Below are positions 1-64,000 of a DNA stretch of 64,000 nt, piece by piece (position 1 is the stretch's first letter; each line of letters starts with the position of its first letter). The position numbers and the translations under genes are program-made. Location: NCBI GenBank assembly GCA_977017575.1, contig CDRNVI010000016.1:186001-250000 (forward strand), read 5' to 3'. The notes beneath the pieces were generated by a model, which ran no database searches, was not told the origin of the DNA, and saw only the letters and a program-made list of their open reading frames with translations. Source of the stretch: Paramoeba atlantica. Its lineage: Eukaryota > Protista > Discosea.

Positions 1-314
1 TGGTGGGTTGCGGGTGCTGAGATTTCAGCAAAGTTTCACAAGGCGTCACATCTTCATTGTGTTGCCCATGGCACTTCTCTAACACCGCCTTTGGCATGCC
101 CAAGCCTGGACAAAGTTACGGTTTTAGTTTTTTTCTATTTCAATTTTTATAAAGTTACGGCTTTAGTTTCTAATCCATCTCGTAGCCTTAAAACGCTAAA
201 CAATTTGGGTCAAATATTCGAACTGTCTATTAGTGTCGAAGCTTTATATTTCCGAGCATTAGACAAATATATTCGCTTTATTCTTTGACACCGAGAGCCT
301 GGAACTCTCTTGCA

Positions 315-692
315 ATGTTGTTCTATTTTATGTGCATGTTCGCTGTCTGGAACATTTCGCAAGACATAATCCATAGCAACATGTCGGCAAAAAACATTTC
401 CGCTGCGACATGTACGTTGCGCAATGAGCCTAGACTTTGGCAACACGACAAAGGTGAATTTCGTCGATCGCGCGGTAAAAGTAACTCATGGGAGGAGATA
501 AACGAAGAAGGACAGATAACTTCACGATTCACGCAACAACAGTTATCGGGTCGTCAGGTCATTCTTCGAAATAATGAAAGAGACATTACTCTTGTATTGA
601 CAGAGGAAATGGCAGGAATCCGTGGAAAAGGGCAAGAACAATTCCAACAGCTTTATGCTGGTTCTTGGGTGAAGATTGCAGATTGCACTTAG
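315..692 (+). CDS. Small hypothetical protein with hydrophobic N-terminus
   Basis: ORF 285..692 starts at TTG; first ATG at 315 gives MLFYFMCMFAVW..., followed by an aromatic/beta-rich domain. On the coding strand; no family recognised. Confidence 0.35.
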   Translation: MLFYFMCMFAVWNISQDIIHSNMSAKNISAATCTLRNEPRLWQHDKGEFRRSRGKSNSWEEINEEGQITSRFTQQQLSGRQVILRNNERDITLVLTEEMAGIRGKGQEQFQQLYAGSWVKIADCT

Positions 693-1005
693 TACGAATG
701 CGAATCGAGTGACATCACAAATTCAGGCATTCTGACAGTTCGTAACACTGGCAGCCTGCAGTACCCGATTTATTGACGCAGAAAATTGTTTATACTGAAA
801 GATGATCTGGAACGTACATCATATACACGTAACACATGCATCATGTACATGAGTAAAGTATGCTAATAAGAAATAACGCATAATCAAGTTTTAGCGATAC
901 TCGTTGTAGACTTTCAAGAATTATTAGTATTCCTAAAACCAAATTACACACATGTGTAGATTCGTGATCTATTGTATACCTAGTGTATTATTCAAGTAAT
1001 TTCAA

Positions 1006-2661
1006 ATGTGTTCTGCTCACAACGTGCAAAACCTTGATTTTTTTCATGAGATTGACGAACCGAATGAGGCATTCGGTGCGAAAGAAGTGAACGCTACTAG
1101 TAATACCATAAGTACTCCAGCAGTTCAATCTGAAAATGCATCCGCATTACCAGAACACAGAAGTGCTGATGAGATCAGAAAGTCGATGCACATTCGAATT
1201 CATCTACTTTCAAAGATCGACACATCAAAAGAGAGGAAGCGAAAACACCTACCAAGGCAAAACAAGCAAACATTAAAAAATGTGCCACTGTGCTCCAATT
1301 TTAAGACTCTGAAGCATTCTTTTTCTAAAGGTGTCTTACATACTTTGGAAGAGAAGCAGTTTTCGTCATGCACTCCTGTCCAATCCCAGTGTTTGCCACT
1401 TCTTCTGCAGCCTTACCTTACTTTAAACAACGGAAAAGGAGAAAAGGTGCAGAGTGCTGACGCCGCACAGGCACATACTGGTAATATTTCGACGTCACTG
1501 CCCAAAACTTACGCATCACCTCCTTGTGTCCTGGTGTGTGCCCCTACGGGTTCAGGAAAGACAATTGCCTACCTGTTGCCCCTCATAACCGATCTGGAGC
1601 GCAGGTGGCCATACGGGAAAAGACGAATAAAACGAAAAGGTAGTTCTGAATCTGTCCCACAAACTACCGAAAGAAAGGACCATTCGCGAAGAGAAATTGG
1701 CCTTCGCTCCTTTGTTTTGGTACCCACACGCGAGCTTGCGATTCAAGTCGAGACAGAACTCTTATCTTTCTCAAATCGCTCTTCACTTCGCATTATGCAG
1801 TGCGAAATGAACAAAACTCAAATAACACAGAGTGATGTAATCGTTTCCACACCCCACCGCATGCAATCCTTTCTAGATGAATGCGGTGGCACCGTACTTA
1901 GCGCTGTCCAGTTTTGCGTTGTGGATGAAGCGGACCGAGTGCTAGATAAGACCTCACCTAATCTATTAGAGCAATGCAGTGCTCTCCTTGAGACCCTTCC
2001 CACAGACCACTTGTCGCTCTCTATGTTCAGCGCAACACTTCCTCAGCACTTTGACGCAACCGTTCGGCGAATTATGCCACGAGACTTTTACCGTGTTGTT
2101 GTGGGGGCCCGTGTGGCTCCGACGGAGTTAGTCGACCAAAAGCTTATCTACGTCACCAATGAACAAGGCAAGGTAGATGCGATTCGACGTCTCTTGCTAA
2201 ACGGGTTTTCTCCTCCTATGCTCGTTTTTACTCGATCCATTGAACGATGCGAGAAAGTGTTCCGTGAAATTGGCTCAGAACGTTATCGAGTTGCTGTTCT
2301 TCATTCCTCTCTCCAAGGCGACGCTCGTTCACGCATAATGGAGCAAATACGTCTGGGTACCGTATGGATACTCATTACTACAGATCTGCTTGCGCGTGGA
2401 ATAGACATAAAGAACGTTGGGACCATCTTAAATTTTGATTTTCCTCCCTCACCGGAATGTTACGTTCATCGAGTCGGTCGAGCAGGACGAGCAGGGTGCC
2501 AGGGAAGTGCCATAACTCTTTTTACGGACGCAGACAAACCGATGGTCAGGGATATAGCGATGTTAATTCAAAATTCTGGGAGCAGCGTTGAGCCGTACTT
2601 GCTTGAAATGAAAAGGGCCGGCCGAGCAAGACGCAAGCTCTATCGACAATCTGGGTTCTAA
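1006..2661 (+). CDS. DDX52: DEAD-box RNA helicase, ROK1/DDX52-like
   Basis: Q motif (FSSCTPVQ), APTGSGKT, PTRELA, DEAD, SAT, ARGID, HRVGRAGRAG. The segment GKVDAIRRLLLNGFSPPMLVF matches the ROK1/DDX52 subfamily. Confidence 0.8.
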   Translation: MCSAHNVQNLDFFHEIDEPNEAFGAKEVNATSNTISTPAVQSENASALPEHRSADEIRKSMHIRIHLLSKIDTSKERKRKHLPRQNKQTLKNVPLCSNFKTLKHSFSKGVLHTLEEKQFSSCTPVQSQCLPLLLQPYLTLNNGKGEKVQSADAAQAHTGNISTSLPKTYASPPCVLVCAPTGSGKTIAYLLPLITDLERRWPYGKRRIKRKGSSESVPQTTERKDHSRREIGLRSFVLVPTRELAIQVETELLSFSNRSSLRIMQCEMNKTQITQSDVIVSTPHRMQSFLDECGGTVLSAVQFCVVDEADRVLDKTSPNLLEQCSALLETLPTDHLSLSMFSATLPQHFDATVRRIMPRDFYRVVVGARVAPTELVDQKLIYVTNEQGKVDAIRRLLLNGFSPPMLVFTRSIERCEKVFREIGSERYRVAVLHSSLQGDARSRIMEQIRLGTVWILITTDLLARGIDIKNVGTILNFDFPPSPECYVHRVGRAGRAGCQGSAITLFTDADKPMVRDIAMLIQNSGSSVEPYLLEMKRAGRARRKLYRQSGF

Positions 2662-2859
2662 ATGAGTTCTGACTCATTTGTGCGGCGCTTAGTGCAATTG
2701 TGAAACTAAACTCTTGGAAACTAAATTCTTGGAAGCTAAATTCTATTTTAACTCTTTAATTTTTTTTCTTTGGAGTCATGACTTTTGGGACGTATACTTC
2801 CCATGTGATCGTCAACGACAGAACATGATGAGTTTTTTTGTTTGCACATTTAAAGATTC

Positions 2860-3993
2860 ATGCTTCGATTCGCGGCATGGGCTTTCCAAAAATGGAAGCC
2901 CCGGATGAACAAAGTGAAATCCACAAAGCGTAAAAAATCTGAAACGAGCGGTTCTGGATCCACACGACCGAAGAAAACGTGGGATGACACAAAGCTCATA
3001 CCGAAAGCATCCACTCCTCTTGCCTTGGCCAAGGTTTACCAAAGAGTTGTGGATCGACGAATCCTTGGTAAAAATGTTTTCAACGAAATCAGTATCCATC
3101 CAGAGATACCGGACAGTGTTCCTGTAGAGACCAGAGAGAATTTTCCACATTATTTGCGCTCCTCACGCACACGTCCCACACACTTTGTGTCACTTTCCAT
3201 AAAGAAACCCTCCGTTCTGAGCGGGATTGCTAGCGTGCAGAACGAAATTGTGAATACCCATAAATTTCTGCGTCACGCAATGATACCAGCGCCTCGACTG
3301 CATGTCTCATTAGCACTGCTAAGACTTGATACTCTAGAGCAGAAATCGGAGGCAGTGGTTACTGTGATGCGCGTTCTTGAGGAGCTCGGAGCATCGATGC
3401 AACCCATTACTCTACGATTTAGAGGTCTCGGTGTTTTCCGTAGGGGAGAGGTTCTGTTTGTTCGATTAACACCCGAACTCCATTTCAAACATTTACACAA
3501 CTTCCAGACTGCCCTACGACGACGTCTTGGTGGCCTTTCGTTAACTGGGTCAAACGGTTACGCCGAAGTATTGCCTAGTACAGTCCAACTAGTCGGAAAT
3601 CCGTATGATAACTGGACACCCCATCTTACCATTGCAAAAATGAAGCAGATTCGAATTGCAAGAATGCAAAAAGATACAGAGAAAACAGTAACACCAGATA
3701 TCGATACTTTGGTAGAGGAACACTCCGCTACCGACAAAGTTAATTCAATTCGGGAATACAATTATCATACGATTCCTTACCCGTCTTACAGCAAATTTGT
3801 GGCGAATTCTTTCGGAGAGGAAACTTTTCGAGAGGTAGAGCTGTGTGACATGCGTGGGTCGAGGAGTAATGATGGGGGGTATCTTGTCTCAGGCAAGGCA
3901 CCGCTTTCCTTTCCTCTGTCAAAGGCTGGTGTTTCGTCAAAACCACTACATGAAAGACTGCCTCAAGACCTGATTGATCGGTCCGAGGTATGA
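2860..3993 (+). CDS. 2H phosphoesterase family protein (AKAP7/ASCC1-like)
   Basis: RPTHFVS entry motif plus two HxS/T catalytic motifs (RLHVSL, TPHLTIAK); LRFRGLGVF segment typical of AKAP7_NLS. Confidence 0.7.
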   Translation: MLRFAAWAFQKWKPRMNKVKSTKRKKSETSGSGSTRPKKTWDDTKLIPKASTPLALAKVYQRVVDRRILGKNVFNEISIHPEIPDSVPVETRENFPHYLRSSRTRPTHFVSLSIKKPSVLSGIASVQNEIVNTHKFLRHAMIPAPRLHVSLALLRLDTLEQKSEAVVTVMRVLEELGASMQPITLRFRGLGVFRRGEVLFVRLTPELHFKHLHNFQTALRRRLGGLSLTGSNGYAEVLPSTVQLVGNPYDNWTPHLTIAKMKQIRIARMQKDTEKTVTPDIDTLVEEHSATDKVNSIREYNYHTIPYPSYSKFVANSFGEETFREVELCDMRGSRSNDGGYLVSGKAPLSFPLSKAGVSSKPLHERLPQDLIDRSEV

Positions 3994-4406
3994 ACACAGT
4001 CAGCTCGGGCCACCTAGCACACGTGCCCTTATACATGTCTTATTGACATTTGTGAAAGCAAAAGCCATTGAACGGCTTCTGGATTATTCTACACATGTAG
4101 TAACGTATTTTACTAGCCTTTATTTTAAAGAGGGACGCGCTATGTGCTTACAGAAGGTCTACACCCGTGTAAATAGTACATGTTTCCAATTTCGTACAAT
4201 TCACATTAGTATTTTTATTCACATTTTATTTTTTTCGTGCCTTTTTCTGACCAATAATTTATTGGAATTAAAGATCAGTGCGCTACGTTTTCCAATATTT
4301 AGCAGTTCTTGCTACGCGATTCGTACGTACATGTATTTTCTGTAGGTAACATGGACCAATGATACATTTAGGCCCAAAGGTGCTGCTGGATACACTTTCA
4401 GACTAA

Positions 4407-6254
4407 ATGTTGTTGCTGTTCCAAGCGTTTGCTTTGCTACACGTTCTCAACACAGATAGATCGAATGGGTCAAAGCCATTTCTGTCAACATCAGAGAACC
4501 TTTCGTTCCATTCGACAACAGAACATTTCGCCCCTCCACTACCTATGGATGTTATTGTACCCGAAAGCAGTGAACCGGACGCTTTTTCCTCAATACCTTT
4601 CGACGATTGGGACGATATTACCCAGCATCACAAGGACGGCGAAAAGAATGTATTTCGTAAACAATCCGGCCATACCCTTTCAGAGACGGTGAAAACTGAA
4701 CACGCCCCAGAAAGCAATGCAAAAAAAGATGATTTCCAAACTGTTCCGCACCGACATCTACATGTATTACCTTCACGACCAGAAATAAACCAAGAGACGA
4801 GCATCTCTCCTGATGCCTCTCACGGTGTGAGCAGTTTCATTGGTCGTGTTCGTGAGTTCTGGAGCCGTCGCTCAATGACAGAGGAAGATTTTCAGTTACG
4901 TCCATCATATCTTCCTAGAGCTCAAGTTGGAGACAAATGCTTCGTTACAGGTCCCAATTTTCGAGATGGTCGAGTATTGTTTTCGACGGATTGGACTAGG
5001 GGAGCTCATATGGATTTTCTTATTTTCCCTTTTACCAGGAACAAAATATATCTTGTGCCTCCAGAGGAGATCATGTCAGATTTAGAACACCGACCATCGC
5101 CCGAAGAAGGTATCAAAGAGGAGAGATATTACGCAATTGACGTAACGAGAGCAAAGCGTAATGAAATGGCTCATCGATTGCACCTATTTCGGACCGAAGC
5201 AGACTCGGAGCCCATTCTTTTTGGAGGGCACTTCCTTCTGATTACTCCAAAACAAATGTCTGGGGCGACTCAATATAGACCCGACGGCGAGCGTACTATT
5301 ATATTCAATCGAATTTTGTCTACCAAAGAAAATTCTGGAAGGCACCGTGGAAAAGTAATTTGGACGCGGCCTGAATTAACTCGAGCTCTGCGTGTATTAT
5401 CTAGCGGAAATGCAAATGAGACGACCAGAGTACTCCAGTACTCCACATTATGCCATCGTCCAGCGTTACAGCGAAGAAAGAAATGTAACGAATCTCGAGA
5501 GTCAGAGGACGTGTTACAATCTCGCAAAAGCAAGGAGGACGATGAGATTCTTCAGCGATGGGTCGCTTCCCCGCATGAAAACAGCAAATTTCGTTGCTTT
5601 TTGGAGCGCGTGCGAAAAGTCATCTCAGGATGGTTCAGATGCAGCCAAGATAGTGAGAAATATTCAGAAAGAGATAGACTTTTGAGCGACACACGAGGAC
5701 TTAATGATAGGCCTTCCAGGCTAAACCCGTTTATAGACTACACCTGGAACGCGGAAGAAGGGCCCATACATTTTCCCCCGGCGGCCGGTCCCTCGAAACC
5801 TCTTTATCCAGAGTACAAGCGAGAGATACAGCTTTGTTTTTCGGCGCAACAATCTTGCTTGTATAGCTCGGATGATGATCTCTATGTGAAAAGGCTGCAG
5901 CAGAGCTCCACTCACCACCCTGGCTTATTTGGGCGATTTCGGAGAAGGTGGACCCACACAATATCACCCGACGCTACCCAAAACGCGTACAATAAATGTC
6001 TTAAGCCTCCCGCATTTCTTCTCGGAGAGGGAAAGCTACACGTTGATTCAGAATGGCGATACGATTGGAAGGGCAACTGTAACAAATCAGAAATTGAAGA
6101 GAGAAGGAGACATACAGGTATGAAAAGTGATATCCGCGCCCCTATTGAAGGAATGTGTCAACCAAGCATTGGGGAGGCTCCAATGTATTACTTACTGCGC
6201 AGCGGACAACACGAGCGGTTGTATCCTGTCTATTGTCCCTGCAAGGTGCAGTAA
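4407..6254 (+). CDS. Hypothetical protein with possible signal peptide
   Basis: 615-aa ORF on the coding strand; hydrophobic N-terminus MLLLFQAFALLHVL; no family recognised. Confidence 0.6.
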   Translation: MLLLFQAFALLHVLNTDRSNGSKPFLSTSENLSFHSTTEHFAPPLPMDVIVPESSEPDAFSSIPFDDWDDITQHHKDGEKNVFRKQSGHTLSETVKTEHAPESNAKKDDFQTVPHRHLHVLPSRPEINQETSISPDASHGVSSFIGRVREFWSRRSMTEEDFQLRPSYLPRAQVGDKCFVTGPNFRDGRVLFSTDWTRGAHMDFLIFPFTRNKIYLVPPEEIMSDLEHRPSPEEGIKEERYYAIDVTRAKRNEMAHRLHLFRTEADSEPILFGGHFLLITPKQMSGATQYRPDGERTIIFNRILSTKENSGRHRGKVIWTRPELTRALRVLSSGNANETTRVLQYSTLCHRPALQRRKKCNESRESEDVLQSRKSKEDDEILQRWVASPHENSKFRCFLERVRKVISGWFRCSQDSEKYSERDRLLSDTRGLNDRPSRLNPFIDYTWNAEEGPIHFPPAAGPSKPLYPEYKREIQLCFSAQQSCLYSSDDDLYVKRLQQSSTHHPGLFGRFRRRWTHTISPDATQNAYNKCLKPPAFLLGEGKLHVDSEWRYDWKGNCNKSEIEERRRHTGMKSDIRAPIEGMCQPSIGEAPMYYLLRSGQHERLYPVYCPCKVQ

Positions 6255-6460
6255 TTTTATTGCGCCGCGGTGATAAATCAACTTATGTCATAATACTTTA
6301 CTACCGTGAATACATACAACGACGAAATACAGTATCTGTACATAGAAGTGCGACACACTGTAATCGCAGTAGGCTAATGTAATTCAGTAAATCCAGTTTT
6401 TACATACATGTATTTCTAGAATACAATTTAACTTTAAGCCCATCTCGTAATACGTTTTGC

Positions 6461-8860
6461 ATGCGGATCCATTTCTGGTACGTTCTCGCTCTGCTTGTAA
6501 CGATTCTAACTCTTGCCACTGCATCCAGTGTTACGGCTGTCGATGACTCGGAAGACGGTTTCGCCGACCTTTTCGGAACGGGTGGAAACAAAAAGAAAAA
6601 GAAGAGATATGCTTTTGAAGATGTTCCTGATACCCCACCGATTCTTCACGAAGAGAAGAAAATGGAAAATCTTGGGGAGGAAGCTCCGCAAGTGAAAGTG
6701 GAAGAGGAACCCCAAGATGATAAACCAGCAGAAAAGAGCAAGCCTAATTCACCAAAGCCTTTGAAGAAATCAGAACCCCAGAAAAAAGAAGTTGAACCAA
6801 AACTGAATTCCGTGAAAACACGGAAACAATCGCCACCGAAGAAGAAAGAATGTCCAGTCTCGAAACCCGTAAGAGGAACTGTAGGCCCGAGAGCTTCTGT
6901 TCCAGCCCCTCAAGCGGAAGACTATGAAACCCAGATTGCCATGGTGATGTCCTTCGTGGAGGACTACCCTAGTGTTGAAGATGCCGTCGATGCTGTGGCA
7001 AAGAGCAACTTTCCTGACGACTATGCCAAACAAAAGGCGTTCGCAGACAAGTTCTATGCCTTGTCAGGAGCCAAACCCGATCCTGCTTCTGTGCCTGTCG
7101 TTGACCTCCCACCGTCCCCTATGCCCGAAGCTGAATTCATCCCTCTCCCCCCGGACGCGCCAGATACTTCTGTTAAAATTCCAGAAGAGATTACCGACCC
7201 GGAAGATCAGTGGAACATAAATGAGTGGAACAGCAAGGTGGACAGGGAGAGCTTGTACAACTCTGCCGCCCAGATTCTCCACAAGGAGGAGTCGGAACTC
7301 TGGAACATTGTCAGCCGTATTCGCTCCGCTGGACCTCTTCAAATTGGCCAAGTTTACGAGAATGAATGGCCAGGAGATGAACGTATGCAGCGCCTGGCAC
7401 GGGCGTGGTACAACATCGTCATGGCAAAGTTCCCTCATCACCAGGATTTACAAATCGGCGATTTCGGAGGACGCCGCCCCGCAGCTCGGGCGCCCGTCCG
7501 CGCTCGCTTCCAAAACCAACCTCCCGCACATGTACCTCCCCAACACCACGCCCCCCCCACCAACACGGAAAAAGAATTTGAAGACGCGATTGCACAAATT
7601 CACCTCATCAAAGAAACCGCCACCTCCGTCGATGAGGCCATTGACACCGTCGCCATGGCCTTCTTCCCCGAGGACTTTGCGAAACAGCAACGCCTCTCCC
7701 AGCTCTACTACACCTACGGCACCGCGACCCCTCCCCGGCATGCCGCTCCCCCCCCGCGCCCCCTGCAGCCCCTTGGCGGGTTCGCTGCCCCGTTCCCCGG
7801 CGTGATGTTGGGGGGGATGGGCGTCGCCCATGGGGCTATGGGTGCGGGAGGCCCCAACCCGCTCGCGGGGCTGTTGGGGCTCCACCCCGCGGTGCTTCCC
7901 ATGGGAGGGGTGGCCTCTCCTATGCCAGGGCCTCCGGGGTCTTCTTCTGCGTCTTCGTCAGATATTGAATCGAACTACGCGGAGAACTCGTTACTGGTGG
8001 AAGGGTCGAAACAGCTCGGTGTGCCGGTGGGGGTGCTGGAGGCTGCGGTGCTGCAAACGGAGGGGGAGGGTAGCGACTCTGAGGGTTTCTATGCGTTGTT
8101 GCGAGAGGGGTTTGGGGCCTCCAATGCGTTAGCGGTGGCGCCCGGGGAGGTGAGTGCGTGGTATGTGGTGAACGGGGCGAACGTGTACAGGGAGGCCGCG
8201 CGGTGGAGTTTTATTCGGGAGGCCGCGGATCATATTCGAGACACCCCGCGGAATGTGGATCGTGTGCTGCAGTGGATTGATGACTCGTGTAATGTGTTGG
8301 AGCCGGAGTCGCGGTTGCGGGAGATGGATAGTTTGCAAATTTTTGGCGGTGATACGGACAAGCAGAAGGCGTTGAATGAGTGGATCACGCTGCGGCAGAG
8401 CGAGCTGTTCCGTTCACGTATGTTCAAATCGGTGAGTACAGATTCGGATCTCCCGCTTGCGGATTCGCAGACACAACCCCCAAAACTTGAAAGTGAGGAA
8501 TGTCCGGAAGTCCAGCCAGGCGCAGTTTCTCCCACACCAGAAGTGTCAGAAGAGCAACCACCGAATGACTCAGATTTGGAGAAAATGGAAGACGTACCAA
8601 GTCAGGAAGAGGTGATTCCATCACGCACGTTAAGTGACTTCCTATCGGAGTGTTTTGGGAATCGTATACCTCCACGACTTGGAAATATGCATGCCATGCG
8701 AGTCGCAGGGCTCGTCGCTCGACATTACAAAGTTTCAGAGAAAGCTATACATCGTGCTGTTACTGCAGCTACAGATGAATTAATGAATGATTTTGAGAAG
8801 AGCAACCACGGAGAAGTGGTAACCATTGTACGCGAACTCAGAAACAGTATGAAAAAATGA
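6461..8860 (+). CDS. Hypothetical secreted/surface protein with Lys/Pro-rich segments and three internal helical repeats
   Basis: 799-aa ORF; clear signal peptide (MRIHFWYVLALLVTILTLATASS); repeats of the type [FW]P.D..[KM]Q...[FWY]Y. Confidence 0.65.
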   Translation: MRIHFWYVLALLVTILTLATASSVTAVDDSEDGFADLFGTGGNKKKKKRYAFEDVPDTPPILHEEKKMENLGEEAPQVKVEEEPQDDKPAEKSKPNSPKPLKKSEPQKKEVEPKLNSVKTRKQSPPKKKECPVSKPVRGTVGPRASVPAPQAEDYETQIAMVMSFVEDYPSVEDAVDAVAKSNFPDDYAKQKAFADKFYALSGAKPDPASVPVVDLPPSPMPEAEFIPLPPDAPDTSVKIPEEITDPEDQWNINEWNSKVDRESLYNSAAQILHKEESELWNIVSRIRSAGPLQIGQVYENEWPGDERMQRLARAWYNIVMAKFPHHQDLQIGDFGGRRPAARAPVRARFQNQPPAHVPPQHHAPPTNTEKEFEDAIAQIHLIKETATSVDEAIDTVAMAFFPEDFAKQQRLSQLYYTYGTATPPRHAAPPPRPLQPLGGFAAPFPGVMLGGMGVAHGAMGAGGPNPLAGLLGLHPAVLPMGGVASPMPGPPGSSSASSSDIESNYAENSLLVEGSKQLGVPVGVLEAAVLQTEGEGSDSEGFYALLREGFGASNALAVAPGEVSAWYVVNGANVYREAARWSFIREAADHIRDTPRNVDRVLQWIDDSCNVLEPESRLREMDSLQIFGGDTDKQKALNEWITLRQSELFRSRMFKSVSTDSDLPLADSQTQPPKLESEECPEVQPGAVSPTPEVSEEQPPNDSDLEKMEDVPSQEEVIPSRTLSDFLSECFGNRIPPRLGNMHAMRVAGLVARHYKVSEKAIHRAVTAATDELMNDFEKSNHGEVVTIVRELRNSMKK

Positions 8861-9262
8861 AATTATGTGACATGATATTTGCTTTTGGAAAGAATATTGA
8901 GAAATAAGAATGTGAGCTATTATACAAATGTGCTTTTGCTACAAGAACTGGAGAGGCTGCAGTCGTCTTCTTGGCATTTCGTTATCAAAATGTTTTATAC
9001 TCCTTTTTGTGTGATAAGCCAAGTAGAAAACTTTAGTTTGCTCTGTTAAACCGGAACATAGTTTCCTAAAAAGATTAAAAGAAGTGCTATTCAACACCAC
9101 GACCTATCTCATTCGTCTATGTGCGACTATTTAATGTCTATCCTCATACGCGATTTGATAAATGTAGTTTCATCAGTAAGCATGATGTATCACTTTAATA
9201 GCAAATGTTATGACTACGAGAAAATGCACTTTTTCTGTTTTCTCTGAGAAAGTACTGGAAGC

Positions 9263-9490
9263 ATGTCATTCTATCAAAAATTGAAAATTCCTGATCGCTT
9301 CTCTCTTCTTCAAAAATTTGAGCTTCGTCGCTGCTTGGAAAATGTGTCACCACGTACCACTGCGTTCCTTTCTCAGGACTTCTTTCGTAACGTTCATTGG
9401 ACAGTCATTTTTGTATCAAGTACAGCGGTGTCATTTGCAACACTGCTGACGTTCCGACAGTATTTAGAATATATTCGCAAGAGAAAATGA
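9263..9490 (+). CDS. Possible small single-pass membrane protein
   Basis: 75-aa ATG ORF after a pyrimidine tract; one hydrophobic stretch (WTVIFVSSTAVSFATLLTF) and a basic C-terminus. Confidence 0.3.
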   Translation: MSFYQKLKIPDRFSLLQKFELRRCLENVSPRTTAFLSQDFFRNVHWTVIFVSSTAVSFATLLTFRQYLEYIRKRK

Positions 9491-10122
9491 ATGGAAATAA
9501 GCGGAAATAACTTTTTTGTGCCAAGCGTCCGATGATACAACACAGTAGTCCGCACGGCATCCCATAGACAGCGCTCTTTCGCATGTACTCGAACTGAGGA
9601 GGGACTATACAATTAATCCTAATGTAATTAGGACACAGGGAGTACTCACTATTCGTATCAAGTTCCATCAAATTGACGCTTAAGGGAAAATCGTGGTCTA
9701 CACGATCGTTTCCTAACGTGGTATCCTAACTGTCCTCTTCCTGGTTCCGAAATGCTCTCCGAAATTATTGTACCTGCGTTGGTTTTACTGTTTCTACTAG
9801 AAGGAACTTTCTAGTTCCTCCAATATCTCGTATGCCTGCTTGTTATATCGTCTCTTTCCTGCGATGATCGAATGCTTCTGAATGATAGCTATGTCATAGC
9901 AAAGAAGGAGAATGATTTGTAAACAGTTCGACTATCAAACTGTTGGTAATGCAATGTATCAAGGATAGTGTAAAAGATCCGTTGTATACTTCCATTAAAC
10001 ATGCTTAAATTCTTAGATCTTCTAATGTCGAACACGTATTTTATGGCGAGTTGAACATTTTACACTTCGTAATCTCTTATACATCGCGGAAATTATCTGC
10101 ATAAGCAAAAGCCGTCAACAAA

Positions 10123-12348
10123 ATGGATATGCAGACAAAATGGAGCCGTAATTCAAAGCGAATTCGCTGGAGTTCGAGGCTTGTTTCGGAGAACGACCCA
10201 AATAAGAGTAGCGGACCAGTTGCACTCCCGGTGGAAGGGGCAAAACAAGCAGTAATTGACACCGTACGCAAGAACCACGTTAGCATTCTTATCGGAGAAA
10301 CTGGTAGTGGTAAAACGACGAAGCTTCCGCAGTATCTGCTGGACGCTGGACTTTTGAAGGAATTAAATTCTGGGTACTGTTCTGAACAGAAGGTGGAATA
10401 TGGCACGGCTACAAATATGTATCGCCGACGCCGCAATAAAATTTGTGTTACACAGCCTCGACGGATCGCTGCGAAAACAGTTTCCTCCTTTGTAGCCAGT
10501 GAGCGGCAGACCAGCGATGAAATCGGGTACGCGGTCCGATTTGAAGACTCCTGTACCCCACTGACCAGGATTAAGTACGTCACGGATGGGATTCTTCTGC
10601 GTGAGTTGTTTGTTGACCCGTACTTAAATGATTACGGTATTATTGTGCTGGACGAGGCACACGAACGCACTTTGAATGGTGATATTCTCTTTGCGCTGCT
10701 TAAGGCGCTACTTCGACAGCATCGGAAGAACTCGTTGCGCATTATCATAATGTCGGCAACGATGGACCCGACATTCTTTCAGAATTATTGGTCTAGACCT
10801 GGAGCCGGAGAAACGGACAACCCCAGAATAAAAGTTCAAGCGGCCTACATACAAGGAAGACAGCACACGGTATCGCTCAACTATTTGATTTCACCCGTAA
10901 AGGACTACGTAAAAACGTCCGTAAACACTGTAATGCAGCTTCTCATTGACAATGCGAAGAGCGTCTATGACGCATCACGTTCCAGTAAAAGTGATACAAG
11001 CACACTTGCGAAGGATATTTTAGTATTCCTACCGGGTTCACATGATATCGAATCTGCATATCATCTTTTGCTAGAAAAACGTGAGAAAATTATCCCCCAA
11101 ATCCGACAAATGATGAATTTCTTACCCCTTCGCCTGTATTCGGTACTCACGCAAGAAGAGCAGATGCGTATTTTTGAGCCGCTACCGACACCCCTGACAA
11201 GGAAAGTTGTTTTGGCGACTAACATTGCAGAAACTTCCATCACTATCCCCGGTGTAAAGTACGTCGTTGACGCGGGATACGTAAAGGAAAAGCGCTACGA
11301 CCCCATCTCCAAAGTTGACACTCTGCACACCGTCCCGGTCAGTCAAGCCCAAGCAAGGCAACGAGCCGGTAGGGCTGGACGAGAGGGGCCGGGGGTTTGC
11401 TTCCGTCTCTACACGGAGGACCATTTCCACTCCCAACTCCGACCCTATCCGCTTCCGGAGATTCAGCGAACGTCTGTGATTCATGTTGTTCTACAGCTGA
11501 AGGCGATGGATGTACCCAACCTTCTGCTATTCGACTTCTTGGATGCGCCGCCACGGGATGCGATTATGCGAGCCACAGAGACGCTTACCCTTCTAGGTGC
11601 GCTCGACCACGAAGGGAGAGTTACCGAAACGGGAAAGCGAATGGCGCGGATTCCGCTCGACCCCAAGGCATCGCGTTGCGTTGTGTACGCCGAACAGATG
11701 CACTGCCCAGCCACCCTGAAGGCAGTCATTACGATCTTGGCGGTGTTAAGTGTAGAATCTCTTCTCATTCAGGAAAGACGAGGTGATACAAACCGGGGAC
11801 TTCCAAAAAGCATGAAATCTTCGACTTTTCGTACATCAAAGGATGATACCGGTTCGAGAAATACATTTGAGTCCGCGGCTAGTGTGCACGGTGACCATTT
11901 TTTATACTTGGAAATTGCGAAAGAATTTGACAAACAGCGAGTGAGTGAACGCTCCTCATGGTGTAGGCGGCATGGTATTAAAACTCGTGAAATGCTAAAG
12001 GCAATGGATATCCGTGCCCAACTTTTACGTGAGATCTACCCCACACAAACAACTTTTGGACTTCATAGCGAATCGATTGACAGCGACACCTTGAGGCACA
12101 ATGTCCGAATTTCCCTGTGCAGCGGATATTTTTCACACGCTGTCAAGTGGGATAATCAAACACGTAGGTACGTCACGCTTGATACACAAAAGACCGTCAC
12201 GCTGCATCCAAACTCGGTTCTTTTTGCCAGCGGAAAGTACCGTGCGGAATACTTGATCTATCATTCCCTCGTGTCAACCGCTCGGGTTTATATGCACAAC
12301 CTCTTTGTTATTCCGGAGTCGATTCTAAAGGAATTTCGAAAACAATAG
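10123..12348 (+). CDS. DEAH-box RNA helicase (DHX33/DHR2/Prp-like)
   Basis: GETGSGKTT, TQPRRIAA, VGYAVRFED-like, DEAH, SAT, ATNIAETSITIPG, QRAGRAGR; HA2 and OB-like C-terminus (LHPNSVL). Confidence 0.9.
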   Translation: MDMQTKWSRNSKRIRWSSRLVSENDPNKSSGPVALPVEGAKQAVIDTVRKNHVSILIGETGSGKTTKLPQYLLDAGLLKELNSGYCSEQKVEYGTATNMYRRRRNKICVTQPRRIAAKTVSSFVASERQTSDEIGYAVRFEDSCTPLTRIKYVTDGILLRELFVDPYLNDYGIIVLDEAHERTLNGDILFALLKALLRQHRKNSLRIIIMSATMDPTFFQNYWSRPGAGETDNPRIKVQAAYIQGRQHTVSLNYLISPVKDYVKTSVNTVMQLLIDNAKSVYDASRSSKSDTSTLAKDILVFLPGSHDIESAYHLLLEKREKIIPQIRQMMNFLPLRLYSVLTQEEQMRIFEPLPTPLTRKVVLATNIAETSITIPGVKYVVDAGYVKEKRYDPISKVDTLHTVPVSQAQARQRAGRAGREGPGVCFRLYTEDHFHSQLRPYPLPEIQRTSVIHVVLQLKAMDVPNLLLFDFLDAPPRDAIMRATETLTLLGALDHEGRVTETGKRMARIPLDPKASRCVVYAEQMHCPATLKAVITILAVLSVESLLIQERRGDTNRGLPKSMKSSTFRTSKDDTGSRNTFESAASVHGDHFLYLEIAKEFDKQRVSERSSWCRRHGIKTREMLKAMDIRAQLLREIYPTQTTFGLHSESIDSDTLRHNVRISLCSGYFSHAVKWDNQTRRYVTLDTQKTVTLHPNSVLFASGKYRAEYLIYHSLVSTARVYMHNLFVIPESILKEFRKQ

Positions 12349-12626
12349 GCTACCGTGATAATGATAAAAGCGAAGTGCAAGTTTCTGATTTCCTGTGGTG
12401 ATGATTTTTAAACTTTTTAATTGCCTAAGGTTAGAGCCCTTTAATTTGGTTAGAGCCCCTTAAATACTCGGGAACTGTAGATTAGGCATTTGTTTAGGTT
12501 GCCGATTTCTCTGACTACAAAGATTATTCCCTAGACTGCTTTATTTTTGCACTGAACATGTAATAAACCCACTGTCCCCCTACTCGAACCGATCAACCCC
12601 GCCCGCACAACAGAACCCCGCTGAAA

Positions 12627-14054
12627 ATGACCACCACCCCCTCCCACGCCCCTCTCTGGGTATGCCTCCTCACCCAAGCCGTCTCCGTCCTCGGCGACGC
12701 CTTCGGCCAGCGCACCGCCCGGGTCTACCACCCCCACTCCTACCGTCGTTTCCTCCTCACCCTCACCCTCGTCAGTGCCACCCAAACCTTCCTCACCCTC
12801 ACCCTGGTCCAGACCCTCGCCCCCGCCCTCACCACCCAGCACTGGGCCACCGACCCCCGCACGGGACACTGGCACGACAGCTGTACCCCCAGCCCCCCCG
12901 GGGCTACCCTCCCCCCTGCCGCCTCCAACCCCCCCATCGACACGAACTGCTACCCCCAGGGCCCGCTGTCGATCCCGCGGGCCCTGGCGCAGTGCCCCGC
13001 GGTGCTGGCGAACCCGCTCGTCAACGCGGTGTACTACCTGAGCGAGGCGGTGCTCTACGCCCACCCCCTCGGGCTGGTGCTGCTCGTGCTCGCCTCGCTG
13101 GCCTCCACGCTGGTGGTCGCCCCGCTGCAGTCGGCGCTGCGGGTGGGGCGCCGGGGGGAGGTGGCGGGCCACGTGGTGGTGCTGGGGGTGCTGGGGGCGC
13201 TGCTCTCGGTGTGCGAGAACCCGGGGAGGGGGGAGGGGAGGGGAAGGGAGAAGGGGGAGGGGGAAGCGCAACGGGAGGGGGAGGGGGAGGGGGAGGGGGA
13301 GGGGGGGGAGGGCAACACAGGGAGGGGGGGAGAGAAGGGGAAAGGAAACGGGGCGGAGGGGGAGAGCGGGGTGGAAAAGGGGGCAGAAACGGTGGCGGGT
13401 GAGGGGTGGGGGTCGTCTCTGGTTCGCGTGCGTAGAGCAGATCACGTAACAAAGAGAGGTCGCTTGGTGAGAAAGATGATTTCTTCGGCTTGCGTGTCGT
13501 TTTTACCCCTTTTTGTTCCATTTTCCATGTTGAGTCTTACCTATGCTGCTTTTTTTCTTGCTATGGCGTTCTACCATGAGCACTGCGGGTTAAATGCCTG
13601 GGGTTATAACGCTTTTGATCAAGTAACCATGCCTCCGTTTATTTTACTTCTTCTCTTGGCGTGGGATGCCCTAATCTATCTCTTCCCCAGCCTTAAAAAG
13701 CCGAACACCGTGCACTACACGACCCTCCAAGAGATCAAAATCACTTTCAAGGAGGCCACGGACAATCGCTGCGCTGGACTGTTGTGCTGCCTTGCTTATC
13801 GGACGCTAATCAACACGCGAGCCATTGCCTATACCTATCTTGCAGTTCTCTTCGATCTCAATGAGGTTTATCTGAAACTTACCTTGATACGAGTGGCGCT
13901 TTCCTGGGTTGCTTCACTAATTCTGGTTCTTTTGCTGCCGCGCTTTATTTTGGCCACAACACAAGAGAGAAAAAGTTTTGCGGATCCGATCAATATGACA
14001 CTTCACGCACTTGGGACTGCATTGTTGACGTTGTCACTATTTTTTATGCGATGA
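12627..14054 (+). CDS. Multi-pass membrane protein (possibly DMT superfamily) with Gly/Glu-rich loop
   Basis: 475-aa ORF with roughly 9-10 hydrophobic segments; the 5' half lies in a GC-skew island. Confidence 0.6.
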   Translation: MTTTPSHAPLWVCLLTQAVSVLGDAFGQRTARVYHPHSYRRFLLTLTLVSATQTFLTLTLVQTLAPALTTQHWATDPRTGHWHDSCTPSPPGATLPPAASNPPIDTNCYPQGPLSIPRALAQCPAVLANPLVNAVYYLSEAVLYAHPLGLVLLVLASLASTLVVAPLQSALRVGRRGEVAGHVVVLGVLGALLSVCENPGRGEGRGREKGEGEAQREGEGEGEGEGGEGNTGRGGEKGKGNGAEGESGVEKGAETVAGEGWGSSLVRVRRADHVTKRGRLVRKMISSACVSFLPLFVPFSMLSLTYAAFFLAMAFYHEHCGLNAWGYNAFDQVTMPPFILLLLLAWDALIYLFPSLKKPNTVHYTTLQEIKITFKEATDNRCAGLLCCLAYRTLINTRAIAYTYLAVLFDLNEVYLKLTLIRVALSWVASLILVLLLPRFILATTQERKSFADPINMTLHALGTALLTLSLFFMR

Positions 14055-14799
14055 CAAAAAGAATTGTAAGCGATATACAAGGACACCTTTTACAAGTGTA
14101 GCTCAAATTAGTGACAACTTATAGCTCAAATTATAGCTCAAATTCCACTTGCTCAATTTCGACCCGATATGAATTGTTGACCCGCCAGAACTCCACTAGT
14201 TTTCCTACTTACGACACTATTGGCAATAGCCCAGCAATAATTGCTGGTAGTTTACTGGGATGCTGATCGTATGAGTGTATTGCTACCTGACCTGTACAGG
14301 TTTTGTTGTTTAGAATACTAGTAATCCAGGGAGGAGCGGTTATAGTAGTCATACACCCACCGAAAGTGAGAGCGTCTCAAGTTAGGTACTTGAAGTCCTG
14401 TGGACGGACTCTCGTTAAGTCAGTGGCTTCTTCGCCTGTAGACGTAGTTAAAAACGGAATTTTGTGAAGCCTTGCAATTTGGTGATCATGATTATCCTAT
14501 GTAAGCCAGAGTTGAACCAGTATCATTCGATACGTACTTTGAGTTCTATACTCCAGAAAAGGAGATTATTATAAATATGGAAAAGGAGTTTTCCATATTT
14601 TCCTTGATTTTTATATTCCTTGATTTTTATATTCCTTGATTTTTTTTGGTATTGTTTTCGCTGCTAGAAAAAATACTTAGCACTTCTACGTACATGGACC
14701 ATTCAAAACATAGTGTTCGATATTGTACATATCGAATGTACATACGATATGCATGATATTGTAGACTTTTTATACACGAAAATATATATTGACAAATCC

Positions 14800-15405
14800 A
14801 TGACTGCAAAAAAGACGAAAACCGCGTCCAAGGCGCCTAAATCAAAACAGAAAAAGGAGAAAAATGCGGAAAAGAATGTGCACGCCGAAAATGTAATCTA
14901 CATTGGACATATTCCTCCGGACTTTTCTGAAAAACCGTTGACTTCCTTTTTGTCGCAGTTTGGCACGACTAAGCACTTCGTATTGTCGCGGAGCCCTAAA
15001 ACGGGTCGATCCCGTGGTTACGCATTCGCTCAATTCACGGACGCCCAAGGGGCGCAAGAGGCATCTCGTGAGCTCCATGGATTCGTGCTCGGGGGTCGCA
15101 GTTTAGTGTCCCATGTGATGGAAGATGACAAGGTGAGTCCGTTCATGTGGCGCAGATGGGATCAGCTCCATAGGATTCACATCGATCATACTCGACGTGT
15201 GAAAGGATATACCCCTGCAGTTCGAATACAGCCGCGGAATACGGTATCTGCCATCACCGAACATTTGCGAAAAATGATTGAAATGGAGAAAAAGCATAAT
15301 GAAGCGTTGAAGCGCCTCGGCATTGACTATGTTTTTAATGGCTTTCAGGCCCAGGAAGGGATCTTGGTTCAAAGAAAAACAGAAATTCTGCCTCAAGAAG
15401 AGTAA
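14800..15405 (+). CDS. NOP15: RRM ribosome biogenesis factor NOP15/NIFK
   Basis: RNP2 VIYIGHIP, RNP1 RSRGYAFAQF, SRSPKTGRS loop and C-terminal LKRLGIDYVF, all typical of Nop15/NIFK. Start placed at ATG 14800. Confidence 0.75.
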   Translation: MTAKKTKTASKAPKSKQKKEKNAEKNVHAENVIYIGHIPPDFSEKPLTSFLSQFGTTKHFVLSRSPKTGRSRGYAFAQFTDAQGAQEASRELHGFVLGGRSLVSHVMEDDKVSPFMWRRWDQLHRIHIDHTRRVKGYTPAVRIQPRNTVSAITEHLRKMIEMEKKHNEALKRLGIDYVFNGFQAQEGILVQRKTEILPQEE

Positions 15406-15817
15406 CTTGATAATTCCAGACCAACTACTAAAAATATAGCGATACAGCTTTGCAAATCGACTTTTTGATGAAACTATAGCTTTTATGTTGTATTGTGCCT
15501 ATGACCACTGATTACAGACATGACAAAAATCTTTTGATATACTACTGTATTCTATAGCACGTAGTACGTGTATTACTTACAAACAGTCATGTATCACGAC
15601 AATACACTGCTGCCGAATGTTGATCCCTGTGTGTTGTATCGTACTGTACTTAACGACTGTACTAATTACAGTAGTAAATGTAAACGAGAATTTATCTTGA
15701 AGAATCATGAATTTTCTTCACTAGTTCATTATCTGCAACGTGTGTGAGAGAGCAATAGGAGAGTACAGTTTTTTTTCCAAAAAAAAACGGCATTACTTAT
15801 TTTTCATAATTATAAGA

Positions 15818-16582
15818 ATGGGGGAACTTCGGCCTACAGAATACAGGACATCCGATCTCAAGATCAAAGAACCATTCGAACTTAATTCCATAGAAAGAGC
15901 AAAATCGTACAAATTGGAAGGAAACGATGCATACAGAAAGGAATTTTATTTAAATGCGATGAAGCTATACGAAACTGCGCTTCAAACATTGTCTATCCCA
16001 TTAAATTCGACGAATAGCGACCCGAAAGAGACATTAGAACTCCCAGAAGTTAATTCCGCTCAAAAACAAAAAGTGAAAAACGAGTGTACAGATGACTCGG
16101 GAGACGTTCGTCCTTTGCAGGAGAACCAGCTTATTGCAAACCTGTTTCTGAACTTAGGATTGTGTACGCTAAAAACAGAAATAGATGAGGGATTAAATTT
16201 GGAGAAGTCTTCCAGTCCAGAAAACGGAAATACAAACACTTTACGTCGTGATCGAGCAATACGGTTCTTCACGTCCGCCATTAAACATAATAAGCAATAT
16301 GGGAAGGCGTACTACAGAAGGGCAGATTGCCACATGGACAGCGAAAATTTTTCGACGGCCCATGCCGATTACGTAAAATCCAAGGAGGTGGGATTTGCCG
16401 ATCTCTACCTTGACGTTAAAATAGAAAACGCAAGAAAGAAAATGGAAGAACAAACGGCCAAAGCGCTTCAAGATCTTAAATCTCTAGGAAGTTCTATATT
16501 AGGAAAGTTTGGGTTGAGTCTAGATAATTTCAAAACTAAGAAAAATGAATCTGGGGGTTACAGCATCAGTTATGAGAACTAG
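15818..16582 (+). CDS. TTC1: Tetratricopeptide repeat protein 1
   Basis: TPR motifs (KLEGNDAY..., KAYYRRA) and C-terminus LKSLGSSILGKFGLSLDNFK...GGYSISY resembling TTC1. First ATG at 15818. Confidence 0.75.
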   Translation: MGELRPTEYRTSDLKIKEPFELNSIERAKSYKLEGNDAYRKEFYLNAMKLYETALQTLSIPLNSTNSDPKETLELPEVNSAQKQKVKNECTDDSGDVRPLQENQLIANLFLNLGLCTLKTEIDEGLNLEKSSSPENGNTNTLRRDRAIRFFTSAIKHNKQYGKAYYRRADCHMDSENFSTAHADYVKSKEVGFADLYLDVKIENARKKMEEQTAKALQDLKSLGSSILGKFGLSLDNFKTKKNESGGYSISYEN

Positions 16583-17007
16583 AAACTACAGCCATACGCG
16601 GGTAGTGGACAAGGACTGCCATATAGGAAATTCTACTTGAATTCGTAAATTACCTTAACATTCTTAGGCATTTTAGTGACTAGATCCTATTCATGTATGT
16701 ACGTGAAGATCTACTTGTGCTTTTGCTTGCATTATCTTTATAATATGGTGTACTCAAGCGTGAAATGTAGTGTAGTACGTTGGGTATGGAGCCTGCCAAA
16801 AATAGTGTAGGGTGTATTTTGCAATACAATGTTTGAGACATTTAACAACTTTGCTACCCCGATTTACAAATGTTTGCATGTGATTCTGAAACAATTGAGC
16901 CTCTGGAACGCTTGGCTCAAAACGAAACGATCTTCTCGATACGCTTAACTTCTTCGTAAGAATGTTTGATATTCTAACACCATGCCTTTAATAGAGCACG
17001 GCCATCA

Positions 17008-20000
17008 ATGACTGATATCACAATAGCCCTTAGGCCAATATTCTGTGCAACAGGATTTGAACTTAATTTCCCTATTGATTTGACTGATGCAATTCTCAAG
17101 GACCCGAACGGGAGTCAAACAAGTGAAGCCACTGGTTACTTTTCCCGTGCTATTGAGGTAGGAAGGGGTAGTGACTGCACCGTAACGCTCACGGACGAAC
17201 CAAAGCATGCGATATTTTCTCGACGCCATTTTCGTCTTGTATGTCAGGCACCATTTCCTTCCAGCGAATCAATAAGCGCGGAGTACATGAGGCAATGTAT
17301 ACACACTGACCAGGCCCATTTCTTTATTCAAGACCTGGAGTCGATGAACGGAACTTTTGTAAACGGTGTTCGACTTCAATCTAATGCACGGGCGCCTATT
17401 CATGCTGGAGATAAAATAGGATTTGGTTCTCGAAACGGAATCAAAATGAAAGTCGAATATATTTTTGCGGTTGACGGAGCATCTACAAACTGTGTAGTGG
17501 ATCCGATGGGGCAGGACGGTAAAGTACAGCGAATATCAAGAAACGTAGAAAGTGAATTAAATACGGAACAACGCACGAATATTCTTCCTGCTGTTCCACT
17601 CACTTTATCGGACGACACTTCATCAGGTCATGACTTAAAGGAGAAATTATATTATTGCAATACATCGATATGGAAGAATCGCAATATTCAAAAGAAAGAA
17701 TTATTTAGTACACCAGCCGTATCGCTGACGAACACCTATAGTAAAGCACTGGAAGCGGGGGCAACGAGGGCAACGGGCTTAGCAGATAAAAAGTTCGACG
17801 TTGAGAAAAATTCTGAGCGTACCCGCAATTTATCAACAGACCGCCGATCCGAAGACATAGAAAATAAAAAAGTGGAGGTCAAAAATCGTCTTAAAAATAC
17901 GTTGAAAGTTGCTAGTTCCGTGGTACGTCCACGAGCCTTGTTTCAAAGCCCACCTGAATCTTTTGACCAAGTGGATTCCTTTCCGTACGAAATCGACGCA
18001 TCATCGAATCAAAAGGTTACCCCAGGAAAGGTCAAGGCTCGTAGTGATTCGTTCCCTAGCGTGGTTAATGGAGAAGCTCCTATTGTATCAAGCGCTGCGA
18101 ACGGTACAGATGTGCACGTGTCTCCATACAAACACCCAGCGTCTGTTACATTTGATGGGACCGCGCATGCTGAAAGCTCAGTAATGCGCAACTCAAATGT
18201 TCATTCCGAAATGAGGATATCAAAATATCAAAAGAATCACCTCAAATCTCACCAAGTTCAAGCCCTTACGTTTTTATGGAAACGTTTAATCTTGGAAAAA
18301 CAAAGAGGAGCCATTCTAGCTCATTATATGGGCTTAGGAAAAACATTCACTGCGATTTCTTTCCTTGACCGTGCATGTGCGCAACTTCCGCCGCACAGAG
18401 GGCTGATATTGGCTCCACAGCAAGTGCTCCCTATTTGGAAGCAGGAGATGGATCGTTGGGGTGGTGACGAGTTTGGTCGTTATGCGTTTGCACCTCATTT
18501 CGTGGAAGATGTTTCACCTACTGCTAGGTCACGTATGGAACGAATAGAAGAAGGCCTGCAACATCTACTTCGACGTAAGAACGGCGTCCTAGGTATGAGC
18601 TTTGCTTCTCTTTTAGCACTTTATTCATTTAAGAATAATGCGGAAAAGAAACTGAAGGCATTCTCGAAAGCGCGAAAGGATGAAATTTCAATAGAAACGA
18701 TGTCTGAAAGCTATAGAGATGCATTACAGCCCAGTCAAATACCGAGTGACGAGTACTTCGATCAGAACCGCTTGGCACAACGGCTAGGATCGGCCAAGAA
18801 CATATCTCGAGTAAAGGATACGGACGGATACGCCCGTCTTTGTGAGGGAATACGCTGGGTGATAGTTGATGAGGCTACAATGTTGGAAAGTCGTTCTACT
18901 CGATTGTACTCTGCGATTTCCGCTCTCAGGAAAGCCAAATTTATCTTTCTATTGGGTAATCCACAACCAGCAAAAACACAATTAGAAACTCTATTAAGCC
19001 TGACTACGTTTGGTGACGTGCCCCACACACGTCAGGGACGTTTTTCTGGCCATGGAAGTCAAGCAGTGCATCCAACTCTGGATATTCGTACAATTGAGAT
19101 CCTCGAAAAGCACCTTCCGCCTGTTAAAAACTATGCCCTTTTTATTCGTATTAGCTCTTTGCAGAGGGAGCTTTACAACGGGTTTATTCGCCAGGGTGAT
19201 CCACAGAGAGAGGAACCCACACACCTTAAAAGTCGCGAAACCGAGGAAAAGAGTCGCATTATACTCCACGCACTGCTTTCGAAAATTTGCGCACATACCG
19301 ATCTTATATTGGACCATGCCATAGATCAGAATTCGTCAACGAGTATCTGTAAAGCAATTCCTCTAAATGGACGTAAAGGAAAGCGCAAATTACCACAACT
19401 TACTTTCGACGTGGTAGAGGAGGACAAGAGTAGAAGGACTCAACCGAACACCTGGATGAAAACATTGCTTGATGCTTCTTACGTCAGATGTAATCTTCAT
19501 CACAATCCGAAAGCTGTTATTCTTCTTAATGCCATTAAGGCCTCCATCCTGCAAGGCAGAAAATGTGTAGTGTTTTCTCAATTCGAAGAAGTGCTAACTA
19601 TTTTAGAAACTCTTTTGTCCTTGACGCCGCTGCCAGGCATATCGCGCACATGTACGTATGAGACGAATACAGCTGCAGAAAAACTGAAAAATGGAGTAAA
19701 CTTTATTAATCTCTCGGCTCTCTCAGCTAATACAAATCTTAGAAATGGGATCGTTGAGCTGTACAACGATACAACAAGTGCTCTTAAAGTTGTGCTACTT
19801 ACGTATCGCACTGGCTCATTGGGATACAGTCTTGTGGCCACCTCTGATGTCTATCTTTATGACGCCACGTGGAATTCACAAATGGAGAAGTCTGCCATAG
19901 CACGTGTGTATCGCTACGGCCAGAAAAATTGCGTGAATGTGTTTCGGCTGATTTCTCAAAACACAATAGAAGCCGACCTTTTCGCGCGCTCAGAGCTTCG

Positions 20001-20208
20001 AACCACTCATAGTGCCTGGTTGAGTCATATCACCGATATTCTCGGAGAAATGAAATCGAGTGAGCCACTGAGCATACCGTCCCCTTCTTCCGACAACGGT
20101 GTCGACTGGGAGGCCGTCCGGCAAATGGACCCAGTTCTTAATTTTCTTTCTAAAAAGGAGCACCATATCAGTGCTGTAAAGAAGTGCAAGGTGCGGAGCG
20201 ATAGATAG
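17008..20208 (+). CDS. FHA domain plus SNF2-family (ATRX/Rad54-like) ATPase
   Basis: FHA motifs VGRG, FSRRH, DLESMNGTFVNG; SNF2 motifs HQVQAL, GAILAHYMGLGKT, IVDEAT, VVFSQF, YDATWN, ARVYRYGQ. Confidence 0.85.
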   Translation: MTDITIALRPIFCATGFELNFPIDLTDAILKDPNGSQTSEATGYFSRAIEVGRGSDCTVTLTDEPKHAIFSRRHFRLVCQAPFPSSESISAEYMRQCIHTDQAHFFIQDLESMNGTFVNGVRLQSNARAPIHAGDKIGFGSRNGIKMKVEYIFAVDGASTNCVVDPMGQDGKVQRISRNVESELNTEQRTNILPAVPLTLSDDTSSGHDLKEKLYYCNTSIWKNRNIQKKELFSTPAVSLTNTYSKALEAGATRATGLADKKFDVEKNSERTRNLSTDRRSEDIENKKVEVKNRLKNTLKVASSVVRPRALFQSPPESFDQVDSFPYEIDASSNQKVTPGKVKARSDSFPSVVNGEAPIVSSAANGTDVHVSPYKHPASVTFDGTAHAESSVMRNSNVHSEMRISKYQKNHLKSHQVQALTFLWKRLILEKQRGAILAHYMGLGKTFTAISFLDRACAQLPPHRGLILAPQQVLPIWKQEMDRWGGDEFGRYAFAPHFVEDVSPTARSRMERIEEGLQHLLRRKNGVLGMSFASLLALYSFKNNAEKKLKAFSKARKDEISIETMSESYRDALQPSQIPSDEYFDQNRLAQRLGSAKNISRVKDTDGYARLCEGIRWVIVDEATMLESRSTRLYSAISALRKAKFIFLLGNPQPAKTQLETLLSLTTFGDVPHTRQGRFSGHGSQAVHPTLDIRTIEILEKHLPPVKNYALFIRISSLQRELYNGFIRQGDPQREEPTHLKSRETEEKSRIILHALLSKICAHTDLILDHAIDQNSSTSICKAIPLNGRKGKRKLPQLTFDVVEEDKSRRTQPNTWMKTLLDASYVRCNLHHNPKAVILLNAIKASILQGRKCVVFSQFEEVLTILETLLSLTPLPGISRTCTYETNTAAEKLKNGVNFINLSALSANTNLRNGIVELYNDTTSALKVVLLTYRTGSLGYSLVATSDVYLYDATWNSQMEKSAIARVYRYGQKNCVNVFRLISQNTIEADLFARSELRTTHSAWLSHITDILGEMKSSEPLSIPSPSSDNGVDWEAVRQMDPVLNFLSKKEHHISAVKKCKVRSDR

Positions 20209-20400
20209 AGCTTAGAAATAGAGAACTCGAATCCGATTCATTAGAAGTAAACGTGTTTCCATGTACATAACATGTGTCCATGTATTCCCACCAAAAACTA
20301 TAAATTTATTCTACGTACACTGCACAAGTTCTGACTTTCGTTTGGTCTAATCTATACCGGTACTAGGAAACGGAAGTTTCATCTTTAGTTTTTTTCTGAT

Positions 20401-22149
20401 ATGTCTGCAGACTCCAATACACCGTTATCTTTGATCAGATCTCCTTGCGCAAGCTACGATGAAAATTTTATCCGTGCTAGCACCACTCATCACACGACAA
20501 CTGTGAGCCAAGAAGACAGCTATCAGGAAAATGATAAAAAAGAGCCGCCGGGAGACAAGCCTCTTTTAAGTTGTGTACAACATACGTTTCATTTTCGTAC
20601 TTTACGTCAAGTGAGCCGCACGGGTGTGATGCTCGTGGGATGGGGCGGAGCGAATGGTTCGACTCTCACTGCAGGCGTGACCGCCAACAAGAAACACCTA
20701 AAGTGGAATACAAAGCACGGCCCCAGGACTCCAAATTATTTGGGAAGTCTGACGCAAAATGCTACCATGTATTTAGGGAAATGTCATCTAGGTGAATATA
20801 GCAGAGACTATAACTGTGCGTACTCGCAACTGGTCCCGCTACTGGATCCCAATGATATTGTATTGGGTGGGTGGGATATTCGCCCTGCGAATCTTTATAG
20901 AGCCATGAAGGCAGCAGCTGTTTTGGACTACGATTTACAGGTTCAATTGCAAGAGGAGATGGAGTTGCTTGCGCCACTTCCCGGGTATTGTGATCCAAAG
21001 TTTATTGCGACGAATCAGTGCGATACCTCTACCCACACACTTCCCATAGAATGGACACTAGCCCGTGTGCTGCAACGTTTGCGCGAAGACATTCGCACCT
21101 TTAAATCACAAAATAATGTTGATATCGTAACTGTTATGTGGACAGGAAATACCGAATCTTGCGTAGATCACACTGCTTTACAGTTTTCTACAGCCGAACA
21201 TCTTCTTTGTGGTCTTCAGAAATCATCTCGAGGTGAGGGATTTCCTCCAAGTCTTCTGTACGCTACAGCTGCGATCCTGGAGAACTCATCCTTCCTAAAT
21301 GGTTCACCACAAAACACACTAGCCCCGGGGTTAGTGGACCTAGCTGAGCAAGTACGCCGAGCCCACATGTCTCCCGATATTGCAGCATTGATTTCAGGAA
21401 TGACTCCACAATATAGCAAGGGAAAAAGCCCATTTTTTATTGCTGGAGACGACTTCAAAACTGGGCAGACGAAACTCAAAGGAGTTCTCTTGGACTTTTT
21501 CGTTGGAGCGGGCTTTCGACCCGAGTGTGTTGCTTCCTATAATCATTTGGGAAACAATGATGGGCTCAATTTAAGCGAGAAATCACAATTCGAATCCAAA
21601 GAAAGGAGCAAGAGCGCGCTGGTGGAACAAATTGTGCAATCTAATTCTTTGCTTTTTCGCGATGGATACCGCGGACCCGACCACACAGTCGTAATCAAGC
21701 ACCTACCCTACGTGGGGGATTCAAAGCGAGCACTGGACGAGTATACTTTTAGCACGTTCATGAATGGAACACACACACTGGTCATGCATAATACCTGCGA
21801 GGACAGTCTTCTAGCTGCTGGCGTTATGATCGACATGCTCGTTCTCTGCGAACTGCTCACACGTGTTGGCGTTTCGTATCGTTCCGAAGTCAATGAGTAT
21901 GATGACAAAGTCAGACCAGAGCAGAAAATTCTTTTACATGAGTATGCTCCCATGGATGTTTTAGCTTCGAACATGTTTGGTTATTTCCTAAAGGCCCCCA
22001 AAACAAGAATTCTCAACCGTACTATTCCTGAGGTTCATTCTCCGAGTCAACAGAAATTGTGTATCGAGAACTTTATTCGCGCTCTTGTCGGATTGGGACC
22101 TGAATCATATACACATCTAGAGCAATATGCATGTATGCAGCAAGTTTGA
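20401..22149 (+). CDS. INO1: myo-inositol-1-phosphate synthase
   Basis: GWGGANG, GWDI, MWTGNTE, NGSPQN, GDDFKTGQTK, SYNHLGNNDG, YVGDSKRALDEY, HNTCEDSLLA. Confidence 0.95.
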   Translation: MSADSNTPLSLIRSPCASYDENFIRASTTHHTTTVSQEDSYQENDKKEPPGDKPLLSCVQHTFHFRTLRQVSRTGVMLVGWGGANGSTLTAGVTANKKHLKWNTKHGPRTPNYLGSLTQNATMYLGKCHLGEYSRDYNCAYSQLVPLLDPNDIVLGGWDIRPANLYRAMKAAAVLDYDLQVQLQEEMELLAPLPGYCDPKFIATNQCDTSTHTLPIEWTLARVLQRLREDIRTFKSQNNVDIVTVMWTGNTESCVDHTALQFSTAEHLLCGLQKSSRGEGFPPSLLYATAAILENSSFLNGSPQNTLAPGLVDLAEQVRRAHMSPDIAALISGMTPQYSKGKSPFFIAGDDFKTGQTKLKGVLLDFFVGAGFRPECVASYNHLGNNDGLNLSEKSQFESKERSKSALVEQIVQSNSLLFRDGYRGPDHTVVIKHLPYVGDSKRALDEYTFSTFMNGTHTLVMHNTCEDSLLAAGVMIDMLVLCELLTRVGVSYRSEVNEYDDKVRPEQKILLHEYAPMDVLASNMFGYFLKAPKTRILNRTIPEVHSPSQQKLCIENFIRALVGLGPESYTHLEQYACMQQV

Positions 22150-22345
22150 TTTTTTTTTGTGTTGTTCTACTTAGATCCGCTGTACTTAAGAGGATCATTG
22201 GGCTAAAGAAGGGTCTTTCTTCGGCTTACGCAGGTGTTCGGAAGTGTTTACGTATTGTAAGATTTTGTACAGTTCATGATGAGCCTTACAGCTTTCTTAT
22301 TTTCGTTACTATCTTTTTTATAAAAACATCGTATTCTAAGCCAGT

Positions 22346-23374
22346 ATGTCGTTCTTAGCCAGGCCTAACCAAAAAACAGCCTCTAGACTTTGGCTACTTA
22401 GCCAAGGAGGAAGAATGCACTGCACTTCCAGACACCACGGATCGAACGCTATACTCACAATGCGAAATATGAATCGGACGAACGTCCAGTTACGCAGCGC
22501 AATCCGTTCCTGGATGCCTTTCGCATCCTCTTCTATTTCTAACATACCACATGTTCAACAACATGTCGGCTGCGTTCCGAGTCGCTTTGCGTCCAATTTT
22601 GTACTTACTTCCCTTCCTACGTTACAGCAAACGCTCCGAATGCATTCCACGTCCAACACAGAGAACCAGAAAGCTTCTTCTGCAGAGGACTCGAAGGCAA
22701 GTTCAGAGGAAAATGAAAAGAGTCAAAAGGAGTTTGAAAACATGCACTTCATACGACGCGAGTACCTTGGCTTGCGCCAGGACATTCGTGAGTACCCCGA
22801 CATCTACAATGCGGTGAACGCGTTCCAGTTCATTCTGTTCACCGTATTTTGCCTCAGCAGTACGGGTTCCAAAGCTGAGGAGGAGTTCTGGATCCGCATG
22901 TGTGGGATCGACCTCCAGTGGGGCTCACTCCTTGCTCCCCTGCTCCATGTATTCCTCACGACCAACTTTCTCTCCATGGCATTTGCTATGCTTCTGTTGC
23001 ACAATCTTGGCCATACGGTGATCCAGGCGGTCGGGGCTCCGTTCCTACTGCGGTACCTCTCAGTTGTAGCGTTAGGCTCCGGAGCTCTCATGTGTGGCAT
23101 GAAGATGTTCTTCCCGAATATTGGACAAGGTGAAGTACAATATGGACCATGGGATATAATTGTTGGTCTCTTCGTCGTGAGTGCTGCCACAAGTGGGTAT
23201 TCCCCGCTGCAGCTGCTGGGGTCGTTTAGCGGATGGGTGAAGTATGCGGCGTTTCTTGGCGCAGGAGTAATCATGTACTATGACTGGCAGCCCTGTGTGT
23301 TTGGATTTCTTGTGGCCTATGGGCTGCATCGCAGTGGAATCAGTCGTATTCCATCTACAGTGGCAGCGTCATGA
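22346..23374 (+). CDS. Mitochondrial rhomboid-like protein, probably catalytically inactive (TimRhom-like)
   Basis: Arg/Ser-rich presequence-like N-terminus; about 6 TM helices with rhomboid-like pattern (LLHVF..NFL...ML.L..LG); no GxSG motif. Confidence 0.55.
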   Translation: MSFLARPNQKTASRLWLLSQGGRMHCTSRHHGSNAILTMRNMNRTNVQLRSAIRSWMPFASSSISNIPHVQQHVGCVPSRFASNFVLTSLPTLQQTLRMHSTSNTENQKASSAEDSKASSEENEKSQKEFENMHFIRREYLGLRQDIREYPDIYNAVNAFQFILFTVFCLSSTGSKAEEEFWIRMCGIDLQWGSLLAPLLHVFLTTNFLSMAFAMLLLHNLGHTVIQAVGAPFLLRYLSVVALGSGALMCGMKMFFPNIGQGEVQYGPWDIIVGLFVVSAATSGYSPLQLLGSFSGWVKYAAFLGAGVIMYYDWQPCVFGFLVAYGLHRSGISRIPSTVAAS

Positions 23375-23664
23375 CAGTGGACGAGAGTGCAATGTAGTCG
23401 TGTGAAGGAAGATGCTAGTTTCGGCATCGACTACTAGGGTACGATAGATTGTTGTTTTAGTTCCTGTGTGCTACAAATGGTATTATACGATTGAGCTACC
23501 TATCCGGCATCACATAAATAAGGTCAGCTTTTAACTAACAAACATACATGTAGGAAAAGAAAACATTTTTAAGAGCTCCTCATAATACTTGTAAGAATGT
23601 TAAGCTTATTTCTCAACTTATTTAATCTAGACACGCATATTCTAGAATACATTAAGGAAAGTAA

Positions 23665-24348
23665 ATGCCAAAAAAGTTCGGCATCAATGATAAAAGTGCA
23701 GCGTCTAGAGATCGAAATAACCAACGTAAGGAACGCGTAGCGCAAGAAAAGGCACAGGCAATAGAGAATGCAAATTGGAAAGAAACAGACAAACATGAAA
23801 TAAAAAAAGCCGAGCGAATCGCTCAACGTGAAGCCAAGGAACTAGAGCGTCTAGCACGTGAGGCCGAAAAGTCCGCATTGCGCCGTGCCGAGGAGAATGC
23901 GTTATCATCTTCATCTGCCCCTAAAAAGGTCACGCATTTTGAACTCCAAAGAGACTTAGAACGTACGTCATCTCGTAATCGAATGGCTCATTCCTCGTCT
24001 CAAAATTTTATCTCACCGGACGAGCACGCGAGTACGCTAATGAGTCACTCCACGTGCGCCACCAATGCTACCATTGCAGATAACGCACAAGTCATAGCGT
24101 CAGGCTTTGATACGGTTTCCGACGCTCTTTCTGGACTTAGTGCACAACCGGATCGACACCCCGAACGTAGGATGAAAGCTGCATTCCTACAATACCAGTC
24201 GACTCATTTACCTAAATTAAAGCGTGATATACCCGGACTACGTCTGTCGCAATATAAACAAATGCTATGGGATAAATGGCTGAAGAGTCCGGAAAATCCC
24301 ATTGTCCGAGCACACTTGACTAGTTTGGTGCACCAGAACCCAAAGTAG
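23665..24348 (+). CDS. CCDC124: Coiled-coil domain-containing protein 124 / Lso2 ribosome hibernation factor
   Basis: MPKKFG start; DRHPERRMKAAF; GLRLSQYKQMLWDKWLKSPENP. Confidence 0.9.
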   Translation: MPKKFGINDKSAASRDRNNQRKERVAQEKAQAIENANWKETDKHEIKKAERIAQREAKELERLAREAEKSALRRAEENALSSSSAPKKVTHFELQRDLERTSSRNRMAHSSSQNFISPDEHASTLMSHSTCATNATIADNAQVIASGFDTVSDALSGLSAQPDRHPERRMKAAFLQYQSTHLPKLKRDIPGLRLSQYKQMLWDKWLKSPENPIVRAHLTSLVHQNPK

Positions 24349-24738
24349 TACCGCTAAGATTTCTGATGATTTCGCTTTGGAGTAAAAAAACATCACGAGA
24401 TAAAAATTTGCAATTACAGATTGCAATTACAAAACCGTACACCCATGTGGGCATGTACTCCCTGATGACCATACCTACGTGTATCACTGACCATGTATGA
24501 ACTCTGACAATGCATCATTGACCACCATATCTACCCGTAGAGTTCGTTCCTTGTGAAATTTCGTGCTGCCAAAACTACTTCATAACCTACGTTTATCATA
24601 AATTATGAGTCCCTCATTAATATGCCAATTGTTATGTCAAGGAGACAAGGTTTACAAGCAGTGTGTTACTATGCTTAGGAAAACTATCTGTTTTCCTATC
24701 TATCCTATTCCATGAAAAGTCTATGATGGACTATCTGC

Positions 24739-25776
24739 ATGCTATCCCACAAAACTTTCATCAAGATAGATAGCTCATTGCGAAGCTCCGTAAAAGTTCT
24801 TGAATTCTTAGATGGATTATGCACTCAATGCCTCGCCCGTCTTAAACAGGACCATCCTGCCCATACACTCTTCCTGAACACTAGAGGTCGAGTACTCGCC
24901 GATGCATTAGTTCACCTTACGCCACGAGAAAACATTATTGTTGAGTGCGATGAGTCGCAGAGCTCTTCTTTGGTACAACATCTACGCAAATTCGCAGAAT
25001 ATGCAACCATTCCTTTAGACATAGGCATAGCGTCAGACATGACGGTAGGAGTGTATTCGAAGAAGAGCGAACTTGAAGAAATACCATATCTGAAGAACAT
25101 TTTACAAAGCTTATTGCTATTCCGCAAGACCGACGCCTTGCCTCAAACTAGACCAGACTTTTCTTTCGCTGCTCGTGATCCTCGCGCACCGCTTTCTCAT
25201 ATTCATCGTATCTACTTTAACAAGGATGAGACTCCGTCTTCCCGGTACGAAGAAAAGGACCTAGTTGGTTTAAAGGCATCAGCATATCGTTCCTTACGGC
25301 ATATGGAAGGAATTGCGGAAGGATCAGAAATTCAATATGAAAGAGCTTTACCAACAGAGTTCAATTTCGATCTACTAGGCAGCATTTCCTACACAAAGGG
25401 TTGCTACTTGGGTCAAGAGCTTACAGCTAGAAGTCATTTTTCAGGTATTATAAGAAGAAGAGTTGTACCCTTTTATGTGCCGCATCCAATTGCTGAGACT
25501 CAAATCAATGGGAGTATTTCTGAAGCAATATCCCTGTTAGATTCGGAGGGTAAAGCCATTGGTAAAGTTATAGCGTTTCATAAGCAATGGGGACTGGCTT
25601 CATGTACATGTCATCCCCTTTTTCAGAGGGAACTCAATGACGTCGAGATCAATGCATCACTCTGCGCTACGTGGCAAGGTTATTTACCTTGTCGACTTCA
25701 ATATACGGAGAGCCAGACCCAGAGCAAAACCAAATGCTACCTGTATATTCCCTATTGGTGGCCTGACGATAGATAG
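24739..25776 (+). CDS. IBA57: Mitochondrial Fe-S cluster assembly factor IBA57/CAF17 (YgfZ-like)
   Basis: FLNTRGRVLAD, EGIAEG, and KGCYLGQELTAR signature. Confidence 0.9.
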   Translation: MLSHKTFIKIDSSLRSSVKVLEFLDGLCTQCLARLKQDHPAHTLFLNTRGRVLADALVHLTPRENIIVECDESQSSSLVQHLRKFAEYATIPLDIGIASDMTVGVYSKKSELEEIPYLKNILQSLLLFRKTDALPQTRPDFSFAARDPRAPLSHIHRIYFNKDETPSSRYEEKDLVGLKASAYRSLRHMEGIAEGSEIQYERALPTEFNFDLLGSISYTKGCYLGQELTARSHFSGIIRRRVVPFYVPHPIAETQINGSISEAISLLDSEGKAIGKVIAFHKQWGLASCTCHPLFQRELNDVEINASLCATWQGYLPCRLQYTESQTQSKTKCYLYIPYWWPDDR

Positions 25777-26157
25777 AGCAAAGTTCTTAGTTACTAGTAA
25801 TTCCAGTAAGAACAAGTCATGAAAATTTTTCATGACAGTTTTTCAAAAACTGCGGATGGAGTGCAAATTAATGACATTATGTAAAATTATACAAGGCCAT
25901 GTGATATTACGCAACATGATGCAAGGCCGCGTCGGATCACGCAAGATATTCTTCTACTCGACACAGCGGGTAGAGATCAAAATGAGATCACGCGAGGTCA
26001 GACCCATAGTTTCTTTGTACTTGGTTTGGGGGTATCTAATTTCTTTATTGGCATTTATCAGCTAGATGTTTAATGTATGATGATATCTGATACTACATTG
26101 GGTGCAGTGTAACGAAAGTACTAAACCGGGGGACGGAATAATATTAAGTTGTTGAAA

Positions 26158-26262
26158 CTTAATAATAACTTGACAACTTAATAATAACCTGTCAAACTTA
26201 ATAATAACCTGTCAACGTTTTGAAACTTAATATTAACTTGTCGGCGGGTTATTATTAAGTTT
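26158..26262. repeat. Left subterminal array of roughly 20-bp CTTAATAATAAC units of element 1
   Basis: cttaataataacttgacaa / cttaataataacctgtcaaa / cttaataataacctgtcaac / cttaatattaac, plus one inverted gttattattaag. Confidence 0.85.
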
Positions 26263-26373
26263 GTAATAAAATTAACAAATTGTTTTTTTATGTATGCAAT
26301 CTTTAACAATATTTTTTTTATCTGAATCTTTACCCGACTTCATAAACTTCATAAATCTTTCTTTTCTTTACCT

Positions 26374-28235
26374 TTATTCGGTGGAGCGTCGTGGGTTACA
26401 CCATTTATCGAGCCGTCCTTGGAATGATTTTCGTGCCTGGACGCTTTTCCCACGCTTAAAGGCATCTTCGATTCTCTTAGCTTCGTCTCTCTCATCGTCA
26501 TCGCTTGGCGGAACAAAGACATATCCTTCTAAACATTTCACATGCGACCACGATGCATCACAAGGGTCGATATACCCCAAGCTTTTGAATTGTTGAACAA
26601 CGTTCATAGAAGAGGAAAGGGTCCCTGATTCATCAAGAGAGTCGTTGTCGAGGTTTATAACTTGTTCGTGCGCTCGGGCAACGGCATTATGCATCCATTG
26701 TCTTTTTTGGCGGGCGGTCCGACGGATATGTTGTTCTCTGTGCCAAATGTTTACTTGCTCGCGTTTGTACGAAGAAGCATAAAATACATCAATCCATTGA
26801 ATTCAGGATGTTGTTGCAGGGGGTAATATGGCACAATAGCAGTTAGCAAACGCATCGAGAACGTCACTTGTTATGTGAGATCGGCAGGAGTCTAGATAAA
26901 TTAAAGTGTGGCCTGCGTCATTTATATCCAGTTCACGTTTGAGAAAGGGAATAAAGTCTTGGAGAAAAAAATCTTTGTTCACGACACCTTTCGGAGTAAA
27001 AGCTCGAGCCGTCTTTGCATCAAATATCTCCTGACTAGATCTTTTTCCAGCTCCTTTCCACACGATAAAAGGTTTTAGAAAGAAATGACTCGTTGGACTT
27101 CCATTTTTATCCAGTTTCACGCCAGCACCGCAGATAAGCGTTGCGCATCGCTTCATATCATTCGGATTGCAACGCCCTCGTACATTTTCTTCTCCTCGCT
27201 GTGCAATTGCTTTTAAAGATTTCATGGACCCGCGAAATGATATGGGAATTTCATCAAAATTCAGAACGGAACGAAACTTTTTTGTTTTAAGACAACGATA
27301 GGCAAACGTATGAAAGGAATGAATTCTTTTCTTTGTCTCTTCACTTGATAGCTGAGTTGATCTCTTTACTAATCTTATAGACCATTTGTAAGAGTGGAGG
27401 AATCTCCCTATCCAACGTTCGCTTACTCCTGTAATCCCCCGTGCTTTGTTCTGCTCTGGTGATTTGCGGTTTTCCTTTTCCAGCATGCGAAATGCCTCTT
27501 GGCGCACCATCTCGGTTGTTATCAAAGCATCGTTCTCTCGAGCTCCAAGAATAAAATATTGCAATTGTTGTTTTAACCATTTCTGTTTATGCCCCTTTAC
27601 ATGCCTTTTACGCTTTTGACTTTGCCTAGGAATATTAGAGTATGCCATAACTTGCTTTTTGTTAAAAATGTGGACACGTTTCTTAGGGAATCGCTTGTCG
27701 ATCCAAGAGTTTAACTTGCGGAGTGATCCATAAGCATCTCGATCTTGTTGCGACCAGGAAATCCACTTCTCATGTATATTACACGCTTTTGTCTAGCCGT
27801 GGGTTCCACTCGACCGCGCACACCCTGGTCTATAGGACGCCCCGTATATACTACGCAATGTTGCTTTTTGCGCTCGTTCTTGTCTTTCCCTCCAACAGTC
27901 AGCTCCGCTCCGTTATCTTCATCATCCGAAGTTGAATTACTCTTAATTTTACTTTCGCTCGCACTTTCAACATTATATCCTATTTCTTCTTCGCTTGAAT
28001 TCACACTTTCACATTCGCTTTCACAATTGCTTTCACTTTCGCTCTCGCTAGCACTTTCACTTTCTCCGTCGCTTCCGCTACCAATTACGTCCGACGAGTC
28101 ATCAAGCATTTCTACCCCTTCATCATCCTCAAGGAACATAATCTCATCGTTCTCCTGAACGTAGGTTGGGTCACACTCTGCCTGAGCCAATCTATGAAGG
28201 GTCAAACTTTCGGCGAAAAAATCTCCTTCTCCCAT
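26374..28235 (-). pseudogene. Disrupted pogo transposase (acidic N-terminus, HTH, DD33D)
   Basis: NFDE, YLDSCRSH and PPATTS*IQWID. ORFs 26803..27648 and 26374..26694 are in frame across one TGA (26803-26805). The frame extends upstream to a probable frameshift near 27775 that joins the acidic ORF 27711..28247. Confidence 0.8.
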
Positions 28236-28251
28236 CGAAAAACACAAACTG

Positions 28252-28370
28252 AATAATAACTTGACAACTTAATAATAACTTGTCCAGCTTAATAATAACC
28301 TATCTAGCTTAATAATAACTTGTCTAACTTAATAATAAACCGCAACTTAATAATGAACCGCATCTTAATA
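28252..28370. repeat. Right subterminal array of CTTAATAATAAC units of element 1
   Basis: Six to seven units of 18-20 bp, in the same orientation as the left array. Confidence 0.85.
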
Positions 28371-28441
28371 TTATTCCGTCCCCCGGTTTACTTCAACTCA
28401 ATTGCATAATAGTATAGCTTTGTTGGATACTAAAAGATTGA

Positions 28442-29425
28442 ATGCTTCCGACGCAACATGCTGACAATACGTTTTTATACCAAGTCGCAGGCCATGGTGA
28501 CATCCTACAGTCAGGAACGGACCCACAAAAAAGTTTGTCAGTGTGGAAAGTCGCGAGAAAGCATGAACTAGCATGTTACAATAAGATGTTGGCAAAAAAC
28601 CACCCCTTACACAAGCTTTCCCACTACGTTCCACCCTTCTATGGGGAAGTCATCTCACCCTGTACGCAGAATGCTAATGATAATTGTCCATTACCTTATT
28701 CTGTGCCAAAAGTGTCTCATTCTTCATGTCGAATTTCAGCTGCTCCTTGACTGTTTCAAAGCATACCGTGCTTAGTCAGTCGCTTAGAAATGAAGAACAT
28801 GGTGTCTTCATGTGGCAATCCTCAGGCTATGGATATTAAGCTGGGAAAAGTTCATCACAACCGAACAATGCACCCTGAGAAGGTGCAGGCGAGTAAGAAG
28901 AAAGTATCAGTGTGCACTTCAAGGGCATATGCATTGCGCATCTCCGGTGCTTCAGAAGTACATAATGCGAGACTCCGAGGACGCTCAGCTCAATCGTTGT
29001 TAGAATTACGTGACGTTCTGCAAGAATTCTTTCTTCGTTCTTCGATAGACTGCTATAATAAATTTGCCCACGAAAGCACCGTGTTACATCAATCTTTTCG
29101 CGAAATTACTTCCCTTCAAAATGCGCTGCGAAACATTACTCTGGATACCAGTTTTATTTCATGTTCGGTTCTTATTACCCACGACGAATCTGCGAGTCAT
29201 CGCACATCAGGTTGGAATTGCGCTGCAAAAGTCATTAATGCAAAGCTCATCGATTTTGCGAATTGTGTTTCATCTTCCGAACACGGATTGCTTGATATTC
29301 ATGTGGGTGCGGCTTACGGACTACGTATGTTGGCTACTCTTCTGCAACACCTTTACCACAAGTCACTCTGTATTAACACCTATAGAACAGACACTCATAA
29401 TATACATGTAGACATACATGTATGA
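28442..29425 (+). pseudogene. Inositol polyphosphate kinase (IPK/IPMK/IP6K family) interrupted by one in-frame TGA
   Basis: QVAGHG and VPPFYG in ORF 28442..28750; PQAMDIKLG, SCSVLI and LIDFA in ORF 28790..29425. Both ORFs share one frame; the only break is TGA 28748-28750. Confidence 0.75.
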
Positions 29426-30923
29426 ATCATATCCACTAAGCCACAGTGCAAACGTTTATCGATACCTATGTTTCTACTTCTTCATGATTTTTTGGAACAA
29501 ACCTGTCTTTGTACGCACCCAATCACTACTTCATTCTACACTAAAAAGATTCGTGTAAGTGTATTTCTATTTAGTCTAACCTTCACTCGACTCTTTGATG
29601 CGTGAAATCGTCTCGATACAGGCCGGCCAGTGTGGAAATCAAATTGGTTCTAAGTTTTGGGAAGTGATATGCGATGAGCACAGCGTCGACCCGTCAGGCA
29701 CGTATGTGGGTGACAATGATCGTCAGTTGGAGCGCATTAATGTGTACTTCAACGAAGCGACCGGAGGTCGATATGTTCCGCGTGCCGTGCTGATGGATCT
29801 GGAACCTGGTACAATGGACAGCGTTCGGGCTGGTCCGTATGGTCAAATCTTCCGCCCGGACAACTTTGTGTTTGGTCAGACTGGGGCCGGGAACAACTGG
29901 GCTAAGGGGCACTACACGGAGGGTGCTGAGCTCATTGATAGCGTACTGGATGTTTGCCGCAAAGAGGCTGAAAGCTGTGACTGCCTGCAGGGATTTCAAA
30001 TCTCACACTCCCTTGGTGGTGGGACAGGTTCAGGTACCGGAACTTTGTTGATTTCCAAGCTCCGTGAGGAGTACCCGGACCGCATGATGCTCACATTTAG
30101 CGTGATTCCTTCGCCCAAAGTGTCTGACACCGTCGTGGAACCCTACAACACAACTCTTTCGGTGCACCAACTCGTAGAGAACTCGGATGAATGTCTGTGC
30201 ATTGACAATGAAGCGCTGTATGACATTTGCTTTCGTACCTTGAAGTTGACGACTCCCACGTTTGGTGACCTGAATCATCTTGTGTCTGCGGTGATGTCCG
30301 GTGTGACGTGCTGTTTACGCTTTCCGGGACAGCTGAACTCCGACCTTCGCAAACTTGCGGTGAACCTGGTTCCATTTCCTCGCCTGCACTTCTTCATGGT
30401 CGGGTTTGCCCCCCTGACTTCTCGTGGCTCTCAGCAGTATCGCACATTTACTGTTCCTGAGTTAACGCAGCAAATGTTTGACTACAAGAACATGATGTGT
30501 GCCGCGGACCCGCGACACGGACGCTATCTCACTGCATCTGCCCTGTTCCGTGGACGTCTCTCCACGAAGGAGGTTGATGAGCAGATGTTGAACGTGCAGA
30601 ACAAGAACAGCTCGTACTTCATCGAGTGGATCCCGAACAACATCAAGAGCTCTGTGTGTGACGTCCCTCCGAAGGGGTTGAAGATGACGGTGACCTTTAT
30701 CGGGAACAACACTTGCATCCAAGAAATGTTCCGTCGCGTGGCGGAGCAGTTCACTGCAATGTTTCGGCGAAAGGCTTTTCTTCACTGGTACACCGGAGAA
30801 GGGATGGATGAGATGGAATTCACGGAAGCGGAAAGCAACATGAACGACCTTGTGGCAGAATACCAACAATACCAGGATGCCGGGATCGAGGAGGAAGAAC
30901 TCATTGACGAGCCGATGGCTGAA
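29378..30923 (+). repeat. Duplicated unit (5' flank plus beta-tubulin), repeated at 32813..34396
   Basis: About 220 bp of upstream sequence and the CDS match. Copy 2 has an extra TACACTGTATGTAC-type repeat insertion in the flank. Confidence 0.95.
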
Positions 30924-30932
30924 CAGCAGTGA
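29598..30932 (+). CDS. TUBB: Beta-tubulin copy 1
   Basis: MREIV start (ATG 29598), full-length beta-tubulin with kinetoplastid-like residues ([32 protein letters not shown]). Confidence 0.99.
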
Positions 30933-31466
30933 GGTTTTTAGTGACGGAATATTTTTTTCAAGTGTAGTAATATTTTGAGACAGCAGTGTAGTTAGTGTGT
31001 TTGGATTTTAAAATTTTGCTGGGATAGTGTTGCAATGTTTGAAATATTTTGGGCCCTAGAATTGGCGGAATGTTTGTGTGGTTTGGAAATTTGGTGACCT
31101 AAAGATTGTTTAATGTTTGAAAGTATAACTCATTTTATTGATTTCCCATTCCCAAAACATGAATGTCTACTTTTTGTGCTTAGGATTGAGTTTTTATTAG
31201 ATAGACAGTATTTGATGGATTATACCCGGCAGATGTATTATTCAACTTCACCCTTGACTATTTTTGTGCCGGATATTTTTGTATGTAGAATGAAGCACAT
31301 TTCAAATACTTGGTAGGACATTTGTGTATAATGTGTTTGACCATCGTGCGTGTATTAGGTATGCTTTTTATACCTATTTGAAGTTCATACGATTTCTTCT
31401 GTCTTTAGTGCATTATTACCGAGTCATATCCAACTTATATCCACCGAGATCTTTGCTCCATTTTTA

Positions 31467-32771
31467 ATGCTGCGATTTGTAAGTCCCTTGTTTGCACATT
31501 CCAGGGAAAAACAGTCTGGATATCACCTGATGCGCGAACTGGGCAAAAAGAAATCCAAGTTACATGTGCAGGAAGCAATGACAACAAAAGATGCCTCGGG
31601 AACCGAAATTCGAAGTACTGGTACGCGAAGTCGTTTCACATACCGGACGTTCCGGCAACAGATGTCCAAGATTGAAGAGGTTTATGTTTGGGTTTGGTAT
31701 CCATGGAGAGCGCATCCAGAGCACCCCGTTCCTGCCCTTCCTTGCCCTCGCACACTGAAGAACCTACACGGCGCGGTCGTAACTTCTTTGTCACCAAGAC
31801 AGAAGCAAAATCGCGAAAATATGCTCTCTGGTGTAACTTTGCAAGCAACAGACGAAGCTCTAAGTTCAAAATTTTCTCAAAAACATCCTTTTCTTTCATA
31901 CATTTGTGAGAAATTGAGGGACAAACCTAAAGGATTTCCATTTTGGTATAAGAAGTATCCCAGCACTCGGCATGCCTATGAAAACCGATTTGCAGTACCT
32001 AAAGAAATGCTAGACGGGTATGATAACGCCGAAATGAGACGAGCTTTTTCGTTTCCTAATATGCGGAACGGAGAAAAGCTACGTGCTGAAACTACAGCTA
32101 TGTGCGAAAGGTATTGCCCTGATGATACGAGCCGTCGCTCCATTCCTGCCCGGTGCATTCGACTGGCGATATTCGTACGTGAGAAAAGGAATCATTTGCT
32201 CACCAATCCGAAAAATCATATAGGAAAACGTCAACTAGGAAATTTGGAAAGGGCACTACAAAATGCAATGCGCCGATGGAGAAAAGAGGATTTTCGAGGT
32301 TACTGGGAGTTTGTACGCGAGCATGATATGCTGGACATCATTCAACCTGAAAATCGAGTGAAATACCGATGGGGTATGTGGTGGCGTTCAGACTGGAGGT
32401 TCGGACACGCGCTGAGTTCAAGCACGACTGACTTTCTCGATCCAAGGGGACTAATGGGGTGTGTAGAAACTGGTCGAAGTTGTGCCGAGGTGGCTCGGGA
32501 TCTGGCATTATCCTACACGCGCACATTAAATACCAAGGAACGTAAGTATTTCGAGAGTAGAGCAACTTACTTCGAGAGACTCCAACAATTTAAATATGAT
32601 CACGTTGAAGCGAACAGAGAGCGTGAACGCCAGGAATATCTTAATAAACTACAAGCTTTATATCAAAGGAGAAGCGCTAGAAACCTCACCGTTGATATCC
32701 CTCGTAAGCTTCACCGGACAAAGAATATTAGTCTGCAGCGATGGAAGTGCTGGCGTCATGGCCCTATGTGA
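31467..32771 (+). CDS. Mitochondrial ribosomal protein uS15m (long kinetoplastid type)
   Basis: FSFPNM...DDTSRRSIPARCIRLAI...NHLLTNPKNHIGKRQL...RRWRKEDFRGY fits the S15 helical pattern; 434 aa with a presequence-like N-terminus. Confidence 0.7.
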   Translation: MLRFVSPLFAHSREKQSGYHLMRELGKKKSKLHVQEAMTTKDASGTEIRSTGTRSRFTYRTFRQQMSKIEEVYVWVWYPWRAHPEHPVPALPCPRTLKNLHGAVVTSLSPRQKQNRENMLSGVTLQATDEALSSKFSQKHPFLSYICEKLRDKPKGFPFWYKKYPSTRHAYENRFAVPKEMLDGYDNAEMRRAFSFPNMRNGEKLRAETTAMCERYCPDDTSRRSIPARCIRLAIFVREKRNHLLTNPKNHIGKRQLGNLERALQNAMRRWRKEDFRGYWEFVREHDMLDIIQPENRVKYRWGMWWRSDWRFGHALSSSTTDFLDPRGLMGCVETGRSCAEVARDLALSYTRTLNTKERKYFESRATYFERLQQFKYDHVEANRERERQEYLNKLQALYQRRSARNLTVDIPRKLHRTKNISLQRWKCWRHGPM

Positions 32772-33070
32772 GTATACAGTCCCTATGTTGTTACGTATAG
32801 AAACTTATCAATACCTATAGAACAGATACTCATAACATACAGATACATATATGAATCATATCCACTAAGCCACAGTGCAAACGTTTATCGATACCTACAC
32901 TGTATGTACTATATACCTACACTGTATGTACTTACACTGTATGTTTCTACTTCTTCATGATTTTTTGGAACAAACCTGTCTTTGTACGCACCCAATCACT
33001 ACTTCATTCTACACTAAAAAGATTCGTGTAAGTGTATTTCTATTTAGTCTAACCTTCACTCGACTCTTTG

Positions 33071-34399
33071 ATGCGTGAAATCGTCTCGATACAGGCCGGC
33101 CAGTGTGGAAATCAAATTGGTTCTAAGTTTTGGGAAGTGATATGCGATGAGCACAGCGTCGACCCGTCAGGCACGTATGTGGGTGACAATGATCGTCAGT
33201 TGGAGCGCATTAATGTATACTTCAACGAAGCGACCGGAGGTCGATATGTTCCGCGTGCCGTGCTGATGGATCTGGAACCTGGTACAATGGACAGCGTTCG
33301 GGCTGGTCCGTATGGTCAAATCTTCCGCCCGGACAACTTTGTGTTTGGTCAGACTGGGGCCGGGAATAACTGGGCTAAGGGGCACTACACGGAGGGTGCT
33401 GAGCTCATTGATAGCGTACTGGATGTTTGCCGCAAAGAGGCTGAAAGCTGTGACTGCCTGCAGGGATTTCAAATCTCACACTCCCTTGGTGGTGGGACAG
33501 GTTCAGGTACCGGAACTTTATTGATTTCCAAGCTCCGTGAGGAGTACCCGGACCGCATGATGCTCACATTTAGCGTGATTCCTTCGCCCAAAGTGTCTGA
33601 CACCGTCGTGGAACCCTACAACACAACTCTTTCGGTGCACCAACTCGTAGAGAACTCGGATGAATGTCTGTGCATTGACAATGAAGCGCTGTATGACATT
33701 TGCTTTCGTACCTTGAAGTTGACGACTCCCACGTTTGGTGACCTGAATCATCTTGTGTCTGCGGTGATGTCCGGTGTGACGTGCTGTTTACGCTTTCCGG
33801 GACAGCTGAACTCCGACCTTCGCAAACTTGCGGTGAACCTGGTTCCATTTCCTCGCCTGCACTTCTTCATGGTCGGGTTTGCCCCCCTGACTTCTCGTGG
33901 CTCTCAGCAGTATCGCACATTTACTGTTCCTGAGTTAACGCAGCAAATGTTTGACTACAAGAACATGATGTGTGCCGCGGACCCGCGACACGGACGCTAT
34001 CTCACTGCATCTGCCCTGTTCCGTGGACGTCTCTCCACGAAGGAGGTTGATGAGCAGATGTTGAACGTGCAGAACAAGAACAGCTCGTACTTCATCGAGT
34101 GGATCCCGAACAACATCAAGAGCTCTGTGTGTGACGTCCCTCCGAAGGGGTTGAAGATGACGGTGACCTTTATCGGGAACAACACTTGCATCCAAGAAAT
34201 GTTCCGTCGCGTGGCGGAGCAGTTCACTGCAATGTTTCGGCGAAAGGCTTTTCTTCACTGGTACACCGGAGAAGGGATGGATGAGATGGAATTCACGGAA
34301 GCGGAAAGCAACATGAACGACCTTGTGGCAGAATACCAACAATACCAGGATGCCGGGATCGAGGAGGAAGAACTCATTGACGAGCCGATGGCTGAATAA
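33071..34399 (+). CDS. TUBB: Beta-tubulin copy 2
   Basis: Near-identical to copy 1; ends MAE* instead of MAEQQ*. Confidence 0.99.
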
Positions 34400-35680
34400 C
34401 ATTAAAGAAAAGGAAGGTTGTAATTGATCGCTGAAGTGTTTGTTATGTAGTTCACAGTATTTTTGAAGTATGTAAAGAATAGTAGAAATTCATGTTGCAA
34501 ATATCACGGTAGATTTGTACTAAGTATTTTATGTTTAATTTGCATGGGCAGAAAAAATACTTTTTTAACTTTGTTTTGTGTAATTTATTCGTGGCTCACA
34601 AGTTGGACATAGACGTATTGCGTGAATGTATTCATTTGTTTTTTATACTGATGTCATCGCGAAAGAAGGAAAGGGAAGATCATGATTAATTTTTATAGTT
34701 GTAAAGCGTACTTTATTTACTGTGTGCGCTGCTTTGCCGCATACACAGTTTCAGTGCACGCTGTTTTTATCATCTTTTCGGACTATGTTTTTTCTCCTCT
34801 CTACGTATTGTTGTCGTGTACATGTTGTCTTAAATGTTTTTCTTGTTTCTTTATCTGCGCATCTTTAGTACTTTCTTGGTAAGACCTACATGTATCTTTC
34901 CACTCCTGCCTTCTTCACTCCTGCCTTCACGATGTCCTCCTTACGTGCTCAGTCGGGCAATAATTTTATCGGAGTTTGTTGAGTACGGAGAGCCGTCGAT
35001 AGGGGAATATTGGTTGTTGCGATCACAGAAGGAAAGACATGGCTCCAGGATCCCTGTATGGTTCGAGCCGAGCCCGGTTCAGACTTTCTTAGGTTCAGAC
35101 TTTTGAAGGCCAGAGCATGCATGGTTTAAGACTTTAAATGTCATTTGTAATGATTCTCGCCATAGGTGTGCGAAATGTTGCAGCAATGTTGGCCATTTAG
35201 GTGAAAGAGCTGCTGCAAGGCACACGAAGTACCTTTGGTTCATAAACGTGTCGAGGGGTTCATTTCTGAATTCGAGGATGGGGGTTGCCGTGCTTCAACG
35301 GGGTGAAGTCTTTGCGCAATGTGCGCGGGAATCCTAATGGGAATCCAGGGGGCCTAGTTGCACGAGAAGACTTGGAGAGGCGTCCCATAAGAATGCAAGT
35401 TGCAAATAAAAAAGGGACCGCAACTATTATAATCTATAACTTATACTATTATAGTCTATAGCTCCATCTACTTAAACAAGAATTACGTTGTACATACTTA
35501 CAACGGTGTTCCGTGTTCCATGGAACCAAAAACTATGGCTAAAAATACCGAGAAGTGCGCCCATTTTCTGTTTTTAAAGTTTTTCGTTACTTCAAAAACA
35601 AATTTACTCTAATACAACTTATACACGTACATGTACTGTATGTCTACAGTACACTCCGACCTCCATTAAGTGTCCACGGA

Positions 35681-38565
35681 AAGGGGGGACTCGTTTATTG
35701 TTAACAATTTTTTCGAGCATTTTTTGCTAACAATAATCGAAATTTTACCCCCCAATGTTAACATTATACGAGTTGCAATGAAAGTTCGAATATTACACCC
35801 CAGTCAAATTTTATTGTCGCTAATATTCATGGTACAAAAATTATTGAATTTTTAATTAAAAATGGTCGTTTTTTGCCTGCGTTTTATTTATTATTTATTT
35901 TTTGTCAACCGCTCGAGATGGTCAACCAGGACATTGCTCAGCATTTTTTGGTAGCGAATTCGATCCATCAGACGAAGAAAAGTCAGCCGTCCTCGAAAGA
36001 TTTAGCGCCGGACGAGCGCGAATGGCTTTTTGACAACACTCGAGGTGCATGTAAAAATGCACTAGTTATGGAGAGATTTTTGGATCAATTTGGACGAGTA
36101 ATTTCGGCTGCTTGCGTCTCGCAATATAAGGGCATGCGCTCGCTAGAAAACATCGGTAGTCGCGGCCGGCGTGGCCTACTTACGGGAAAGGAATCTTCAC
36201 TTGTCCTTCAAGCTTTCGATAAAATGAGGGAGCAGGCTGTCCCAGTGTACGCGGCTCTTGTAGCTAGTGTGGCCCGCGGTATCAAAGAGCAATCTTCCCC
36301 GAAATCCACATCCCTAAAGGGGGGTCCTCTGAAGTTTTCGCTATCATGGGCAAAGGACTGGATGAAGCAAAATAACATTCGTGTCCGCCACGCTACTAGC
36401 GATCGAACTGTTACGCCGAATGAAGTTGTTGAGGCATCTAAAACATTCTTTTCACAGCTTGAAAGCTATAAAAATCGTTGTGAAAAAGAGCTTGTGTTTA
36501 ACACAGACGAATTCTTTGTGTGTCTGGGATTAGGACAAGCAAATGCCACTTGGACCTGGGAACGCATTAATCCAGGCGAGTCCCGCACAATTTCAGTTCG
36601 TCGTGAAAAGCAGGGTTTCACTTGCAACGTTCTTTCATCTGCAGCTGGAGAAATCAAAATGTTACAGTTCATATTCCAGGGAACGAGTCGCGTATTCGTC
36701 AATGTTGGTAGCGACCCACGTGCTCTACAATGTGCCCGGAAAGGATCTCATTTTCAAGACGCCTCGACGTGGGCAACTTTTTTGAGTCGCTTTAAGGAGA
36801 TACTTGCCTCCGAACGTGAAGCTATGAAGAAGCCCGCTGCCCCCGCCCTTTTGATTATTGATGAAGCCACTCAGCATAGTGGTACTGATGAGATTCTCCT
36901 TGGTTCTTCTTGCGACGTAGTTCGTATTCCCAAGAAAATGACGCATGTCTTTCAACCTGCAGATCAGTTTGTAATCTCTGGCCTAAAACAACGCGCTATT
37001 CAGCTCTACAACGATGATGTATCCCGCATCTTTGCACGTTCCGACCTCAATTCAGCCATCTCCAACGTTATTTGCACATCGCGAACACTTTGCCGAGAGA
37101 AAAAAGTGTCGTACATTGTGCAGGCTATGCAAGAACTTCCCCAAGCTCAGATTATGGCCTCCTGGGAAATAACCGAAATTCCAATGGTGTTATTTGGCAG
37201 CAAAAGAAACCGACCGTCACGTCTCGATGCCTACAAGCATTTGCAAACTCATTTACATACGTCTAGTGGTGCGATTTTCTTGGATGATGAAGGTTCCGAC
37301 GAAATTAACACCTCATCCATTGGGAACGCAGAAGGGGACATCAATATAATAGAAGAGAACGAAAATTCGACAGCAAGCGCCACAATCGAAAGAAGCGCAC
37401 CTGGAGAAAAGCGAAAACGCGGCCGACCTCGTAAGGTACTCTCAACTGAAGAACTGGAACTCCAGAGACGAGAGGCTGAAGATATCACGAATCTACGCCA
37501 GCGACTTCGTGGAATGACGAGAAGACAAAAGGAGCGCTATAAATCCGCTCAGAGTCTGACGTTTACTCCTCTCTCATCGTACGGAATCGGTCCTAAAGTT
37601 TAGTTGCTGTGACTCCCCCTTTGATGAGCACCTCCAAAATATTTTTGATTGTATTGAATTTTCTGATGGTATTGAATTGTGAAAGTGCGCAATAACATTT
37701 ACTCAGATTTTATGCTGATATTTTGTGGGTTTTTTCCATGTTTTGTTCTATCGGTCTACACTTTTTCCCCGCACTAGATATTAAAATGAAATATTTTAAA
37801 GCGCGCTCTTTTTTGTTATTCACCTTTGTACGCAACATTAGCTGCATTGTTTTAATACATGCATTGCTTTTATCTACCAATAAGAGTACAATGATAAATT
37901 CTCTGTTGGAATGCACCCTCGCACCATTTCACTCCACCTGACGAAGGCCATGAGACGAGCAACCCGCCAACCCACGGTAGTCAATAAGAACGTGAAAACA
38001 CTACGACGGGCGCTTAATTTCCCACAGCCCAAGATTTGCGCATGTACACATTTCTACAAAAATTATTGGCACAAAAATTATTAAATTTTAAATTAAAAGT
38101 TGTCCGGTTTCGACACCAATTAAAAATTCAATAATTTTTGGCGGCAGTGTATTAACAATGAGGAGTATTTGGGCACTCTCTGGAGGTCGCTGAAGGTCAC
38201 TGGCAATCGCCGGAGCTACTACAAACGACTCTCTAATGTCACCTTTTTAGGGAACTACGCAGTTTTCAATTGCTATACAGTTTCATCCAAAACTGAGTTA
38301 TGCGAATCGAAGTGCGATGTCGGGTGAGGTACCGTTTACTTGCCTTCTCAACGTTTTATCTCTGGAGGCTGCCATCGTCGGGCGACTGAAAGTCTGTTGT
38401 TTCAATAACATTATTTCGCATATCATTAAGCGCATCATTTTCCTTATCATGAACGCTATAAAACATGACCATCGGGAACAAAAAAAATCAAAAGTCACAC
38501 GAAAAAACCGAAATTAATTCATTGTTAACAATAATCGAATGTTAATAATAAACGAGTCCCCCCTT
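35681..38565 (+). mobile_element. pogo-type DNA transposon (element 2), 2.89 kb, 26-bp TIRs
   Basis: AAGGGGGGACTCGTTTATTGTTAACA (35681-35706) vs reverse complement of 38540-38565: 25/26 identical. TA follows the right end; the left flank reads GA. Confidence 0.85.
35918..37603 (+). CDS. Intact pogo transposase (CENP-B/Tc5-type HTH plus DD33D) with C-terminal AT-hook
   Basis: KFSLSWAKDWMKQNNI (HTH_Tnp_Tc5-like), VFNTDE, LIIDEATQH, PKKMTHVFQPAD, KRKRGRPRK; no stops. ATG at 35918. Confidence 0.88.
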   Translation: MVNQDIAQHFLVANSIHQTKKSQPSSKDLAPDEREWLFDNTRGACKNALVMERFLDQFGRVISAACVSQYKGMRSLENIGSRGRRGLLTGKESSLVLQAFDKMREQAVPVYAALVASVARGIKEQSSPKSTSLKGGPLKFSLSWAKDWMKQNNIRVRHATSDRTVTPNEVVEASKTFFSQLESYKNRCEKELVFNTDEFFVCLGLGQANATWTWERINPGESRTISVRREKQGFTCNVLSSAAGEIKMLQFIFQGTSRVFVNVGSDPRALQCARKGSHFQDASTWATFLSRFKEILASEREAMKKPAAPALLIIDEATQHSGTDEILLGSSCDVVRIPKKMTHVFQPADQFVISGLKQRAIQLYNDDVSRIFARSDLNSAISNVICTSRTLCREKKVSYIVQAMQELPQAQIMASWEITEIPMVLFGSKRNRPSRLDAYKHLQTHLHTSSGAIFLDDEGSDEINTSSIGNAEGDINIIEENENSTASATIERSAPGEKRKRGRPRKVLSTEELELQRREAEDITNLRQRLRGMTRRQKERYKSAQSLTFTPLSSYGIGPKV

Positions 38566-38751
38566 TAGTTTAATATTCATAAAAAGTAATAGAAAGGAGA
38601 GTAAACCCCTTGTACATTACTTATTAATTTACATGAAGGTCTGCGGGTGAGGCCCAAATCATCAGTCGAGATCATCTTCGAGTCCCCTCACATAGTGCTT
38701 TTTCACATGTGCGTCAAGACCTTTTTTCCATTCTATTCACGATTCTCTTCA

Positions 38752-38822
38752 GGATGACACAGAGATTATTATTTTCGTAGACCTGTTTTGAAGAACACAT
38801 GAAAATCCATGGTCTCGACTGA
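38752..38822 (+). ncRNA. Candidate box C/D snoRNA-like sequence, copy 1
   Basis: GGATGA ... CTGA spanning 71 nt; shares a 33/34 core with 43989-44022. No rRNA target verified. Confidence 0.25.
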
Positions 38823-39877
38823 TTTTAAGTAGAATGCATTAATAGTCATTTAAATCAAAACAGTTTTTTTTGTAAATTTTTTGAACGCCTAAAAATTGTA
38901 GTCCTATACTGTTAGAGGGCTGAAACATCCCCACCCGCACCCACCCGCACCCACCCGCACCCAGCCGCACCCAGTGCATCTTCAACGGCAAAGACTTAGC
39001 GAAATTTGGGAGATCCAGAAGGAACACGTTCGGGGTACTACTCCCCGAGAGGGATGACCTTTTTTCAGTCAATGTGTACGAGTGCTTCACCATACGCGTT
39101 TTCTTTGCAGAATGCAGCCCAAAAGAAAGTGCGAGCTGTGCAGACTAAATGCCTTTCACAAAATGAACTTTATATCCTTACATTAACATAATTTAAGAAA
39201 ATAATTTGGCGTTGTCCTTTTTTTTCGCGCGCTAGATCCTTCTTTCTCTGCTTTGACTTTATTTGCTTCAAAGTGCTCTCCTGAGCTCGCTTCTGACGCA
39301 TCTCTGCCTGCGTCAATTTTGTGTACGTCTTACTTCCTTTGCGTCCGTGAGAAGGGCTTTTTCCAATTTTTGTGATACCACTGCGCTGTAAATCTTGTTT
39401 TACCTCTTCTCGGTACTCTCGTATAGCATCTTTATCTTTTTCGTCACCTTTCTGAAAATGACAAGAGCAAAAGTCTCGAGAAGCCCATTCTCTAACGACG
39501 GAATGCGTTGAATCCGAAGATTCTACGGAGTCGTCGTACAGTGTCACCTGGTGAACTTTCCAGTGCGTACACTCTGCATTCCAGAGCAACCCGAAAGTCT
39601 TTCAGGGGCAAATTGGGCACTGTTTCGTTCCTTCTGAGTCATCTTCAGATACTCCAAACCTCTCCTCTCTTCTCAAAGGAATGTGGAGCACCTTCTTTAA
39701 GGTGTGTTGCACCCAATTTCGTAATCGATCAAAAATTTCCGAGTCTGCATGTCCGTAGGAACACGCCTCTACCTCACTATCCTTGGAGGGCAAATCGTCT
39801 ATACGGAATACGTTTGAAAAAAGTATCGTAGTAAAACGGTATTCGAGAAAAGATAAAAGAGATAAAATATGAAATGG

Positions 39878-41170
39878 CTACAGATGACTTATATTGTAGT
39901 CATTTTTCGGAAATTTGCGAAAGTGCATGAAAGGACTATTACTCATTTTTTCGAAATATGAAATGCGGTTTTTCGATATGCTAGATGTTATTTCCCTATA
40001 TTTTCCATTCCTTGTCTCAAAAGAAATACAGATCCTGATACAAATACATATCCTGATTGAAGAAATACACCGATTTTGATTATAACTGCAATCCTTTTTG
40101 AACTTCCAATCTTCATCTTCACTTTCATCAAGCGACTCACTAGAGTCTTCTTCTTCTTCTTCTTCTTCTTCCATTTTGTCGTGTTCAAACTCGCTTTCCA
40201 CTTCATCTTCTTCCGACTCGCTTTCACTATCACTTTCTGTCCCCATGTCTCGAGCTACTTTAAACGCACATAACAGTACTTGTAACTTCTCTTGCCAAGA
40301 CGGCTTTTTAAAAAATAAGGTAAACAACGCCACCGTCCGCTTAGACTCTCTCAACGACATCGATAACCTACCTTGTTTACGTATAGCCCGCTTCACTGCT
40401 GAATGACATGACTCCGCGTTGTTGGTGTGAGTTCCATCAGCAGTTACAAACTTAAACTTTCCTTTACTAGAATGGTTCACAGTGCGGTGATCGCGAAATG
40501 CAATAACGTTCGAGTATCCTTTCCACCCGTCTGTAGTTACTATGGTACGTTGGCTGTCCAATGTGTGCTTCCTGATCGCCTGCTCCAAGGTTTCCTTATT
40601 TCGATTTTTTACGTGTAACCACACCGTGCTTACCGATTTACCGTTCCTTGCAACTTCCGTAAGAGTCAATACCCACGTTGGTTTCTTACGAGTTCTTCGT
40701 CCACGGTTGTACTTCCGGCTCCATAAATAAGTCTCGTCAACCTGACAACGCGAGTACTGTATCTTGGAGTTCCGATACTTCATGTACCGATAAACTGCAT
40801 CTAAGAGCTCTTTTTTCCATGTAAATGCAGTTTTCTGGTCAACTTCGCATTGCGAAGCAATTGAGCTCATTGGAACACCTTGACACAGTTTTACCCAAAA
40901 AGAGAATTTCTGCTTTCTTTTCTTTTGTTTGCAAGACATGTAGGGATACAGCAGTGATAGACGTTTTCGACAACTCCCCTTCTTCCATCGTTTCCAGCAA
41001 GTGTTTTCAAAGCGTCTCGTTGCACACCCTGTACCCCCATGCCTGCGACAAGTTTCGGACTTCACAATACCATGGCTTATAAGAAATTTCTCGAATTGCT
41101 CGAATGGAATTGAGCCATCGTTTTTCCACTTGAGAACACAACGCATATCCGAGCACGAACAGGAGGCCAT
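39878..41170 (-). CDS. Merlin/ISXO2-like DDE transposase
   Basis: N-terminal Cys cluster and HTH (SSIASQCEVDQKTAFTW); CQVDETY, RKYNRGR, VTTDGWKGY, HRTVNHS, GTHTNNAES. Acidic tail, then a low-quality C-terminus that runs through the TIR. Confidence 0.88.
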   Translation of the reverse strand: MASCSCSDMRCVLKWKNDGSIPFEQFEKFLISHGIVKSETCRRHGGTGCATRRFENTCWKRWKKGSCRKRLSLLYPYMSCKQKKRKQKFSFWVKLCQGVPMSSIASQCEVDQKTAFTWKKELLDAVYRYMKYRNSKIQYSRCQVDETYLWSRKYNRGRRTRKKPTWVLTLTEVARNGKSVSTVWLHVKNRNKETLEQAIRKHTLDSQRTIVTTDGWKGYSNVIAFRDHRTVNHSSKGKFKFVTADGTHTNNAESCHSAVKRAIRKQGRLSMSLRESKRTVALFTLFFKKPSWQEKLQVLLCAFKVARDMGTESDSESESEEDEVESEFEHDKMEEEEEEEEDSSESLDESEDEDWKFKKDCSYNQNRCISSIRICICIRICISFETRNGKYREITSSISKNRISYFEKMSNSPFMHFRKFPKNDYNISHL

Positions 41171-41299
41171 TTAGTGGAAAAAAAAGAAATGAAATAAGCC
41201 AAATCTTGTTTCACGCATAAATACAATGTATTCTGAGGGAGATGTCATGCTATATATTTGCTTCTCAACGTTTCCCCAAAATGACTACAATATATCACC
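39883..41299 (-). mobile_element. Merlin (IS1016/IS1595-related) DNA transposon with imperfect TIRs
   Basis: 17-bp perfect inverted core TATATTGTAGTCATTTT (39890-39906) / AAAATGACTACAATATA (41278-41294), extendable to about 29 bp; GG at the right terminus. No TSD found. Confidence 0.7.
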
Positions 41300-42360
41300 C
41301 CATTAACCGAATATTTGAAGTCCATGCGTAGAATTATAATTCGCAATTAGAAAATTAGATACCACACCTTTAATCTCGCGCACCTGTGCATTCAAGTACT
41401 GCATTTAAGTAATCAATTTTGAGTAATTTTAGCAAATAGCTTTTAAGCTTTTTTTGCTTCCAAATAGGTTATTTGGAATATTTTATTATTTGCGGCCCTA
41501 TAAAAAAATTTATGAGATATTATAAGTTTGCCAATATCTAGGTATTGAGAAAAAATAAAAGAGGAAAAATATATAGAAAATTCACCCCTCCCCTAACTCA
41601 GCCGCACCCGGACGCACCCAGACGCACCCACCTGTTTCAACGCTCTTACACACCGCTGATTTATCGTCAAATCTGGATTTTTGACTTTTTGAAAAATGAA
41701 TAAGTCAAGGGGGTTGGAATCGTTCCCCTCCTTGACATATCCTCCTTGTCAAATTGTATAAAAGAAATTAACTTACTGATGGTATGGGTTCCTATTTCTT
41801 CGAAATGTACTGCATGAGTAAAATGTTTTCCTCCGTTCCAGTCAGAGTAGCAGAATTATTGATAATTTTTTCTGACTTTTTTCCAACTTTTTCAGTACGC
41901 ATCACGGTTCGTAGTTTCAGTCATCTTATTTTCAATCTTATATTCATCTTATTTTCAATCTTTTCACATGCCGAAAAGCGTTGATCAATTATTCGAGTAA
42001 TAGTTTGTGCATAACCCTGCAAATTCTATTTATTGGTTAACCGCATCGAAACCGCACCGAAACCGCGGTTTGCAAATCAAGAAGAGGCCCCATTTAGGAC
42101 TAGAAGTACAAGGGAATTTTTGATTTATAGGGAAGAAAGTTTGGCGACGGGCATTGTACGTTCATATTTATTAACTAGTTTCTATATTTGCGCAGAACAT
42201 CATAGACTTAACTACTTTATATTAAGTACCTATATAATAGAGTGAACTGTGGGGTTGCTGATCCAATGCATTCTCGTCGAGAATGGCTTACAGAGCACAT
42301 AGATCAGGATATACTCCAAAACCGCCACTCAAAAATGCAAAGTAGATTATCTCGTTATTC

Positions 42361-42493
42361 TTTGTAACAGTATTTTTTGTAACAGTATTTTTTGTAACAG
42401 TATTCTTTGTAACAGTATTCTTTGTAACAGTATTCTTTGTAACAGTATTCTTTGTAACAGTATTCTTTGTAACAGTATTCTTTGTAACAGTAT
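42361..42493. repeat. 15-bp tandem repeat TTTGTAACAGTATT(C/T), about 9 copies
   Basis: Directly visible; reads TVTKN x9 on the minus strand; no spacers. Confidence 0.97.
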
Positions 42494-42802
42494 CATCTTT
42501 TGTGCTCAGTAGAAACATTTTTGCAGAAAAAAACAGTCTAAATATGCATGAAACTTTGGATCCATGTTCTACATCCGCTGTTGTCGTCCCCACCACTTCT
42601 ACGCTTGTCATCCTTCACCCCTTGGATCTTCACCTTGTCAGGTACTCTTAAACCGCACCGAAACCGTACTGAAACCGCACCGAAACACCACCCGCAGCCC
42701 CTAATATATTTATGTTGCGCATAGAAAACAAAAAGAATCTCTTCTCACAGGTTTGCTGTACGCTCCTTGAGGCTCCTCTTAATAATTTGCCTTCTTATAA
42801 TA

Positions 42803-43897
42803 CTGTACCCCCGCTAATTGTCACCCCTCTACCCCCCCCCCCTATTTAATTGTCCTTTTTGACAGAGCCTTGGGCACAAGGCGCCACGAAGCGGCGCCAT
42901 TTTTTTTTCATTTTCATTTTTTCATTTTCTAGTGTAAAGTGATACGAGCACCTACCTATGAGCACCTACCTACGAGCACCTTATTACATCTTGTTACACA
43001 ATATTTGGCTCATTTTTTTCAAAAAAATCCAAAAATCCAAATCATTCCGGATTACTCCGGACGGTCGCTGGCAAGCCAGACCCTTCACAGACAGATTTGG
43101 AAGTTCCGAGGCCGACGTCCTCTACCAGTTTCCGCTTGTACAAAAAAACAGCACCAAAGTGCTGCTACCAACACGTTGCGTCGACAAATTGTACGTCAAC
43201 ACGGCTCACCCAAGAGGTGTGATCCGGGGTAGGGAGCTGGTTCCCTGAGGGGAGGGTCCGGGATGGTCCTCCAAGTACTGGGCTTAGTCGGTTCTAAGCC
43301 CATCCTCTTAGAGTGATTCCGCCGGGAATTAAGCGATGAGCGGGTTTGAACTCGCCGTCTGAGCACCATGTGCTTCAAACTTTGAGTTCTTGCCGCTCCG
43401 CCACCTCCGCTTTCCCATTTTTGCACTGATCCCAATCCCTTTCATCTCTTCCCCTACCGGAAAATGGTAACCCTTCAGTTGACTTCCATTCATCTTTCTC
43501 TCTTCCGGAAAACGTTAATGCTCCCGGTGATTACCCTTGATCTCTCCCCTTTCCTGGGAATGGCGACCTTCCCTCAGAGGCCTATTCATCGGACACGGGA
43601 ACTACCTCAAATGAACAACGGGTTACTGGTCCTCTGGGGCGTTGGGTGAGAATACGGCCTCCTGTCCCTCGGGTAGGGCCTCTAGAAAATCCTCTAGTGG
43701 TGCCCATCGTGAATTTTTTAGTGTCTCCGTTGGACCTACGCTTACATAAGAACGATAATAGCGGTTGGTAGAATAGAGTACAACATGCGGCGCGAAGCAG
43801 CGCAAAATTTCTTTCCCCTACTCTTCAAATTTTGCACCCCCCTATTTAATTGTCCTTTTTCCCGAAAAGCGGTGACAATTAAGTAGGGGGGGTACAG
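42803..43897. mobile_element. Non-autonomous TA-flanked TIR element, 1.1 kb
   Basis: TA|CTGTACCCCCGCTAATTGTCACC vs GGTGACAATTAAGTAGGGGGGGTACAG|TA; internal direct repeat CCCCCTATTTAATTGTCCTTTTT near both ends; no transposase. Confidence 0.75.
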
Positions 43898-43964
43898 TAA
43901 TAAAAACTACTACTAATTTCTATTACAAAAATTATTACGGCTGCTATGGTTCCACTTTCTTTCC

Positions 43965-44037
43965 TGATGACGCACAGACTAGATTATATTCGTAGACCTT
44001 TTTTGAAGAACACATGAAAATCTGGTGTCCCGACTGA
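43965..44037 (+). ncRNA. Candidate box C/D snoRNA-like sequence, copy 2
   Basis: TGATGA (43965-43970) ... CTGA (44034-44037), 73 nt; possible D'/C' boxes TTGA...ATGAA. Confidence 0.3.
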
Positions 44038-44322
44038 TAGATTTGATATCTTTTTGTGTTGGCAAAATTGCATTAGCAAATAAAAATGTCAGCACATTCA
44101 TTACCGTTACCCCCCTTAGATATCCTAGGACGCTACTTATACTCTTTTGTGATGAAACCTCTGGGTCTCAGCTTTTCGTTACAACTTACAAGTAGAGTGT
44201 AAATACAAGTAGGGGAATATCCACGTAACCATGTACTCTACGCGAAATTATTATTATTTATTGCAATGTACTATTTTTGTTTTTGATTCGAAGCGGAACT
44301 ATATTTTACTGTAAGTAGTAAC

Positions 44323-44802
44323 ATGACTTCAGAGTTCCAACACACTGATTCAAATCGCGACGATATTTTAATTTTTCATGAAGCCTTGAAGGCTCGAGAA
44401 CAAGACGATGTTGAAGTGGACTTTGCATTACACGAAAAGGTGAATATTGAAGTGATTTCAAATACAGAGGGAAACCCACCAAACGGTAGTGAGCAAGGGA
44501 AAACTGCTGCGAGTGTTCTACGAAGGACGCCGACAACAATTATTCACTTTAATCATGAGGATCACACATTAGGAAATATACTTCGTCATGCTCTTCACAG
44601 CCGTGTAGATGTCAATATTGCGGGCTATGTTATTCCACATCCTTTACAGCCGATGATGAAACTCCAGGTTCAAAGCGAAAAATATGGCCCTCAATTAGTC
44701 GCTGATGAGTTGGAAAAAATTGGTTCTCTGTGCGAAGATTCTTGTAACGAATTTGAACTTGCGCTCAAAATATTTAGTTTAGGGATCAGTGAACAAGCCT
44801 AA
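44323..44802 (+). CDS. RPC19: RNA polymerase I/III subunit AC19 (RPB11 family)
   Basis: HEDHTLGNILRHAL...AGYVIPHP; the GY.IPHP form favours AC19 over RPB11. Confidence 0.75.
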   Translation: MTSEFQHTDSNRDDILIFHEALKAREQDDVEVDFALHEKVNIEVISNTEGNPPNGSEQGKTAASVLRRTPTTIIHFNHEDHTLGNILRHALHSRVDVNIAGYVIPHPLQPMMKLQVQSEKYGPQLVADELEKIGSLCEDSCNEFELALKIFSLGISEQA

Positions 44803-45056
44803 TTCTAAGAACATGTAATGCTCTAAATTGTCTATACATCTGTATTTTCAATTATTTATTTACATATAAATGGAGCTGACGTGGTTTAAGTATTCCGAAA
44901 AGCTTGGAAATGCTGACTTCGACTATACGTAACTCTGCGAGAGCACTTCATTTTGACTCCCTACCATTTTTTTATGTCCACCCATGTATGTTTAAGGCCT
45001 CAAGCTAAGAAAGATTGAGTATTGTTAGACTTTAAATTTGCATTACTATCAAACTT

Positions 45057-48000
45057 ATGTCAAGCTGTCCAGAGAAAATTGATGCGTTTGATGCGAATTC
45101 TACTGGTTCATCACTTGAGGTAGATGATGATACACAAGGGGACGTTTCTCTATTAGACTCAATCGCACCTATATCCCCCAAAAATTCGAAAGCAGACAGT
45201 ATTAAGAATCCTACAACTGCTCTTAAAACAGCAGAAACTTGGACTCATCCCGCACTGAAAAAATTGGACGCCTCGCGTGTTTCTGCCAGTCCGAGAAATC
45301 CCGTCCCTCGTCACCCTGAGGTGATCAAACATGAACAACACCAAATGAGCAACAAAGGTATTTTTATAAAAACTAGTGGTGAAATGCATCAAAATGACGA
45401 AGCAAAGGGTGGCACAACATCAAAAAAGATTGACACTACCTCCGTTACACAGGTATCTCCGAAGGATGTACATATTTCAAAGGAAGAAACGGTCACATTG
45501 TTAGAGCAAGACGCTTTGGAAGAAATAATATTTGAAAAGTTGCAGACCAAGAGTCGAATCAACGAATATGAAGAGTCGTTACGTGAAAAAAAGAATGCAT
45601 GTCAGGCAAATCTTTCGGAGGCTATGCACGTTGCACAGTCGCTTCTTGCTGGAAAACGAGCTTTGGAAAAAAAGATAGCAATAAAACAAGTGGAAATAGA
45701 TGGCTTCAGTACAGAGATGGGTCGATTAAGAAAGTCTTTTGAAGACCTTTCGACACAGTGTGAACACCTTCGTAACCTTGATTTTGAGGAGCTCCAGTGC
45801 TGGAAGCTCGTTGACAAAGCTAAAGGCGCACCTTGTCCGGCTTTTACAAGTGAAGCAGCGGAACATTCGACTTCTGAGGAATCATATTTGTACCCTATTC
45901 TCGGTGAATATGGTGTTATGTGTGACCCATATGAGGTCAAGAGTTCTTGCGTGTTCCAAGTTCTTCGGAGCAATAACTTAAAAGAAGAAAAGGAATGTTT
46001 AATGCAGAAGAATGCCGAGATATATAAACGTTTTGTCAAACTCTTTGCACCTAGTCGCCATTTGTTCGGTTCTAAAGTAGGGTGGCGTCGACCAGCGAGA
46101 GATGAGAACTGTGTGGCAGAAAGAATTGAGGGTTTGTGTTCTCGCATTGGTTGCAAGTACCTGCATTTGGATGAAAATCCGGGTGATTGCGCTCTACTGG
46201 AGCTTCTCCGAGCGGCCCTTCATGCATTACGCACAAGATGCATAGGTTCCACTTTCTTTGCAGAAATTAATAAAGTTCTCGAGCTTACAAAAAAGCCATC
46301 GGAGGTTCTGTCATCAGTCCAGCAATTATTATGCTTCATACGGGAAAATAACATGGCCCACTTCCTTCTACTTGAAAATGAAGAAACTGTACAAGACAGT
46401 AATTCTACTGCACAGAAGGAGATGAACTACGTACATCAGCCGGAACAATGGTTTTTGGCACTCCGAAAAGAGCTGGAGCACAGCGTGGCTCCATCCGAAG
46501 CTGTGCAGTGGTTGTCCCGTGTACCGAACCTGGAAAAGTTGCACTTAATATTGGAAGATCAAACTGCGAAATTTCCGAAGAGCTGCCTGAATGATTTTCT
46601 ACAGGCCCATTTACAATGTAAATTGCGATACACTACTTGTTCCTGGCAATCTGAGCAATACATTATTGGGATGGATACGCTAGCGAAGGCGACAAGAAAG
46701 AAACCCCTGGAGCAAATGTTTTATTGTACTGAAGAAGTTAAACAAGAGTTATCCTTAACTCTATGTACAATGCTAGATTCGGCACAGTGGAACACGAACC
46801 CGCTTCTGTACATGGAGTGTCTTGCTGTTCTACTGGACAAAAGTTCTAATAAGCAAAAGTGCAATAAGAGATCGCTGATTAAATCGATGATTGCCATATG
46901 TCGCACAGCGACAGACAACCTAAAACAAGCAGAGTGCTTGTGTTTACAAGATATTTTTCTGAAGCAGGGGAACTCAGAAGGTTCTGCAGAAAAAGCTTTT
47001 TATGAAAACCGAAAGGATACGACATTGGCATACTTTATTGCATTCTCTGTTGCACTGAATCTTTACTCGGATGAAGGATTAACTGAGGCGTTGGGCACTT
47101 TGCATCGCATTACATATTTTCCAGGTCAGTTTTATCCACTAAGCTTTGTCGAGCAGTTTAATATGTCAATCCTGCTAATAGCCGTCCTTTCTGGGTCTCT
47201 TTCCGGTGACGTATCAACTCTGAGTTGGGTATCAAAGGGATTCTTAAGCATTCATTTTTCCAGCAAAAGAATTAAAGAGTTACCGGCGCATTTATCCTTC
47301 GCTGTAAGAGGAGTGATCCAGCAAACCAAACAGTATCTACAAGCCGTAAAATCTAATGGATCGAATCGATTACATGCTCAGGCGCTTTGTATCTTGAACG
47401 GACTATCTATGGACTGGGAATTGTCAAGTATGAAGTGTAGTGTCCGTGATATTTTGCACCATCACAGCCCTGAAGTGAATTTTTCGGACCTCGGACATGT
47501 GTTACGACTGTTTAAGCATGACCATTTTTCAGAGCGGCAGATGTCGGATGTGATAAATATGTTGGACTTACACCCAGCTAAAGGAAACCCGGAGTTGTAT
47601 TTTTTGATACGCACACTGCTTTCTCAGGGCCATAATTCATACGCCGCGTTGCTTGCTTCTGAGTTTACGACGAGATTTATGAAATCTTTCCGAACCAGCT
47701 CTGGGTGTCTTACCGTAGACCACGCACGCGAATGGCTCAAGGGACGTAAGAGCGAAACGGCGAGTCACGACGTTTTGGGAATTACACTTCTTGCAGTCAA
47801 CGAATGCTTACAGGGAAAGAAGGAAAGGGGTTCATCTCTATTGGACTTGTTGTTATCGAGACACGATTTATTTCGAGACTCTTCTTTGTTGGTATTTGTT
47901 CTTATGGAACGAATCAGCTGTACATTGTCGCTCAAAGACTCTGAGAATGACTTTTCCAGCGTAATAGAAAAAATTGTTGATTTTCCGCCATCATACCATT

Positions 48001-48281
48001 CAAAGGGCTACGATCGAAGTGGGTACGAAAATGAAGAGTTCGCCCTTGTTTTGGGTCCTACACGACCCTTATCTGCTATGCAATTCATCTTGCACATAAT
48101 CCTTTCTTGGGTACAGCTATCGAGTAAAAATGAAGAATCCAGACTGCGAAGAAAGTATTGGCATACGCTAGAAAAGAAATTGTATCGGTTACATCCGTCC
48201 ACTTGGCATGCGGAAAAGAAAATGAACGCCGTGATGAACTTACATATGATACCGATGCCGACCATGAAGCACAGTAAGTGA
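45057..48281 (+). CDS. Large hypothetical protein (disordered N-terminus, coiled coil, helical C-terminus)
   Basis: 1074-aa uninterrupted ORF on the coding strand. Confidence 0.7.
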   Translation: MSSCPEKIDAFDANSTGSSLEVDDDTQGDVSLLDSIAPISPKNSKADSIKNPTTALKTAETWTHPALKKLDASRVSASPRNPVPRHPEVIKHEQHQMSNKGIFIKTSGEMHQNDEAKGGTTSKKIDTTSVTQVSPKDVHISKEETVTLLEQDALEEIIFEKLQTKSRINEYEESLREKKNACQANLSEAMHVAQSLLAGKRALEKKIAIKQVEIDGFSTEMGRLRKSFEDLSTQCEHLRNLDFEELQCWKLVDKAKGAPCPAFTSEAAEHSTSEESYLYPILGEYGVMCDPYEVKSSCVFQVLRSNNLKEEKECLMQKNAEIYKRFVKLFAPSRHLFGSKVGWRRPARDENCVAERIEGLCSRIGCKYLHLDENPGDCALLELLRAALHALRTRCIGSTFFAEINKVLELTKKPSEVLSSVQQLLCFIRENNMAHFLLLENEETVQDSNSTAQKEMNYVHQPEQWFLALRKELEHSVAPSEAVQWLSRVPNLEKLHLILEDQTAKFPKSCLNDFLQAHLQCKLRYTTCSWQSEQYIIGMDTLAKATRKKPLEQMFYCTEEVKQELSLTLCTMLDSAQWNTNPLLYMECLAVLLDKSSNKQKCNKRSLIKSMIAICRTATDNLKQAECLCLQDIFLKQGNSEGSAEKAFYENRKDTTLAYFIAFSVALNLYSDEGLTEALGTLHRITYFPGQFYPLSFVEQFNMSILLIAVLSGSLSGDVSTLSWVSKGFLSIHFSSKRIKELPAHLSFAVRGVIQQTKQYLQAVKSNGSNRLHAQALCILNGLSMDWELSSMKCSVRDILHHHSPEVNFSDLGHVLRLFKHDHFSERQMSDVINMLDLHPAKGNPELYFLIRTLLSQGHNSYAALLASEFTTRFMKSFRTSSGCLTVDHAREWLKGRKSETASHDVLGITLLAVNECLQGKKERGSSLLDLLLSRHDLFRDSSLLVFVLMERISCTLSLKDSENDFSSVIEKIVDFPPSYHSKGYDRSGYENEEFALVLGPTRPLSAMQFILHIILSWVQLSSKNEESRLRRKYWHTLEKKLYRLHPSTWHAEKKMNAVMNLHMIPMPTMKHSK

Positions 48282-48812
48282 AAGATGTTTCTTTCGAGAA
48301 TGTTGAATAATTATGTCGATGATATTTAACTACGGGTGTATTGGAAAAGGTACGCATCTTTCAAGTTCTTCAGTATCTTCAAATATTACCGAAAATGGTA
48401 TTCTGTAGCGTTTCGAACACGCGTGTATTATTATGACTTTAGATTTATGCAAAGCTTCCTATAATTCAGCCGTTCTTCTACGTATACATGAACATGCGTC
48501 AATGAAAATGTGTTATTTTCCACCTAGTACACAATCATACAAACGAAATGAAGTTTTCGTTAGCGGCGAATACCATGTGACGAAAATAGATGTGTTACAT
48601 CTGTATGTAGCATGCAGACATCTACATGACTTGATCTGCATCCGTATAATCTCTTTTCGTGTACATGTATGTCTAACAAACATAGCACAAATGTTCATAC
48701 CCCTGGTTAATAGAATATTATTATTTTTCAAAGATCTGTTATTACTTAAAGTAATTTACTTTTACTACGCTAGTACTTTACAAATTAAAAACCAATTGTA
48801 CTACACATTGTA

Positions 48813-49646
48813 ATGTCTGCATGCGAAAGTAGTGGAGAGATGGGTTCACGATCATCAGAGGATGTGAAGGATCTAATTCATCAATGGCGACAAGAAACGA
48901 CGGAAGTCGTTGAATTGGAAGATGAATTAGGAAATGTTGAATTAGAAATTCAAAAACTTCTCTTAGAAAAGGAGATGCTCGAAAAAGAAGTCGAAGCGCT
49001 TTGCCAGAATGAGAACGATGGGGGTTCTGATTGGGAACATCTGGAAGCTTTGCGTGAAGAACTTTTGGAATTGAACATGAACGCAGAAAGCGATCAAAAA
49101 CATTCCCAAGAACTTGAAAAATGGTGCAAGAACCGAAGTTCACGAAATAAGTTACACCTTGACTCCCTGCGAACCCGAGTTACCGCAGTGAGAGAAAGAG
49201 AGACCCAGATAGAAGGACTCTTGAAACTGACTGAAGATGTAGAGCATCAACAATTGGAAAATGAGCGATTAGAGAACGAAACACAAAAGGAAAAGGATGA
49301 ACAGAAGGAGGCGTCCGCTTCGCTAAGCATCGCACAGCATGCTAAACAAGGATTGCAGAAATGTAAGTCTCTGGCCGGTGATATCCATGACATAGAGAAA
49401 CTGCGATTGGAAGCCAAGGAAGATAAAGATATACTTTCTGACTTTCTTACTGCCAATCAACACCTGCATGAACGAGCCCAAGAGATATTGCGCAGATCAT
49501 TACAAGCGAAAGATCTTGCTCAACCTATTTTACGGGATCGGACACAGAAACTGAGCTCAATACTCCGGGCCCTTGTAAGTCGCAGCTCGGCCGCGTCACT
49601 AGCAGGTATTGAAAAAGCCGTACGTAGCACGCATGACGTTTTATAG
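48813..49646 (+). CDS. Coiled-coil hypothetical protein
   Basis: 277-aa E/L/K/Q-rich ORF with heptad character. Confidence 0.65.
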   Translation: MSACESSGEMGSRSSEDVKDLIHQWRQETTEVVELEDELGNVELEIQKLLLEKEMLEKEVEALCQNENDGGSDWEHLEALREELLELNMNAESDQKHSQELEKWCKNRSSRNKLHLDSLRTRVTAVRERETQIEGLLKLTEDVEHQQLENERLENETQKEKDEQKEASASLSIAQHAKQGLQKCKSLAGDIHDIEKLRLEAKEDKDILSDFLTANQHLHERAQEILRRSLQAKDLAQPILRDRTQKLSSILRALVSRSSAASLAGIEKAVRSTHDVL

Positions 49647-49753
49647 AAAATTTCAAACGCTGTGCCCGTTCTTTCACTAACATGCCGTACACTGAATGTG
49701 CGGGATGTAGTTTTTGCGCTATAATTCTGGTTTTAATATACTAGACGTACATA

Positions 49754-50493
49754 CAGTGGTGTTCAGCCTCTTTTAAACGTCCCCCCCCTACAGGTCTTGC
49801 ATTTTGTTCGATTTTGGAAATATTTTGTATGGGACTGTTTTTCGACCCAATCGTTTCGAATCCGAGGTCCTTTTCACTCGTGGACACCTGTATCATACCT
49901 AAACCGGAAAAAAAAACTGCAAAAAAGTCGATTCTTTTTTTCACAGAGTACACTTTTTTCAAAATTGGTATAAAGAAGCATCGCCCCCTGTGCTTACCTT
50001 CCTGCCTCGTGTGCCCCGAGATGCGCACGGCACTCACGATCGATTGAGAGCGACTTAAGTCCTATAAGACACTCGAAAAACTTCATAAACTTAGCCCCGG
50101 GTCCAAAATTGAAACTTTTCGCTTTTTTTCTGAAGATTAACCGGAAACGTTTAAGAATGCCTTCCGGAACTATCGTAAACGTTTACTTTTGGTCAAGGAG
50201 GTCAAAGGGCATATGACTAAATACTAGAGATTACTTTGCACTCCTTTTCCACGTCTTCTGACCTACTTTACTACTGTTCCTCATCCGAAACATTCAAAAA
50301 AATGAACCCAAAAAAGCTGTAATTAGCTTTTTTGACCCCTACCTGGCTAGTGGGGGTATGGGGTCGCTCGAGTGAAAAGGACCTCGGACTCGGAACGATT
50401 GGGTCGAAAAACGGTGGTACATCAAATATTTCCGAAATCGGACAAAATACAAGACCTGTAGGGGGGGGGGGTAAAAGACGCTGAACACCACTG
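49754..50493. mobile_element. Tc1/mariner-pogo-type MITE, 740 bp, with roughly 126-bp imperfect TIRs and TA TSD
   Basis: TA|CAGTGGTGTTCAGC...CTTTTCACTCG (49754-49880) mirrors CGAGTGAAAAG...GCTGAACACCACTG|TA (50369-50493). Confidence 0.92.
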
Positions 50494-50715
50494 TATGTAT
50501 TCATGGTATCACCAAGATTTGAAAATTAGTGAATTGTATTCACACTACAAAATTCTAATATAAATTCATTCTCCATGCTCGACTGCATGCAACAGTTACG
50601 AATGCTGTTCGTAAAACTTTATCAACCCACGTTCAACCTTATTCGCCCAACTATGTTCACTATTTAGAACCAAACTTCACACCGTTTGGCGTGAGTTCCC
50701 CCCTCTTCTTCCGGA

Positions 50716-53700
50716 ATGGACACCAAGCTATGCGTTGGGACGGGAAGCCCTTTAGCGACCCTCCCTTTTTCCTGGGCTTTAGAGCACTCTCTGCGTGCCT
50801 CGGCGCCCCCTTCTCCGCAAATTGGATTACGGGCCAGTACCCACAACCCCACCTCCCCCCTCGCCCTCTCACGCTGTTACGCCCACACCCACCCCGCGGG
50901 GAGTGTTGCCACATCCTCCCCTCGTGAGTTTATACGTCAGCGCACATCGGATATCTTTCGCAGGCCCTATGACCTCCCGCAGCCCTACGCCCTGGAGTCG
51001 CTCTGCGGCAACCTGTTCGGGAAGCTTCCACCGGACGTGGGCTTAACCCTCGCGGGGTCGCATTTCCCCAAGATGAGCTCATGCCCCTCCCTTCGAGAGC
51101 TTGTGGTGGAGGGCTACCCTGTGCTGCATCGTATGGAGTTGATACGGATTTTGTTGGAACACAGTATGACGGTGGAGGCCTCGATGCAAATGAGCGTGCT
51201 GGTGGATTCCCCGGGGTTTGTTTCGAGTGTGATCCCGCAGGAGTACTTGGATGCGCTGTGGGGCAGCATTACCCAGAAAGAAATCTTTTCACCCTCCTTG
51301 GTTGCGAGTTGGTTGGAACACATGCCAGAAAAGTGGAATCTTCCCGCGGAGATTGCCGTGCAGCTTATTATTCGACCGGTTGTGGCCCCGGTGACACTTG
51401 CGTATCGAGTAATCGAAAAATACATGTCCGGAACTGCCTCGGAAAACCCCACCCCCTACCATGCCTTCTTTCTCGTGGCACATAACAGCTTAAGGACTCG
51501 TCTACTTAGCGCAACGGACACGGTCGCCGGAACCCAGCCCATGCGCTCGGGGAGTGCTATTCGAGGAGTCTTGCACTGGAATCTGATCTGGAGGGTTTTT
51601 CAAGGAATGAATAAGCGAATCCCCAACTGGGCGCTTCAGCTTCCGGAGGAAGATGCGTCTGCGCTTGCAACTTCTCTTCTATCCGTCTTGTTGACTCACG
51701 CGCCCCCGATTTTATGTTTGTTTGTTGCCCGAAAGCTCGTAAAACTCGGGTGCCTGGGAGACGTGAGAAGCGCCGTGCTTATGATTCGACGACTTCCCAA
51801 CAATTCCCTTCCGCAGTCGTCTGCTGTTGTTCAGCGGCTTTGCAATTGGCTCCTTCGCCGCTCATCATTTCACCGCAATATTCCTTTCGATGTATTCGCT
51901 GTCGCTACTTCACTTATTCGCCTGCAACTGTACGATACTTTGGCAGACCTGTATAATAGATTGTTTGAGGGGATCTATAGTTATACCAAGGATCAAAAAG
52001 AACGGGTCGTGTCCACGTTTATAGATATGGTATGCCCGGAATGCGCGAACATTCTGAATGAGAAAAATGTTCATATTCGAAGACTTTGCCCGAATTGTTT
52101 CGCGAGGATCGAGGAAAAGTCTACCGAAGAGAAACCTTCCTACGAACCGACAAGCGAAGTCATTAAAGCCTCACGAGAAAAGCAAAAGGACACATACAAG
52201 GATCGGCTTAAAAATCTCCGCGATCAGCAAGTTGCAGGCGCTGTTACGGAAATACGTCGTCAAGATTCTTTGAAGTTTTTTCGCCATGAACTTTTAGAAG
52301 AGCGCACTTTGCCCACGACAGCAACTATTGGAAGCCATTCGGTGAGCATATCTCTCCCCGCCGACCAACTCGATGTGAAGGACGTAGACGCAATTCGACA
52401 AATGGTATCGCGGAGACAAGAAATAGAGAGTCGTAAGATCGAGTTGGAGCGAGAAATTGCTCAAACAGGTAAGGTCCCCCAAGCGGCACGATCTAAACTT
52501 CCTTCAGAGGCTTCGCTAACCCCTTTACTGGAAATTCGGTCAAGAAAAGAACCCGAAAAAAATAAAAATGCTCTTGTGAGTGATTCTATCAACATGTCCG
52601 ATTCGGAACCTTATTTGGTACCAACATCACGTTGTGCATGGGATTGTGTCTGGTGTGAGGAAAGTAATTCTGAGGCAGCCCGAGTTACATGCTCCGGCTG
52701 TGGAGCCGACACTGGGCCCGAAGCCATTTGGCGGTCCTACAAATTCTGTCCCAGAGATTGCGCAAGCGAGGATTCAGGGAGCTCCGTTCCAAGTAATTTG
52801 CAAGAATTGTCATATCGGTTAAAACGAATAGAAACAAAATCTAGAGAAGAAGTCGTAGCTGCCGCTTACTGGCTTCTTCTTTTTCGAAAGAAATTTCTTC
52901 TTGAAGCATCAGAAAAGCAACTTCATGGCCTGAATAACGCAGTACTGGCCTTATGTTCCAACACCGAGCGCGTCATGGCTGCATATATCTTTTTTAGGAT
53001 TATTCCGAGTGCAGTGAGATCTCGAGATTGCCTAAAACCTCTAATGACTCTTTTTGGTACAAATATCAGCGCACCCTTGTTGGAACAGGAAGAGCCTGGT
53101 TCAATAGCGCCGACACTTATTATAGGCCCAGGCACCTGCCTAACGTGCTTTGATTTACAACACACCTGGAAACAGTGTCCCATTATCACACGTAGAATCT
53201 CTAATTCATCAGTATCAAAGGAAAGAAAAACTGTGCGAGGAATCTTTTCTGATAGTCCGCAGAAATTAGCCGAGCAAAATGAGCCTCTTAAGGTAAGCAA
53301 GCCCACCCTCAGTAGTGGTGAAGAAATACAACGTGGAATTGATCGATTATTGCTCGCAATTTCTCGAACTACCGAGTCAACTGCAAGAAGAACATTTTCA
53401 ATATTCCTTGACAGCCCAGGGAGAAACATATTCTGCGAAACGCATCCAATAGAGGCTAACGTTTTTGTTCGACACCTTGCCGGACGCGGGCATTTCAAGC
53501 AAGCAGCCTACGTCCTTAACCACATTCCTCGTCACCTTCGTGAAAATGAGTCATACCAAGAGGTGGCTAAAAGATACAGTATATTACCCGACGAGATCGA
53601 CCCCATGCTAAGGTATCGAAGATTGGGGGACCAAGATGCAAACCATCCCTTCTTTTCCCAAGTGTTTCAGGTATGCTGCATTTGTTTGACAGAAAAACAT

Positions 53701-55266
53701 GTGTCCTTTTCTTGTCCCATGCTGGAGTCCTGGTTTAAGGCAGAAATTTCTCCCCAAACCAGCAATCAGACTCTAAAAAAATTCAAAGGACTCACCGTAG
53801 GCCAAAACCAGGCTCTGGCTTTTGCATCCTCTGGCCCTGAGCGTCTTGCGGCATTTGTTAGGTTTCTTAAACGGAAACTATTCAGTTTAAAGGATATGAG
53901 CGAGCTCCGTGCTGTTGGTGATGGGATTAATGCTGCCATACAAGAATTAGTGCGTGTTGATCGTGCCAATGAAGCTGTGTCTATATTGCTTCGTGTTCCA
54001 CGTACTTGTATCACTCGCGAAACTCTTGAGCGTGTAATGGGCTATTACGGCACCGCGAAGGAGGACATTATGTACTGCTGGAAATCTTCTAATCGATTTC
54101 CTCTCGAACTTCTCCTACCTTCCACTGTGTGTTGGAGTTGTTTTCGCCCCGGACATCCGCTTTTACGATGTTTGGAGTACGAAAGTAAAACCCCCGATGT
54201 TCGAATACGTCGAATATTGGAAGGTCTTCTTGAGATTAACCAACCAACAGCGACTGCAGGTGCTGTAGATTATCTGTCCGGCCTTTATATACGCTGTCGT
54301 TACATTTCTGTCATACAATCGCGGAGTATGTCCGAGTTGCTTGAGCGACTGCTTCTACAATGCCTACAACAGGGCGATGCCGTTCGGGGTTTTAAGGTAT
54401 TTCGTTTGATGGCACATTGCTCTCCATCCACTACGGGGCATTTCTGGCGTCCCTTTCAAATCTCGGCGTCGGTTATGCATCACCTTACTCCCGACAAGAC
54501 GCTACAAGAACTCAGCACCATACTGAAGCGAAATGGGGTATGTCCTATTTGCATGATTCGGGCCGACCACAACGTGGCGTGTCCCACTCTTCAAGCGGAG
54601 CAAGATCTTGGACGGAATATGCTAGCGATTTTTCGCATGGAAATGCTACTTGGGGACGAAGTGGATGCCCGCCATATCGTTCCAGGGGAGCTACCACGTC
54701 ATACTATTGTCGACCGACTGGCCAATATTGTGATTCGCTACCAAAACCATCTGCCGTATCATATTCCTCACGTACGGGTGGCTATTAACGCGATTGGTTG
54801 TCATTACTTTGTTGATAACTATGACGTGGCTCGGGGCATGACAATATTACAAGCGATTCCTATGCAATATAGAAAACCTTTACTCTATCATCGCTGTCTT
54901 CAAGCATTTGGTCTCAGCGATGCGAAAATGATTCACAATGTTCGGACTCGATTAGCACCCCACGTAGACTTGGACGAAATAGTTTTCCTAGACCCTGTCC
55001 CGGAAGATTTATTTGCACTACGTGAGACACCAAATCTTTGTCACAATTGCTGGCGTTTCGGACATGATTCCAAGTCGTGTCCAAATGCCGATGATCCTTT
55101 GTTGTGCGCTCTGCAAACCGTTACCCCGGTGCAAATATTTAATTTTCAACGCCTAATAGCAGAGGTTGATGCGGTACAGTGCGACTTTGAGACAACGCAT
55201 GGTATGCTAGTAGGGACACGATGCCCATTGATGCCGGATATCGAATCATGTGTACCTTCACGTTAG
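50716..55266 (+). CDS. Large multi-zinc-finger protein (five CCHC-type knuckles, one RanBP2-type finger, one C4 pair)
   Basis: CLTCFDLQHTWKQC, CCICLTEKHVSFSC, CWSCFRPGHPLLRC, CPICMIRADHNVAC (variant), CHNCWRFGHDSKSC; WDCVWCEESN...CSGC; CPEC...CPNC. Confidence 0.8.
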   Translation: MDTKLCVGTGSPLATLPFSWALEHSLRASAPPSPQIGLRASTHNPTSPLALSRCYAHTHPAGSVATSSPREFIRQRTSDIFRRPYDLPQPYALESLCGNLFGKLPPDVGLTLAGSHFPKMSSCPSLRELVVEGYPVLHRMELIRILLEHSMTVEASMQMSVLVDSPGFVSSVIPQEYLDALWGSITQKEIFSPSLVASWLEHMPEKWNLPAEIAVQLIIRPVVAPVTLAYRVIEKYMSGTASENPTPYHAFFLVAHNSLRTRLLSATDTVAGTQPMRSGSAIRGVLHWNLIWRVFQGMNKRIPNWALQLPEEDASALATSLLSVLLTHAPPILCLFVARKLVKLGCLGDVRSAVLMIRRLPNNSLPQSSAVVQRLCNWLLRRSSFHRNIPFDVFAVATSLIRLQLYDTLADLYNRLFEGIYSYTKDQKERVVSTFIDMVCPECANILNEKNVHIRRLCPNCFARIEEKSTEEKPSYEPTSEVIKASREKQKDTYKDRLKNLRDQQVAGAVTEIRRQDSLKFFRHELLEERTLPTTATIGSHSVSISLPADQLDVKDVDAIRQMVSRRQEIESRKIELEREIAQTGKVPQAARSKLPSEASLTPLLEIRSRKEPEKNKNALVSDSINMSDSEPYLVPTSRCAWDCVWCEESNSEAARVTCSGCGADTGPEAIWRSYKFCPRDCASEDSGSSVPSNLQELSYRLKRIETKSREEVVAAAYWLLLFRKKFLLEASEKQLHGLNNAVLALCSNTERVMAAYIFFRIIPSAVRSRDCLKPLMTLFGTNISAPLLEQEEPGSIAPTLIIGPGTCLTCFDLQHTWKQCPIITRRISNSSVSKERKTVRGIFSDSPQKLAEQNEPLKVSKPTLSSGEEIQRGIDRLLLAISRTTESTARRTFSIFLDSPGRNIFCETHPIEANVFVRHLAGRGHFKQAAYVLNHIPRHLRENESYQEVAKRYSILPDEIDPMLRYRRLGDQDANHPFFSQVFQVCCICLTEKHVSFSCPMLESWFKAEISPQTSNQTLKKFKGLTVGQNQALAFASSGPERLAAFVRFLKRKLFSLKDMSELRAVGDGINAAIQELVRVDRANEAVSILLRVPRTCITRETLERVMGYYGTAKEDIMYCWKSSNRFPLELLLPSTVCWSCFRPGHPLLRCLEYESKTPDVRIRRILEGLLEINQPTATAGAVDYLSGLYIRCRYISVIQSRSMSELLERLLLQCLQQGDAVRGFKVFRLMAHCSPSTTGHFWRPFQISASVMHHLTPDKTLQELSTILKRNGVCPICMIRADHNVACPTLQAEQDLGRNMLAIFRMEMLLGDEVDARHIVPGELPRHTIVDRLANIVIRYQNHLPYHIPHVRVAINAIGCHYFVDNYDVARGMTILQAIPMQYRKPLLYHRCLQAFGLSDAKMIHNVRTRLAPHVDLDEIVFLDPVPEDLFALRETPNLCHNCWRFGHDSKSCPNADDPLLCALQTVTPVQIFNFQRLIAEVDAVQCDFETTHGMLVGTRCPLMPDIESCVPSR

Positions 55267-55574
55267 TGAAACTTTATTTTCTTGTGTGTACATCAGTGGT
55301 AGTTGTGTGAATTGCATGGTACATGTAGTCGTGACACGTCTACTATGGTACACGCTATGAGTGGTTTTGATTTATTAAACGCAAAGCAATGAAACCTAAA
55401 GCCGGGTACACTGATTTCTTTCTTGATACACGACCCATAATTTAATTTAGTGTCGAAACCTCAATAGGAAATTGTTTTATGCGAGCGCGTCGATTAGATA
55501 CCGAATTTTGAAACCTGAAAGATTACTTGCTTTATAGTCAGTTCATTTCTTTTTTTATAGATTCATCATTCGAA

Positions 55575-55907
55575 ATGGAACCCAATATTAAGAAGGAAGC
55601 ATATCGCGTGGAGGCCTGTACCGCGGCAGCGCAGAACACATGTTTTGATCTCTGCGTTGATTATTTCAATCCCTCCACACGAATGGGAAACTCATGGAAA
55701 CGTTTTCAGCATGTTGTGATGTCCTTGCCGACAATTTGGGAAAGTGACCCGGTCCCCAATGATGCGGAGGACAATTCTTTAACTGAGGGTGAAGCACGAT
55801 GTATGGAACGATGCTCTGTGAAATATTTTCAAGCGCATCGTATACTTGAGAATATCACACAAAATACCAACTCGAAGTCTCCACTACCGCCCAGTACTAT
55901 GCTCTAA
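55575..55907 (+). CDS. Small Tim chaperone (twin CX3C, Tim10-like)
   Basis: CFDLC ... LTEGEARCMERCSVKYF; ATG at 55575. Confidence 0.75.
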   Translation: MEPNIKKEAYRVEACTAAAQNTCFDLCVDYFNPSTRMGNSWKRFQHVVMSLPTIWESDPVPNDAEDNSLTEGEARCMERCSVKYFQAHRILENITQNTNSKSPLPPSTML

Positions 55908-56211
55908 CAAGATCGACAGGAATTCATCCCTCCATAAGTCAGGTGTCAAATTTCGAAAAACAGTCAACTTCCTGTAATACGTGTTGTATGGTTTACGTGC
56001 AACCTCACCCCTGAACTAGAATTAGACGCACGTCAAGCGAGTAATCAGGTCCTCATACCTGTAAGAACATAAATAGTTTACCATCATCTACACAATCACC
56101 TATCATCTTCTTCTGCACACTGTATTCGTTTTTCTGTATTGCTAACCCTTTCTTAGAAATTTAAAATTCTACTGGACAGATTTCTTTCTACTTTTTTAGT
56201 GTTCATAAATT

Positions 56212-56745
56212 ATGATCTCATCGAACCGATTTGGTTCAGGATCCACTGCCTCAACGGAACATGGTGGACTCCCCCCTTCTCAGTTTGACAAAGTCGCGGA
56301 GAGGGACGCGAAGCCACCCTTTCCCATGCGCAACGTGTACTGTTTGACAGCCCTTCCACAGTACGCTGCTGATCCTCTCTCTCAGAATATCAGTATCGAA
56401 ATGTTATGTTGGGAACACCTTCAGCAGCAGCGTTTGAGGCGACAGTCTGGGCCTGCCTCCTCCGGGTTATTTGGCTCGGCATCTCCTGAGGCGCTCTCTC
56501 CGCTGCTACAATCGTTTTCATCGGCCAAACCTACAGGGGGTGGAGGGGCACCGGTGGGGAGTGTAGGGGGCGCTCCCTCTCTTGAGTGGCCCAATCGCCC
56601 GACCTCTGGATTCGGAACCTCACCACCCATGCAAGGTTCGACAAATACTGCGTCCGGGAGCACCCTGTTTGGTACCGCTCCTAGCGGCACGCTTGAGAAG
56701 ACATCTATTTCCTCACCCTTTAGCTCTACCGGATTTAAGTGGTAG
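56212..56745 (+). CDS. Small FG-repeat protein with GLEBS-like motif
   Basis: RFG, LFG, GFG, LFG; CLTALPQY...SIEMLCWEHLQ resembles the Nup98 GLEBS motif CITAM.EY..KS.EELR.EDY. Confidence 0.5.
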   Translation: MISSNRFGSGSTASTEHGGLPPSQFDKVAERDAKPPFPMRNVYCLTALPQYAADPLSQNISIEMLCWEHLQQQRLRRQSGPASSGLFGSASPEALSPLLQSFSSAKPTGGGGAPVGSVGGAPSLEWPNRPTSGFGTSPPMQGSTNTASGSTLFGTAPSGTLEKTSISSPFSSTGFKW

Positions 56746-57037
56746 TGTCCCCTCAACTGCAAGTATTTAATGATCGCGCCTACAACCACCATGTAGTGTA
56801 CGAAGCAGGATTATTTCATGTGAAATTTTTGTTAACGGATTGTTTTTGCTTGGAATAATCATTTCAAGTCACAATATTCGATTCAACTTAGAATATGTTG
56901 GGGCGAAAATTAGACTACGTACAAGATAAAAAAGTCCCGAAACAAGGGTGTACGGGAGAACCGTAAATAAACCATTAAGGAAACAATTTTTACAGAAGAA
57001 ATAGCCAAACCACACCTTCCTTAGATTCTAAGAACCC

Positions 57038-60000
57038 ATGTCCTGGGGAAATCCATCCGGTGCATGGGGAGGCGCCCCAAATCCAAACCCCACTCCAACC
57101 GGCTGGGGATCGACCACGAGCACAACCCCAGGGCCCACCGCTTCCCCATGGGGAAGCAGCCAACCTGCCCAACCCAGCTGGGGAGCCCCACCCACTCTGG
57201 GGGCGACCAAACCCGCCTGGGGGTCGTCCACCACCTCGAGCGCCCCCGCACCGTGGTCCGGGCTCCCCACAACGGCAACCACAACCCCCCCGGGCTCCGG
57301 ATCCCATCCCTGGGGGGGCGTCGCCCCCTCTGCTGCTGTTTCATCCGTACCCGCGCCTACGCCCTGGGGAGCCCAGCCCCCACGCGCTGCGCCCTCCCCC
57401 CCCCTCTGGGGCAGCGCCCCCACGACAGGGATCACCGCGACGCCTGCCGGTATGGGCTCGAGCCCCGGCAACGCGTGGGGGAGTGGTGGGGGCAGGAGTA
57501 GTGCTCCCCCGAGTACGGGACCCGGGGGGTGGGGGACTCAACTCGCCGGGAGTGCCCCAACCTCCGGGGCAGGCTGGGGTGGTTCGACCTCGGGAGGAGC
57601 CCCCTCGAGTGGGACACCGGCCTGGGGGACAGCCCCGGGGGCCCCCGTGAAGCCTGCTGGGGCTGGGGCTACGCCGTGGGGGAGTACGAGCACGGGGAGT
57701 AGTGGTACAGGGGGGTGGGGAGGGATGGGGGGAGGTGTGACGGGACTGGGCTCCACGACGACACAGACCTCTCCGTTTGGTACGGCCTCTGGGACACAGC
57801 CTCCTGCATGGGGAGGAGGGACTGGGGGGTTGGGAACGACGGGGAGTGGAGGTTCGGTTGCAACGGTCAGTGGATGGGGTGCGGGTCCGACCCAGCCCGC
57901 TGCGAGTAGCACGCTGAGTACCTCTGGAACCTCCTGGGGGTTGGGTGCGAAGCCAGCTACGAGTTCGTGGTCCACAACCGCGACTTCAGGAGTTCTTTCT
58001 GGAACCACACCGTTTGGCAGTTCTCAGACGACGTTGTCCAGCTCCACACCCGGGCCTTCCCTTGGTTCTTCGGCGCCATGGGCTCCCACCAAACCATCGG
58101 CTCCTTGGGGGGGCAGTGGGACGAGCGGGTCGGCGTGGCCCTCCCTGGGTGGATCTTTGCAGCCATCCGCGGTCCCTGCCGTGCCCTCGTTTGCGCCTCC
58201 CGCGAGTGCACCCACAGGGCCTGTGCTAGATCTAGTTCGTCACCCCTATGGGAACCTTCTGGAGGCTTCCGGGGAGAAGTTGCGCGCTATGAGCGAATCT
58301 AAACCTTTGGCCCACACGCAGAGCATCCCACGTTCCCTAGTGACGCGTTCTCGTTCCCAAGTACATCGGCTGCCGACACATGAAAAAGCGAAAAATCAGC
58401 ACAGTGAACGACAGCAAACGCCATTGACCTTGAGCACGGGTCATATACCCACTCTACAAATAGATGCAGAAGCATTGAGGAGATCAGCTTCCACTGTACG
58501 TGTGCGACGAAATGTTGATACTTCTTCGGAAGAAGAATTCGGAGCCGTGAAGAAACTTTCTTTACTAACCCCGCAACCAAGAGAGAACCACACGCCTGTT
58601 TGTGAACCCAACGAGCGTCCTACATGTGTGCGAGCGGGAGGATTTCCAACACTTGTGGATACGACGCATATTGGCATACTCCCAAGTCTTGATGAGCTGC
58701 AGAGTCGAACGCCGAATTCCTTAAAGGCGGTGCCCAACTTTGTTATCTATAGAAAAGACGGAAAATTGCAGGTCAACTTCTTGGAACCTGTTGACCTTAC
58801 GGGCTGCACGCTTGATGAGTGTGTACGTTTGCAAAGTAGCGGTCATGTGACTTTTCCACCCGCTTCCTCATTACAAATTCCTGCGCTAGTCCTTGTTCGT
58901 GGATTAATCGGCCTTTCACAGGATGACGTTCAAGAAAAATGCTTTCAGGATGGTAATGTATTTGTAGACTTTCTCAAGGAGAATGGCACGGACACACTAG
59001 TGTACTTAACTAATGCAGATTCCAGCTATGAAATACCTGACTTGTACAACCGCACCAATCGCTACGCCATCAACCAAGTTTTCCCGATTCAGCATGACTC
59101 GTTCCCAGGTGGTGACATTAGTTCCAAAGAGTTGCTCCCGACTGCTCTAGAATCGAATGAAGAAATCAAGAAAGCCCCAGTTTGGTCTAAAACGAGCAAA
59201 CAAACTATGAACTACGACGTGTTTCTTCCACGTAAAGAAGCTGATTCTAAAATTAGACCCTTCGATGGAGCTTCAGCTCGGGATCTCCGAGACGGATATT
59301 CGGTACTTTACAGACCACGTGCGGAGGCGGAAAACGCGATTGATCTTCACGACCACGCTTATACACCTGCAGAAAGATTGAGCATACCAGAAAATTTTAT
59401 GTCGCATGCTGATGTATCGGATTTTGCAGAAACAAATTCATCAGAAGAGCAGATTTGGCTCGAGGATATTGACTTTCGAACAATGGAGCCAGATAGAGAT
59501 TTTTCTGCCAGTATATCACATGATTTAATTCGTAATTTTAGCACAGAATCTCGAGCTCTGCTTAAAAATGTGCGCGGAAACTGGTCAAAGGAAGGTTTGC
59601 TGTGCATTCCGTCGGGTGCAATGTTGGGACGAAAACACGTTCAAGCGAGCAGCATTTACTCAATGCGCTCTATCGCCACGTCATTCGACGTCGGTGATTT
59701 GGTTACCGCTTTTTCTTACATACAGTCTTGCACGAAACCACGTGATGAATTTCCGAGCACGGCGTCGAAAAGAAATGTTTGCTTCCGTACAGAAACTACA
59801 GAGGGAAAAAACCTACTCGCATCTCTACATGCCCTGGTAACACCCAAACTGCACGACTACAAAAATTTGAGCCCGGAAATTGCGCTCAACGATTTACTTA
59901 GAGAGACAATGGAAGAGGCCATTGGATTACTTCGCTCCTGGTTCGAATTAGAAGGAAGCGTATGTATGGAAGACAAAGATTATGAGGAAACTTATAACGA

Positions 60001-61054
60001 AGGTATGCGGCGACAAAATATTCAAGATTGGTTGGGTGAGTGCGTGAAAAGAACAGCTGGAAGTCCCCGCTTCCCAGGAAAACCACTATTCAGTCTTTTG
60101 CTGAAAAGAAGAACTACAGAGGCAGTTGAGCTTTGTATTTCAATGTCAAAGCCCGAACTTGCGGCGATTCTTGCTGGGACTGGATACGGCGCCGTTAGTA
60201 ACGCCACTGATTGTGCCCGTTCATATCTGAACGAAAAGTATGAAGAATTATCCGACGATCACAAATCATGTTTAAAGCTAGCCGCTGGAGATCTCGACGA
60301 ACTTCTGGACGAATGTCAATTTCAATATAAAGAGGGAAAGGTAAGACGAAATCCACTGGGAGCAGATTGGCATCATTTGCTGGGTGCCTACATGTGGTAT
60401 TGTGCTCCCTGTTCTTGGTCTTTGCGGAAGTGTTTTTCTAGCTTTAGAGATGCCTTACGGAATTGTAAGGAACTCAAAAATGGTAGATATAATTCATTCG
60501 AGAGAGTAGTACCGCATTACGCCTTTCTAGGAGATGTCTTGAGCGATTCTGGTAACGACTTTTCAATAAAAATTGCCAAGAGCGCAATGAAACGGAAGGA
60601 TATTACGTATCTCTTGCTTCAGCATTTTTGTGAACAACAGCCCGATTTTTGGAACTATCTCTTGGTTCCTTTTTGCCACTCCCCTTATCCCTTGGATTAC
60701 TTGTTGCCTACTATCATTGTTCTAGTTCTAAGGTCCAATTCTTGTGCCCCAGATCAAGTAGCAGATTCAATACTACTACGTTGCATTACACAACTGGAGC
60801 ACCTACAAGCACATGATTGCAGTATGACATTGATGACACTTCTATGTAATGAAGAAATTCGACAAAAACAGAGCGAGGAGTATATTCTTCGTAATGCTAC
60901 TTACTTTAATAAGAGAGAAGCCGGATCGATATATGATCTTGATGTAAATAGTCACGCGCAAGCCGATACTAGCGGTGTAACAACGACCGGGGTGCAGAGT
61001 AAAACTGTGGACGTGGTCAGAGAGGTACGGAGTGCAGTACACAACCGTATGTAG
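57038..61054 (+). CDS. NUP158: Nup98-96 homologue (kinetoplastid Nup158 type)
   Basis: Ser/Thr/Gly/Pro-rich WG repeat domain; autoproteolysis-fold segment LPSLDEL...VPNFVIYRKDG...FLEPVDLTG without HFS; Nup96-like solenoid (IQDWL, LFSLL...EA...LA, DWHHLLG..MWY). Confidence 0.8.
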   Translation: MSWGNPSGAWGGAPNPNPTPTGWGSTTSTTPGPTASPWGSSQPAQPSWGAPPTLGATKPAWGSSTTSSAPAPWSGLPTTATTTPPGSGSHPWGGVAPSAAVSSVPAPTPWGAQPPRAAPSPPLWGSAPTTGITATPAGMGSSPGNAWGSGGGRSSAPPSTGPGGWGTQLAGSAPTSGAGWGGSTSGGAPSSGTPAWGTAPGAPVKPAGAGATPWGSTSTGSSGTGGWGGMGGGVTGLGSTTTQTSPFGTASGTQPPAWGGGTGGLGTTGSGGSVATVSGWGAGPTQPAASSTLSTSGTSWGLGAKPATSSWSTTATSGVLSGTTPFGSSQTTLSSSTPGPSLGSSAPWAPTKPSAPWGGSGTSGSAWPSLGGSLQPSAVPAVPSFAPPASAPTGPVLDLVRHPYGNLLEASGEKLRAMSESKPLAHTQSIPRSLVTRSRSQVHRLPTHEKAKNQHSERQQTPLTLSTGHIPTLQIDAEALRRSASTVRVRRNVDTSSEEEFGAVKKLSLLTPQPRENHTPVCEPNERPTCVRAGGFPTLVDTTHIGILPSLDELQSRTPNSLKAVPNFVIYRKDGKLQVNFLEPVDLTGCTLDECVRLQSSGHVTFPPASSLQIPALVLVRGLIGLSQDDVQEKCFQDGNVFVDFLKENGTDTLVYLTNADSSYEIPDLYNRTNRYAINQVFPIQHDSFPGGDISSKELLPTALESNEEIKKAPVWSKTSKQTMNYDVFLPRKEADSKIRPFDGASARDLRDGYSVLYRPRAEAENAIDLHDHAYTPAERLSIPENFMSHADVSDFAETNSSEEQIWLEDIDFRTMEPDRDFSASISHDLIRNFSTESRALLKNVRGNWSKEGLLCIPSGAMLGRKHVQASSIYSMRSIATSFDVGDLVTAFSYIQSCTKPRDEFPSTASKRNVCFRTETTEGKNLLASLHALVTPKLHDYKNLSPEIALNDLLRETMEEAIGLLRSWFELEGSVCMEDKDYEETYNEGMRRQNIQDWLGECVKRTAGSPRFPGKPLFSLLLKRRTTEAVELCISMSKPELAAILAGTGYGAVSNATDCARSYLNEKYEELSDDHKSCLKLAAGDLDELLDECQFQYKEGKVRRNPLGADWHHLLGAYMWYCAPCSWSLRKCFSSFRDALRNCKELKNGRYNSFERVVPHYAFLGDVLSDSGNDFSIKIAKSAMKRKDITYLLLQHFCEQQPDFWNYLLVPFCHSPYPLDYLLPTIIVLVLRSNSCAPDQVADSILLRCITQLEHLQAHDCSMTLMTLLCNEEIRQKQSEEYILRNATYFNKREAGSIYDLDVNSHAQADTSGVTTTGVQSKTVDVVREVRSAVHNRM

Positions 61055-61501
61055 TTATCAAAGTCGTCCAACAAATGACTAGTATACAATGTATCTAATG
61101 ATAATCTTATGCTCTCCGGGCACTGCATTCCGTCAAAAGTTGAACGGTAAGAGATTTAACAGTTTCCATTTTTTGTAATTTTATTGCACAGTGTGTGCCG
61201 TAAAAATGCAACCTTTCATACACATGAAGGGCATTTTTATTGTAATAGACAACTTGAACGATGCCGACCTTTGAAAACACTGAGAAAAACACGAAGAAAC
61301 ATCCAAGTCACCTAAAATGAACTATCAACGCTATTTAAATTCACCATTCCGGCCGCAATGCTTTTTGATGTAACATGTACAGCTTATTTGTTCGACGCGT
61401 CCTCGAACCTGTCTTCAGTGTTTTGTACTTAATTTCACATATTTTTTATTTGTTCCTTTTCCACAGAATTCTGCTGCACTGCATTCCGTGATCAAATTTC
61501 A

Positions 61502-62605
61502 ATGACCGCAAGGAAGAGCAACAGAGACCAAGAGACTAAAAATTCTTCTACACTCGGAGTTGGTGAAGCTCGCGCATTTGCAGAAGATTGTTTGAAGAAC
61601 GAAAAGTTTGATGAGGCCAAGAGGGCGTACGAGTACATTATTTTGCAGGAGCCTACTTGTCATGAGACAATGGAGGCCCTTGCTGATCTATTTCAGTATG
61701 AATTTGGTGATTTCAAGGAAGCGCAAAAATATTACGAGAAAGCGATACTACTGAGTCCAGAAAATGGTGCCGAGAAGTATATGAACTATGCAGAATTGCT
61801 GTGTCAAGTACCTTCCACAACTCCCATGAGAAAACAAAGGGGTTCACAACCACAACGTACCCCAGAGGCCTTATTTCAAAAAGGAATTGACCTTTGCGAA
61901 AAACTTGCTAAGGATTTGAACACCGAGAGTAGGGACAGCGCAGTCGAAGAGGCTAGAAAAGCTGTGCAGGGTGTTGTTGCGCTCATAGAGTATTTTCTTA
62001 GCAAGTGGGAAAAGAACGATGCAGCGATAGGTCTCAAGCAAAAAATACCAACACAACAGCATGGTGTGAAAATCACGAACCTTCTGGAATACGCAGAGCG
62101 TTTAGCTGAAACCTATGAGTGCTCGAGGACAGAGATTGCAAGACTTTCGGCACTGTATTGGGGGCTATGCGCTACTCCAAGTGACAGTGCCCTTGAGAAC
62201 TGTCGGCACCATAGCCTTATATTCCTGAAACATCTTCCCGAAACTATGGATATAGAACGTCCAAGCTTTGGTACAATTTTCGAGTTCGTACGAGATATTT
62301 TACTTGGCAGACTGAATATGTATGAGGAGGCATGGAATACCACACTTGATCTCAACTTGGAAGATGAACTTAATATTGATGTTTACGAGTTGCTTGCACT
62401 AATTCGTCTTCGTGCAGGATGCCCAGTTCATGCTATTGATATTATTAAGTATAGTAAGCAGATGCTGGAAGAATCTAGTGATGAACAAGGATCGGATTGT
62501 TACGTAATTGATGAAGCAACGAAGGAGTTAAAGAAAAGAGGGCTTACTTATGACTGGGTGACCAATGTGGAACTTAACCCCTTGGAGTGTCTCCGAGAAT
62601 CCTAG
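61502..62605 (+). CDS. TPR-like protein, ACL4 (Rpl4 chaperone)-like
   Basis: EALADL...GDFKEAQKYYEKAILLSPENGAEKYMNYAEL...FQKGI pattern. Confidence 0.55.
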   Translation: MTARKSNRDQETKNSSTLGVGEARAFAEDCLKNEKFDEAKRAYEYIILQEPTCHETMEALADLFQYEFGDFKEAQKYYEKAILLSPENGAEKYMNYAELLCQVPSTTPMRKQRGSQPQRTPEALFQKGIDLCEKLAKDLNTESRDSAVEEARKAVQGVVALIEYFLSKWEKNDAAIGLKQKIPTQQHGVKITNLLEYAERLAETYECSRTEIARLSALYWGLCATPSDSALENCRHHSLIFLKHLPETMDIERPSFGTIFEFVRDILLGRLNMYEEAWNTTLDLNLEDELNIDVYELLALIRLRAGCPVHAIDIIKYSKQMLEESSDEQGSDCYVIDEATKELKKRGLTYDWVTNVELNPLECLRES

Positions 62606-62861
62606 ACGAGCCCCATATTCCTTTTTGCTTTATATCAAGATTTTTTTCTTAGCCTAACGTAAGCACCATTTTTCTTTATGCTAGGATCATTTGCAGAAAT
62701 GTTTTGCAGTTCTAGTATTGTTTTAGTGTTGCAGACTTAGCGCAATTTACGTTTTGTAGTTTTAAAAATTATTGATGGCACCGCAGCGCCATCTCGTACT
62801 GCAGAAGCAATTTTACTTTGAAACATATTTTACTACCATTTTCATACGATCAGCGTTATCA

Positions 62862-64000
62862 ATGAAACAAGGAAAGATGAGATTTCCTCTTGAGGCAGTT
62901 CATTGCAGACCCAAAGTGAGAAGTGCGCTATATTCGAATGACCTTGAAATGCAAGTTCTGGACTGTACACAATACATTAGGCCGCCAAGTCCTGGGATTT
63001 CCGTAGTTTCCCATATCGAAGTTCCAGTTATCCGCCTATACGGGTGTACCATGAGTGGCCACTCGGTTCTTTTGCATGTATATAATTTTGAGCCATATCT
63101 TTGGATCGAAGCCCCTCCCCAATGGAACGCTTCACAGCATATGGAGTATTTTCGGCAATCGCTCAATACCATGTTGGCGCCTCAGACGCGTTCTCCCGGA
63201 ACCATCGTTCGAATTGAAGAACATGAGAGGGATTCCCTGCTCTACCACTCCGTGTCTGAAAACTCGAAAAAGAGTTTTCTAAAGCTTGTGTGTCAGCTTC
63301 CCGGACAAATACCAAGGGTGCGCACTGCAGTCGAAGGTGCATTGACCCTGCCACGATTGTGGAACGGCCAAAGGAATTTTCTCACATATGAGTCGAATGT
63401 ACTGTTTCCTCTTCGTTTTCTTGTTGATTTGGACATTGGCGGCAGTAGTTGGGTACGAATACCGAAAGGAAAATTCCGCGAGACGCAGCCTCGCGTATCA
63501 AACTGCCAAGTTGAACTGGATGTCTCACAATCAGTTATTGAGTCCTTCGAGGCTACGGGCGAGTGGATGAAAATAGCCCCCTTTCGTATATTATCTCTTG
63601 ATATCGAATGTCAGGGACGAAAAGGGTATTTTCCGGAAGCAAGTCGAGATCCAGTCATTCAGATTGCAGTACATGGTACAACAGCCCATGGAACAGGGCA
63701 TCGATCCTCAGAAGAGACTGCTGAAGAGAATGAATCCTTTGATGACGAACAAGTTGCGTGTAACAAAGTGTTCACCTTGGGATCTTGCGCCAGTATCGCC
63801 AGTTGTCATGTTCACAGCTATGAGAATGAAAAAGACATGCTGATTGCCTTTTCAGACTTTTTGTCTACGTATGACCCAGATTTCCTCACGGGGTATAACA
63901 TTTCGAACTTTGATTTTCCGTACCTTATGGAGCGAGCAACAACACTGCAAATTGCTAGCCGTTTTAGTACATGGGGTAGAATTCTTGACGAACGGACAAG
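62862..64000 (+). CDS. POLD1: DNA polymerase delta catalytic subunit, 5' part (runs off the window; absent from the ORF track)
   Basis: Hand translation: VPVIRLYGCTMSGHSVLLHVYNFEPY, TYESNVLFPLRFLVD, APFRILSLDIEC (ExoI), FPEASRDPVIQI, DPDFLTGYNISNFDFPYL (ExoII). Alternative ATG at 62775. Confidence 0.93.
   Translation, partial: MKQGKMRFPLEAVHCRPKVRSALYSNDLEMQVLDCTQYIRPPSPGISVVSHIEVPVIRLYGCTMSGHSVLLHVYNFEPYLWIEAPPQWNASQHMEYFRQSLNTMLAPQTRSPGTIVRIEEHERDSLLYHSVSENSKKSFLKLVCQLPGQIPRVRTAVEGALTLPRLWNGQRNFLTYESNVLFPLRFLVDLDIGGSSWVRIPKGKFRETQPRVSNCQVELDVSQSVIESFEATGEWMKIAPFRILSLDIECQGRKGYFPEASRDPVIQIAVHGTTAHGTGHRSSEETAEENESFDDEQVACNKVFTLGSCASIASCHVHSYENEKDMLIAFSDFLSTYDPDFLTGYNISNFDFPYLMERATTLQIASRFSTWGRILDERT

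What the first reader, a model, noticed from the sequence alone, without database searches (positions are those of the whole stretch)
57038..58140. Nucleoporin whose FG domain has become a WG domain
Seen: the first roughly 365 aa contain 19 WG dipeptides (mostly PWG, AWG, GWG, SWG) and only 2 FG, with FG-like spacing and S/T/G/P linkers. It is fused to a Nup98 autoprotease-fold segment lacking HFS and a Nup96 solenoid. Established: transport barriers use Phe-Gly; WG/GW repeats are the Argonaute-binding hooks of GW182, NRPE1 and Tas3; trypanosome Nup158 is uncleaved. Inference: either a Trp-based permeability barrier, possibly pushed by the G-rich mutational bias (TTT/TTC to TGG), or an AGO/PIWI tether at the pore.
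Basis: partly seen in the sequence, partly recalled or inferred. Interest (0 to 1): 0.75.

Follow-up and report, generated by a model that had tools for sequence, protein, structure and literature searches.

The report
Nuclear-pore protein with tryptophan-glycine repeats
A kinetoplastid's version of the main gate-forming nuclear-pore protein (Nup98-96/Nup158) carries tryptophan-glycine repeats where its relatives carry phenylalanine-glycine, an exception to a rule the transport field treats as universal.

Summary
ORF 57038-61054 (+) encodes 1338 aa. Residues 1-395 carry 19 WG and 2 FG, against 4.8 WG expected by shuffling. They hold no Asp or Glu and show no DNA-level tandem repeat.

The rest of the protein is a Nup98-type autoprotease fold without HFS, then a Nup96 domain. 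It is therefore an uncleaved Nup158-type orthologue, on a very long branch.

Nine other kinetoplastid lineages with a readable repeat domain carry only FG in the homologous position. One has GGFN. One, P0006, mixes GGWG, GGFG and YG in a single repeat scaffold. WG dominance is thus real and unusual, though not wholly unique.

Independent short-read contigs confirm the DNA, and the other reading frames are closed.

Best reading (about 0.65): Trp has replaced Phe as the cohesive, receptor-binding sticker of the pore barrier. There are fewer stickers, but hydrophobicity per residue is similar.

- **Argonaute hook:** not excluded and not supported.

I found no paper describing a natural WG nucleoporin. 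The literature lists selection against Trp as a conserved feature of Nup98 FG domains.

The scan already noted a WG Nup98-96 (s1-389435) and a WG Nup62 (s1-389818) on other pieces of this genome. I could not test either note.

The parts
57038..61054 (+). Complete CDS of a 1338-aa uncleaved Nup98-96 (kinetoplastid Nup158-type) nucleoporin.
   Evidence: a single ORF; in-frame TAA three codons upstream of the ATG; an exhaustive phmmer search gives kinetoplastid Nup158 hits wherever a source names the protein; the DNA is reproduced in Logan contigs of 3 runs.
57038..58222 (+). WG-repeat, charge-depleted low-complexity domain (aa 1-395). It holds 19 WG, 2 FG, 6 LG and 2 MG, and 23 Trp, with no Asp or Glu.
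   Evidence: No DNA tandem repeat. GC3 is 0.64 against 0.40 in the rest of the gene. It occupies the position of the FG domain of orthologues.
58241..58261 (+). HPYGNLL: the conserved PYGN(V/M/L)LL motif that ends the repeat domain in kinetoplastid Nup158 proteins.
   Evidence: In the relatives the motif follows the FG domain directly.
58670..59014 (+). Nup98-type autoproteolytic-domain fold (about aa 545-659), catalytically dead.
   Evidence: Pfam PF04096 scores E 4.6e-5, below the gathering score. AF2 pLDDT is 93-96 over the core. The 21 best Foldseek hits are all Nup98/Nup145N/Nup116 APD, E 1.5e-6 and weaker.
58997..59023 (+). LVYLTNADS: the site that aligns with the end of the APD, where cleaving Nup98 proteins carry HFS. 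No His-Phe-Ser is present.
   Evidence: Alignment A1. Other kinetoplastids read W-x-Y-x-x-N there. TbNup158 is reported to lack the catalytic residues (PMC4758718).
60086..60904 (+). Nup96 alpha-solenoid domain (aa 1017-1289).
   Evidence: Pfam PF12110 scores E 1.1e-17, 64.5 bits against a cutoff of 25. The six best PDB sequence hits are all Nup96 or Nup98-96, though weak at E 0.005-0.11.

Best explanation
The gene encodes this kinetoplastid's orthologue of Nup98-96 (trypanosome Nup158). The protein is made as one uncleaved chain. Its Nup96 solenoid anchors it in the outer ring, and its N-terminal disordered domain projects into the transport channel.

In this lineage the hydrophobic sticker of that domain has changed from Phe to Trp. 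Roughly every 15 residues a Trp-Gly sits in an uncharged Gly/Ser/Thr/Pro/Ala spacer, supplemented by a few Leu-Gly, Met-Gly and Phe-Gly.

The WG motifs are proposed to do what FG motifs do elsewhere. They would cohere with each other to condense a selective phase, and they would serve as transient docking points for nuclear transport receptors. Those receptors would then have had to co-adapt.

Shown here: the sequence, the orthology, the positional homology of the domain, its rarity among relatives, and its FG-domain-like physico-chemistry.

Inferred: barrier function, receptor binding and co-evolution.
For: 1. Orthology: Pfam Nup96, the APD fold, and an exhaustive search in which every hit that a source names is a kinetoplastid nucleoporin.

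2. Positional homology: the relatives start M-x-x-G-F-G and run FG repeats up to PYGN. The window protein starts MSWG and runs WG repeats up to HPYGNLL.

3. The domain keeps the defining non-motif features of Nup98 FG domains. It has zero acidic residues and 6 basic residues in 395 aa. Counting W, F, L and M before G gives 29 motifs, one per 13.6 aa. Summed hydrophobic (Wimley-White octanol) energy per residue is -0.195, inside the -0.18 to -0.235 range of eight FG relatives, although aromatics are sparser (1 per 15 against 1 per 8-11).

4. There is no DNA tandem repeat. The 19 WG are therefore old, diverged units kept individually, not a recent amplification.

5. P0006, a second kinetoplastid Nup158, uses GGWG, GGFG and GGYG interchangeably in the same GG-x-G-(K)APAA unit. 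This is a natural intermediate showing that W can sit in the F position of a pore repeat.

6. Protein-language-model features place the domain nearest Nup42, Nucleoporin_FG and NUP98A clusters at 0.84-0.86. This is a lead only.

7. Engineered YG and Phe-free LG repeats still form selective phases (PMC9918544), so a non-Phe sticker is physically workable.

8. An untested scan note reports a mostly-WG Nup62 in the same genome.
Against: - There is no functional, localisation or expression evidence. The only possible RNA run is a guess and covers three C-terminal fragments.
- I could not retrieve any other FG nucleoporin or transport receptor of this genome, so the genome-wide switch and the receptor co-adaptation are untested.
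- The protein is extremely divergent (at most 21% identity, branch length 3.9). Relaxed constraint on the N-terminus is therefore conceivable.
- Spacers are Ser/Thr/Pro-rich rather than Gln/Gly-rich as in relatives, and motif density is lower. The domain was rewritten rather than simply F-to-W substituted.
- Engineered YG phases exclude native receptors, which shows that such a switch is costly.
- Locally raised synonymous GC hints at a non-adaptive contribution.
Confidence: 0.65

Rival explanations
1. Argonaute/PIWI hook at the pore. The WG repeats would be (also or instead) Trp-pocket ligands that tether AGO/PIWI proteins to the nuclear pore, as GW182, NRPE1/SPT5L, Tas3 or ciliate GW proteins bind Argonautes.
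For: - Trp flanked by small residues in a disordered region, with spacing of 7-37 aa, is the generic format of AGO hooks (established knowledge).
- Scan notes report several AGO/PIWI genes in this genome (untested here).
- The reading is not mutually exclusive with a barrier role.
Against: - The domain is positionally homologous to an FG domain in every orthologue.
- In P0006, W, F and Y alternate in one repeat unit. That fits a generic hydrophobic sticker, not a Trp-specific ligand.
- The total absence of acidic residues is the signature of cohesive Nup98-type domains. From my own knowledge, known hooks are usually charged or Asn-rich.
- There was no Pfam Ago_hook match, although the FG controls did not match Nucleoporin_FG either.
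- No paper links WG nucleoporins to Argonaute.
Confidence: 0.1
2. Degenerating or neutral linker. Nup158 in this fast-evolving lineage would have lost its barrier role, which other nucleoporins would carry. The N-terminus would have drifted under local GC-biased mutation or gene conversion into a G/P/A/S/T/W-rich tract, with TGG-GGN favoured by composition.
For: - GC3 is 0.64 in the domain against 0.40 in the rest of the gene. FG domains of two relatives show no such rise.
- GC at second codon positions is 0.88.
- The protein sits on a very long branch.
- Motif density is lower than in relatives, and the domain is shorter than the 565 aa of TbNup158.
Against: - Drift does not explain why 19 of 23 Trp are followed by Gly (maximum 14 in 1e5 shuffles).
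- It does not explain why acidic residues are completely excluded over 395 aa.
- It does not explain why hydrophobic-Gly motifs keep a spacing of about 14 aa without any DNA repeat.
- F to W needs two substitutions through Leu or Cys.
- Trp is not enriched in the rest of the protein or in neighbouring ORFs.
- The four allelic SNPs seen in the CDS spare every Trp, a weak point.
Confidence: 0.17
3. Specialised paralogue. The WG protein would be one of two or more Nup98-96 copies, with a canonical FG copy doing the general job. The model is Tetrahymena, whose micronuclear Nup98s carry NIFN instead of GLFG.
For: - A scan note reports a second WG Nup98-96 on another piece of the genome.
- Repeat-motif variation among kinetoplastid Nup158 proteins exists: GGFN in L005 and mixed W/F/Y in P0006.
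Against: - The exhaustive search of 1.84 billion representatives found no further close relative, and every hit whose origin I traced comes from another sample. I did not trace six hits (P0013, P0014, P0015, P0017, P0018) or the named trypanosomatid entries beyond their names.
- The other noted copy is also WG. Short-read contigs show a heterozygous bubble inside the gene, so it may be the second haplotype. That is inference.
Confidence: 0.05
4. Artefact: a wrong frame, an assembly error or a mis-called start creates apparent WG repeats.
For: - The public gene call starts only at Met204 (P0001, 1135 aa).
- Low-complexity GC-rich DNA is error-prone in long-read assemblies.
Against: - One frame runs uninterrupted from the ATG into the conserved domains, and the other two frames have stops.
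- Contigs from three short-read runs agree, without indels.
- The domain holds only 3 Phe codons, so no frame correction could yield FG repeats.
- The truncated start is a general gene-caller failure also seen for Bodo saltans and several metagenomic relatives.
Confidence: 0.02

Closest known systems
Trypanosoma brucei TbNup158 and other kinetoplastid Nup158 (orthologues of ScNup145 / HsNup98-96)
   Same: Single-chain architecture: N-terminal repeat domain, PYGN motif, APD fold without catalytic HFS, then the Nup96 solenoid (PMC4758718). The repeat domain starts at Met1 and is charge-depleted.
   Different: - The sticker is Trp (19 WG, 2 FG), not Phe. TbNup158 has 58 FG in 565 aa (PMC4283134), and nine relatives here have 10-56 FG and 0 WG.
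- Spacers are Ser/Thr/Pro/Ala-rich instead of Gly/Gln/Ala-rich.
- Stickers are sparser.
- Identity in the folded part is 21% or less.
P0006, an unnamed kinetoplastid-like Nup158 from Logan run SRR34068980
   Same: A natural Nup158 with WG repeats: 11 GGWG, concentrated in the first 300 aa.
   Different: W is in the minority (20 FG, 4 YG as well). The repeat unit is regular (GG-x-G-K-APAA) and Ala-rich. It is not sister to the window protein in the tree (weakly resolved), which suggests independent origin.
Tetrahymena micronuclear Nup98 (NIFN repeats) and engineered GLYG / GLLG Nup98 repeat domains
   Same: Precedents that the Nup98 repeat motif can depart from FG in nature (own knowledge: Iwamoto et al.) or by design. 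Engineered YG and Phe-free phases keep barrier selectivity (PMC9918544).
   Different: NIFN keeps Phe. YG and LG are laboratory constructs that exclude native receptors. No Trp version, natural or engineered, turned up in the papers searched.
GW/WG Argonaute hooks (GW182/TNRC6, NRPE1, SPT5L, Tas3; ciliate GW proteins)
   Same: Multiple Trp-Gly dipeptides in a disordered, small-residue context, with spacing compatible with binding the two Trp pockets of a PIWI domain.
   Different: The domain here is orthologous by position to an FG domain and is anchored to a pore scaffold protein. It is fully depleted of acidic residues. No Argonaute link was tested.

Membership tests
Nup98-96 / Nup145 / kinetoplastid Nup158 | C-terminal Nup96 (Nup145C) alpha-solenoid domain | tested here: met
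   Pfam PF12110 scores E 1.1e-17, 64.5 bits against a cutoff of 25, over aa 1017-1289. The six best PDB sequence hits are all Nup96 or Nup98-96.
Nup98-96 / Nup145 / kinetoplastid Nup158 | Nup98-type autoproteolytic domain fold (peptidase S59) preceding the Nup96 part | tested here: met
   The AF2 model has pLDDT 84 overall and 93-96 in the core. The Foldseek top 21 are all Nup98/Nup145N/Nup116 APD. The Pfam hit alone is below the gathering score (24 against 28.4 bits).
Nup98-96 / Nup145 / kinetoplastid Nup158 | Catalytic HFS motif and self-cleavage (opisthokont and plant type) | tested here: not met
   LVYLTNADS stands at the aligned site. This matches the kinetoplastid subtype, which is reported uncleaved (PMC4758718). 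Cleavage itself is not testable here.
Nup98-96 / Nup145 / kinetoplastid Nup158 | N-terminal Phe-Gly repeat domain | tested here: not met
   2 FG against 19 WG in aa 1-395. The domain is present in the right place and with the right charge depletion, but with Trp as the sticker.
Nup98-96 / Nup145 / kinetoplastid Nup158 | Closest sequence relatives are Nup158 orthologues; kinetoplastid PYGN junction motif | tested here: met
   All 18 exhaustive-search hits share APD and/or Nup96 similarity. The named ones are T. vivax, T. conorhini, Bodo saltans, Phytomonas and Strigomonas nucleoporins. HPYGNLL lies at aa 402-408.
Cohesive Nup98-type FG domain (functional class) | Extreme depletion of charged, especially acidic, residues; about one hydrophobic motif per 12 residues; length 500-700 aa; selection against Trp, Tyr, Cys, His (PMC9918544) | tested here: inconclusive
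   Met: charge depletion, with 0 D/E. Roughly met: motif spacing, 1 per 13.6 when L/M/F-Gly are counted. Not met: length, at 395 aa, is shorter. Violated: the selection against Trp. Phase behaviour is not testable with these tools.
Argonaute-hook (GW/WG) proteins | Trp-dependent binding to the PIWI-domain pockets of an Argonaute | not testable with these tools
   Only the sequence format (WG in a disordered context) is met. Pfam Ago_hook gave no hit. The AGO/PIWI genes of this genome are known only from scan notes.

The most novel reading that the evidence does not exclude
This kinetoplastid has rebuilt its whole nuclear-pore permeability barrier on Trp-Gly instead of Phe-Gly. That would cover Nup158 here, the second copy and Nup62 noted elsewhere in the genome, and possibly all FG nucleoporins, with matching changes in the FG-binding pockets of its importins, exportins, NTF2 and Mex67. 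It would be a natural, orthogonal 'WG phase' transport system. P0006's organism would represent an intermediate stage.
Probability: 0.4. Interest if true: 0.9.

Novelty: new variant of a known kind. Interest (0 to 1): 0.78.

Why it matters
FG repeats are treated as the universal chemistry of nucleocytoplasmic transport. A recent systematic study lists selection against Trp as a feature of Nup98 FG domains conserved across all eukaryotic clades. The same study argues that receptors and FG motifs are locked together by co-evolution, because YG repeats exclude native receptors (PMC9918544).

A natural organism whose Nup98-family protein, and reportedly its Nup62, uses WG would be a ready-made test of that idea:

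- Its receptors can be compared with those of FG-using sister lineages.
- Its WG domain can be assayed for phase separation and selectivity with cognate and foreign receptors.
- The mixed W/F/Y relative offers an evolutionary intermediate.

It also bears on why nature chose Phe, on how stickers and spacers trade off in condensates (fewer but stronger stickers), and on whether pore repeats and Argonaute hooks can overlap.

Tried and rejected
- **Word-based protein searches.** I searched with aa 400-1338, with the WG domain and with a 15-sequence profile of the folded part. These returned only the protein itself, plus two non-kinetoplastid Nup98-96 proteins. They gave no survey of further Nup158 proteins and no other WG protein of this genome.
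- **Other nucleoporins of this genome.** I could not obtain any other FG nucleoporin, transport receptor or AGO sequence of this genome. The scan notes on a WG Nup62 and a second WG Nup98-96 stay untested. Findings look-up by sequence was blank.
- **Pfam on the repeat domain.** It gave nothing for the WG domain. For the FG controls it gave only a spurious Prion_octapep hit, so Pfam cannot discriminate an FG-like domain from an AGO-hook-like one here.
- **GLEBS-like insert.** Pfam did not recognise the E-M-L-H-W-D-E-Y-R insert of some relatives as GLEBS.
- **Phylogeny.** The tree cannot place the window protein reliably. It shows long-branch attraction to the presumed outgroup P0018.
- **Expression.** No run is on record as RNA. 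X5 is only guessed to be RNA and covers three short C-terminal fragments.
- **Rejected readings.** Frame or assembly artefact. Recent tandem amplification. Proteome-wide F-to-W bias.
- **Missing DNA.** DNA for P0006 and P0012 could not be fetched because the sample files are too large. The codon-level path between W and F in the mixed protein could not be examined.
Full report
**1. Observation**

The window carries a long run of same-strand, intron-free ORFs, which looks like kinetoplastid organisation. ORF 57038-61054 (+) translates to 1338 aa.

There are 23 Trp in aa 1-367, and 19 of them are followed by Gly. The residue before Trp is mostly Pro, Ala, Gly or Ser.

In 100,000 shuffles of aa 1-395 the mean WG count is 4.8 and the maximum 14. 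The domain is G/S/P/T/A-rich. It has no Asp or Glu at all and only six Lys/Arg.

Tandem Repeats Finder sees no DNA repeat beyond a 15-bp scrap. The units are therefore old and diverged rather than a recent expansion.

*Start codon and frame*
- An in-frame TAA lies three codons upstream of the ATG, so the protein begins MSWG.
- The two alternative frames are closed by stops.
- The domain holds only 3 Phe codons, so no frame error could hide FG repeats.

*Independent reads*
- Logan contigs of three runs from one study reproduce the region without indels. They show four SNPs in the CDS (P84T, A195G and two synonymous), none at a Trp codon.
- A small heterozygous bubble is visible.
- Three fragments of the C-terminal half occur identically in a 2015 run of a second study. 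That run's RNA status is only a guess.

**2. What the protein is**

- Pfam finds Nup96 at aa 1017-1289 (E 1.1e-17) and a sub-threshold Nup98 peptidase S59 hit.
- An AlphaFold model of aa 520-700, built on an 18-sequence alignment, has pLDDT 93-96 over its core. Its 21 best PDB matches are all autoproteolytic domains of Nup98, Nup145N or Nup116.
- In the alignment the C-terminal strand reads LVYLTNADS where cleaving homologues have HFS. Other kinetoplastids likewise lack HFS. The literature states that TbNup158 lacks the catalytic residues and is built into the outer ring as a single FG/solenoid protein (PMC4758718).
- An exhaustive HMMER search of 1.84 billion representatives with aa 400-1338 gave 18 hits. 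Every hit that a source names is a kinetoplastid nucleoporin: Trypanosoma vivax, T. conorhini, Bodo saltans, Phytomonas and Strigomonas.

The window protein is very divergent, with at most 21% identity and a terminal branch of 3.9 substitutions per site. Its position in the tree is unreliable.

**3. Is WG usual in relatives?**

No. Many public gene models are truncated because gene callers skip the repeat DNA. The window's own public model starts at Met204. I therefore read the DNA upstream of these models.

| Lineage | Source | Repeats before the PYGN motif | Call |
|---|---|---|---|
| Closest hit, L001 | ENA metagenome | 44 FG, 0 WG | 25, 36 |
| Bodo saltans, L003 | NCBI genome | 32 FG, 0 WG | 25, 36 |
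| L009 (P0019 lineage) | ENA metagenome | 41 FG, 0 WG | 64, 72 |
| P0003 | Logan / ENA | 25 FG, 0 WG | 36 |
| T. conorhini, P0005 (partial) | NCBI | 10 FG, 0 WG | 36 |
| T. vivax, P0008 | NCBI / UniRef | 46 FG, 0 WG | 36 |
| P0014 | unnamed | 56 FG, 0 WG | 36 |
| P0016 | ENA metagenome | 33 FG, 0 WG | 36 |
| P0018 (no PYGN motif; first 600 aa counted) | unnamed | 44 FG, 0 WG | 36 |
| TbNup158 | literature | 58 FG in 565 aa | 18 (PMC4283134) |
| L005 | ENA metagenome | 7 FN, 0 FG in the 128 aa visible (GGGFNQGT) | 54, 72 |
| P0006 | Logan run | 11 GGWG, 20 GGFG, 4 YG | 36 |

In these proteins the repeat domain starts at Met1 (MRGGFG, MTGGFG, MFGGGFG). Except in P0018, it ends at a conserved L-P-D-F-x-x-x-P-Y-G-N-x-L-L junction. 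The window protein has HPYGNLL at aa 402-408. The WG domain is therefore positionally homologous to the FG domain.

The two exceptions are informative. L005 keeps Phe but replaces the following Gly with Asn. P0006 mixes W, F and Y inside one repeat scaffold (GG-x-G-(K)APAA); it is W-rich in the first 300 aa and F-only afterwards. W-for-F exchange in a pore repeat therefore happened at least twice. P0006 shows the two residues as interchangeable in the same unit.

**4. Physico-chemistry**

- Aromatics are sparser than in relatives: 1 per 15 aa against 1 per 8-11.
- Adding 6 LG, 2 MG and 2 FG to the 19 WG gives 29 hydrophobic-Gly motifs, one per 13.6 aa.
- The summed hydrophobic transfer energy per residue (-0.195) lies within the range of eight FG relatives (-0.18 to -0.235).

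This fits the 'constant hydrophobicity' rule described for Nup98 FG domains, with fewer but stronger stickers. That reading is inference.

Spacers are Ser/Thr/Pro/Ala-rich rather than Gly/Gln-rich. The whole domain has been rewritten, not merely point-substituted.

**5. Mutational bias**

The domain's third-position GC is 0.64 against 0.40 for the rest of the gene. Two relatives show no such rise. A local GC-enriching process is therefore real and unexplained.

Bias cannot be the whole story:
- Trp (about 1%) and Phe (3.6-3.8%) are at ordinary levels in the rest of the protein and in 15 neighbouring ORFs.
- F to W needs two substitutions.
- Bias does not explain the W-G coupling or the exclusion of acidic residues.

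**6. Argonaute-hook alternative**

The format (WG in a disordered, small-residue context) is that of AGO hooks. Scan notes say the genome has several AGO/PIWI genes. Nothing here tests binding.

Three points favour a generic sticker over a Trp-specific ligand: the positional homology, the W/F/Y interchange in P0006, and the acid-free composition. The two roles are not mutually exclusive.

Protein-language-model features put the domain next to Nup42, Nucleoporin_FG and NUP98A clusters at 0.84-0.86, below the reliable range. Pfam was uninformative.

**7. Literature**

Full-text searches for WG repeats, tryptophan-glycine or tryptophan together with nucleoporin, FG domain or nuclear pore found no description of a natural WG nucleoporin.

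Ng et al. 2023 (PMC9918544) list selection against Trp among the features of Nup98 FG domains conserved in all eukaryotic clades. They also show that YG and Phe-free repeats still make selective phases but exclude native transport receptors, and they interpret this as co-evolution. A natural WG Nup98-family protein is thus unexpected but physically plausible.

**8. Earlier scan notes**

The scan has seen this before on other DNA of the same genome:
- **s1-389435:** a second WG Nup98-96. A follow-up agent also found no described natural case.
- **s1-389818:** a first-reader note of a mostly-WG Nup62.

I could not fetch those sequences, so both remain leads. The exhaustive search found no FG-type paralogue. 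Every hit whose origin I traced comes from another sample; six hits were left untraced.

**9. Verdict**

The most likely reading is a Trp-based functional equivalent of the FG domain in an uncleaved Nup158 orthologue (about 0.65). The rivals are a drifting, GC-biased linker (about 0.17) and an AGO hook (about 0.1).

It is a new variant of a known kind. It would be of high interest to the nuclear-transport field if the switch proves genome-wide.

Noticed in passing
L005:3-398 (+), upstream of P0011 (ENA ERZ27280287): A metagenomic kinetoplastid Nup158 carries GGGFNQGT repeats before the PYGN motif: 7 FN and 0 FG in the 128 aa visible. It is a Phe-Asn variant reminiscent of the NIFN repeats of Tetrahymena micronuclear Nup98.
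   Followed up: partly
P0006 aa 1-460 (Logan SRR34068980; no DNA available): This Nup158 mixes 11 GGWG, 20 GGFG and 4 YG in one GG-x-G-(K)APAA scaffold. The W units cluster in the first 300 aa and the rest is F-only. It is a natural intermediate between FG and WG domains.
   Followed up: partly
P0003 aa ~85-135; P0006 aa ~145-195; P0015 aa ~100-155; L001 upstream ORF: A non-repeat insert of about 55 aa ending E-M-L-H-W-D-E-(F/Y)-R interrupts the FG domain of several free-living kinetoplastid Nup158 proteins. It is absent from the window protein, Bodo saltans and Trypanosoma. From memory it resembles the Rae1/Gle2-binding GLEBS motif of Nup98, but Pfam gave no hit.
   Followed up: partly
window 57038-58222 versus 58223-61051: Synonymous-site GC is 0.64 in the WG domain against 0.40 in the rest of the same gene. 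The FG domains of L001 and Bodo saltans show no such rise. The cause is unexplained: biased gene conversion in repeats, or selection on the mRNA.
   Followed up: partly
window 57647 (Met204); L003:4077-5000; L001:80-1837; L008/L009 upstream ORFs: Public gene models of kinetoplastid Nup158 are systematically truncated at the repeat domain. Bodo saltans CUG94084 lacks its 32 FG. Gene callers also place spurious antisense or out-of-frame ORFs over the repeat DNA, such as the Q/E/A-rich '352-aa' and '409-aa' genes of L008 and L009.
   Followed up: yes
P0015 aa 1-1008: A 2003-aa member of the trypanosomatid clade has an N-terminus of about 1000 aa with a single FG and 187 charged residues, ahead of the PYGK junction. 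It is either a Nup158 without an FG domain or a fused gene model.
   Followed up: no
window 57591-57700: Short-read contigs of run X1 form a two-allele bubble (0 against 3 differences) inside the WG domain, indicating heterozygosity. This may explain the 'second WG Nup98-96 on another piece' noted by the scan.
   Followed up: no
L003:4077-4961; P0008 aa 1-475: Kinetoplastid GGFGQP repeat domains score significantly against Pfam Prion_octapep (PHGGGWGQ), at E 1e-16 to 1e-21. This is a compositional false positive worth knowing about in annotation.
   Followed up: no
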